Source: Promethearchaeati archaeon (lineage in GTDB: Archaea > Asgardarchaeota > Heimdallarchaeia > JABLTI01). From it: DNA of 46,644 nucleotides. The stretch spans positions 1-46,644 of the forward strand of contig JABLTI010000018.1 of the NCBI GenBank assembly GCA_013166835.1. The letters are read 5' to 3'. Under the pieces are notes generated by a model that was given only the letters and a program-made list of their open reading frames with translations, ran no database searches and was not told the origin of the DNA. Shown in pieces: positions 1 through 46,644 of this stretch. The stretch's first letter is position 1, and the number at the start of each line of letters is the position of its first letter. Made by a program: the position numbers and the translations under genes.

Positions 1-2083
1 ACAATACCTTCAGCATTTAACGAATCTCTATAACGAACAACCTGAGAATAATGATTTGTTCTTCTTAATGTTGGAAGGTTTTTCTGAATCTGCAAACCAT
101 TATAATGAAGAATTAGAAGTGGATTTTCTTACTTCCATAATAAATAAAATCTTTTCATTAATTGATAGGTATTTGGAGAATGATGATCGATTAGCAGCAA
201 TAAGCGATGCTTTGTTAAATGTACTTTTAGGCTTAGTGGAAAATGAATTCTTTGATGAATTAGAAGAATACGTAGTTACACTTGTGAATAAATCAATTGA
301 TAACCCTAATAACATATTCTTACGAACAGCTGCTGCGGAAGCAACAATCATAGCAATAAGAGGTTTTGGCGATGATTGGAACTATGAAAAAACAAAGGAA
401 TTTGATATTATCCTTAAAGGATTACTCCCACCAAATGAGATTGATGGTTTCCTTGCGGGTATTTTAATCAAAGGATTATCTGAAGAAATTGATTGTTATG
501 GTGATATGCACGAATTTTCCTCTATGAAACGAACACTAAAATCAATGAAAGACCTATTTTCACAGGATTTGCAATTCAACGATGAATCACTACTTCATTA
601 TACAAATGGTTTAGTCTATGCATTAAATTGGTTTGGTGAAGCAGAAGATTATGAAGAAATGATGGAAACTTTAGAGGATTTGACAAATCTTTCCGATAGT
701 TATCAACAGAATTTGGAAGTAAAGATTGCTTTTGGAAATGGATTACGAATCGCTTTGGATCATTGTGGCGTAATGGAAGATCTTGATAACACAACAAAAT
801 TAGCAAAGAGATTACTACAACTTGCTGATGAATTGTCTGAGAATAAGAAAATACAGTCTTTAGCAATAATGGGTGTTTTTAAAGCTGCTACCTGGGCAGG
901 AGTTTTTTGGGAAACAGGATTAATAAATGCTCTATTGTCTAGCGTTGAAAAAATTCATCTACGATTTCCAGAAGATATTCAAATAAAAATTCTATTAGGT
1001 AGAGGGTTATTCAATCTAACAAAAGAATTATGCTTAATTAATAGGCAAAAAATGATGAAAAAAATAGTCAATGAATTATCAAAATTAAATGAGAAGAATC
1101 CTGATATCTTTGAAATAGCTCAATTCTATTCACAGTCATTGGTCAATATTCTTTATATGTTAAGCGAATTTAGTGATAATTTCGATGAAATAAATTCTTA
1201 TCTGGATGAATCAGAAAAGCTCACAGTAAAATATGAAGGAGATAATGTAATTTCTGTTAATTATTCAAAAGCGCTAGTAAATGTAATTAGAGCTCTTGGG
1301 TTATATGGACGAATTGATGAAATGGATTCCACATTGGATGTTTTAAGGGATTATGCAATTTCAACTGAAAGCTTTGATGTTTTAATTCGTCTTGGGAAAG
1401 GGTATATTGATGCAATTAAGGCTTATGGAGATCTATCAGAACTACAAAAAATCAATCCTATACTTGGGGAAATAAAAGATTGGATTGATGATGATCCTGC
1501 AAATATTGATTTACAAATTATTCTAGCAAAAGCTTTAGTAAACACTATCAGTAGTTTTGGAAAAAATAACAAAATAAATGAAATGAATCTTCATTTAGAT
1601 GAATTGAGAGAAATCTTAATCCAATTTCCAGCATTTAGTACAATTCAAGTTCAATTAGCAAAAGGTCTATCTCATGCAATAAGATGGTATGTCATACAAA
1701 AAGATCTCATGCGTTGTGTTCGTCTCCTACATGAATTGCGATCAATAAGTATTGATGCTTCAGAGGAAATAGAAATCCATGAGATGCTTGCTAGATCAAC
1801 AAGACGTATTTTATCAATCTCCTACAAGCTTGAGAAATTTGAACTAGTTGAAGAATTATTGGAAGGCTTAAGAAAACAACTCAAGAAATTCACTTACAAT
1901 GAAAATATACAAGTAGAACTAGCTAGGGCGTTAACTTCTGTCATACTTGAAGAAACAACCTGTGATAGTAATTCTTATTGCCAGTCATTGATTTTGGAGC
2001 TTAAAGGATTAAAAATACAATTTCCAAGAAATGACAAACTAGCTGCCATACATCAAACAGTTTCTCCTTTAATTAAAGATTAA
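1..2083 (+). CDS. Alpha-helical repeat (TPR-like, ~41-aa unit) protein, 5'-truncated by window edge
   Basis: Frame is open from position 2 (QYLQHLTNLYNEQPENNDLFF...), so the TTG at 56 is probably not the true start. Recurrent unit resembling P-x-N-x-xIQxxLAKALVNxIxxxG...L-x-EL roughly every 41 aa. Confidence 0.8.
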   Translation, partial: QYLQHLTNLYNEQPENNDLFFLMLEGFSESANHYNEELEVDFLTSIINKIFSLIDRYLENDDRLAAISDALLNVLLGLVENEFFDELEEYVVTLVNKSIDNPNNIFLRTAAAEATIIAIRGFGDDWNYEKTKEFDIILKGLLPPNEIDGFLAGILIKGLSEEIDCYGDMHEFSSMKRTLKSMKDLFSQDLQFNDESLLHYTNGLVYALNWFGEAEDYEEMMETLEDLTNLSDSYQQNLEVKIAFGNGLRIALDHCGVMEDLDNTTKLAKRLLQLADELSENKKIQSLAIMGVFKAATWAGVFWETGLINALLSSVEKIHLRFPEDIQIKILLGRGLFNLTKELCLINRQKMMKKIVNELSKLNEKNPDIFEIAQFYSQSLVNILYMLSEFSDNFDEINSYLDESEKLTVKYEGDNVISVNYSKALVNVIRALGLYGRIDEMDSTLDVLRDYAISTESFDVLIRLGKGYIDAIKAYGDLSELQKINPILGEIKDWIDDDPANIDLQIILAKALVNTISSFGKNNKINEMNLHLDELREILIQFPAFSTIQVQLAKGLSHAIRWYVIQKDLMRCVRLLHELRSISIDASEEIEIHEMLARSTRRILSISYKLEKFELVEELLEGLRKQLKKFTYNENIQVELARALTSVILEETTCDSNSYCQSLILELKGLKIQFPRNDKLAAIHQTVSPLIKD

Positions 2084-2091
2084 TTCTCAAG

Positions 2092-2295
2092 TTATCCAAT
2101 TGGCGGGAAAATATCATCATGAGGTTTTCGTTTCTTACCATCAGGTCTCGGGATTCCTTGTGAGGGATCTGGAGGTAACCTCTTGTAGCAATCCTTACAG
2201 ACAACTCTTGGACCATTTGGGAAATTGTACAGAATTAAGTTGTCTCTATCATCTATTTTACCACAAAGATGACATTTGGCGATAGATTTTATCAT
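2092..2295 (-). CDS. Small zinc-finger protein (CxxC...CxxC) with Pro-rich basic tail
   Basis: CHLC and CKDC pairs in 67 aa; ATG start; fills the gap between flanking genes. Confidence 0.7.
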   Translation of the reverse strand: MIKSIAKCHLCGKIDDRDNLILYNFPNGPRVVCKDCYKRLPPDPSQGIPRPDGKKRKPHDDIFPPIG

Positions 2296-2439
2296 AAATT
2301 CATCCTTCTAGTATATATTATCTCATTACCAAATAAAATTACTTTGTAATACAATTATATCTTAAGGATAGAAAGCTTTTTCAGAACCAATAATTTATCA
2401 AAAGCGGACAAAACCAAATATAAAATTCAGGTGAAAAAT

Positions 2440-3696
2440 TTGGTAGATTGGGCAAAAATACGTGACGATTTCCCTACACTAAAGAGGAAAATAGATGGAA
2501 AATCAATTGTTTATTTTGATTCTGCTTGTATGGCATTAAAACCAAAGCCAGTCATCGACGCTATTTGTTATTATTATAATCAATTGGGGGCTTGTGGGGG
2601 TAGATCTATTCATTCTTTAGCTAGAGAAACAACAGAGTTACGAGATGCTGCTCGAGAGAAACTTGCTACTCACATTAATTCTAGAAGCACTAATGAAATC
2701 ATTTGGGTTAGGAATACTACAGAAGCAATGAATTTAGTTGCAAATGCCTTGCATTTTGAGAAGGGTCATGAAATAATTACAACAAATCTTGAACATCATA
2801 GTGGGGTACTACCTTTTCATAAAATAATGAAAAGAAAAGGATTAAAGCTCAAAATTGTGGATGCGAATGAAGAGGGGTTGTTCAATGTTGAAGATTTTGA
2901 AAACACCATAAACAAAAATACCCGTTTAATATCTATTGTTCATACTTCTAACGTAAGTGGAACAACAGCACCTCTAGATGAAATAATAAAAATTGCTCAT
3001 GACTACGGGACCTTAGTATTATCTGATGATGCTCAATATTTCCCACATAAAAAAATGGATGTTCAAAAATCAGATGTTGATTTTTGCACAGTAAGTATGC
3101 ATAAAGCTCTTGGTCCTACAGGTGTAGGTTTTCTCTATGGTAAAGAGCATTTACTAAAAGAGATGGATTCATTTTTGGTTGGTGGCGATACAATCATCGA
3201 TGTGCGATATGAAAACGGTGAAGTCGTCCCTACTTATCTTGAACCACCTCATAAATTTGAAGCTGGACTGCAAAATTATGCCGGTGAAATAGGTGCTGGT
3301 GCAGCAGTTGATTATCTCAATTCCATTGGTATGGAAAACATCGAGACTCGAGAAAAATATCTCACTGAAAAATTATATGAAGCACTTAAGGACATCTCTG
3401 GCATCAAAATTGTCGGCCCAAAAAATGCCCATCAACGAAGTGGTTTAATCGCCTTTAAATTAAAAGACATTGATACTGCAGGAGACATAGCCAACTTTCT
3501 TGATTGTGATGTAGATGGTCATAAAATTATGGTTCGTGCTGGTGCCCATTGCACAAATCCATTTCACTATTCGCTTGGTATTCATCCAAGTGAAGGAACA
3601 GCTCGGGCTTCTATTTATGTCTATACAAACGAAGAAGACATCAAAATCTTGAAGGAAGCTTTAGAAAAACTAGAAGATATTCTTGCAAGTTCCTAG
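2440..3696 (+). CDS. Cysteine desulfurase, group II (SufS/CsdA-like, class V PLP enzyme)
   Basis: YFDSA, NTTEAMN, EHHS, DDAQ, SMHKALGPTG (PLP Lys), FEAG, and RAGAHC catalytic Cys motif. Start moved to TTG 2440 behind an AGGTGA SD (2429-2434). Confidence 0.9.
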   Translation: MVDWAKIRDDFPTLKRKIDGKSIVYFDSACMALKPKPVIDAICYYYNQLGACGGRSIHSLARETTELRDAAREKLATHINSRSTNEIIWVRNTTEAMNLVANALHFEKGHEIITTNLEHHSGVLPFHKIMKRKGLKLKIVDANEEGLFNVEDFENTINKNTRLISIVHTSNVSGTTAPLDEIIKIAHDYGTLVLSDDAQYFPHKKMDVQKSDVDFCTVSMHKALGPTGVGFLYGKEHLLKEMDSFLVGGDTIIDVRYENGEVVPTYLEPPHKFEAGLQNYAGEIGAGAAVDYLNSIGMENIETREKYLTEKLYEALKDISGIKIVGPKNAHQRSGLIAFKLKDIDTAGDIANFLDCDVDGHKIMVRAGAHCTNPFHYSLGIHPSEGTARASIYVYTNEEDIKILKEALEKLEDILASS

Positions 3697-3741
3697 TTTA
3701 AATGAATTGAATATAGCTTATCACTATATTCAATTACATTA

Positions 3742-5316
3742 CTAACCATTCCACATATTGTATGGTGATTGATTTCCCTCATTCGTTGTTTTAGGGAAAC
3801 CTCTTCTCTCATTTTCAATTGCTGCTTGAAAAGAACCATATTTTTGTAAAATTTGATCTTCAAGTGGTTTAGCGATTTCAAGAGCAGCTTTTACATGTTT
3901 ACTAGTAATTCTCTCTTCACGATTTGTTGTCGCTAAATCCCCTGCAACCTTTATCAATCCTGCAAGTTCTCTTAATCTCAAAGTTAATGATGATTCTTCT
4001 CCATCTACCTTTTCAGCGATTACTCTTGCACTTTTTATTACTTCAAAAATTCCTTTCCTATCCATAGCAGGAATTTTTTCATCACGAAGTATTTCCTGAG
4101 CAATGAATTGCACGAGTTTTAAACGATTAGTTTCATTGTCAGGCATTACCGTCTTGAGTAGAATTTCATACCCATCTCCTTGAATCCTAGATCGTAATGG
4201 TGGTACAATGCGTGGTAAATCTATCATGTTACAAGCAGCTACTAAAACAAAATCTGCTGGAACATCATCTACTCTTACTGAAGCACCTGAACTTTGGGGG
4301 TTTCTACCAATAATTGGAAACTTCTTTTCTTGTAAGGCTGTAAGCAATGATCTCTGTAATATTCCTAGTTGGGAAATCTCATCAATAAATAGTACACCTT
4401 GATGCGCTTCATGGATTGCTCCAGCTACCACTCTTTTATATGGAGGAGTTCCTAATTTATGGTGTCCTCCATAAGGATCGTGCAAACAATCTCCAAGGAG
4501 TTCAGTTGTACTTGCACCAGTTGCTTGGATAAAAAGAGATCTTCTCATTGGAACTAAGACTTTCATAGGTCTTGGTCCCTTTTTGGCTTTGGAAAGCTCG
4601 ATAGCTTCATTATCAAAAACTCGTATATTGTTCCCAGCTTCTTCGAATAGTAGAATTTCTTCTCTCCCATCTGGGAGTTGGATTGCTTTAGAAACTTTAG
4701 AACCATCAGAGGATTTTGCACTAAATGAAGATAATGATAACAGATCACCAAATCGAGAAGGACTTTTCTTTTGCTTCGACTGCGAGCAATGTGGACATTT
4801 TCTTGTTTCAGGTATTGAGAATTTTCGACAGTGTTCACAAGCGTAACCTAGTTTAACAGCAACATCAAAAGGAGCTTTGGATGGATGTATTAACTTTCCA
4901 TATTCGCCACTGTTTGCTTGTTGTTTTCTATTTTTTAGCTCATGCAATTTTTTCCTTTCGAAAAATGGTCTTTCTGGGTTTTCAGGATTATGAACTATCC
5001 ATATTTCTTCTTCGGGTTGTCCTAGATGGAATGAAAGTGCTTGAGCAATCATTGATTTTCCAATACCCGGTGGTCCAATAAGTAGTAGATTTCTTCGTTG
5101 ATGAGCTGCCATTCTAGCAATTTTAATCGCAAAATCTTGTCCAATAACCCGCTTCAATGGATCTTTTGGTATTGGTATATCAAAACTACTCTCAATATCC
5201 CTCATTCTTATGGCTTGTTGTTTATCTTCAGAGCTCACCTTCTCTTCGATAACAGGATCTTTTCTTTGATTTTTATCAAAATCATCTGAAAATGTTTGTT
5301 CTTGACCTCTAGACAT
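3742..5316 (-). CDS. LonB-type AAA+ ATPase lacking the protease domain and TM insert; Zn-ribbon insert
   Basis: IPKDPLKRVIGQD, Walker A GPPGIGKS, LLGDxxHDPYGG, GAIHEAHQGVLFIDEI (Walker B), PPLRSRI, LRLRELAGL. Ends without a Ser-Lys protease domain. Confidence 0.88.
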   Translation of the reverse strand: MSRGQEQTFSDDFDKNQRKDPVIEEKVSSEDKQQAIRMRDIESSFDIPIPKDPLKRVIGQDFAIKIARMAAHQRRNLLLIGPPGIGKSMIAQALSFHLGQPEEEIWIVHNPENPERPFFERKKLHELKNRKQQANSGEYGKLIHPSKAPFDVAVKLGYACEHCRKFSIPETRKCPHCSQSKQKKSPSRFGDLLSLSSFSAKSSDGSKVSKAIQLPDGREEILLFEEAGNNIRVFDNEAIELSKAKKGPRPMKVLVPMRRSLFIQATGASTTELLGDCLHDPYGGHHKLGTPPYKRVVAGAIHEAHQGVLFIDEISQLGILQRSLLTALQEKKFPIIGRNPQSSGASVRVDDVPADFVLVAACNMIDLPRIVPPLRSRIQGDGYEILLKTVMPDNETNRLKLVQFIAQEILRDEKIPAMDRKGIFEVIKSARVIAEKVDGEESSLTLRLRELAGLIKVAGDLATTNREERITSKHVKAALEIAKPLEDQILQKYGSFQAAIENERRGFPKTTNEGNQSPYNMWNG

Positions 5317-5428
5317 TTTTGTGCACAATATAAATTCATCAAAAGAGAATCTTAAAGCAACAGATTATCTGTATATTATATATATAGATTTTATGAAAAT
5401 CAATAAAAAAAATAAAGAAAAAGTGATT

Positions 5429-5458
5429 AGTTGGTTAAATAATCTCTTTTAACCAACT
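5429..5458 (-). terminator. Hairpin plus U-tract downstream of dnaG
   Basis: 11-bp inverted repeat AGTTGGTTAAA/TTTAACCAACT, followed on the minus strand by T-rich runs (5402-5422). Confidence 0.6.
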
Positions 5459-5469
5459 CTATAATCATT

Positions 5470-6903
5470 TCACGCGAATGTGTAAAACTTCAATTTTGCA
5501 GGACGTCTTTCTATTTTTCCTATTCTCGCTGCAACTATTACATCAATGTTTTTCTCATCACAAGCATCAATTAATCTCTGGGTAAGAATTCCATCAAAAA
5601 TTAATTTAGTTACTCCTTTAGATTTCTTTATTTCATCAATAATTTTAGCTACAGGAACTCGTTTTAGCTCCTTTAATTTATCATTGAGGAATACACCTTC
5701 TTGTTTTTCTTTTCCATCGATTTCTTTAACGATTGGTAATAGCTCATCCGGTATTTTTGGTGGGGGAGGTTTCCTATATCCTTCCCTACTTCCTCTATCT
5801 CTGGATGAAGGTCGACGACTGTCTCTTGAATATGGTCTCCTAGCGGGAGGTCGACCCGAAGTTCTTGGTGGACCCCTTTCACTTGTCTGTGTTGGGGGTT
5901 TTCTTGTAGTAGGTTTCTTAGTAGGAGCAGTAATTGGTTTCGCAGGTACTTTCTTAAGAGCAGCTTTTGCACTTACTGGAGCAACTTTAGGTTTTTGTAT
6001 TTTCTTTGCTGCTTTTCTCTTGATTGCTTTTTCAAGGACATCTGCTGCATGAATTTCAGAAACAAAGGTAGCTTGCTCTATAGGAACTTTCTTGCTTAAT
6101 TGTTCAATAATCTCCTCTGGCTTAAGGTCTTCAACCTCTTTACCTGTTGGAGCTCGAGCAACATAATCAATATCGCTATACATTAGTAATTCTTTTAGGA
6201 TTAAATCTCCACCTCGATCACCATCAAGAAATGCAAGTGTAGATCGTTTTCTAGTGAGATCGATAACTACTTTTGGAACAGAAGCTCCTTCAACAGCAAT
6301 AGTGTTTCTTACACCAGCTCGAAGACAAGCTGCTATATCAGCTCTACCTTCTACAATTATAATTGAATCCGAATCATTAATTTCCGGACCAGCAGGTAAA
6401 TGCCTAAATTGGATTATTCCTCCAACTCGTGCAGCTTTTAATACTTCATCAGCCAATTCACTTGAATCTTGATGAGTTTCTGTATTCCATTTCTGAAGAA
6501 GCTCAGAAGCTCGTTCTCTGATTTTCTTCATTTTTTCAACTCTAATATCATCAATACTTTTGATAGAGATTCTTGCTGAGCAAGGTCCGATACGATCTAC
6601 TGTTTCAATTGCTGCAGCTAAGATCGATGTTTCCACTTTATCTAAGCTTGATGGAATGTCAATATAACCCCTAGTTTTACCTCCCCTGATATTCAAATGA
6701 ACTTGAATGCGTCCAACTCGTCCGCTTTTTTGTAATTCTCGTAGTTCAAGTTCTTCAGAGAGTAATCCTTCTGTTTGGCCGAATAAAGCTCCGACAACAT
6801 CGGGTTTTTCAACCAAACCATCAATTGTGAAATCTGCACGTATCAAATATTTTGTAGTTGACGGCTCATCGTGCATTGCACTTTGTTTATTATCATTTGC
6901 CAT
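5470..6903 (-). CDS. dnaG: Archaeal DnaG-like protein (TOPRIM; exosome-associated)
   Basis: KY.IRA.F..DG.VEKPDVVGALFGQTEGLL, ELQKSGRVGRI, VEGRAD, FLDGDRGG, APTGKEVE, FDGILTQRL. Start moved to ATG 6903 behind a GGAGG SD. Confidence 0.95.
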   Translation of the reverse strand: MANDNKQSAMHDEPSTTKYLIRADFTIDGLVEKPDVVGALFGQTEGLLSEELELRELQKSGRVGRIQVHLNIRGGKTRGYIDIPSSLDKVETSILAAAIETVDRIGPCSARISIKSIDDIRVEKMKKIRERASELLQKWNTETHQDSSELADEVLKAARVGGIIQFRHLPAGPEINDSDSIIIVEGRADIAACLRAGVRNTIAVEGASVPKVVIDLTRKRSTLAFLDGDRGGDLILKELLMYSDIDYVARAPTGKEVEDLKPEEIIEQLSKKVPIEQATFVSEIHAADVLEKAIKRKAAKKIQKPKVAPVSAKAALKKVPAKPITAPTKKPTTRKPPTQTSERGPPRTSGRPPARRPYSRDSRRPSSRDRGSREGYRKPPPPKIPDELLPIVKEIDGKEKQEGVFLNDKLKELKRVPVAKIIDEIKKSKGVTKLIFDGILTQRLIDACDEKNIDVIVAARIGKIERRPAKLKFYTFA

Positions 6904-7644
6904 TTTTTTATTAACCTCCATAATTTTTGGAGTAATAACAATTGGCTAAAAAAATAATCTGAACTCTTAGCTATTCTTATACTTGTTAGTATTAAGCTAT
7001 TTATTATTTTGATTTGCTTTATCCATCGCATCTTCTAAGAGTTTAATATATGCTTCAGATCAAAAAGAAACTAAACTTGTTAGATTTTTATCAGAGTTAA
7101 TTAACTATTGGAAATTACTTTTCTCGACTAATTAATTATCATGAAATTTGATATCTAACATCTTTTCATTTCATCAATAGAGGAATTATTATTCTCTTCT
7201 ATTTATAATTCTCCTTTATTGGAAGGTTATAATCGTTAATTGATTACACCAAATTATTTTTTTGTGAACGTGATTTGTGATAAATAGCTTTTTACATCAA
7301 TCGAATGAGCTATTTGTTATGATTCTTTTCGATCTAATCTGATTATTTGATTAGTTTATGTTATTTTTCGTAATCAGTCTCTTCGTTCCTTATTTTTAAA
7401 CCTTTGTGACTGAATGCAATAATACTATTCGTCTTCAATTATAAAAACTATACATTTCGGCAATGTATTATTTCTGTGACAAAATTCTCAAATTTGGATT
7501 ATGAATTCAGAAATACATTCATGACACAATTAGAAAGGTAAATCTTTTATTGTGGAACATAACATTTCTCTATAGATTTAAAATCAGCAGTAAACAATAA
7601 GATGTTAGGAAATATTTTGAGGATAATTACTGGAGGAATTAATT

Positions 7645-9720
7645 ATTTTAAAAGGTAGAAAAAATCGCTTGAAATTAGCAATAGTACTTGTATTCTTGAT
7701 ATCAATTCAATTAGCTACGTTATATTTAATGACGAATAATACAGTAGCAAAGCTTGCTCAACCTGGAACAGATGGTTTGAAAATAAATGGTTATTATTAT
7801 TCAGGTTGGAATCAAACCATAAATGTAGGAATGGATGGTTCATTGCTTGTAGTAGAAGAAATGACTTTTCATTTAGATGCCGGTTCATATGGTTTCGCTT
7901 ATAGAGATTTGAAGTGGAGAAGTTTTCATGATGTGGTATCATGGAGTATTGCTTCTGGACCAGGAACTCCTTCAGTTAATTATCACAAAATGGAGAAAGA
8001 AGCAGATGCTATTAATTTCTATTGGGAGTGGTCTAGAACTACTGTCTCATCTGGTACTGAATATACCTTCATTTTAACATACAATGTATCTTCAGCAATG
8101 GATTTGAGAGGTAATCGTGACAGGGTTTATTGGAATGTTATAGGAGGAGAATTCGAGGTACCAATACATGATATTGATACCATAGTAATATATCCAAAAG
8201 AATACAATATTAGCGACATAAGCTCTCAAACTTATTATCAAGGAACAGGAGCTGGTGATGATAATGGAGTGGTCTCCAATGTTGGTGGAAAAACAAGAGT
8301 TACATATCATCAAGGAACTGTGTATGCTTTAGAATCTTATACAATAGATACTGATTCCCCACCTGCAGGAATAGATATGCCTTTTTCATGGCGAGTTTAT
8401 TTGAATAGTAATTATGTTCTCGTAATAGCATTTGGTTTTGTGCCCATTTTCTTATTCTTTATCTTAGCTTTTCTAATAAAAGGCATCGATCCGAAAGCAA
8501 AAGCAATTCCAGTATTAAATGAAGTTGCTATGAAGAAATGCACTGAATGTGGATACAAAGATAGTCGAAAAATACGCTATTGCCCACAATGTGGGAATGA
8601 CATGAAAACAATTAGTGAAGTTGGTCCACCAAATAATATGTCCCCTGCAGAAGTAGGCACTTTGCTTGATGAGAAATTCGATAAAATTGATTTCGTAGCT
8701 GAAATATTCTATCTAGCAGAACGAGGATATCTAAAGATAATTCAACCAGAAGATAATGATGAAATGTTCTTCCAAAGAACAGAGAAAGAAGAATATTATG
8801 GTAGCCTCTCAAAATTTGATAGAGGGATTATTGAATTCATAGAAAGAAATTCTCACGAAACACTGTGGTTTAGAGAAGAAACAAAAGGTGCTAAAGGACC
8901 CAAAGAAATTCCGGTAGAAGTTACTTCTCTCTCAACCATAAAAAACAATGTCTTGTCTCTTTGGAAGCACAAAGATGATGTTTACAATAAATTGTCTGGT
9001 GGAGATACAAAGTATTTTGATTCAAATCCAGAGAAAGTGAAAAGCTTTTACTTTGGAGCTGCAATATTTACAGGAATAGGTGGCGGAGTCATTATATTCT
9101 TCGCTTCTTCTTTGCTTTATATTAACAATCTAACCTGGGGTATTGCAGGTGTGATAGTTGCAAGCTTGATTGGATTACTTCTCTCGAGGAAAATGCCTAG
9201 ATTAACAAAACATGGTGCTCAAATGAAAGCAAGTTGGCATAGTTACTTGCAATTGATAAGAGGACAAATAATGGGCTTCCCAGACCCATATGAGCAATTC
9301 AATTTCTCTATGGATCATTTCTCGTTCCTGCTAATAGATCCAAAATTCAACTTACCATCACACTTGAAACACATTTCTCAAGAGATATCTAATAGACCTC
9401 CACCTGATAATTTCCACTTTATTACACCTTACTGGTATTTCTATCCTCGAATCTATCTCCCACGACGTGGTGGATTGCGACATAGACCAATTAGAGGATT
9501 TGACAGCGCGGGTAGAGGATTTGAAAGTGTTGTTAGTGGAATAAGTAATATGGCAGAAAGTTTGCCAAGAGCAATATCCAATATGGCTGAAGGATTAACA
9601 TCAGCAATATCAAATATGAGCGAAAGCTTTACCCCACCATCCTCAAGCGGTGGAAGAAGTGGATTTGGCGGCGGCTTCAGCGGAGGTGGAGGTGGCGGTG
9701 GTGGAGGAGGAATCGGATAA
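7645..9720 (+). CDS. DUF2207-family membrane protein with Zn-ribbon insert and Gly-rich tail
   Basis: N-terminal signal/TM, DGSLLVVEE, YWNVIG, PPNNMSPAEVGTLLDE, LAERGYLKI, TM pairs, C-terminal GGGFSGGGGGGGGGG. Start uncertain (ATT 7642/7645 or TTG 7669). Confidence 0.85.
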   Translation: MLKGRKNRLKLAIVLVFLISIQLATLYLMTNNTVAKLAQPGTDGLKINGYYYSGWNQTINVGMDGSLLVVEEMTFHLDAGSYGFAYRDLKWRSFHDVVSWSIASGPGTPSVNYHKMEKEADAINFYWEWSRTTVSSGTEYTFILTYNVSSAMDLRGNRDRVYWNVIGGEFEVPIHDIDTIVIYPKEYNISDISSQTYYQGTGAGDDNGVVSNVGGKTRVTYHQGTVYALESYTIDTDSPPAGIDMPFSWRVYLNSNYVLVIAFGFVPIFLFFILAFLIKGIDPKAKAIPVLNEVAMKKCTECGYKDSRKIRYCPQCGNDMKTISEVGPPNNMSPAEVGTLLDEKFDKIDFVAEIFYLAERGYLKIIQPEDNDEMFFQRTEKEEYYGSLSKFDRGIIEFIERNSHETLWFREETKGAKGPKEIPVEVTSLSTIKNNVLSLWKHKDDVYNKLSGGDTKYFDSNPEKVKSFYFGAAIFTGIGGGVIIFFASSLLYINNLTWGIAGVIVASLIGLLLSRKMPRLTKHGAQMKASWHSYLQLIRGQIMGFPDPYEQFNFSMDHFSFLLIDPKFNLPSHLKHISQEISNRPPPDNFHFITPYWYFYPRIYLPRRGGLRHRPIRGFDSAGRGFESVVSGISNMAESLPRAISNMAEGLTSAISNMSESFTPPSSSGGRSGFGGGFSGGGGGGGGGGIG

Positions 9721-9737
9721 ATTAATTCACATAAGAA

Positions 9738-9769
9738 AGGATGGGATCATATTGTGATCCTTCTATCCT
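9738..9769. terminator. Hairpin between convergent genes
   Basis: AGGAT-GGGATCAT...GTGATCC-ATCCT stem followed by a T-rich tract on + and an A-rich tract (minus-strand U-tract). Confidence 0.5.
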
Positions 9770-9815
9770 CTTATTTTTCTAAAAAAAATTAAAGAAAAAG
9801 AACAAGAAAATAATC

Positions 9816-10364
9816 TTATTCTTTCTTTTTCTCTGCAACTACTCTAGGTTTCTTTAAGACTTGACCGGTTTCTTGGTCGCATTGAACAACAACAGTTTTT
9901 CCAAGTTGATCAGCAAATCTTTGTCGATTTTTATCATTGGTAATCAAGTACCAAGCAAGTAATCCGAAAGCTATTGATGCTTCGATCCAACCTATTAAAC
10001 CTCGAATTGCTACTTTACCTAGATCATCTTCACCTACTGGTCGAAGAGTCCATTTTGCTTCATCATCAATAAACATGATCTTGATATTTTGATTTTTCTT
10101 ACCAATTGATTGACCATCATTTTTGTAAGGCATCCATATGGAAATGAAAAACATAGCAGCAATACCTACAACATACATAAGTAAACCAAGTAACCAACTT
10201 AACCAACTACCAATAATTGGGACATACCCAATAGCAACTTGTAGAATTATTCCAACCACAATTATGCCAACATAAATACCGTAATCTATTAATGCGGCAA
10301 TTAATCTTTCTTTGAAGGTTGCAAGTGCAACTTTCACATCAGGTTTTTCGACTTTTTCATTCAT
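9816..10364 (-). CDS. RDD family membrane protein
   Basis: LATFKERLIAALID, GQSIGK, RQRFADQLGKTVVV. ATG 10364 follows GGAG. Confidence 0.9.
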   Translation of the reverse strand: MNEKVEKPDVKVALATFKERLIAALIDYGIYVGIIVVGIILQVAIGYVPIIGSWLSWLLGLLMYVVGIAAMFFISIWMPYKNDGQSIGKKNQNIKIMFIDDEAKWTLRPVGEDDLGKVAIRGLIGWIEASIAFGLLAWYLITNDKNRQRFADQLGKTVVVQCDQETGQVLKKPRVVAEKKKE

Positions 10365-10570
10365 TAGTATTTTCTCCAACTAATTGGATAATTAACAATA
10401 AGTCCAAGAGCTCTCTTCATATAAAAATAATTTTGGAAAGAAAACTGAAGATATTCGTAAACTGTACAAAACCACAAATAAATTAGAAGAACCTTTAATA
10501 ATTTCAAAAACTACTCAGTCTAAAGATTTTTGTCACAGTGGACTCATCGACAAAAATTTGGTGATTATTT

Positions 10571-12100
10571 ATGGCAGAACAAATAGAAGCAGCTGAGATA
10601 GGCTCAGCTGGAGCAGGTGATAGTGCAGCCATTAAAGAAGCAACGAAAACCGGATGGGGAAATGCCTTTCTCTGGTATTCTTATGATGCTGCAGATACAT
10701 ACTTCTCACAATTAGTGATTAGTCTTGCATATACACCATTTGCTCTCTTACTTGGCATTGCATATATGGGTTGGTCTTATCAAACATCTTTTGTTATTAC
10801 CTCTATTTTTATGGCTGCGTCCAATTTACTAATAGCTGTTTTGGGACCAGTTCTTGGATCATTCTCGGATAATATTGGCAAAAGAAAATCCGCAGTTATA
10901 ATAGCTGCAAGTGTTATGATTGCTACTACAGCGTTAATTACCGCTTGGGTGAATTTCTGGTGGGCTTCAATTCTCTTCTTAATAGCTAATTTTTGCTACC
11001 AAGCTGGCAGAATGTTTTATGATGCTCAAATACCATTTATTGCTGAAACTAAGAAACGTTCGCTTCTTCAAGCTGTTGGCGGTTCGTTAGCCTTTTTTGG
11101 TTCCGTTTTTGGTGTCTTAACAACAATGATTTTGGGTATGGTTTTAGGCAGTTGGACTCATATTGATACTGCAATTTGGGATGCCGATCCCGGGGCATAT
11201 TATGGTCAAGTTGATGTCATTATAGCAGAGCTCAATGGTATCATCAAATGGTTATTCCTAATTGGAGCTATTGTTATTTTGCTTATGTCTATTCCATACT
11301 TTTTCCACAAGGAAGTTGAGAATCCCTCAGATCGTACACTTAAGGAAAATCTTAGAGAATCCTTGAAAACTTTTAGAACTACTGGCAAGGACATTCTCAA
11401 GGATAGGAATTCCATTCTTTTCTTCTTGGGTTGGTTCTTTATTACTGATGCAGCAAATACGGCTATTCTTTATATGGCTGTGATTATACAAGGAGCCGTG
11501 GGTTATACGCCTGAAGTTACGAATTATGTTATTTTTGCAGGCATTGGTGGTAGTCTGATATTTGCTATCCTTACGGGTATTTTCATGAATAAGTATGGAC
11601 CAAAACTTAGTTTCATAATTAATGGACTTAGTTGGGCAATAGCTATTATCATTGTATTCTTTGCGGGGTGGCAATACAAAACGGAGCTGGTTTGGAATGG
11701 TTGGAGCTCTAGTACTATAATACATGAGCTGCCTAAATGGTGGATGTTTATTGGAGCTTTCTTCATCGGCATCGGCTTTGGTGGTATTTGGATCATAGGC
11801 AGACAATTCATCATGATCTTAGCCCCGCCAAAAAGACTTGCTCAATATGGTGGTTTCCAAAAAATCGCTGGTAGAGTGAGTGCTATTGTCTCTCCACTTA
11901 TTTTCGCTGGATTAATCTATGCTTTCACGGGACAATTCGGGGTTCATCATGCGTATAGGTTTGCGTTAGCTGGTTTACTGCTCTTCTTCATTATAGGTGT
12001 TATTCTACTAGTCTTTATCAAAGATCCACATAAACGATACCTTGCAGGCGAACGTGCTCCCTACAAAAACCTTTATCCCCCTAGGAAATCTAAAAAATAA
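10571..12100 (+). CDS. MFS transporter (UMF1/Atg22-like)
   Basis: About 12 hydrophobic segments, W..YDAA, GPVLGSFSDNIGKRK (motif A), FYDAQIP; GGTGA SD. Confidence 0.88.
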   Translation: MAEQIEAAEIGSAGAGDSAAIKEATKTGWGNAFLWYSYDAADTYFSQLVISLAYTPFALLLGIAYMGWSYQTSFVITSIFMAASNLLIAVLGPVLGSFSDNIGKRKSAVIIAASVMIATTALITAWVNFWWASILFLIANFCYQAGRMFYDAQIPFIAETKKRSLLQAVGGSLAFFGSVFGVLTTMILGMVLGSWTHIDTAIWDADPGAYYGQVDVIIAELNGIIKWLFLIGAIVILLMSIPYFFHKEVENPSDRTLKENLRESLKTFRTTGKDILKDRNSILFFLGWFFITDAANTAILYMAVIIQGAVGYTPEVTNYVIFAGIGGSLIFAILTGIFMNKYGPKLSFIINGLSWAIAIIIVFFAGWQYKTELVWNGWSSSTIIHELPKWWMFIGAFFIGIGFGGIWIIGRQFIMILAPPKRLAQYGGFQKIAGRVSAIVSPLIFAGLIYAFTGQFGVHHAYRFALAGLLLFFIIGVILLVFIKDPHKRYLAGERAPYKNLYPPRKSKK

Positions 12101-12130
12101 AAAGATAGGTTTTCAAAACCTTTCTTTTTC
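12101..12130. terminator. Hairpin between convergent genes
   Basis: AAAGA-T-AGGTTT...AAACCT-T-TCTTT with a T-tract on + and an A-run upstream. Confidence 0.5.
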
Positions 12131-12139
12131 TTCTTTCTT

Positions 12140-12508
12140 TTATATTGGAAGCTCTTTCCCTTCTTCAACTAATTGTAGGCATTCTTCAAACATTTCCACA
12201 GCTTTTCTCAGATGTGGAATGATAATTGATCCCCCAACTATTAATGCCACATTCATTGCCTCAAAGAATTCCTCAGAAGTAACTCCTTCCTTTACACAAT
12301 TAATAATATGATAGGTTATACAATCATTGCATCTGAGAACTGTTGAAGAGACTAATCCTAGTAATTCTTTTACTTTTACAGATAAAGCTCCTTCTTCATA
12401 TGCTCGAGAATCCAGAGCGAAGAAACGCTTGATTTGCTTATTATCACTAGCTAATATTCTTTCATTCATTTTTTCCCTGTAAAGCTTAAACTCATCAAGC
12501 TTGTTCAT
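12140..12508 (-). CDS. Carboxymuconolactone decarboxylase / AhpD-like protein
   Basis: GALSVKVKELLGL, LRCNDCITYH (CxxC...H), GVTSEEFFEA, VGGS. Confidence 0.9.
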   Translation of the reverse strand: MNKLDEFKLYREKMNERILASDNKQIKRFFALDSRAYEEGALSVKVKELLGLVSSTVLRCNDCITYHIINCVKEGVTSEEFFEAMNVALIVGGSIIIPHLRKAVEMFEECLQLVEEGKELPI

Positions 12509-12672
12509 AAAATCACATCTATTTTATCCAATAATCATTTTATCTCATTAATACATTTTTTGTTTGACTCTTTTACAATGTTTTCCCGAAAAAATATTAA
12601 GAAAGGTTTTTTTTCGTATAAGCTGGAATATATCATTATAGACTCATTGAGTTCACTGTAGGAGGATTTGCG

Positions 12673-13374
12673 TTGGCAAGAACAGCTCTTAAATGGATAT
12701 TAGGTATTTTACTTACAATTGCTGGCTTTTTTATAGCTGGTGTCGTGATTATTGGCTACACTATGGACGTATCCTGGGACAATAGTTTTGGTGGTATGAT
12801 TAGTGGAATTGTTATGGGATCAATATTTTTTGTTCCCGGTCTTATATTCATAATCTTGGCATTAATTGATGTCTCTCATAATGCATTTGATTTGAGAATC
12901 TCAAAAATCTTGGAAGAAAATGATCGCATTTCTCCTCCTGATCTTGCTAAAAAAGCTCATAGTAATGAGGATAAGATTGAGAAATCAGTTTCAAGAATAA
13001 TTGAAAAAGGTTTGATTATTGTTTATTTTGATAAAGCAACCGGAGAATTCGTTACTCAAGAAGGACGAGCTATCGCTGAAAGAGTAATCGGAATAATTGA
13101 ATCAAAAAGAAGAATTACTTTAGAGGAATTAGTTATTGAAACTGGCATGACTCCAGATGAGGTAAAACGCATAGTCGTAGGTATGGAAAAAAGAGGTTTA
13201 TTTAACGGTACTTATGACTGGAAAAGTGGTAAAATCCTCTCAAGAGATGGAACACGAATGTTAGCTGAAGCGACAACAAATTGCCCTCATTGTGGAGCTA
13301 ATTTGACTGAACCCCCACTAAAAGGCGAAGAAATTAAGTGTGAATTTTGCGGAGAAATTATCACAGGAAAATGA
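12673..13374 (+). CDS. Membrane-anchored protein: 2 TM + tandem PCI-like winged helices + Zn ribbon
   Basis: Two N-terminal TM helices; two WH-like repeats (RISPPDLA...GLIIVYFDKATG; RITLEELV...GLFNGTYDWKSG); CPHCG...CEFCG; GGAGG SD before TTG. Confidence 0.75.
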   Translation: MARTALKWILGILLTIAGFFIAGVVIIGYTMDVSWDNSFGGMISGIVMGSIFFVPGLIFIILALIDVSHNAFDLRISKILEENDRISPPDLAKKAHSNEDKIEKSVSRIIEKGLIIVYFDKATGEFVTQEGRAIAERVIGIIESKRRITLEELVIETGMTPDEVKRIVVGMEKRGLFNGTYDWKSGKILSRDGTRMLAEATTNCPHCGANLTEPPLKGEEIKCEFCGEIITGK

Positions 13375-13389
13375 GTGTATTTTTTCCAC

Positions 13390-13851
13390 TCATATTTTCT
13401 CTATTTTTCTTGTCATTAAATATGCATCAGACAAGTCATCATAATATTGTTTTATAGTACCTGTAATTTTGAATCCATATTCCTCATAGAATTTTATTGC
13501 CGCTGTATTGGTTAGTCGTACTTCTAGTCGTATCAAATTAATGGGGAGCATATCTGTAATCTCGATTACTCTCTCCAAAAGCTTTGAACCAATTCCTTTT
13601 CTTCGGTGTGCTGATTCAACTGCAAGGATCATAATATGTGTTGTCTTGATTGAATAAATTCCAAATACAACAAAACCAACAACGACCCCTTCTCCTCCTC
13701 CTAATTCTGCCACATAAAAATGTTCGATTTCAAATAATGATGTTATAATTTCTTCCGCGTCTTCCTCTGGAAAGCTATCTATACTAATTTTCACTACTTT
13801 CTTGTAATCCTTTTTCTGCACTTTACGAATACAAATTTCAGGTTCTGACAT
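13390..13851 (-). CDS. RimI/Ard1-like N-acetyltransferase (GNAT)
   Basis: HIMILAV, RRKGIGSKLL, LEVRLTN..AIKFYEEYGF, YYDDLSDAYLM. ATG 13851 preferred over TTG 13875. Confidence 0.9.
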   Translation of the reverse strand: MSEPEICIRKVQKKDYKKVVKISIDSFPEEDAEEIITSLFEIEHFYVAELGGGEGVVVGFVVFGIYSIKTTHIMILAVESAHRRKGIGSKLLERVIEITDMLPINLIRLEVRLTNTAAIKFYEEYGFKITGTIKQYYDDLSDAYLMTRKIEKI

Positions 13852-14107
13852 TGAGTGTCTTGCTTCCCTATCCAAGCTAATCTGCTCTTGAGTGTTTTCT
13901 TTTAAGTATTTTTAGCAAACATCTTTTATAGTAGCTATGCTTGTTATATCATTTGTCACTTAATCTTTTACATAGAATTATGTGTAAAACTAGTGAATAA
14001 AGCATAACGCTTATTTAGTAGTGAAAATCCCTCAAAATATGTAAAATAATTTCATTTAGTGAGAGTCTAATTCATCACTTTATTACGTAAAAACTGGAGC
14101 GTAAAGA

Positions 14108-15334
14108 ATGTCGACCAATATTACTGAGTTATTGAAAAGTTTGAATTCCAAAGATGCCATAAAAAGAGTAAAAGCTGCGAAAGTCCTGGGAGAATTAGGA
14201 AATAGAAAAGCTACTTCTGAATTAATGAAGGCATTAAAGGAAAATCCTGATGTGGATACAAGAATAGCCTGTGCACAAGCTCTAGGAAAAATTGGTGATA
14301 GAGAAGCAACAGAACTGATTATTGATACTTTTAAAGCAGACCCTGATAAAAAAGTAAAAGCTGCTTTGCTCTCTGCTTTAGGTGAACTAGGTGATGATTC
14401 CGCATTTGCTACACTAATGGATGCAATGCTAAATGAAAAACTAATTCTTATACGTGAAGCTGCAACTACTGCTTTAGGGAAATTAAATAATAAATCTGCA
14501 GCGGATGATTTGCAGAATCTTGTTCGAACAGATAAAAATACAAAAATTGTTGTGGCAGCAATAAAATCGCTCTATCTTCTGGGTGAAAGAAAAGCTGCTC
14601 CTTTATTCAAGGAGTTATTAGAATCTTCCAAAGAAATACCCATTCGTACAGAGGTTGCTTCAGGATTAGGACGAATAGGTGGAAGAGCAGCGATTCAACC
14701 ATTGGTTGCTATATTGAAGAAAGAGGAAAGTGAAATAGTCAGAGAAGCAATTGTCGTTTCATTGGGTAGAATTGCTAATACAACTGCTGTTGATACTCTC
14801 ATTGACTCTTTGAAGAAAGATAAAAGCCCCATAGTCAGAAAAAGTGCTGCTTGGGCACTAAGACGTATAAGGGATGGTCGAATTACTGCTGCTTTGATGT
14901 CACAATTAGATAAAGAAACTTTCGAAGCTGTGAAACAGGAAATAATCTCCTCATTAGGAAAACATCGGGAACGAAAAGCAGTAAATGCTATTATTGATAC
15001 CCTCAAGAATTCTAAAGATGAACAAGTAAGAAGATCAGCTGCTATTGCATTAGGAGACATTAATGATAAGAAAGCTGTCGAACCTTTACTCCATCAATTG
15101 GAAGTCGATAAAATTCCCGAAGTAAGAAAATATGCTGCTTGGTCATTAAGCAAGCTGAAGAGTGTTAATTCCAAAGAACTTTTAGTAGCTCTCAAAAAGA
15201 AAGAGAAAGATTCACAAGTAAAAGATATGATACAAACAGCAATTAATGCCATAGATGATGCTATTCATCATGCAGAAGAAGAAGCAAAAAAAGCAGAGGA
15301 ACGCTCTAAAAGAGAAGAATATTATTATTTCTAA
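14108..15334 (+). CDS. HEAT-repeat (PBS-lyase-like) protein, 12 repeats, C-terminal HbYX-like tail
   Basis: Regular 32-aa repeats of type AVxxLxxxLxxDxxxxVRxxAAxALGxIG; charged helical tail ending EEYYYF. Confidence 0.9.
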   Translation: MSTNITELLKSLNSKDAIKRVKAAKVLGELGNRKATSELMKALKENPDVDTRIACAQALGKIGDREATELIIDTFKADPDKKVKAALLSALGELGDDSAFATLMDAMLNEKLILIREAATTALGKLNNKSAADDLQNLVRTDKNTKIVVAAIKSLYLLGERKAAPLFKELLESSKEIPIRTEVASGLGRIGGRAAIQPLVAILKKEESEIVREAIVVSLGRIANTTAVDTLIDSLKKDKSPIVRKSAAWALRRIRDGRITAALMSQLDKETFEAVKQEIISSLGKHRERKAVNAIIDTLKNSKDEQVRRSAAIALGDINDKKAVEPLLHQLEVDKIPEVRKYAAWSLSKLKSVNSKELLVALKKKEKDSQVKDMIQTAINAIDDAIHHAEEEAKKAEERSKREEYYYF

Positions 15335-15360
15335 TCTTCCTCTGAGATTTCTATTTTTTG

Positions 15361-15789
15361 CTACACTAGTTTCTCTTGGTGATAATCACCAATTAATTCT
15401 CCAAAAGATAATCCTTTGTTAGAAGCTAAAGCGAAAGTGATTTTGTAATTGCTACCATTTTTCACTCTTTCGAGCTGATCTGGAACCTTCAGGAAAAAGA
15501 ATCCTTTCCTTCGATTCTTGAATTTTACCCCTACATACGATACAAATCCTATCCGTTTCGCAAATTCTAACAACCCATTAATTTGCTCTTCATTGATATA
15601 CAAGGTGTCTTTTCGAACTGTTTTGATTTCCAAAACAAGAAATTTGTCTCGAGTAATTGATCCTGCTATCAAATCAGGTCTTGGAAGAGTTGTACCGCCA
15701 CCAGAAGCTGGTGAACGTAATACTGCAAAACCAGCATCCCAGAATTTGTGAACTAAATCTCTTTCTGCACGGATTCCACTAGATGACAT
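15361..15789 (-). CDS. hjc: Holliday junction resolvase Hjc
   Basis: G.RAERDLV..FW..GFAVLRSPASG, PDLIAG, LEIK (PD-(D/E)xK nuclease), EEQINGLLEFA. Confidence 0.93.
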   Translation of the reverse strand: MSSSGIRAERDLVHKFWDAGFAVLRSPASGGGTTLPRPDLIAGSITRDKFLVLEIKTVRKDTLYINEEQINGLLEFAKRIGFVSYVGVKFKNRRKGFFFLKVPDQLERVKNGSNYKITFALASNKGLSFGELIGDYHQEKLV

Positions 15790-15945
15790 ATCTATTCCCT
15801 AGGGAAAATTATCTTTCATATAATAAAAACTTAAGGAGAGAGATGAGCGAAATTAACACTAACGGATAAAAGGAACTCTTATCAATAAGTTCAGATGGTA
15901 TTAGAAAAAGTGTTTAGTTGGTTCTAGTAATAAAAACAGAATTGG

Positions 15946-16090
15946 CTGGATAGCGATGATCCCAGAAAAAGAACCATTGTTCCGAAAAACAATGGGGAGC
16001 GCGTATGTTTAGGGATCGATCGCAATCCAGTGCAGGTGAACAGGTCTCTTTTCAAAGACCATATTTCGAACAAGGTCTCTCTTGTTTGAA
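15946..16090 (-). ncRNA. Candidate structured RNA (3' UTR element or small RNA), family unknown
   Basis: Minus strand: long stem CTGGATTGCGATCGATCCC/GGGATCATCGCTATCCAG enclosing a 9-bp hairpin with a UUCG loop, a 7-bp hairpin with a GAAA loop, and a third hairpin. 15946-16030 is 47% GC in an AT-rich intergenic context. Confidence 0.6.
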
Positions 16091-16096
16091 GCGTAA

Positions 16097-16816
16097 CTAA
16101 TTTTTGGTCAGTTTCATGACCATTGAGACAGCTGCGATTACATCTTCAGCTGGTATGCCTACTCCTCGTTTGTAGATCAATAAAGTGCCTTTGTTGGTTA
16201 TCTGAGCACTAATTTGACTGCCAGTAGGAAGATCAATGTATCCTCTGAAAAAGCGGATAACACCTTGTCTTCTATAAATGGTCCATTCTGCGGAATCGAG
16301 AATTTCGCCACTTAATTGTATTTGACTGAGAGCAGGATTATCTAGTTCTGAAATTTGAACTGTTTTAACTAATGCCGCATCACGGCAGAGTGAAACCATT
16401 GAGCTTTCACTCAAATTAACACCATCGAACTCAACACCCAAGATGCTCATTAATGGTAGTAATCCTTTCTTTGATACCCAAGAAGTTCCTCGACATTCGA
16501 GATATCTCTCTTTGGTATGAATAATATATTCGCAACGACCTTGCGAGTAGATAGCTTGTGTTTCCATTTCTCCATCTTTCATTCTTTGGACAGTAATTGG
16601 TTGTCCTACAGTATAGTAAACACTAATCATGCTACCATCGGTGTCCACATCAGAGAACCCTTCATAGAATTTACGTTCCTTAAATTCAATAGGATGTTCC
16701 TTGAGTTTTCTCACAATAGTACTTGCAGCTCCGAGTGATCCTCCATTAACATGATAAAGTCTTAATGGGAGAACCATACCTCTAGGTATAATTAGTCCAT
16801 TTGTTTGAAGTGCCAT
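16097..16816 (-). CDS. Uncharacterized soluble alpha/beta protein (possibly RdgC/DUF4747-like)
   Basis: 239-aa ORF with ATG, AGGTGA SD (16821-16826) and upstream TATA. Fold guess comes only from the strand/helix pattern. Confidence 0.8.
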   Translation of the reverse strand: MALQTNGLIIPRGMVLPLRLYHVNGGSLGAASTIVRKLKEHPIEFKERKFYEGFSDVDTDGSMISVYYTVGQPITVQRMKDGEMETQAIYSQGRCEYIIHTKERYLECRGTSWVSKKGLLPLMSILGVEFDGVNLSESSMVSLCRDAALVKTVQISELDNPALSQIQLSGEILDSAEWTIYRRQGVIRFFRGYIDLPTGSQISAQITNKGTLLIYKRGVGIPAEDVIAAVSMVMKLTKN

Positions 16817-16907
16817 TTTTTCACCTAACTAGTCACTTATGGGTAGAAACAGGAGACCTTTTAACTTACCTTAGTTTCTATTGGAACTAACATTTATTCC
16901 TAACTAA

Positions 16908-16920
16908 TTTATAAACTTTA
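16908..16920 (-). promoter_or_regulatory. Probable TATA box/BRE for the 16097-16816 gene
   Basis: TAAAGTTTATAAA on the minus strand ~90 nt upstream of the ATG, implying a ~65-70-nt leader. Confidence 0.45.
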
Positions 16921-17056
16921 CTCACCCCGTCTTCTAGTGGAATTTTCCCCTAAACACAGAAAAAACACAAAAATGATAGCTAACTAAAAAGTTCCATCTC
17001 AAAAGGACAACTTTTTATCAATAATCGTCCCTAATATTTCTAGTGAGGAATCTTTA

Positions 17057-18238
17057 ATGGCGTTAAAGAAATTAGAAGGCATGATATGGGGACGATTCAT
17101 AACCCTACTCTTGTTAATTGCAATACCATTATTTTATGTTTTAATGGTAGTGGGATCTCTTCCACAACTTGGTTGGTTCAATCCTGCAATAATTACCTAT
17201 GAAGATTTCACCCGTTTGGGACCTGTGCACTGGGGTATACCGTTTTTGAACGATACTTGGGCAAAAGTGTTTGTTTATGGTTTTCTACCAGTTTTCTTCA
17301 GTTTACCGTGGGTTGCTTTTCTCTTCATTGACAGAAATAGAGTTGCTGAAACCTTTGAAAACATGGGTAGAGCATTGAGAAAAGTTAGCCTCGGGTTAGG
17401 TCTTTTCTATAGCGTTAGTGCACTTATAATCTTTATTTTCTTTATTTTACCTTTTGGATCACCGATAATTGGTGTTTTCGTATCATTTGGTTTGATCCCT
17501 TGGGCAATTAAGAAAAAGACCGGACGGAATCTGCCTTGGTGGATATTGCTCATTCCGAGTTTACTGTTATCAGCCATACCAATTGTTTTGGCAATTGGAT
17601 TCTGTACAAATTATGGTGAAATTTGGAATAGTCTTTGGACCTTCTGGTCTGGAATAGGTAGTGGAACAACATTACAAGAACTGGGATTTGCTCATTATAT
17701 GTGGGGCTTTGGATATTCAGTTGCAATAGGAGCCGTTTTTGCTGGATTTGCAAACTTTGTCTATGAAGGGGCTTCCTATATGGATCACTTCACAAAGAAA
17801 CCAAAAGGTCTTCTATATATCGTTGAATTTGTGGTTGCTGCTGTGGTCTTTACTCTTTATATGATCTTTCCAGTATCTGCGAGAACCGGTGAAATTATGT
17901 TTTACATCATAAGTGGTCTTGCTATATTAGTTGGTCTAACTGAATTTATAATGCGCTTTTTCAGAAAGAGAAGACGATCCGATAGAGAAAATGTTCCTGT
18001 TGGTGCTTTAGTTATGGTGCCACTATTCATTGCTGTTGATCTTGTTCGATTAGCTGGAACAACTGAAATCCGAAATGCTGCAATAACTGCTGCACTGGGA
18101 TTGGTCTGTATCGTTTACCTAGTACTCTTCCTGATGGCATATTCATTCGCTGGAGAAACCTACAAATCTCGTTGGAGTAAAGGATACGGCGATGACGAAG
18201 ACGACGATGATGACGAAGATGTATCTGATGAAGACTAG
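17057..18238 (+). CDS. Uncharacterized multi-pass membrane protein with acidic C-terminal tail
   Basis: About 9-10 hydrophobic segments; ends GDDEDDDDDEDVSDED; GTGAGG SD. Confidence 0.8.
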   Translation: MALKKLEGMIWGRFITLLLLIAIPLFYVLMVVGSLPQLGWFNPAIITYEDFTRLGPVHWGIPFLNDTWAKVFVYGFLPVFFSLPWVAFLFIDRNRVAETFENMGRALRKVSLGLGLFYSVSALIIFIFFILPFGSPIIGVFVSFGLIPWAIKKKTGRNLPWWILLIPSLLLSAIPIVLAIGFCTNYGEIWNSLWTFWSGIGSGTTLQELGFAHYMWGFGYSVAIGAVFAGFANFVYEGASYMDHFTKKPKGLLYIVEFVVAAVVFTLYMIFPVSARTGEIMFYIISGLAILVGLTEFIMRFFRKRRRSDRENVPVGALVMVPLFIAVDLVRLAGTTEIRNAAITAALGLVCIVYLVLFLMAYSFAGETYKSRWSKGYGDDEDDDDDEDVSDED

Positions 18239-18262
18239 TTGCAAAAGCAATTAGTTTTTTTC
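18234..18262 (+). terminator. Hairpin plus U-tract overlapping the stop codon
   Basis: ACTAGTTGC-AAAA-GCAATTAGT followed by a T run. Confidence 0.6.
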
Positions 18263-18368
18263 TATTTTTCTTTTTAATGTAGAGTTTTAGTACTTTTATT
18301 AGAAAAATTGATAATAGATGTTAAAGTGCATAAATTTCACAAGAAAAATTGTTTGAGGTATATTTGTA

Positions 18369-19838
18369 TTGAGTAAAACTTGGTCTGAACTTTACATGGA
18401 TTCGTATCAAGAAGTAACTAGTAATCTGAAACGTATTAATGGAATTGCTATTGGTTTCAACACTAATGTAGATGCCATTTATCATATGCGATCTGATTTA
18501 ATTGTAGATTTAATTCATAAGCTAGGAATTGATAGTGTTGCTCTTTACAAAAAAGTAGTGAAATGGAAGGGTAGTATAGAAGATCCTGAAGACTTTATTG
18601 CTGGATTATGTGGTTGTTTTGAGAAAGGTAGAGCCAGCGAATGGATAATCCAAAATGAAGAAACGTATAATTATCTTTTAGAAAATCTGCCAAGAGAAAG
18701 AACTCTTAGAATGGGTGGACAAGTAGGCATAATGGCTAATGTTTTGTCCGAGTTAGGTGTACCAAAAGTAATTGTACATACAAGCACATTACCTAAGGAA
18801 CTAAAAAATCTCTTTGTGAAAAGCAAGAACATAGTTATACCAATACATGATAAAAACGGAAATATCACTTTCACACAACCCCGAAAAGTAAAGAGCATAG
18901 ATGACAGATTGTTTCTTCACATCATCTCGGAGATAGATAAAGGAGATGGTATTAAGATTGGCAACATAAAATGGATTTGTCCAAGAAATAATCGATTTAT
19001 TGCGACATTTGATCCACCAAATGCAAAACTCGATATTAATCTTAGTTTTTCTGATGGTATAAATGATATAGCAAAATTGATTGATGTCTTAATTATTTCA
19101 GGTTTTCATATGTTGAATTCTAGCGAACTCGGAATTGAAGGTGTCAAGGAGAGAATAAAAGCTGTATTGAATTTAATACAGCAAGCGAAACAAGCAAATC
19201 CAAAACTCCTTATCCATTTAGAACTTTCAAGCACGAAAAATGAAATGATTTTAAGAGAGCTGTTTAACTTATCTAGAAAAGATGATTATTTTGATAGTCT
19301 AGGATGCAATGAAGTAGAGCTAGCTGAAGTACTAAACGTAATTGGCGAGTCGAAGCTCTCGAAGAATCTTTCCCTAGAACCAACTCAAGCAAAGTTTTTA
19401 CAAGGATGTCTAAAAATTTGTCAAAAGCTTTCTTTAAAACGCTTACATTTTCACCAATATGGAAGTTATGTTCTTTTTACAGAAACTGGTTATTTGGCTT
19501 CAAATGAAAAACTAAAACAAGCATTGTGTTATGCATCAATAATAACAGCCTATAAAGCTCTCACTGGTGAAACCAAGAAGAAGATTGATTTGGTCACTAA
19601 TTTTGACTTGAAGATCCTTAATTCGCGTTTTCATAAATCTTTCAAAGAAATTGCTGCTGTTTTAGAGAATGAAAATATAATTACTAAAGAGGAGTTCCTT
19701 ACAAAAGGTATTGCGACATACAATGAATACAATTTGATCGTCATACCTACATTAAATGTTAGCAAACCAAAATACACTGTTGGATTAGGAGATACAGTTT
19801 CATCAACAACTCTTGCAGCAGAAATTACCCTAAGATAA
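18369..19838 (+). CDS. ADP-dependent glucokinase/phosphofructokinase
   Basis: GFNTNVDAI, RMGGQVGIMAN, PRNNRFI, SGFH, NEVEL, TVGLGDTVS (catalytic Asp). Confidence 0.93.
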   Translation: MSKTWSELYMDSYQEVTSNLKRINGIAIGFNTNVDAIYHMRSDLIVDLIHKLGIDSVALYKKVVKWKGSIEDPEDFIAGLCGCFEKGRASEWIIQNEETYNYLLENLPRERTLRMGGQVGIMANVLSELGVPKVIVHTSTLPKELKNLFVKSKNIVIPIHDKNGNITFTQPRKVKSIDDRLFLHIISEIDKGDGIKIGNIKWICPRNNRFIATFDPPNAKLDINLSFSDGINDIAKLIDVLIISGFHMLNSSELGIEGVKERIKAVLNLIQQAKQANPKLLIHLELSSTKNEMILRELFNLSRKDDYFDSLGCNEVELAEVLNVIGESKLSKNLSLEPTQAKFLQGCLKICQKLSLKRLHFHQYGSYVLFTETGYLASNEKLKQALCYASIITAYKALTGETKKKIDLVTNFDLKILNSRFHKSFKEIAAVLENENIITKEEFLTKGIATYNEYNLIVIPTLNVSKPKYTVGLGDTVSSTTLAAEITLR

Positions 19839-19881
19839 TTTATGAATAAGTTGAAATTAACTAAAATTGGAGTTATTTTCT

Positions 19882-20793
19882 TTGACAAAGTTTGTTCTTG
19901 TATTTGGTGGGACTGGAAATTATGGCAAATATATAGTTGAGAGTTTAGTAGCGAAGAATATTCCTGTTAAAGTCTTTACTCGAGATGCTTCAAGAGCAAA
20001 ACAGAAACTAGGCATGAAACCCGAGTATTTTGAAGGGAACGTCATGGATCAGGAATCCATTTTCAAATCACTTGAAGATGTAAGAGCAATCATTATCAGT
20101 CTCTCAGCTATGCATCCTAAATTGATTCGAAAGCAAAAGGAAATTGAACATGATGCTGTAATGACTATTTTAGATGGTGCAGAAAAGAAGAACATTAAGC
20201 GAATCGTTTTCATATCTATTTATGATATGCGAAAAGAATTAATTGAGAAACTAAAACTCGATGTTGGTTTACTTAAAATGGCTATTGAAGAAAGGTTAGC
20301 TAATTCAGAATTCTTTAATTGGACTGTCTTGGGTTGTCCTCCTTCATATATGATTTTCACTAGATTTACACGAAAGAGAATTATGATAGTACCTGGCGGT
20401 GGATCTCCTCTTATGCCTTCTATTGCACCACAGGATGTTGGTGAAATTGCAGCTCAGGCTTCGATAAGAGATGATCTGAATAGAAAGCGATTCAGAATGA
20501 CGTTTTCAAAACCTTTTGCCTTTCCTGAAGTTGCAAAGCTTTTTACAAAAATCCTTGGCAGAGATATAAAATACCGCAAACTGCCGTTAATTGGTTTGAA
20601 AATAGCTTCGATTGTCAGTTATCCGTTCAATCCATATCTTAGACACTTAGTAAAATACGTTGGATTACTCAATAATTTTCCCGAAGAATTCGCTAAAAAA
20701 GCTAAAGATGATCATGAATTATTGAGAATCGCCTTTGATTATCAACCAATGACTTTAGAGGATTATATAAGAAAACAATATAATATCTCTTGA
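19882..20793 (+). CDS. NmrA-like / atypical SDR NAD(P)-binding protein
   Basis: VLVFGGTGNYG Rossmann motif, KRIVFIS, IAPQDVG. TTG 19882 follows GGAG. Confidence 0.85.
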   Translation: MTKFVLVFGGTGNYGKYIVESLVAKNIPVKVFTRDASRAKQKLGMKPEYFEGNVMDQESIFKSLEDVRAIIISLSAMHPKLIRKQKEIEHDAVMTILDGAEKKNIKRIVFISIYDMRKELIEKLKLDVGLLKMAIEERLANSEFFNWTVLGCPPSYMIFTRFTRKRIMIVPGGGSPLMPSIAPQDVGEIAAQASIRDDLNRKRFRMTFSKPFAFPEVAKLFTKILGRDIKYRKLPLIGLKIASIVSYPFNPYLRHLVKYVGLLNNFPEEFAKKAKDDHELLRIAFDYQPMTLEDYIRKQYNIS

Positions 20794-20834
20794 AATCATT
20801 GGCTTTTGAAATCTGTCTGCTGATTAACATCATA

Positions 20835-22298
20835 TTATTTGAGTTTCTCAAATATTGCTGGCTTAAGCATTGGTTCTGCATCAATTTCTAAATGAGTAAT
20901 TTCTCCTTGAAAATTATCTCTGAATGTAACATATTTTGTGACACCAAACCCACCAAGATGTGTTATTGTAATGGTGAATGTCTCATAATGATAATAATTA
21001 GTTTCAAGATTCGAATCCTTTCCATATTTTGCTTTTAGTGCATTCTTCTCGAGATAGAATTCGAGTTCACCATAACCTGGATGATGGTAGATTCCTACAT
21101 AATGCTCTAATGGGTGAGATGGTTTCGTGTTCTTCTTCTTAGGATCCTTTATTTCTTCTTTGTTCGCCATTGCTTGAGCTTGTTTTTCCTCAAATTCTTT
21201 TAGTTTCAATCCCCAGTCAATAGGCTCAAAACCAAGAATTTGATCAGCAATGTGGTAATTCAGTATAAAAGGTAAATTACTTCCAGATGTATTGGAAAAA
21301 ATAGCATACCCAATATTCTCATCAAGCATAAAACCTCCATTAAAAATAATGCCTGGTCCTGTTCCGAGATGCTGATTAATTCTAGCTCCTCTGTAATCAA
21401 TTGCCCACCAACCCAATGCAAATCCATAATTTTGAACATAATTTTCTCCAGGAGTTATTATTGAAAATGGATTTCTATCAATTCTTTGTGTTTGGTAAAG
21501 CTCATTTAATACTTTAGCAGATATTAGCTCCTTGTCTTTTACTTTTCCTCTATTAAGGTGGAATTGAATCCATTTAGTCATATCTTTAAGACAAGAATTA
21601 AAATTACCAGTTCCTGCTGCAACATATTTCAGATCAGGATAGAATTCTTCAATGAAATCATCATCGGTTTTTCTATAACCTTTTGAATAATCATCAGATT
21701 TTAGTGATTCTGTAATAGAAAAGTTTGTATCTTTCATTCCCAGTGGTGCGAAGATTCTCTTCTCTATGAATGAAAAATAATCTTGTTCTGATAAATCTTC
21801 GACGATCTTAGCAGCAATGAAATAATTTAGATTTGCATATTTATGTATTGTACGAAATTCATGAATGAATTCTAAATATGGTAAGCGTTTAAAGACATCT
21901 TTGTAAGTCCAGTCTGAATTCATATAAGCGAATTGATGATGTGGTAATCCTGTTGTATGTGATAACACATCTCGTAGTGTGATTTTTTCAGTAACACTAG
22001 AATCTGTCATCTTGAAGTCAAGAATGTAATTTTTTATTGGTGTATCCCAATCTAATATTCCATCATCCACAAGCATTGCGATTGCAGTTGCAGTGAATGA
22101 TTTGGTGTGCGACCCTAATGGAAACAAAGTTTTAGCAGTGAAAGGTAGTTTGTTTTTAACATCCCGAAAACCAAATCCTTCCTCAAATAAAACTTCCTTA
22201 TCCGAAACAAATGAAACAGCAATTCCTGCATCTTTAAATAATGCAATGTGTTTTTTCGTGTACTCACTAAAAAGTTCAAAATCTAGTTCTTTTTTCAT
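20835..22298 (-). CDS. Serine hydrolase (class C beta-lactamase-like) with C-terminal DUF3471
   Basis: GSHTKSF (SxxK), LSHTTGL, YAN (YxN), HLG, YVGIYHHPGYG. Confidence 0.92.
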   Translation of the reverse strand: MKKELDFELFSEYTKKHIALFKDAGIAVSFVSDKEVLFEEGFGFRDVKNKLPFTAKTLFPLGSHTKSFTATAIAMLVDDGILDWDTPIKNYILDFKMTDSSVTEKITLRDVLSHTTGLPHHQFAYMNSDWTYKDVFKRLPYLEFIHEFRTIHKYANLNYFIAAKIVEDLSEQDYFSFIEKRIFAPLGMKDTNFSITESLKSDDYSKGYRKTDDDFIEEFYPDLKYVAAGTGNFNSCLKDMTKWIQFHLNRGKVKDKELISAKVLNELYQTQRIDRNPFSIITPGENYVQNYGFALGWWAIDYRGARINQHLGTGPGIIFNGGFMLDENIGYAIFSNTSGSNLPFILNYHIADQILGFEPIDWGLKLKEFEEKQAQAMANKEEIKDPKKKNTKPSHPLEHYVGIYHHPGYGELEFYLEKNALKAKYGKDSNLETNYYHYETFTITITHLGGFGVTKYVTFRDNFQGEITHLEIDAEPMLKPAIFEKLK

Positions 22299-22520
22299 TT
22301 CAAATCCTCTCATTTATTGTTAAACAGAATTAAATTTAGTATTTAAAACGGATTCACACTTTGGAGTCTCATTAAGAGTATTCCAATAGTGAGGTAACAA
22401 TAGGTGACTATAACCAGTTATCATTTCTTGTTGATTTGAAACAACATCTCCGTATATCATGTTGATAATATTTACGCTTTTAATATTCATACTACACAAG
22501 TAGTCTTGGTGGATAAAATA

Positions 22521-23027
22521 ATGGAACCACACAGCCCAGAACAAGACGTTAAAATTGTAGTTACAGGTCCATATAACGCTGGTAAATCTGAATTCGTTCA
22601 GAGGTTTGGCATAAAACCAATCAATGTAGCTGTTAATGGAACAACAGTAGGCTTAGACTTTACACATGAAATGATCGATGATTTTCACGTTCACATCTTT
22701 GGTACACCAGGTCAAGATCACTTTAAAGATGTCCAACAATGCGTAGCCCGTGGAGCTTCCGGAATTATACTAGTTTTAGATAGCTCTGATCCTTCGACTT
22801 TTGCTCAGGTAGAACAACTTACAAAAAGAATCAAGGCTGTTTGTGGTCGAGTCCCTCTTGTAATATGTGCAAATAAACAAGATAAAGATGGAGCGTTACC
22901 TCCTGATAGAATCAAACAAATGATTGGATTCAAAGGTAAAGTGATAGGTTCATCTGCATTGAAAGGTGAAGGGACAAAGACTACTCTTGTCGAGGTTTTG
23001 AAACAAATTCGTAAAGCTGAGGAATAA
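22521..23027 (+). CDS. Small GTPase, MglA/CvnD/Arf-like
   Basis: GPYNAGKS (G1), TTVGLDF (G2), FGTPGQ (G3), ANKQD (G4), SAL (G5). Confidence 0.9.
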   Translation: MEPHSPEQDVKIVVTGPYNAGKSEFVQRFGIKPINVAVNGTTVGLDFTHEMIDDFHVHIFGTPGQDHFKDVQQCVARGASGIILVLDSSDPSTFAQVEQLTKRIKAVCGRVPLVICANKQDKDGALPPDRIKQMIGFKGKVIGSSALKGEGTKTTLVEVLKQIRKAEE

Positions 23028-23046
23028 AAAAAAATAATGAAAAAGA

Positions 23047-23062
23047 GGATGTTTTTACATCC
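23047..23062. terminator. Hairpin between convergent genes
   Basis: GGATGT-TTTT-ACATCC flanked by an A-run upstream and a T-run downstream. Confidence 0.5.
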
Positions 23063-23102
23063 CTTTGATTTTCTTTCTTTTTTGATTCAACTAGATCTTA
23101 AT

Positions 23103-24095
23103 TTACATATAAAGAACGCTGTCCGCATCAATCTTATGATCATCATGAACTTCCCAAAGAGTTTCCTTCCCTCGTTTCTTTGAGGATTCGAAGATCTTGT
23201 CTTCTTCTTCTAAATGCCGTAAGTGTGCTTTCAATGTGAGGTCATCTACAAGTTCTTTCCATGGTTTGTACCATTCAATTCCAAGACTTAGATAGACTTC
23301 ATCACGAATGTCTTCAAACGTGCTTGCACCATTGGTTGTAAGAGTTACTAGAATTGTTTCTTCAAAAGTATGATGAGCGTGGAGTGCTTGCTTGATTAGT
23401 TCTTCTGCTTGACCACCAATATATGCCCCATCATAAGCCGGGCATAACATATCTGTTTTTGCTCTCGAGATGAATTGTAAGGCTTTTTCACGTGCTGCAG
23501 CGCTTCCAGTTTTGTCAATAAGATAATTACTGAATCTCATTGGATAAATATAGAGTTCAGCGCCAGTAAAGATTGCTTTCTGTTGGGAGCTAAAGATCAT
23601 TGAATGGCCTTGACTGAACCCTGGAAAAGCAACAACATAGAGTGTAGACTTTCCAAGTTTTATTTTATCATCACTCTCAAAAACAGCATCAACCTTAATA
23701 CCTTTCAATCGTTCCCATGGTTGATATGAAAATTTACCACCTTTTTTATCTGGTTCAAAGTGTTTTTCTGGTAAATACAAATATGGTTTTCTGATAGTAT
23801 CTTCTGCATCCTTGTGACAGATTAATTGTGCTTTGGTAAAAGCATCTTTGAGTCTTTTTGCTCCACCAATAGCATCATGATGCTCTCGAGTCAATATAAT
23901 ATGTTTTACATCCTTCTTTTTTCTGCCAGCATGCTCAATACATTCGACTATTTCGTGTTGTATGGTATCCCTAATGCCTGTGTCAATGATAGCTATATCA
24001 TCATCCATAATGATGTACACAGCATTTCTTTCTCCCCCTTGACCATGTTCGCCATAAACATTCCATATTCCGTCATTAATCTCATTATAGGTCAT
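23103..24095 (-). CDS. Metallo-beta-lactamase-fold protein with degenerate metal site and C-terminal winged helix
   Basis: NAVYII...AIIDTG and motif spacing match MBL, but the motifs read TREHHDA, FPGFS, FTGA, PAYD. wHTH-like TFEDIRDEVY...AHLRHLEEEDKI. Confidence 0.85.
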   Translation of the reverse strand: MTYNEINDGIWNVYGEHGQGGERNAVYIIMDDDIAIIDTGIRDTIQHEIVECIEHAGRKKKDVKHIILTREHHDAIGGAKRLKDAFTKAQLICHKDAEDTIRKPYLYLPEKHFEPDKKGGKFSYQPWERLKGIKVDAVFESDDKIKLGKSTLYVVAFPGFSQGHSMIFSSQQKAIFTGAELYIYPMRFSNYLIDKTGSAAAREKALQFISRAKTDMLCPAYDGAYIGGQAEELIKQALHAHHTFEETILVTLTTNGASTFEDIRDEVYLSLGIEWYKPWKELVDDLTLKAHLRHLEEEDKIFESSKKRGKETLWEVHDDHKIDADSVLYM

Positions 24096-24282
24096 TGTCT
24101 TACAACACCTGTTAATTTTTATGAAACAATTTTATATTCTAGAATTATTTTGAGTCTTCTAAAATAAGAACGTTTAGTTATTCATTACATCCTTAAAAGT
24201 GAGTATCAGACAATAAATATTAAGATTATTAGTTATTATAACTTCAAATACTTCAAAGTATTCCATTTTATGAGGTCTTAAT

Positions 24283-25845
24283 TTGTCAAAAACATCCTCT
24301 CGAGATATAAAGAAACGACTATTTGAATTTGCTCGAAATGAATTTGAGACTAAGAAACCTGAATATGTTGAAGTAAGAAAAGCAAAAGGTACAAAGACAT
24401 TTTATCGTGGTCCTGTTCCTCAGTTAATCTTAACCAGATACAAAGCAATTGCATATACAGTTTTTGCTGATTTTGGAACTCTATGTCGTTTATATTATTT
24501 TAATAAAGATGGCTATTGCATTAGAGATTCAAGTTATTCTGATCAACAATTGGAAAAGATTAAAGCTCACTTAACGAAAACGACAACAAGAGTATTAAGA
24601 TATCCAAAAATAGAAGTAAAACCAAAGATTGGTAATTTATCTGTAAAACTAGATAACCGATTTGCAGAAATTATTAATGAAATTGAGAATCTCATAAAAC
24701 TGAAACTACCAAGTAGACCAGTTATAACATTAAGTAAGAACCTAGGTCTAAATAGAGAAAAATTATTTGATAATATAAATCGAGAAGATGAATTTCTAGA
24801 ATTACCCTTTGGGATAGAAGAAACTGAATTTGCAGAGATTGTTCTTATTCAAAGTGCATTTTTCGAATTCACTAAATTGATATTTGTTAATAAAATAGCA
24901 TTAGCTAAAAATAAAGCTTCATTATTATCATTATTTTTCATTAATGATGTAAAATTACTTGATATCTTATCTGATTATCTTGATGTTACAAATTTTCTAC
25001 CAAAAGATTTCAAACAACAAAATCGAAAGAAAGAGTTGCCTAATGTAATCAAAATTTTGACTGATTATAATAATTATCTTTTAAGTAGTGATTTCGTTGA
25101 ATATGATTTCTATTCAAATCATAGATTTCAAGATAAATTCTTGTATTGTCTTTTATCTGAGTTTACAACTGAATCTGATCCAAAAACTCGACTTGTTAAT
25201 GTTCTTCTAAGAGAAATCCCAATAATAAATTCAGAAAAGAGGTATGAGATTGCTGCAAGACTATTGATAGTTGCTACATTCCTTGAGACTTTTTCAAGTA
25301 AAGGAGCTATATCCTCAGGTACATTAGGAATAGCGGATAGTTTAACAGATGACTCAAAAATTGTTCAATTTGTTAAAAAATTAGTAACCGATCTCTATAA
25401 TTTCCGTATTGAATCATTTATTAATTACTGGAGAAAAAACAAAAATCTTTTTACCGAATCTATTGAAGCAAAGTTTGATGAATTAACTGACACTGTTTTC
25501 AAGAAAATTATAGAACTGAATGCTGATTTTAGTACAAATACATTTGATAAACCTGGAGATATAATTATCAAAATCAGAAATAAATCAGATGCTAATTTAG
25601 GGTCACTAGTTGCTGAGGAAATTCATTGGACACCAGTTGAAGCGATGGAAATTATCGGGGAAAAGAGAAAAATACGGGCTAAATCCTTAGCACCTGGTGA
25701 AGAATATACACTAACTATACCAATAATCCCAAAGAAGGAAGGAACAATTAATTTCAGAAATCTCATGATAAGATTCAATGATCCCTTCGGGATAAAGCAT
25801 TTCGTCTCTTTACCGATTCCTTCTTTGAAAATAAAGAAAAAATGA
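24283..25845 (+). CDS. Uncharacterized protein with C-terminal Ig-like (CARDB-like) domain
   Basis: 520-aa ORF with GAGGT SD; C-terminal IRNKSD...SLAPGEEYTLTIPIIPKKEGTINF...FNDPFG beta-sandwich pattern. Confidence 0.75.
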   Translation: MSKTSSRDIKKRLFEFARNEFETKKPEYVEVRKAKGTKTFYRGPVPQLILTRYKAIAYTVFADFGTLCRLYYFNKDGYCIRDSSYSDQQLEKIKAHLTKTTTRVLRYPKIEVKPKIGNLSVKLDNRFAEIINEIENLIKLKLPSRPVITLSKNLGLNREKLFDNINREDEFLELPFGIEETEFAEIVLIQSAFFEFTKLIFVNKIALAKNKASLLSLFFINDVKLLDILSDYLDVTNFLPKDFKQQNRKKELPNVIKILTDYNNYLLSSDFVEYDFYSNHRFQDKFLYCLLSEFTTESDPKTRLVNVLLREIPIINSEKRYEIAARLLIVATFLETFSSKGAISSGTLGIADSLTDDSKIVQFVKKLVTDLYNFRIESFINYWRKNKNLFTESIEAKFDELTDTVFKKIIELNADFSTNTFDKPGDIIIKIRNKSDANLGSLVAEEIHWTPVEAMEIIGEKRKIRAKSLAPGEEYTLTIPIIPKKEGTINFRNLMIRFNDPFGIKHFVSLPIPSLKIKKK

Positions 25846-25849
25846 TAGT

Positions 25850-27052
25850 TTAGTAGAGCTCATAGGATCTATTCAAAAATCCTCGCCAAATCTCAGGCAT
25901 TTTACTCATTTGCTCTTGAACTATCTCTTCAATTCTTCGTTTGGTTTTACTTTCTTTATTTCCGCCGACTAATGCAACCTCAATTATATGTGGTTCAGTG
26001 ATCTTCTTACCAATTTTGCTAACAAGATAACAATCAACATTCTCAACACTGAGCTCATTAATAATTTCTTCACAGACTTTTTTTGCTGCAATATTGTAAG
26101 TTTTCCCAACATGACTAATGGGATTTTTACCAGCTGCTGCTTCAAGAGTCATTGGGCGATATGGTGTAATCAAACCGTTTGTTCGATTTCCTCTGCCAAC
26201 TTGTCCATCATCACCTTGTTCAGCAGAAGTTCCTGTTACAGTAAGGTAAAGACAATCATCATTGCCGGGAACGTCAGCTATGTTAACATCAACATTAATA
26301 TCTCCATCCCAGATTTTTGCAGCTAGGTCCAAGGTAAGACTTTGTACTTCTTCTTTAGTCGCAAAATAATGATCAACATCAACCAATTCTGTGCAAATCA
26401 TGGCACAAGCAATAGTGAGATCGATTTTATTCTTGTGTCGAACACCCATGACTTTAATGTCTTCACCAATTGCTGGATTTTTCTTTTTAGTTGCAGGATC
26501 ATTAAGCATTCTTTCGGTTTGATATGTTAATTTTTCAATTTTTGTTAGTGGAGCATAACCAATGCCTATAGATGTATCATTTGCTAATGGAGTTTCAGTA
26601 CTTTCTTCAAAATTTCCGACTAAATCTGTACTTCCTGATCTTATTTTGTAATCAACAATTATATCCTGTGCAATGTTTAAGTGTGGGAGGTCTTTTTGTA
26701 ACCAATCTTTAGTAGTTACAATGACTAATTTTCCAATTGGTAAAAATCTTCCATTGATTTGGGAATTTACTCCTACAGCTCGTCCAACTAAAAGAAGATA
26801 AATTGGTTCTAAAATTTCTCCGTAACCGATTCTTGCATCAGATTGTCCCCCAGCAAGTACAGCTTTATCGAGATTATGATGCAGAATTCTCCCTGTATTT
26901 TCGATGTACCACTTACTAACAGCAATACTCATTTCTTCAGCAGCTTTATCACACAAATAATCAGGATGACCTTGCCCTTTTCGTTCCACTATTTCCACAG
27001 GTAGTTTCGATGGAATTACATCCCTTCCATGACTTATGACTAGATTCTCCAA
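25850..27052 (-). CDS. mat: Archaeal-type S-adenosylmethionine synthetase
   Basis: [58 protein letters not shown]. Confidence 0.96.
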
Positions 27053-27242
27053 TGTTATTACTTCCTTAAAATATCTTATAGTGTTTTTTCTTTATATATT
27101 TCTAAGCTAAACAATTCTTGTAAATTTTCACTATAATAAAGTTTTCTCGTATATCATTCTTCGAAGCACAAAAGTCCAGTACCTCAAAAATCTTTTTTAA
27201 GCTATTTTCTCTTAATAAAATTAATTCTGAAGAGATTCAAAG

Positions 27243-28028
27243 TTGAGCGAAAGTACCTTATATAAAAACTGTCCAATTTGCAACACTAATTTAGTAATTA
27301 TGGATGGAATTTATACTATTACTTGTAATGGATGTAAAACAAAGCTAGCTTATGATCTCGAAAATAAAGAATTAGTAAATTTAGGGAAACATGTTAAATT
27401 TCCAAAAGGTAAAATATCTCAAACAACCCCAAGAAAAACACGCGATTACGGGAAAAAGAGAACGTATTTCTTATACTTTTTATTCGGTGTTTGGACTCTA
27501 GGAATAGGATTTATTGTTTACATGTTCAGAAATATAAGAGATTTAGAAAATCATCAATCTGAATACAAAATTGAAATGGGCGCTGAACCAATTTTATCTG
27601 ATGGTGAGATTTTCCCCAATTTCAACAGTATGGCTCGTGATAGATTTTTTTATAGTCCCTGGTATGCTGGAATATTTGGTTTAGTTACCATTGTTTTCGA
27701 TATCTTATCAGCAGCAACTGCTAAATATTCAATGCTGTATTTTCATCTAAAAAATCAAAGTAAAGATACCGCACCTACAAAATCCCCTCATTCTGGCGTG
27801 TATCTTACAGGATTAATTCTATTTCTACTCTCATTACCCACTGCTATACCTTTATTGATTTTAAACATAACATACGGATTCGAAACCTTCTTTTTCCAAA
27901 GCATTTTCTTTTGGGTTTCAGTTGTAATGTTCGGTGCTGGTTTCATTATCATTGTTATTTGTGGAGCATTGTGGCAAAAAGCTTTTAATGATCATTTAGA
28001 TGCAATGAAAAAGATTGATCCAAATTAG
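27243..28028 (+). CDS. Membrane protein, N-terminal Zn ribbon + DUF4234-like region
   Basis: CPIC...CNGC; LFGVWTLGIGFIVYMF...DLENH; further TM helices; WQKAFNDH. Confidence 0.7.
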   Translation: MSESTLYKNCPICNTNLVIMDGIYTITCNGCKTKLAYDLENKELVNLGKHVKFPKGKISQTTPRKTRDYGKKRTYFLYFLFGVWTLGIGFIVYMFRNIRDLENHQSEYKIEMGAEPILSDGEIFPNFNSMARDRFFYSPWYAGIFGLVTIVFDILSAATAKYSMLYFHLKNQSKDTAPTKSPHSGVYLTGLILFLLSLPTAIPLLILNITYGFETFFFQSIFFWVSVVMFGAGFIIIVICGALWQKAFNDHLDAMKKIDPN

Positions 28029-28033
28029 AATCG

Positions 28034-29149
28034 CTAATTACTATCCTTATTGGCTTCTTTATTCTTTTTATCCCAAAAAGTCAGTAATTCACCAAACAGC
28101 TCTTTTTCTTTAGCTGATAATTTCTTTGGTGTTACAACTCTTACAATAACATGCATATCCCCTTTACCAAAACCTTGGAGGTTCGGAAAACCTTTTCCTC
28201 TTAATCTAAAAATAGTGTCACTTTGTGTTCCAGAAGGAATCTTTACTTTAGCTTTTTGTCCTTTCACTAAGGTAGGAACAAGTATAGTGTCACCTAGTGC
28301 TGCTTGAGCGAAATTTATTTTTTGTTCGTAGATTACTTCGTTTCTCTCACGATGGAAATATTTGTGTTTCTTTAATTGAATATCAACATACAAATCCCCT
28401 TGGGGAGCTCCACGAGGACCAGGTTCGCCTTCACCTGATACTCTAAGACGTTGACCATCGTTGATGCCAGCTGGAATTTTTACAGTAATTTTCTTACTTT
28501 TTCCAACCATTCCGCGTCCTTTACATTCTGGACAAGGATGATCAACTATTTCCCCTAATCCCTGACAACTTCTACACGATGTTTCATTAATCATATATCC
28601 AAAAGGAGTTCTTTGTTGTATTCGTTCCACTCCAGATCCATTACAGGTAGTACATCTTTTTGGGCTTGTTCCACTTGCAGCTCGAGAACCTCTACAAACA
28701 TCACAAACTACATTTTTCTTAACATCAACTTTTTTCTCTATACCTGAAGCAGCTTCTTCAAAAGTTACTGGTAACACAATGCGAATACTTCGACCAGATG
28801 ATTGTCGACGAGATCTGGATGAAGTTCCTCCTCCAAAGAAATCACCAAATATGCTACTAAAGATATCTCCAAAACCAAAACCAGCAAAAGGATCTCCACT
28901 TGTTCCTCCAGCTGTTGCTCCTAAACCTCCCCAACCTAATCGATCATAAACAGCTCTTTGATCTGGGTCACTTAAAATCGAATATGCTTCAGCAATTTCC
29001 TTGAAACGCGTTTCCGCTTGTTCATCTCCTGGATTTGCATCAGGATGATTTTTACGAGCTAATTTTCTATAAGCTTTTTTAATTTCATCATCAGTGGCGT
29101 TTCTAGATATTCCTAATACCTCATAAGGATCTTTTTTTGAGCTACTCAT
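28034..29149 (-). CDS. dnaJ: Chaperone DnaJ (type I)
   Basis: J-domain with HPD, G/F region, four CxxCxGxG-type repeats, C-terminal domain. ATG 29149 behind AGGTGG. No dnaK or grpE in the window. Confidence 0.96.
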   Translation of the reverse strand: MSSSKKDPYEVLGISRNATDDEIKKAYRKLARKNHPDANPGDEQAETRFKEIAEAYSILSDPDQRAVYDRLGWGGLGATAGGTSGDPFAGFGFGDIFSSIFGDFFGGGTSSRSRRQSSGRSIRIVLPVTFEEAASGIEKKVDVKKNVVCDVCRGSRAASGTSPKRCTTCNGSGVERIQQRTPFGYMINETSCRSCQGLGEIVDHPCPECKGRGMVGKSKKITVKIPAGINDGQRLRVSGEGEPGPRGAPQGDLYVDIQLKKHKYFHRERNEVIYEQKINFAQAALGDTILVPTLVKGQKAKVKIPSGTQSDTIFRLRGKGFPNLQGFGKGDMHVIVRVVTPKKLSAKEKELFGELLTFWDKKNKEANKDSN

Positions 29150-29453
29150 TGTGACCACCTTGAAATTAATTTAATCTGTTTTTCCTGCTTCTTAAAGTGA
29201 TTAATTTGTGTGATTCAAGCAAGTATAAATAACTTTCACATTTCTGAATCTACTTTCTATTTAAACTACTGATTTTTCTTATATTACTTAGTTTCTATTT
29301 TAGAATAAAATGACTTTGTTCTATTTTTAATTCTTACTAAATTTCGCAAAAGTCAAATTATCTATCATTTCGAATTAGAAGACTATAGAAATTTTAAAAT
29401 AATAAATGAAAATTGAGAACATATATCACAGTTGAAACATTCAATCAGGAGAA

Positions 29454-30719
29454 ATGATGACCTTGGGACAAACAGTTATTGAGAAAATATTTTCAGCTCA
29501 TACAAAAGATGAAGTTGAACCTGGAAATATTATTTGGCTAGATCTAGATGTGCGGAGTGCGAGAGATTTTGCAGGCGCAAATGTTGTTGGTAATTTAAAG
29601 AAAAATTATGGTGATCAAGAGAAATTCGAAGATAAAGAAAAAACAGTTTTTACTTTTGATTGTGTAGTTCCAGCAAATAACTTAGGTTATGCTGAAAATC
29701 AACAAATCATTCGGTTTTTTGCTAGAGAAGAAGGTATTAGAGTTTTTGATTCCGAATGGGGAATCGGTTCACATGTTTTAATAGAGGAAGGTTATAGTGT
29801 CCCAGGTTCTACAGTTGTTGGCACAGATAGTCATCTCAATATAATGGGCAGTGTTGGCTCTTTTGGCCAAGGTATGGGTGATCAAGATATTGCTTTTGGT
29901 ATGAAAGCAGGTAAAACTTGGTTTGAAGTTCCACCTACTATGAAAGTTATTATTGAAGGTGAATTGAAAGCTCCCTGTTCTGCAAAAGATTTAACCTTAG
30001 CAGTTATCAAGAAATTGACTTCAAAAGGTGCTCTTGGGAGAGCTATAGAATTTGAAGGAAAAGCTATTGATAAGCTCTCTTTTGCGGGTAGAATAACATT
30101 GGCTTCAATGGTCACAGAAATGGGCGGAATAGTTGGTTTTATTCCACCGAATCAAGAAATTGTTGATTATTTTAAAGCAAGAGCTAGAAGTGAATTTACT
30201 CCATATTATGCTGATGAAGATGCAAAATATGTTGAAGAAGTTGTAATTGATATTAATGATTTGAAACCACTTATTGCGGTTCCATTTAAACCTGATAATG
30301 TAGTTGAAGTAGAGTCATTAGAAAAAGACAAAATTCATGTGGATTCTGCTTTTCTTGGCAGCTGCACAAATGGTCGTTATGAAGATATGAAAATAGCTGT
30401 TGATATGTTAAAAGGCAAACAAATTGCTGAGCATACTGTCATGAAAATTGTTCCAGCAACAAGAACCGTACTTGGTGATATGATTAAGAATGGTGACCTA
30501 CAAACTTTATTCGATGCAAGAGCACTTGTAAGTAATCCGGGTTGTGCTGGATGTGCTTCTGGTCAAATTGGAATGACTGGAACAGGTGAAGTGCAAGTTT
30601 CAACAGGTAACCGGAATTTCAAAGGAAAACAAGGAGCTGGTTTAACCTATCTGTGTAGTCCTGCAACTGCAACTGCTGCTGCCCTTGCCGGCAAGATTAT
30701 CAGCCCAGAAAATCTTTGA
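29454..30719 (+). CDS. LeuC/HacA-family dehydratase large subunit (divergent active site)
   Basis: GQT..EKI, GTDSH, GSCTNGR, PGCAGC (three Fe-S Cys), STGNRNFKG. Confidence 0.9.
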   Translation: MMTLGQTVIEKIFSAHTKDEVEPGNIIWLDLDVRSARDFAGANVVGNLKKNYGDQEKFEDKEKTVFTFDCVVPANNLGYAENQQIIRFFAREEGIRVFDSEWGIGSHVLIEEGYSVPGSTVVGTDSHLNIMGSVGSFGQGMGDQDIAFGMKAGKTWFEVPPTMKVIIEGELKAPCSAKDLTLAVIKKLTSKGALGRAIEFEGKAIDKLSFAGRITLASMVTEMGGIVGFIPPNQEIVDYFKARARSEFTPYYADEDAKYVEEVVIDINDLKPLIAVPFKPDNVVEVESLEKDKIHVDSAFLGSCTNGRYEDMKIAVDMLKGKQIAEHTVMKIVPATRTVLGDMIKNGDLQTLFDARALVSNPGCAGCASGQIGMTGTGEVQVSTGNRNFKGKQGAGLTYLCSPATATAAALAGKIISPENL

Positions 30720-30735
30720 TTTGGAGGAGAAATAA

Positions 30736-31269
30736 ATGAAGAAATCTGTAATTCTAAAAGGTAGAGCATTAGTAATAAGAAATGAGAAAATCGAACCTAT
30801 TGATGACATTGATACTGATATGATTTTTCACAATAAGTATCTCCACATTACTGATATCAACGAAATGGGTCAGTATGCGTTTGATAATCTTGATGGATGG
30901 AAGGATTTTGCTAAGAAAGCAAAGAAAGGAGATATTTTAATTCTAGGTGCAAATTTTGGCTCTGGTTCATCAAGGCAACAAGCAGTAGATTGCTTTTCTG
31001 CACTTGGTGTTCAAGTGCTAATTGCCAAATCATATGGTGCAATTTACAAACGTAATGCAATAAATGCTGGTATGCCAATATTACAAGCTGATGTGATTGA
31101 TGAGATCAAATTTATCGAAAATGAAGATGAAATCGAAGTTAATCTCGAAACAGGTTTGATAAAAAATCTCACGAAAAATAAAGAATACAAAGCTAATGGC
31201 ATGTCAAACGTACAAATAGATATCTATCATTCAGGAAACCTGTTTGAGTACGCGAAAAATTTGAAATAA
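30736..31269 (+). CDS. LeuD/HacB-family dehydratase small subunit
   Basis: DIDTDMI, NFGSGSSR, IYKRNAINAG; GGAGG SD; 16 bp after the large subunit. Confidence 0.9.
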   Translation: MKKSVILKGRALVIRNEKIEPIDDIDTDMIFHNKYLHITDINEMGQYAFDNLDGWKDFAKKAKKGDILILGANFGSGSSRQQAVDCFSALGVQVLIAKSYGAIYKRNAINAGMPILQADVIDEIKFIENEDEIEVNLETGLIKNLTKNKEYKANGMSNVQIDIYHSGNLFEYAKNLK

Positions 31270-31356
31270 CTTTTTCGAAAAAATGTCCGCTTCAACAAAA
31301 AAGAAATAGTACTAGTAATAGATGTTTATTAAATGGAAAAATATGGTGTTTGAATT

Positions 31357-31692
31357 TTGTCTGATTTAGAGAAAAAACTACAATTAATAGAAGATAGAAT
31401 GAAAGAACATCTTTCTTCTGATAAAGATGCAAAATTATTGCGAACACTTATGGAGACGTTAATCGATATAAGAGAAGCTTTTGAGGAATTTAATCGCTTC
31501 TTCAAAATTGATATTAATTTAGAAGAACTTGAAGCCTTCCAGCCAAAAGAAATCGAATATTCAGGAGAATGGACGGATTCTTTGGTGAAAATTTGCGAAG
31601 TTTTAATAGATCTGTATAAAAGAATCGATAAAAAAGATCTTGCAGAAAAATGGCAGAAAAAGCTTGTTGAATTAAAGGACTTTTCTGTCTGA
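31357..31692 (+). CDS. Hypothetical helical protein
   Basis: 111-aa ORF, TTG with GGTG upstream, charged helical composition. Confidence 0.65.
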   Translation: MSDLEKKLQLIEDRMKEHLSSDKDAKLLRTLMETLIDIREAFEEFNRFFKIDINLEELEAFQPKEIEYSGEWTDSLVKICEVLIDLYKRIDKKDLAEKWQKKLVELKDFSV

Positions 31693-31721
31693 TTTTACTT
31701 TTTTCAAAACGTAATCAAAGA

Positions 31722-32177
31722 TTAAGATGATTCTTTGTCATCAAGGGTACTTGAGAAAATTACTTCTTCTTTTTCACTTGTCATTTTTTGCTGTTCATCA
31801 TCTAATTGTTGTTCTTCTTCAGTTTCTTTTGGTTTCTTTATCCAACCGAAATAAAAACCTAAACCGAGAAAAACTAAGGCGATAATTAATAGAGCAGCTA
31901 GTAATCCAGGACTATAAATAAGCAATTCTTGATCTATTATGTTATACTTAAAAGGTGGTAGAAAAACAAAAGCTCCTGCCATTAAGTAACTTAAAACGGC
32001 TGCAAACATAATGAAGAAAGCAATTCCCCATCTATTCATATTTATTTTCAAGTCAATTTCTTCATCTGTTTTCTTCTCTTCAATTATTGGTTGGGGTGGG
32101 GTATCAGTATCCCCATTTTCTTTTATTTCATCAGATGACATTTCTTTTAAACCAATTTGATTTTCTTGCTTACACAT
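31722..32177 (-). CDS. Hypothetical 2-TM membrane protein with acidic termini
   Basis: Two hydrophobic segments; start uncertain (32177 or 32141). Confidence 0.7.
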   Translation of the reverse strand: MCKQENQIGLKEMSSDEIKENGDTDTPPQPIIEEKKTDEEIDLKINMNRWGIAFFIMFAAVLSYLMAGAFVFLPPFKYNIIDQELLIYSPGLLAALLIIALVFLGLGFYFGWIKKPKETEEEQQLDDEQQKMTSEKEEVIFSSTLDDKESS

Positions 32178-32273
32178 AAATAATTCCTTTATTAAATCTT
32201 ATATGAATTCTTTGAAAAGATATATTTTATATTTCGTCCAAGAATTAATAACGTAAAATACGAGTGTGCTAGA

Positions 32274-32960
32274 GTGATTAAAAAGAATATATTCCAGAAA
32301 AAATTAATCAGAATAATTGAAGATAAATACACTAACTGGGAACAAAAAGCTTCCTTAGTCGAAAAGATAATCACAGAAGAAGAAAATGGCGAGGAATTAT
32401 TCAAAGACCTAATTATAACTCATAATAAATCAAAAATTCGCAAAGGAGCAGCTTCAATTCTTGGTTATATGAAGAACTTTGAGATGCCAAAAGAACTAAT
32501 TTCAAGGATAATAGAAGAGAATGATTGGACTGTGAGATATGCACTCTCAAAGTCTTGTGTAAAACATATGAGAAAAGAAGCCATAGATAGATTACTTTCT
32601 GTATTTAATGAACAAGTAAATACTGCAGAGATGGCATCTAAACATAATCTTAAGCTAATCTTTGCTGAGAGTCTTGGCTATATGGAGATAAAAGAAGCTG
32701 AACCAATACTTACTGCTATGCTTCGTGATATTGGTAAAAATAGAGATCCGGAATCAATTGAATTAATCATTCAAATCCTTTATTCTTTAGGTGAAGTGGG
32801 AGACAAATCAACAGTGGAGCTATTAATCCATTATTCTGCAAATAATGTCTATATGACTGAAGGAATAAGAAATAGTGCAAAGCACGCAATTGATAAAATA
32901 GCAAAAAGATTGAAATTTTCATCTAAAAAAGATTTATTAGAAGCAATCAATAAAGAGTAA
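32274..32960 (+). CDS. HEAT-repeat protein
   Basis: IRKGAASILG, VRYALSKS, FAESLGYM, ILYSLGEVGDKSTVELL, IRNSAKHAI. Confidence 0.8.
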   Translation: MIKKNIFQKKLIRIIEDKYTNWEQKASLVEKIITEEENGEELFKDLIITHNKSKIRKGAASILGYMKNFEMPKELISRIIEENDWTVRYALSKSCVKHMRKEAIDRLLSVFNEQVNTAEMASKHNLKLIFAESLGYMEIKEAEPILTAMLRDIGKNRDPESIELIIQILYSLGEVGDKSTVELLIHYSANNVYMTEGIRNSAKHAIDKIAKRLKFSSKKDLLEAINKE

Positions 32961-33076
32961 AAACCTTATAAAATTCAATGAGCAGACTTATTAAGACCTT
33001 AAATTTGTTAGAAAAATATCCTCTGAATATTCGAGGTCTCTATTCCTAAATATTATAACTATACTGAGGGAAATAA

Positions 33077-34438
33077 TTGGCTGTAAACAGTGTTTTACTG
33101 AAAGTTCGAATAAAATTATTCATTTCAGGAATTTTATTCTTCTTATTGAATTTCTTTCATATAGCAATAGCAAGTACTTCCAAGATAAATTTTGAAGATA
33201 AAGGATTCTTCGAATTTATTAAGTTCTTTTCAAGTTTTGAAAGATGGAGGATTTTATTTGCTCTTGGATTATTTATTTTTCAGATTATTTTTTCATATTT
33301 TATAATGCTTAGAAAATTTAGAAAAGCTGAGCTTGCACGAATTGATGAAACAGGATTAGTCGGAAATAATTATGAAAAAATTCTAAAAAACTTAAGGATC
33401 AATCCTCAAGAAATTTACAAGTGGGTACATGAACAAGCTGAAGCTCACAATATTAAATCTATAAAACGAATCTACTTAACAGATACTAGTATTCCAAATG
33501 CAATGACTTTAGATGTCGTTCCTTTGCCTTTTATTAGAAGCAGCTGGATTGTCTTAGACGCGAATGTTCTCGAAATCTTGGATGAACGTGAAACAAAAGC
33601 AGTTATAGCTCATGAATTAGGACATGTGAAGCGTTTAGATGGAATTGTTAACATCTTTAGATATGGAATAAATTTCTATGCTTTCCTAGCATACTTGATT
33701 ATACTATTAGAAATGATTCGATTAATTATCGCTGATATTCCTGTTGTTGCTCTGAATATTCTCATAAGGGTAGGATTTCTTTTGCTACTTATCATAGTAA
33801 TATGGGTATTTACTCTTCTAAATCGACTACTTCTAAATTATTCCCGAAGGCAATCAGAGTTAATGGCTGACTATTATGCTGCTCAAAGAATTGGCAGAAA
33901 TCATATCATAAATGCTCTCGTTTTATTAGGTCAAAGATTAGATGTTATCTCTGCTTTTGGAACAGAATTTAGATTTCTGCAAGGATTAAAGGATTTGCCA
34001 CCAGAAGAATTATCAAAAGAAATCTCTCGAGAAAAAGCTGTTCACATCTATGTGCAACAAAGATTGAAAAACTTGAAAGAGGAACTCTATGTTCCATTAA
34101 CAGATGAACAAATTAAGGATCTAACAGTAAAAGCTAGTAAAAAACTACTATCTTTAAGAGAAGAGCAACTTGAAACAGGATTAATGAAGGATAGGAAAAT
34201 AGCTTCTGAGCTAAGTAAATTAACAATTGATTGGTTTCTCATTGATAAGGACAAAGACCTCTACCTTAAAGATGAAGAAATAGATAATTTAGTAAAAGAG
34301 ATTATTGGAAATCCCAATAAAGAATTATTCGAACATGATTTATATCCAAGAAGAGCCCTATTGGTTAGAGATCATCCTTCAATGAAAGACCGGATAATTT
34401 TCCTATATTATGCTTTTCCAAAGGATACTTCTTCTTAG
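33077..34438 (+). CDS. M48/HtpX-family membrane zinc metalloprotease with C-terminal insertion
   Basis: PNAM, AVIAHELGH (HExxH), SRRQSELMAD, C-terminal HPSMKDRI, four TM segments. Confidence 0.9.
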   Translation: MAVNSVLLKVRIKLFISGILFFLLNFFHIAIASTSKINFEDKGFFEFIKFFSSFERWRILFALGLFIFQIIFSYFIMLRKFRKAELARIDETGLVGNNYEKILKNLRINPQEIYKWVHEQAEAHNIKSIKRIYLTDTSIPNAMTLDVVPLPFIRSSWIVLDANVLEILDERETKAVIAHELGHVKRLDGIVNIFRYGINFYAFLAYLIILLEMIRLIIADIPVVALNILIRVGFLLLLIIVIWVFTLLNRLLLNYSRRQSELMADYYAAQRIGRNHIINALVLLGQRLDVISAFGTEFRFLQGLKDLPPEELSKEISREKAVHIYVQQRLKNLKEELYVPLTDEQIKDLTVKASKKLLSLREEQLETGLMKDRKIASELSKLTIDWFLIDKDKDLYLKDEEIDNLVKEIIGNPNKELFEHDLYPRRALLVRDHPSMKDRIIFLYYAFPKDTSS

Positions 34439-34560
34439 TGTTTTTTTCTTGGAATACTTTCAGTTTACTCTTTACATTTTCATTAAATATTATCTACTGG
34501 ATATTTAGTTTGGGATTAATGACTTGAAAGCAAGAGATGCTTTTTTGGAAGTTAATTAAA

Positions 34561-34827
34561 ATGGCTAGCAAAACGCAACAGAAAAGCTTTGAATTATCAG
34601 AGGTTTCCCTTAAAACTGTAAAGGAAATAGATACTTATTGTACTGATTGCCTATATGATTGGTGTTCGAAAAGGAATAAAGTGATTTTTTGCACAATGAA
34701 ATCCAAGGGATTATTTGAGTGTAGATCCTGCATATTGAAAATGCTAGGAACATATGAGAGAGAATATGTTGGTTCAAGCACTAAACCATTGAGAAACACA
34801 AAAGATCAGATTTTGACAACCAACTAA
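34561..34827 (+). CDS. Small Cys-rich protein
   Basis: CTDC...C...C...CRSC in 88 aa; ATG 34561 preferred. Confidence 0.6.
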   Translation: MASKTQQKSFELSEVSLKTVKEIDTYCTDCLYDWCSKRNKVIFCTMKSKGLFECRSCILKMLGTYEREYVGSSTKPLRNTKDQILTTN

Positions 34828-34957
34828 TTCTCTTTGTTCATATGCAATTTTATTTCAATCATAATTTTTTTCACCGACAAAACTTTTTGCCGTTTTCCAA
34901 ATGGTTTTAAAATTGGCTCCCACAATAAACTAAGAGAATTATTCGCGGAGATCACCC

Positions 34958-35383
34958 TTGGAAATATCTGTTCAGCTTTACTATTGGCACGAAGTAATGG
35001 GACCCTTGCTATTGTACTCAAATGGTCTATTGGAAATAAGTGAAGAAGATTTAATGATGCTCTTCAGTACTATTGAGCCTTATTCTTGTACACCAGAATC
35101 ATCAATCTTAGGACCAAAGTACTACAACAAACAAATTGTAATGACTTATAATAGGAGTATTTGTGATCCTGATGCCAATGATGAACGATTAAGACTTATG
35201 GGAACTGATGTTTGGTGTTTAATCTCTTGTAAAGAAGAATTCGAGCTAGTTTTGTTGAGTATAATAGAGATTGTAAAAATAATTCTCGATATTGAATTTG
35301 AATCAATAGAAGAAATTAGTCAACTAGATGCTGCATTAGGTGAGAGAGCAACTCAAGCAATAAAAGCTGTTTATTCCAGATAG
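34958..35383 (+). CDS. Stand-alone uDENN/longin-like protein
   Basis: N-terminal LYYWHEVMGPLL (resembles the F-D-x-x-x-G-P start of uDENN/longin domains), strand pattern Y.RSI.D....D.R...G...WCLI, C-terminal helix; GGAG SD. Confidence 0.6.
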   Translation: MEISVQLYYWHEVMGPLLLYSNGLLEISEEDLMMLFSTIEPYSCTPESSILGPKYYNKQIVMTYNRSICDPDANDERLRLMGTDVWCLISCKEEFELVLLSIIEIVKIILDIEFESIEEISQLDAALGERATQAIKAVYSR

Positions 35384-35591
35384 TTGTTCAAACTTGATTT
35401 TAACTTGTAACAAGAGTAATCAAAATTAATATAATATTCAAATTTATTTTAATGAATTACAGAAAGATAGTCAATTATATATGAAAATATTTTTGACTTG
35501 AAGTTGCTGATCTTTAATTTCTAAAGTTAAGAAGAATAATGATCAGTAAATAATTCAAAAGAAATCTTTATTGAAAGATTCGGTGAGAAAT

Positions 35592-37019
35592 TTGTTTGAT
35601 ATACTTCGATATGGACTTGATGTTGGCGAAAAACTTGGTGCTGACAATATCGAAGCACGTTATGATGATTTACAGCTACGAACACTAGTCAAAGAAAACC
35701 AAAAAATCAAAGAAACTAATATTAATCGACGTAGTGGACTCGGTGTTACTGCTTATTACAAAGGTGTTTCTGGATTTTCTTATACTGCAAATCTAGAGAA
35801 AAAAGCTGTAAAAGAATGTGTTGAAAGTGCATTCGGTATTGCAAAAGCATCCTCAAGTATAGCCAAACTAAAACTTGATATTGAGAAAAGAGAAAAACTG
35901 TCCAAGGTTCATGATCTAAAATTACCGGTGAAAAAACATCCTAAGGATTTTGATCTAGGGTACAAAATAGATTTAATGAATCGCATTGAAACAGCTGCTT
36001 TGGCTGATGTTGATTGGATTAAATCTTCAATGGCATTATATGGTGAATTTTACGGTAGTAAATACTTTATGAATTCGGACGGTGATGAAATATCTTGGGA
36101 ACCTTTAGTAATTGATTTAAGAGTAAGACTAACAGCTCCTGCAACAACTGGCGATTCACTTGTAAGAGGTGTAAATGGTCTTGGTGGATCTAAAGGGTTA
36201 GAACTTTTTGACAAAAAAGAAAATACCCCTGAATTCTTGGGTAAGAAAACTCTAGAGTGGGCGAAAGAGCAAAGAGATGCAAAAGCTGCCCCAGCAGGCA
36301 AATTTAGAGCTTTATGTGATCATCGTCTAAGTGGTGTCTTAGCACATGAATCCTTTGGACATTGCACTGAAGCTGATGCAGTTCTTACAAATAGTTCTGT
36401 TCTCAAAGGACAACTCGGTAAAAAAATCGGTACAGATATTGTTACTATTTATGATGAAGGAACCCCCGATCAGCAATACAATGGATTCTGGTTGCCTTTT
36501 GATGACGAAGGCACACCCACTACAAAAACCGTTCTTGTTGAAAATGGTTTTTTGAAAGGATATCTTCACAATCGAGCTACTGCAAAATACTTGAATGGCG
36601 ATCTCACAGGGAATGCGAGAGCAATACACTATCGCTTTAATCCGATACCAAGAATGAAAAACACTTACTTCAAACCTGGAGATCTTACTGAGGAAGAAGC
36701 AATTGAACAACTCAAAGAAGGAATTTATGCTATACAAACTTCAGGTGGACAAGTTAATCCCTCTCAAGGTACATTCCTGTTTAAAGCTGTTCGAGGATAC
36801 TGGGTTGAAAATGGTGAAATTAAATATCCCATTAAGGATGTTACAATAAAAGGGGAACTACTAGCCCTTTTGAATAATGTTGAAGGATTAACCAATGAAC
36901 TTCAGATAAGTTCTGGTTATTTTGGTGGTTGTGGAAAAGATCAACAATTTCCATTACCAACTGGTCTTGGATCTCCAATGATTCTATTCTCAGAAGCAAT
37001 GTTTGGAGGAGAACAATAA
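35592..37019 (+). CDS. tldD: TldD metalloprotease
   Basis: LAHESFGHCTEAD (HExxxH), FDDEG, TGNARA, PIPRMKNT, GGCGK. TTG 35592 behind GGTGA. Confidence 0.93.
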   Translation: MFDILRYGLDVGEKLGADNIEARYDDLQLRTLVKENQKIKETNINRRSGLGVTAYYKGVSGFSYTANLEKKAVKECVESAFGIAKASSSIAKLKLDIEKREKLSKVHDLKLPVKKHPKDFDLGYKIDLMNRIETAALADVDWIKSSMALYGEFYGSKYFMNSDGDEISWEPLVIDLRVRLTAPATTGDSLVRGVNGLGGSKGLELFDKKENTPEFLGKKTLEWAKEQRDAKAAPAGKFRALCDHRLSGVLAHESFGHCTEADAVLTNSSVLKGQLGKKIGTDIVTIYDEGTPDQQYNGFWLPFDDEGTPTTKTVLVENGFLKGYLHNRATAKYLNGDLTGNARAIHYRFNPIPRMKNTYFKPGDLTEEEAIEQLKEGIYAIQTSGGQVNPSQGTFLFKAVRGYWVENGEIKYPIKDVTIKGELLALLNNVEGLTNELQISSGYFGGCGKDQQFPLPTGLGSPMILFSEAMFGGEQ

Positions 37020-38381
37020 ATGAGCTTTGATACATTAAAAGATGATTTATTATTTTTGACAGATGCTGGTTTGAAATATGCTAAAAGCAAAGGTGCAGAA
37101 CAAACAGAGATCTTTGTTAGTAGTCAAAAATCAATCAACGTAATAAATCAATCAGGTATGATTAATGCTATAGATGGACGAAATGAAGGTATTGGTGTAC
37201 GAATTGCCCAAGGTAAGAGGCTTGGTTTTGCTGCAATGAGTAGTTTAACAGAAAAAGCATTACAGTATGCAATAGATGAAGCTTTAAGCGTTGCGAAATC
37301 GGTTAAACAAGATAATGAAGGATTCGAAAAATTTGCTGATAAAATGAAACCAGCAAAAGATGGAATTATTGATCCTAAAATCGTTTCTTTATCTACTGAG
37401 GATATAGTAAATAATACAAGTAAATCCTTTACAACCTCAAAAGAATTTGATTCAAGAATTATTTCAGCGACTGCTCGAACAACCTCGACATATGGAGGAT
37501 ATGCTATAGCTAATTCTGAAGGGACTATTGGCTCAACAAGCTACACTGCTTATATCATGGTTAATTTTGTAACTGCAATGGAAGGACAACAACGCAAAAG
37601 TGCTTTTGATTTCTCAGTAACACGAAATGTTCCTGAAAACAAAAACATTGGCAAAAATTGCTCAGAAAAAGCTATAAAACTCCTTGATTCAAAACCACTT
37701 GGTTTTACAGGTGTTCTACCAACAGTATGGAATCCAATTGTTATGTCAAGTTATTGGCAAACATCTCTAGCAAATTCAGTTAATGGTCGACAAGTCGTTG
37801 AAAAAAATAGCTACTTCATGGATAAACTTGGTGATAAAGTAGGCATTCAAGATTTAACAATAACCGACGATGGTCAATTGCCAGAAGGTTTGAATACCTC
37901 AGAGATTGACTTCGAAGGCGTTCCAAGACAAACCACAAATATCATTGAAAAAGGCGTTCTACGCTCTTTCTTGTATGATAGTTATTATGGACGAATAGGC
38001 AAAGCAAAAAGTACTGGAAATGCAAATCGAGGTCAAGATTACGAAAGCACACCTGGTATATCACCAACAACAATCGTCATTCAACCTGGAACAAAAAGCT
38101 TTGAAGAAATAATTTCTGGAATTGATAAAGGTGTTTACATCATGGATTCAGTCATGGGTATGATACATTCAAATGTAATCTCGGGAGATTTTTCAGTTGT
38201 AGCAACTTCTGCTTACTTAATTGAGAACGGTGAAATCACACATCCATTGAATCCTATCACAGTCGCAGGTAACTTTTACAAAAGCTACCAAAACATCCGA
38301 AACATTGGTTCTGATTCGAAACTACTTCCTGCTGTGAAGACACCAACAATTGCATTCGATGGTTTTACTGTTAATGGATGA
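37020..38381 (+). CDS. pmbA: TldE/PmbA partner subunit
   Basis: GIGVRI, DFEGVP, STGNA, SGDFS, TVAGN; no HExxxH; ATG immediately follows the tldD stop. Confidence 0.9.
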   Translation: MSFDTLKDDLLFLTDAGLKYAKSKGAEQTEIFVSSQKSINVINQSGMINAIDGRNEGIGVRIAQGKRLGFAAMSSLTEKALQYAIDEALSVAKSVKQDNEGFEKFADKMKPAKDGIIDPKIVSLSTEDIVNNTSKSFTTSKEFDSRIISATARTTSTYGGYAIANSEGTIGSTSYTAYIMVNFVTAMEGQQRKSAFDFSVTRNVPENKNIGKNCSEKAIKLLDSKPLGFTGVLPTVWNPIVMSSYWQTSLANSVNGRQVVEKNSYFMDKLGDKVGIQDLTITDDGQLPEGLNTSEIDFEGVPRQTTNIIEKGVLRSFLYDSYYGRIGKAKSTGNANRGQDYESTPGISPTTIVIQPGTKSFEEIISGIDKGVYIMDSVMGMIHSNVISGDFSVVATSAYLIENGEITHPLNPITVAGNFYKSYQNIRNIGSDSKLLPAVKTPTIAFDGFTVNG

Positions 38382-38387
38382 TAAACT

Positions 38388-38412
38388 AACCTCGGTTACA
38401 CTGAGGTTTTTT
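38388..38412 (+). terminator. Hairpin plus U-tract after the tldD-pmbA operon
   Basis: AACCTCGG-TTACA-CTGAGGTT followed by TTTT. Confidence 0.65.
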
Positions 38413-38640
38413 CTTATTTTTTTATAGTATATCTTTGTATTTAGGACATTTTTTCTGATTTTTTTTTCAAGTTTTCTAAGCAAAAAGGGTAGATATTAAT
38501 GAAATAGAAATATTCTTCATAGAATTCATTTTCTCGATAAACCCAAATTAAATTCTTTTGATCCCACAAATTTATTTTCTCTTAAATACAATAAAACTAC
38601 ATTTTAAGTAAATAGTAGTTTTTGAAAAAATAGAAAAAAA

Positions 38641-39474
38641 CTAAAAGTCATCTCGTAAGCTTAATTTCTCGAGTAGATTTTTATGATCAGTTATGTATTT
38701 CAAAATTAAATCTTGGAGATTATGAATATCAGTATGTAATTCCCTAATTTCTAGCTTTAAATGATTGATTTCTAATTCGAATCTTCTCAAACGTTTTTCA
38801 ACAATACTCTCAAGTGCTTTATCTTTAACATCTGCTTTTGAAGGTAGAAATTCAGGTTCTTTAGGCTTAGATGGAGCTTTTATCATAAGCTTATCTTTAA
38901 CTTCCTTTGCAAGATCCGCAATAATTGGTGACTCTTTACTATAAGCAACAAGTAATTCATAAGTTAGTTTTTTGAAAAGTGAATCAATATTCTCACCAGT
39001 CAATGCACTAGTAGAGATATGTAATATATTGTGACCCATCTCTTTTGATAACTCTTGTTGTATTTTTTTCAAAAGACCATCATTTGATTTCTTCTGGTCT
39101 TTTAAATCAATTTTATTGCCAACAATAACGAATGTTTCTAATGTTCCATCATTATTCTTTTTGGCTTCCCTGATCCATTTTGGTATATTTCTCAAAGTAT
39201 TATTGTCAGTTATATCATAAACAAGAATTGCTGCTTGAACTCCGGAGTAGAAAGAAGCTCTAACTTTATCGAATTTTTGTTGTCCTGCCAAATCAAAAAT
39301 CTGATATTGTACGGAAAGATCCTTTGATATTTTCAATCTTTTAGTAGCAAAATCGGCTCCTATAGTGTATATATATTCTTTAATTGTTGTTTCTCCCAAG
39401 TATTTTCTTCGAATACTTGTTTTCCCAACAGCTGGATCTCCAATGATGACTAATTTAAATATCAATTTTACCAT
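38641..39474 (-). CDS. Rab-like small GTPase with C-terminal coiled-coil extension
   Basis: GDPAVGKT, TIGADF, FDLAGQ, FYSG, LVYDIT, GNKIDL, TSALTG; ~100-aa extension with heptads. Confidence 0.9.
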   Translation of the reverse strand: MVKLIFKLVIIGDPAVGKTSIRRKYLGETTIKEYIYTIGADFATKRLKISKDLSVQYQIFDLAGQQKFDKVRASFYSGVQAAILVYDITDNNTLRNIPKWIREAKKNNDGTLETFVIVGNKIDLKDQKKSNDGLLKKIQQELSKEMGHNILHISTSALTGENIDSLFKKLTYELLVAYSKESPIIADLAKEVKDKLMIKAPSKPKEPEFLPSKADVKDKALESIVEKRLRRFELEINHLKLEIRELHTDIHNLQDLILKYITDHKNLLEKLSLRDDF

Positions 39475-39502
39475 TTAATCCTCACCTAAACATGAGCTAC
39501 AT

Positions 39503-40291
39503 TTATCCTTGCAATAAACCCTTTATTTCTTTGATCTTCTGATCTTTTTTCTCTATTTCTTTTTGTAGATGAACTATGTAATCACTTTGTTCTTTTAATT
39601 TATCATTTTGTTGTTTTAGTTTTTCACTTACTTCTTTTAGCAATCTCGTTCTTTCATCAACTTCGTGTTTAAGATCTTCAATATGTTTATTCAAATTTAA
39701 TAGCTCAACAGATTCAGATTGTGTTTCAACTACAGGAGTAGCAACTGTATCTGTTCCACTTAAAGATAATTTGCTCTTTAAAATTTGGATTTGATCTTCT
39801 AATTCTTTAATTGTGTCTGCCTTTTCATCAAGTTCCTTTTGCTTATACATGATTTTATCCTGAAAGCTTTTCCCTAGCATCTGTTGTACTTCTATATTTT
39901 CCTTTTCTCTTTTACCAGTTATAGATCGTAGTCTTTGAAAGTCTCTATCTCGAATTGATAATTCTTGTTCTAAATTTCCCCTTTCCAAGTCGAATGCTTT
40001 GAGTTTTGAATCTAGTTCATTTAATCTATACACTAAAGCTTCTGTTGATTTTGGATCTAATTCCTCAACATGATTTCCTTGAAGATTTTTCGTTAATGCT
40101 TTGTACCATATGAACAGAACATCTTGAATCAAAGGATGCATATTTTGCCAATTTGTAACTACTATTACCCAAAAATATGATCCAGGAATATCGGGATCAA
40201 TTCTTTCTGAAGGTGGATTTACGCTTTCTGGATTACGCCTTTTATATTCATCCAAGGTATCCCATAAAGTCGATCTTTGAGCAGAATTCAT
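39503..40291 (-). CDS. Coiled-coil protein, co-transcribed with the Rab-like gene
   Basis: Small Trp-rich N-domain followed by long E/K/L/Q heptad segments; 28-bp gap to the GTPase, which has an AGGTGAGG SD. Confidence 0.8.
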   Translation of the reverse strand: MNSAQRSTLWDTLDEYKRRNPESVNPPSERIDPDIPGSYFWVIVVTNWQNMHPLIQDVLFIWYKALTKNLQGNHVEELDPKSTEALVYRLNELDSKLKAFDLERGNLEQELSIRDRDFQRLRSITGKREKENIEVQQMLGKSFQDKIMYKQKELDEKADTIKELEDQIQILKSKLSLSGTDTVATPVVETQSESVELLNLNKHIEDLKHEVDERTRLLKEVSEKLKQQNDKLKEQSDYIVHLQKEIEKKDQKIKEIKGLLQG

Positions 40292-40381
40292 AAAATCACC
40301 GGTTCTCGAACTCAGTATTTTAGTTATAGCGGGATGTAGTCTTTAAACATTATTAATAGTGTAAAACTCGACACAAAAAAC

Positions 40382-41152
40382 CTAAATTTTCAAATTAAAA
40401 ATCTTAATAGCATTATTGGTAGTTACGTTAGCAACTTCGTTTTCGGGAAGTTCTTTTATTTTTGCAATCTCTTTGACAGCATAAATTACATTTGCAGGTT
40501 CATTTCTTTTCTTTTCGGGGAATGGTGAAAGATAAGGAGAATCAGTTTCTGTTATTAGATTTTCTAAGGGAACAGTTTCTGCTAATCTTCTGTATTTCTT
40601 CCTGTTCGTAACAGCTGTTGGTATGGAAATGTAATATCCTCGGTCTACACACTCTAAAGCTGTCTCGACATCACCTGAGAAACTATGCATAATTACAGGA
40701 GTTTCTGCAATGGATAAGATATCAACTGAATCCTTCTCAGCATCTCTGCTATGAACGGTTAATGGTAAATTTAACTTGTTTGCTAACTTGATAAATCGCT
40801 TGAATATCTCATGTTGCTTGGTTCTTAGAATTTGTTTTTTCACCCAATAATAATCTAAACCAACTTCACCAATACCAACTATCTCTTCTTTTTCAGCATG
40901 TTCTTTTATATTGACAATCACACTTTCAATATCTATTTCATGATAATTAGCAGGCGGAGCTCCAAGGGTAACAAAAATTTTCTCTGAATACCTTTTATGA
41001 AACCGAATTGATTGTAAATAATCATCAATATATACTGGAGAATCAATTAATGCAACAACATTGTTTTCCTGTACATGTTGAAGAATGGTATTGAGTTTTA
41101 ATCCTCTTTTCAAGGTATGATTTAAGTGACAATGGGTATCAATTGCTTTCAA
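40382..41152 (-). CDS. tatD: TatD-family nuclease
   Basis: DTHCH, GEVGLDY, VHSR, MHSF, ETDSPYL, NEPAN. Confidence 0.95.
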   Translation of the reverse strand: MKAIDTHCHLNHTLKRGLKLNTILQHVQENNVVALIDSPVYIDDYLQSIRFHKRYSEKIFVTLGAPPANYHEIDIESVIVNIKEHAEKEEIVGIGEVGLDYYWVKKQILRTKQHEIFKRFIKLANKLNLPLTVHSRDAEKDSVDILSIAETPVIMHSFSGDVETALECVDRGYYISIPTAVTNRKKYRRLAETVPLENLITETDSPYLSPFPEKKRNEPANVIYAVKEIAKIKELPENEVANVTTNNAIKIFNLKI

Positions 41153-41174
41153 TAGTATCTCTCCTTTTTCACAT

Positions 41175-42185
41175 TTACACTAATCCTAGCTTCTCTTTAT
41201 CTTCCAATAACATAAGAACACCAAACCATGTTTTCTTGAATCCTAATTTTTCATAAAGATTTATGGCTGGTAGGTTTTCATGATCAACACCAAGAACTAT
41301 TTCTTTGATACCTTGCATTTTCATCTGAATAATATAATTTGTAATCAAACTCTGAGCAATCTTTAATTTTCTAAATTTAGGAATAACCCCTATCTCTAAG
41401 ATCATTCCTTTATTTCTTGATGTCGCGGTCATTAATCCCGCACATAATTCTTTCTTATATTTCGCGACAATACATTGAATACTAAAACCAATGTCTTCAA
41501 CAGTTTTTTTTGTTCTTTCAAGAAAATGTTTTGTAATTTCTGGATTATCAAGATGTTCTATTGTATGTAATTTATCCAGAGAGATTCCATATGAAGAACT
41601 AATAGCTTTTACTAATTCAGGACTTACCTTTTGACTTGATTTTGTTTTTAATCCCTTCAAAACAACTTCATTTTCTATATTGATATGCTCGAGAATACAA
41701 TTCATTTCTAATCTATCTGATTTTTTTCTGAATCCGATTTTCTCATAAAATTTCTGATAAAGACTGATCTCTCTTTTATCCATTGACCAACATTCAGTCC
41801 AGCAATCTGAAAACCCTTTAGCAAATGCTTGTTGAAAGCCTTCTTTAACTAATAGTTTACCAATCCCTTTCCGTTGAAATTTCGGTAAAATAAGAGGGAA
41901 ATGACTTAGAATTTTTATTGCATCAGGAACCCAATATTCATCAAAACGAATTATTCCAATTGGTTTATCTGAAATATAGGCAATTAGAAATAGCTCGGCA
42001 TCTGATTTTGTATTAATATCTTGAGTTATAGAAATCGAAACATCAAGTTCTGAAATATTTTGTTCTTTAAAATAACGTGCCATCCATTGACAATTATTCA
42101 TACCCTTGATGAATATATTAGCCCAATCTGCTGCATGAGCTGGGGTTGCATTTTCAAAGAATATCTCTTCTGGATTAATTTTCAA
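41175..42185 (-). CDS. Tandem GNAT acetyltransferase
   Basis: Two acetyl-CoA motifs: PKFQRKGIG...FYEKIGF and PKFRKLKIA...NLPAINLYEKLGF. Confidence 0.85.
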   Translation of the reverse strand: MKINPEEIFFENATPAHAADWANIFIKGMNNCQWMARYFKEQNISELDVSISITQDINTKSDAELFLIAYISDKPIGIIRFDEYWVPDAIKILSHFPLILPKFQRKGIGKLLVKEGFQQAFAKGFSDCWTECWSMDKREISLYQKFYEKIGFRKKSDRLEMNCILEHINIENEVVLKGLKTKSSQKVSPELVKAISSSYGISLDKLHTIEHLDNPEITKHFLERTKKTVEDIGFSIQCIVAKYKKELCAGLMTATSRNKGMILEIGVIPKFRKLKIAQSLITNYIIQMKMQGIKEIVLGVDHENLPAINLYEKLGFKKTWFGVLMLLEDKEKLGLV

Positions 42186-42385
42186 TTTTCATTGTCCTCT
42201 TATTGCATACAATCATTCATTTTACATCTAAAAAATTATTCCATAAGCAAATAAACTAGTCGTTTAACAACCATGTTTTTTTTTAAAGAATAGTTAAGTC
42301 TATAAATAGAACTAGTTAAAATTTCTAAGAGAATTTGTATATTGCTAGTTAAAACAAATTACTACACGATGAGGTATTATTTTCA

Positions 42386-43525
42386 ATGATAAAATTCGTA
42401 GACCCTCAAGTAGGGAAAGAAGAAAAAGAAGCTCTAAATGCTGTAATAGATTCAAAATATCTTGCAGAAGGACCAGTTGCTAGAGATTTTGAGAAAAGAT
42501 TTTGTGAATTTGTAGGATCCAAATATGCTATTGTAACATCAAATGGAACTACTGCATTACATTTGGCATTAGAAGCATCAGGGATTAAACCCGGTGATGA
42601 AGTAATAACTACACCTTTCACCTTTATTGCATCAAGTAATAGTATCTTGTTTAATGGTGCAATTCCTATTTTTGCAGACATTGATCCAGAAACATACAAT
42701 ATAGATCCTGAAAAAGTGGAAGAAAAAATCACTAAAAAGACAAAAGCAATTTTACCTGTTCATATTTTTGGTAATCCGTGCGACATGAAAGCTCTTACAG
42801 ATGTTGCAACAGATCACGATCTCCTTATCTTAGAAGATGCTTGCCAATCACATGGTTCATACTTTGATGGAAAGCACACAGGAACAATTGGTGAGGTTGG
42901 GTGCTTCTCATTCTATGCTTCTAAAAACCTTCCATTTGGTGAGGGTGGCGCGATAGTTACAGATAATGAAGAATTAAAAGATGAAATCTTGTGTCTCAGA
43001 AATCATGGTAGAACACCAAAAGGTGGTTATTTCCATACAAAAATTGGTTATAATTATAGGACTTCAAATATTCATGCAGCGATTGGTGTTGAACAAATGA
43101 AAAAATTACCTGCAATGCTTGAAGCAAGGAAAAGAAATGCCAATATTCTTCTTAAAGAATTATCTGATTTAGATGGCTTCGCAATGCAAAAAATCTATGA
43201 TAAAGCACAACATGGTTGGTATATTGCTGCTGGAAGAACTGATAAAAAAGATTTACCTGTAACAAAAGTCATTGAAGAATTAAAAGCTAATAATATTGGT
43301 TCACGACAGATTTACAATGTTCCTTCATATAAACAACCAGCGTATACGGACATTAACAATTATTATTATTGGTCAGAATTCATTAAATTCCCAGATTATA
43401 GTAAAGTTAGTTGTCCAGTTGCTGAGAGAATTGGGAAGGATCACTTCCAAATACCTATCAATCCTGGTGTTAGCGAAGAAGATATGCAACATATTGTTGC
43501 TACTTTAAGGAAAATATTCTCTTAG
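42386..43525 (+). CDS. DegT/DnrJ/EryC1/StrS sugar aminotransferase
   Basis: SNGTTALHLAL, TFIAS, EDACQSHG, SFYASKNL (PLP Lys), GEGG, GYNYR. Confidence 0.95.
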   Translation: MIKFVDPQVGKEEKEALNAVIDSKYLAEGPVARDFEKRFCEFVGSKYAIVTSNGTTALHLALEASGIKPGDEVITTPFTFIASSNSILFNGAIPIFADIDPETYNIDPEKVEEKITKKTKAILPVHIFGNPCDMKALTDVATDHDLLILEDACQSHGSYFDGKHTGTIGEVGCFSFYASKNLPFGEGGAIVTDNEELKDEILCLRNHGRTPKGGYFHTKIGYNYRTSNIHAAIGVEQMKKLPAMLEARKRNANILLKELSDLDGFAMQKIYDKAQHGWYIAAGRTDKKDLPVTKVIEELKANNIGSRQIYNVPSYKQPAYTDINNYYYWSEFIKFPDYSKVSCPVAERIGKDHFQIPINPGVSEEDMQHIVATLRKIFS

Positions 43526-43537
43526 AAGAGTATTTTT

Positions 43538-43912
43538 CTATTCCTTTTTATTTTCCCTGTAATTTTCAATTGCTTTATGTAAAGCATCTACAGCTAAATT
43601 ACTACAATGCATTTTATGTGGTGGCAAACCATCTAGTTCTTGTGCTACATCATTTCTTGTCATTTTCATAGCATCGTCTAAGGACTTCCCCAAGGCCATA
43701 ACGGTTGTTACACTACTTGTAGCAATTGCTGAGGCACATCCAAAAGTTCTGAACTTAATATCATCAATTTTATCATCTTTCACTTTGATGGTAATTTCCA
43801 TGGTATCCCCGCACTTTGGGTTGCCAACAATACCTTTTCCATCAGGATCCTCTATTACCCCTACATTCTTGGGTTTAGTGAAATGTTCCATTACTTTTTT
43901 GCTATATAACAT
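43538..43912 (-). CDS. iscU: Fe-S scaffold IscU/NifU-N
   Basis: YSKKVMEHF..PKNVG, GNPKCGD, FGCASAIA, LPPHKMHCS. Confidence 0.95.
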   Translation of the reverse strand: MLYSKKVMEHFTKPKNVGVIEDPDGKGIVGNPKCGDTMEITIKVKDDKIDDIKFRTFGCASAIATSSVTTVMALGKSLDDAMKMTRNDVAQELDGLPPHKMHCSNLAVDALHKAIENYRENKKE

Positions 43913-43973
43913 TATTTCTTACCTACTCACATACAGTTCTTAATTGTGTTTTAAATATTTATTCTATATTTAA

Positions 43974-45203
43974 CTAAGTTTCACAATGATCGTCATCATG
44001 TTCATCTTTCAAACTCATAACATATTCTTCTGTTTCTTTTCTGAAGGCAGACATCTCTCTAAGTTCTTTAATTACCCGTGGAACTTCTTTTATGACATAA
44101 TCTACTTCTTTATCTGTATTCCATCTACCTAAAGTTAATCGTAGTGAACCATGTGCTACTTCATGTCTTAAACCAATAGCTAGTAAAACATGTGATGCTT
44201 CAAGTTTTTTGGTAGAACAAGCAGAACCAGTTGAGCCATAAATACCTATCGCATCTAGTCTTAAGATTAATGCTTCTCCTTCAACATATTTGAAGGATAT
44301 ATTTGCATTATGAGGTAATCGTATAGTTCTATGACCATTTAGTATTGTATCCTCGACTTTAAGCATGTTATCGATTATACGATCTCTCATTTTAGTGAGT
44401 TTTTCTTTCTCCTTCAACAGCTCTTTTTGTGCAATTTCAGCCGCTTTTCCTAGACCAACTATTCCAGATACGTTCTCAGTACCTGATCGATAACCCTTTT
44501 CATGTCCACCGCCATGCATCAAAGGCTCGAATCTTATGCCTTGCCTCTTATAGAGAGCTCCTACACCTTTTGGACCATATAATTTATGAGAGCTCAAAGA
44601 TAGTAAATCGATATTTAATTTTTTAACATCAACAGGAATCTTACCTACGGTTTGAACAGCATCAGTATGGAATAATGCATCTGCATCATGAGCAATTTCT
44701 CCAATTTCCTTTACGGGTTCTATAGTACCAATTTCATTGTTCGCATGCATAATAGAAACAAGAGCTGTTTCACTAGAGATCTCTTTCTTAAGATCCTCTA
44801 AGCTAATTAAACCAAAATTATCAACAGGAAGATAGGTTACTCTAATACCTTGGGTTTCTAAAAATTCTGCCGTTCTTAAAATTGCAGGATGTTCGATAAC
44901 TGAAGTTATCATATGTTTTTTCTTATTTTTCTTTGCTAGCATAATTCCTTTTAATGCTGTATTATCACCTTCTGTTCCCCCAGAATTGAAAATAATTTCC
45001 CTATCGTGTTCAGCTCCGATGAGTTTCGCTACTCTTTCTCTTGCTTCTTGGACTGCCATTGCAGCATTTCGTCCATATTCATACATTTGAGAAGCATTAC
45101 CAAATTCATCTGAGAAAAACTTCATCATTTCTTTTCTTACTTCTGGATCTACTGCTGTTGTAGCTCCATGATCCATGTATACTCGCATTACTTCCTGTGA
45201 CAA
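43974..45203 (-). CDS. iscS: Cysteine desulfurase, group I (IscS/NifS)
   Basis: YMDHGATT, GNAS, SGGTE, HTDAVQ, SSHKLYGPKG, RSGTEN, STGSACS. Confidence 0.95.
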   Translation of the reverse strand: MSQEVMRVYMDHGATTAVDPEVRKEMMKFFSDEFGNASQMYEYGRNAAMAVQEARERVAKLIGAEHDREIIFNSGGTEGDNTALKGIMLAKKNKKKHMITSVIEHPAILRTAEFLETQGIRVTYLPVDNFGLISLEDLKKEISSETALVSIMHANNEIGTIEPVKEIGEIAHDADALFHTDAVQTVGKIPVDVKKLNIDLLSLSSHKLYGPKGVGALYKRQGIRFEPLMHGGGHEKGYRSGTENVSGIVGLGKAAEIAQKELLKEKEKLTKMRDRIIDNMLKVEDTILNGHRTIRLPHNANISFKYVEGEALILRLDAIGIYGSTGSACSTKKLEASHVLLAIGLRHEVAHGSLRLTLGRWNTDKEVDYVIKEVPRVIKELREMSAFRKETEEYVMSLKDEHDDDHCET

Positions 45204-45418
45204 CTAAATTACCTTCTTGAGTTTGTTAAGCTTACATCCTTTTTGAATAACAAAAAGGTGCTCATTAAATTTCTTAAGTTTTTGAGTCCCTAATCTTATC
45301 AAATAAAGGTAAAGATTGAATCCCACATCATGAAATAAACCTACTTTTAAAAAAATTTTTCATGTCTAGGGAAATCTTTAACATATTCTAATTCTAATTT
45401 GATTAAGGAGAGAATTGC

Positions 45419-46644
45419 ATGCCCAAAAAGAAGTCTCCCGATAAAAGCGATTTTACGAAATTTTCAGGTTTCTATAAACTCACAAGCATTGAACGTCTTA
45501 AGAAAATTCAAGATTTTATTCCAGAGCTAACTGATGATGACATTCAATTATTACTAACAACAGGACCTATTGAGCTGGAAACAGTAAACAGAATGATTGA
45601 GAATGCAGTTGGAACGATTCCAATTCCCTTTGGATTAGCTGTTAATTTTCTCATAAACGATAAAATCTATGTTGTTCCGATGGCAGTCGAAGAACCATCT
45701 GTTATTGCTGCTGTGTGTAATTCTGCGAAACTAACACTCTCAACTGGTGGATTTAGAACATCAACAACAGAACAAATTATGATTGGACAAATACAAATTC
45801 TGGATTTAAGAAATCCTGAAGAAGCAGTTCAAGTTCTTCTGAAAAACAAAGAGCAGATTATGAAAATTGCTAACACTTGTAGCAAAACTTTGATAGAACT
45901 AGGTGGAGGAGCAAGAGATGTTCGAGCAAAAATCATTGATACGCGTGTTGGTAAAATGGTTATCTGTGAAATCCTCGTAGATTGTTTAGATGCTATGGGA
46001 GCTAATGCTGTTAATTCAATGGCTGAAACACTAGCCCCATTTATTGAGGATATTACGGGGGGAAGAGTGCTGCTAAGAATTCTCTCAAATCTTGCTGATT
46101 TACGGCTAGCAAAAGCTTCATGTATTGTTCCAAAGGAAAAATTGGGCGGAGAAGACATTGTGGATAATATTGTTGCTGCTTCAGCTTTTGCAGAAACGGA
46201 TCCATATCGTGCTGCCACTCACAATAAAGGTGTAATGAATGGTATTTCTGCTGTTATGCTGGCAACAGCAAATGATACTCGAGCAATTGAAGCTGGAGCT
46301 CATGCGTATGCTACTCAAGAAGGGCATTATGGTTCAATAACTAATTGGATAAAAAATACAAAAGGTGATCTTGAAGGAACAATCGAAGTTCCAATGGCTG
46401 TAGGGATTATCGGTGGTGCTACAAAAACAAATCCTATAGCACGCATAGCTCTAAAAATACTCAGAGTTGAATCGGCATCAGAATTAGCGCAAGTAGCAGT
46501 AGCTGTTGGTCTTGCACAAAATTTAGGCGCATTAAGAGCTTTAGTAACAACCGGTATTCTAAAAGGTCATATGAAATTACATTCTAAGAATTTAGCAATT
46601 GCTGCTGGAGCTACAGGTGAACATATTGATAAGGTAGCTGAAAT
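45419..46644 (+). CDS. mvaA: Class II HMG-CoA reductase, 3'-truncated by window edge (missing from the ORF track)
   Basis: My translation from ATG 45419 (AAGGAG SD): FSGFYKL, MIENAVG, PMAVEEPSVIAA, DAMGANAVN, DPYRAATHNKGVMNGI, NDTRAIEAGAH, LAQNLGALRALV..GI.KGHMKLH. Confidence 0.95.
   Translation, partial: MPKKKSPDKSDFTKFSGFYKLTSIERLKKIQDFIPELTDDDIQLLLTTGPIELETVNRMIENAVGTIPIPFGLAVNFLINDKIYVVPMAVEEPSVIAAVCNSAKLTLSTGGFRTSTTEQIMIGQIQILDLRNPEEAVQVLLKNKEQIMKIANTCSKTLIELGGGARDVRAKIIDTRVGKMVICEILVDCLDAMGANAVNSMAETLAPFIEDITGGRVLLRILSNLADLRLAKASCIVPKEKLGGEDIVDNIVAASAFAETDPYRAATHNKGVMNGISAVMLATANDTRAIEAGAHAYATQEGHYGSITNWIKNTKGDLEGTIEVPMAVGIIGGATKTNPIARIALKILRVESASELAQVAVAVGLAQNLGALRALVTTGILKGHMKLHSKNLAIAAGATGEHIDKVAE

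Follow-up and report, generated by a model that had tools for sequence, protein, structure and literature searches.

Locus and genome

The window is the whole stretch of DNA that was analysed, 46,644 nucleotides of contig JABLTI010000018.1 from a Heimdallarchaeial genome. On its forward strand lies an ATG-started open reading frame for a HEAT-repeat protein of 408 residues, the C-terminus of which reads ...AEEEAKKAEERSKREEYYYF. The following features were assigned (evidence in brackets):

14108..15334, + strand: entire coding sequence, 408 aa and TAA stop (ATG-started open reading frame)
14108..15262, + strand: about 12 HEAT repeats of the PBS-lyase type that form an alpha-solenoid (period 32 aa), residues 1–385 (Pfam, AlphaFold2 helices, self-identity at lag 32)
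15266..15319, + strand: charged helical stalk, residues 387–404, HHAEEEAKKAEERSKREE (AlphaFold2 helix 369–407, invariant positions)
15320..15331, + strand: C-terminal aromatic tail Tyr405-Tyr406-Tyr407-Phe408, HbYX / Tyr-Phi type (ends of 15 distinct orthologues, synonymous swaps)
15332..15334, + strand: stop codon, identical in position in every orthologue (of the 12 genome-derived sequences, 11 use TAA and one TGA)

The gene stands alone. Its upstream neighbour, a GNAT acetyltransferase gene, is divergent, and its downstream neighbour, encoding the Holliday-junction resolvase Hjc, is convergent. Farther out, genes for a wHTH/PCI-like membrane protein, a CMD-family protein, an MFS transporter and an ADP-dependent kinase were found; no proteasome genes were present in an operon with the HEAT gene or in its neighbourhood. 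Gene order around the HEAT gene is conserved within the genus. Because the genomes of the genus are simply collinear, this order carries no functional signal, and an operon context was dismissed. The genome assembly comprises 3.56 Mb in 260 contigs (85% complete, 33.7% GC) and encodes 25 HEAT-repeat proteins.

Repeat architecture and fold

A preceding sequence-only reading of this DNA had described 12 HEAT repeats with a 32-aa period, and Pfam, helix spacing and self-identity all agreed with this description. Curated Pfam cut-offs were exceeded by HEAT_2 (E 1.9e-71, 236.8 bits, cut-off 27.7, in 6 stretches) and HEAT_PBS (E 2.2e-43, 142.1 bits, cut-off 20.9). Self-identity amounted to 23.9% at lag 32 and to 5.9–9.7% at the other lags within 28–36. 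An AlphaFold2 model calculated from an alignment of 12 orthologues (mean pLDDT 94.9, pTM 0.85) contained 24 helices, with A-helices starting at residues 17, 49, 81 ... 369, i.e. at an exact spacing of 32 residues. The best PDB matches in Foldseek were artificial alphaRep proteins (6fsq, E 6.9e-14; 4zv6_A, TM 0.75 on target). By model, self-identity and Foldseek, the chain consists of regular helix-turn-helix repeats that build an alpha-solenoid; the protein is a solenoid of the PBS-lyase/alphaRep type.

Repeat sequence and fold are shared with HEAT_PBS (PF03130) and HEAT_2 (PF13646) proteins and the alphaReps derived from them, but no named subfamily fits. All 10 NCBIfam matches remained under their curated cut-offs (best NblB, 110.9 bits versus 300), so that the protein belongs to no named lyase or NblB subfamily. 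Proteasome-linked families were absent from the nine Pfam families matched at E <= 0.01. A word-index search with the HEAT protein returned generic HEAT proteins only (22–40% identity), and in the ESM Atlas only generic bacterial HEAT clusters were matched. A full-length profile run against 1.84 billion representatives gave 98,787 matches (E <= 0.001) and no further orthologues; this search was swamped by giant multi-repeat HEAT proteins, nearly all of the best 150 of the 98,787 matches being longer than 1000 aa. HEAT enzymes of the deoxyhypusine-hydroxylase type are marked by repeated His-Glu pairs. Inspection of the protein revealed no such pairs, and this assignment was discarded.

Charged stalk

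The charged helix that had been noted ahead of the tail was recovered inside the terminal helix of the AlphaFold2 monomer. This helix is unbroken over residues 369–407, the stalk thus being a continuation of the last HEAT helix. The aromatic residues are located at its tip, and the last block (401–408) had a mean pLDDT of 70. The stalk is composed of Ala and charged residues only and lacks a hydrophobic heptad. E390, E392, K395, A396, R399 and E403 are invariant in 15 sequences. Positions 387–389, 391, 394 and 400–402 vary among the 15 orthologues, whereas the tail does not. Since there is no hydrophobic heptad and the charged residues E390, E392, K395, R399 and E403 follow an i/i+3–4 pattern, the stalk probably resembles a single-alpha-helix (E/K/R) spacer rather than a coiled coil. 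One tail per molecule is therefore probable.

Conservation and distribution of the aromatic tail

Bases 15320–15334 are TAT TAT TAT TTC TAA and encode the YYYF-stop of the sequence-only reading; the protein ends with Y-Y-F followed by the stop, which is an HbYX motif. All 11 other genomes of this Heimdallarchaeial family (two genera) carry an orthologue, which makes 12 of 12 overall. A metagenome scan contributed six further loci, three of them identical to known sequences, which brought the set to 15 distinct orthologues (59–96% identity). The tail reads YYYF in 12 of these, YYYY in two and LYYF in one; an orthologue from the sister genus retains LYYF at 59% identity. Both the Tyr at P3 and the penultimate Tyr (P2) were kept in 15/15. 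Conservation of the penultimate Tyr had been proposed as a check of the proteasome reading, and no orthologue was found without it. TAT and TAC alternate at all three Tyr codons of the tail, as do TTC and TTT at the Phe codon. These synonymous swaps indicate constraint on the protein and not on the DNA, and they answer the earlier caveat that TAT-TAT-TAT could be an accident of AT-richness.

Outside the family, none of 71 genomes (six families of the same class) contained the orthologue at E <= 1e-45. When the last 54 aa were run as a profile over 83 class genomes, only the 12 family members and two marginal matches (E 0.003 and 0.004) were recovered, and a word-index search with residues 345–408 gave 13 candidates, none at E <= 0.001. 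Because the gene is confined to one family, all evidence for tail conservation is drawn from a shallow clade. Conservation extends over the whole protein, 148 of 375 comparable columns (39%) being invariant across the orthologues, and for this reason the two invariant end columns are no statistical outlier by themselves.

Neighbouring proteins of these loci, compared in at most 11 genomes each, had less stable ends. Hjc terminates in KLV, KLA, KLL, KLF, LLE or VQE, a 239-aa open reading frame in TKN, AKN, AEN or AKT, and the GNAT end is highly variable. The C-termini of Hjc, GNAT, the wHTH protein and the 239-aa reading frame drift in sequence and often in length; the stop of the HEAT protein is fixed. 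An HbYX-type end was found in one of the 25 HEAT-repeat paralogues of the genome, namely the 408-aa protein itself, and in one of 66 distant HEAT relatives from metagenomes with complete ends. Judged by these sequences, a charged stalk with an aromatic tail is found only in this orthologue group, and this sets the group apart from other HEAT_PBS/HEAT_2 proteins. The tail was also inspected as a possible PIP box and dismissed, for neither a Gln nor a hydrophobic residue stands at the spacing that this motif requires.

Chance level and look-alike ends

Among 3200 crude open reading frames of the genome, Tyr is the penultimate residue in 96 (3.0%), and the end is of the HbYX type in 36 (1.1%) and YYx in eight. 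At a base rate of 1.1%, one sequence with the motif is of little significance; it is the retention that exceeds chance. Twenty of the 36 HbYX-ended reading frames were scanned; none belonged to a proteasome family, and aconitase, aldehyde ferredoxin oxidoreductase, NDK and nitroreductase were among them. An FY-x end is also kept in 8 of 10 orthologues of a protein with a hydrophobic N-terminal segment that is encoded beside a PAC2 gene. There, the end is part of a hydrophobic C-terminal stretch (...IEIVSSQFLFYL). This example demonstrates that a conserved HbYX-like end alone is not diagnostic and can be purely structural.

Proteasome components and docking tails of the same lineage

HbYX tails dock in pockets of the alpha subunits, and PA200 is a HEAT protein that uses one (PMC13022661). 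PbaB is described in PMC3605417 as an ATP-independent archaeal activator with its HbYX motif on projecting, flexible, tentacle-like C-terminal helices; both its binding and its activating effect require the last three residues and the pocket lysine of alpha. A role of this lysine is described in PMC3605417, PMC12352868 and PMC13022661. According to Opoku-Nsiah et al. (PMC8907193), the human 20S requires Tyr at P3 and Tyr or Phe at P2; the same source postulates that monovalent activators such as PA200 are strict on Tyr-Tyr/Phe and that multivalent PAN and Rpts relax the rule. The HEAT tail conforms to the HbYX motif, as the sequence-only reading had it, and also to this stricter Tyr-(Tyr/Phe) rule.

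The genome encodes one alpha and one beta subunit of the 20S, adjacent on one contig (C102), as well as PAN, a Cdc48-type ATPase and three PAC2 proteins. PAN ends with ...RFFV, Cdc48 with ...APYI and the PAC2 proteins with FYT, LFI and YYI. Across the family, the 11 complete ends of the YYI-type PAC2 protein (12 genomes) are YYI (six), YYL (two), FYL (one) and FMI (two), and the 10 complete PAN ends are FFV (six), FFT, FYV, FYS and YFV. The penultimate residue of PAN is thus Phe in 8/10 and Tyr in 2/10 within the family; outside it, the counts are 22/24 and 2/24. Since the penultimate Phe is class-wide, the HEAT protein does not compensate for a family-specific loss of the PAN Tyr. In this lineage, 20S-docking tails are thus of an aromatic-aromatic-x style, to which the HEAT tail conforms, with stricter conservation than in PAN. 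By its sequences, the strict YY of the HEAT tail beside the looser PAN tails matches the monovalent/multivalent expectation of PMC8907193.

On the receptor side, the pocket lysine and gate residues of the alpha subunit (K65, Y10, D11, P19, Y28) show no variation among the 27 class members compared. By alignment position, K65 would be the equivalent of K66/K68 of the papers. Ubiquitin and two E2 enzymes are also encoded in the genome and were matched in 0 of 14 control prokaryotes. These genes make an extra proteasome-side receptor conceivable at most.

Co-folding with alpha subunits

Three copies of the alpha subunit (27-row alignment) were co-folded with the last 54 residues of the HEAT protein (12-row alignment). 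Scores were 0.56, 0.60 and 0.57 (median 0.57) versus 0.09 for the best of three controls; no interface was reported. The runs shared at least 73% of contacts, with a partner pLDDT of at least 74. In calibration, 58 of 80 solved complexes and 2 of 110 mismatched pairs passed the mark; those that passed with a score of 0.60 or below were only 7 of the 80 solved complexes but both of the mismatched pairs. These counts hold only roughly for the own alignments and multi-copy layout used here. HbYX-alpha complexes have already been solved, so that the pass may reflect memory of the model. The co-fold was taken as a small, weak increment toward predicted binding of the tail to alpha.

Alternative explanations

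The strongest competitor of 20S docking is that the tail docks to some other receptor (for example a PDZ-like domain or another that binds C-termini, an AAA+ ATPase, or a part of the cytoskeleton or the ubiquitin system), with the solenoid as scaffold of an unrelated complex. Conservation and specificity of the tail are compatible with any receptor that recognises a free aromatic C-terminus, and an acidic run followed by aromatics is reminiscent of ligands outside the proteasome (Phi-x-Phi PDZ ligands, EEY/F tails); moreover, the co-fold with the 20S alpha subunit scored just 0.57. No candidate receptor was found, however. In the 85%-complete genome PDZ_6 had no match, and PDZ_2 had a single sub-threshold match (23.5 bits, cut-off 27), which is a membrane M50 protease. 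The CAP-Gly profile likewise gave 0 matches, but its control was silent in every genome and the result is uninformative. The resemblance of the HEAT tail to the PAC2 and PAN tails of the same genome also speaks against a different receptor, and we consider one possible but doubtful. A purely structural function of stalk and tail, by self-association (head-to-tail or as a dimer, the tail lying in a second copy's groove) or by capping of the solenoid, would need no external partner. It would account for the invariant face of the terminal helix, where I382, I386, E390, E392, K395, A396, R399, E403, Y406 and Y407 recur at a spacing of 3–4. Solenoid grooves commonly bind peptides, and the PAC2-adjacent protein of the same family provides a precedent for a conserved FY-x end with a structural role. 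The AlphaFold2 monomer, on the other hand, keeps 369–407 as one helix (mean pLDDT of 70 over 401–408), and a segment 387–404 of Ala and charged residues only offers no heptad for a coiled coil, which renders a structural role unlikely.

An ordinary HEAT_PBS scaffold could also carry an aromatic end without specific role that persists through slow evolution in a shallow clade. The 39% of invariant columns, the origin of all orthologues from two genera of one family and the motif base rate of 1.1% of reading frames are in line with such persistence. It is harder to reconcile with a 59%-identical copy from the sister genus that still ends with LYYF, with flanking stalk positions that vary while the tail does not, with synonymous swaps at all four tail codons without loss, and with a stop that never drifts, unlike those of the neighbours Hjc, GNAT and the wHTH protein; we regard an end without role as rather improbable. 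Descent from PA200 is effectively refuted and retains hardly any probability. A reduced true homologue of eukaryotic PA200/Blm10 would have in common with it only the helical-repeat class and the Tyr-Tyr-x end. No PA200/Blm10 family is among the nine Pfam families matched, and no PA200/Blm10 chain is among the Foldseek PDB matches listed down to rank 50. The repeats are regular 32-aa units of the PBS-lyase type, nearest to alphaRep designs (E 6.9e-14), and none of the 71 genomes from other families of the class has the gene at E <= 1e-45. In size, 408 aa compare with ~240 kDa given for PA200 in PMC13022661.

Proposed function

The protein is a regular rod of 12 repeats, followed by a charged helical stalk and a free aromatic C-terminus that is conserved. 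As a tentative first choice among the explanations, we propose that it is a proteasome-tethered scaffold or adaptor that is predicted to dock to the 20S via its tail. The gene product would be a cytosolic scaffold protein. Its Tyr-Tyr-Phe tail would insert into the pocket between two alpha subunits, like the tails of PAN, PbaB, PAC2 and PA200, with the carboxylate on alpha K65 and the aromatic rings in hydrophobic and Tyr sites. The solenoid would thereby be tethered at the 20S entrance and could act as an ATP-independent adaptor or regulator, either by bringing solenoid-bound clients to the 20S or by modulating the gate. Alternatively, it may compete with PAN and PAC2 for the alpha pockets. 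Counting against docking, one tail per chain predicts low affinity.

The sequence-only reading had suggested a PA200/Blm10-like activator. In favour of it were the conserved tail motif, the pocket and gate residues of the alpha subunit and, weakly, the co-fold. Kinship with PA200/Blm10 is absent, as judged by Pfam, Foldseek and size, and a tethered adaptor or regulator is more plausible than a cap, since one tail and 408 residues cannot provide a PA200-like dome. Common to both would be a single-chain helical-repeat architecture, predicted ATP independence and a C-terminal Tyr-(Tyr/Phe)-x (rule from PMC8907193) with P3 and P2 Tyr in 15/15. Apart from the missing kinship in sequence or fold, the HEAT tail is on a projecting helix and the PA200 tail under the cap. 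PA200 is a large solenoid of ~240 kDa that forms a dome over the alpha ring (PMC13022661), unlike the 408-aa protein.

PbaB is similar in being archaeal and in bearing its HbYX motif at the end of a projecting C-terminal helix (PMC3605417), but it is a PAC2-fold homotetramer with four tails, whereas the HEAT protein has no PAC2 (PF09754) match and probably one tail. PAN and Cdc48 of the same genome likewise carry aromatic tails at the extreme C-terminus. They are hexameric ATPases, unlike the HEAT protein, and their tails vary more within the family. We infer that the HEAT protein is analogous to PA200 and PbaB without common descent. That this Heimdallarchaeial family evolved a monovalent HEAT-solenoid partner of the 20S independently of PA200, as a substrate or cofactor receptor at the entrance and maybe as a counterpart of the Rpn1/Rpn2, Ecm29 and PA200 solenoids, is a speculative extension that we regard as possible but somewhat unlikely.

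Significance

Asgard alpha-solenoids are reported in a preprint to be unusually abundant and without assigned function (bioRxiv 10.64898/2026.10.28.762692). Literature matches on HbYX tails, archaea and HEAT repeats dealt, by their titles, mostly with eukaryotic proteasomes, PA200 and general topics, and contained no archaeal HEAT-repeat partner. Those on Asgard proteasomes and HbYX included no HEAT-repeat protein of such kind, and neither PA200 nor Blm10 occurred among the matches listed for Asgard/Heimdall. To our knowledge, the known archaeal 20S partners are AAA ATPases (PAN, Cdc48, AMA) and PAC2-family proteins.

If 20S docking is wrong, the conserved tail still marks a C-terminus-recognising partner of an otherwise anonymous repeat protein. 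If it is true, the family would provide a natural test of the strict Tyr-Tyr/Phe proposal for monovalent activators put forward in PMC8907193. An HbYX-anchored helical-repeat scaffold would then be a third kind of archaeal 20S partner, in the archaeal group closest to eukaryotes.

Genes neighbouring the HEAT gene

Besides the HEAT gene, the window carries the following genes, among others.

12673-13374, + strand: PCI-domain protein, 233 aa, with Pfam PCI and HTH_24 matches
16097-16816, - strand: conserved ORF, 239 aa, without Pfam match
17057-18238, + strand: conserved ORF, multi-pass membrane protein, without Pfam match

The PCI fold is usually borne by subunits of the proteasome lid, CSN and eIF3. 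In the 233-aa protein the PCI match was obtained with an E-value of 2.8e-10 and 40.7 bits (cut-off 22); its N-terminal region is hydrophobic and its C-terminal end carries Cys-x2-Cys ... Cys-x2-Cys. Of 11 related loci, 10 retain this gene at its position two genes upstream of the HEAT gene; one of these copies is a mere fragment, cut at the locus edge. The 239-aa ORF is 74-98% identical across the genus, and the membrane protein ends in a long acidic run (...DDEDDDDDEDVSDED).

Proteasome genes and PAN C-termini

Genome of the source organism (G000), C102:9888-13135: locus with the proteasome beta and alpha genes

The beta and alpha genes adjoin, the stop of one and the start of the next being 1 base apart. 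Approximately 960 bases downstream, beyond a single opposite-strand ORF, another HEAT_2/HEAT_PBS protein (285 aa) is encoded; it ends in ...KTVY, without HbYX (hydrophobic-Tyr-X). In most PANs (proteasomal AAA ATPases) of the Heimdallarchaeia (loci L095-L130), the canonical penultimate Tyr is replaced by Phe (8/10 within the source organism's family, 22/24 in other families of the class), as in the GFI end of 16 genomes of family f2.

Other HbYX-type ends in the genome

C185:4368-5183: TPR-repeat protein, 271 aa (L215)
C123:48335-49231: ORF, 298 aa (L210)
C173:29152-30048: 298-aa protein (L219), just upstream of a PAC2 gene (30580-31377)

The TPR-repeat protein ends in an acidic run followed by an HbYX-type tail (...EEKLYL) and is a second solenoid with this type of end. 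Neither 298-aa protein had a match in Pfam. L210 ends in ...YAYYF, its last three residues being identical to those of the HEAT protein. L219 has a hydrophobic N-terminal segment and ends in ...SQFLFYL, and 8 of 10 orthologues retain FY-x there. This HbYX-like end is thus conserved, and its role is probably structural.

Ubiquitin-system, Ras-family and caspase-domain genes

C197:31661-32023, C110:18209-18460 and C194:775-969: a gene with a ubiquitin fold and two E2 (ubiquitin-conjugating, UQ_con) domains, in all three places together
C156:1874-3178: Ras-family small GTPase, 434 aa (L228)
C74:7770-8663: caspase-domain (Peptidase_C14) protein (L220)

Both E2 domains and the ubiquitin-fold gene scored above the Pfam cut-offs, and neither family was matched in 14 control prokaryote genomes. 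The GTPase showed a weak S27a-like zinc-ribbon match at its C-terminus; as it happens, HbYX-type tails occur on both this GTPase and the Peptidase_C14 protein. The Ras-family GTPase with its S27a-like match and the caspase-domain protein are eukaryote-like features of this genome.
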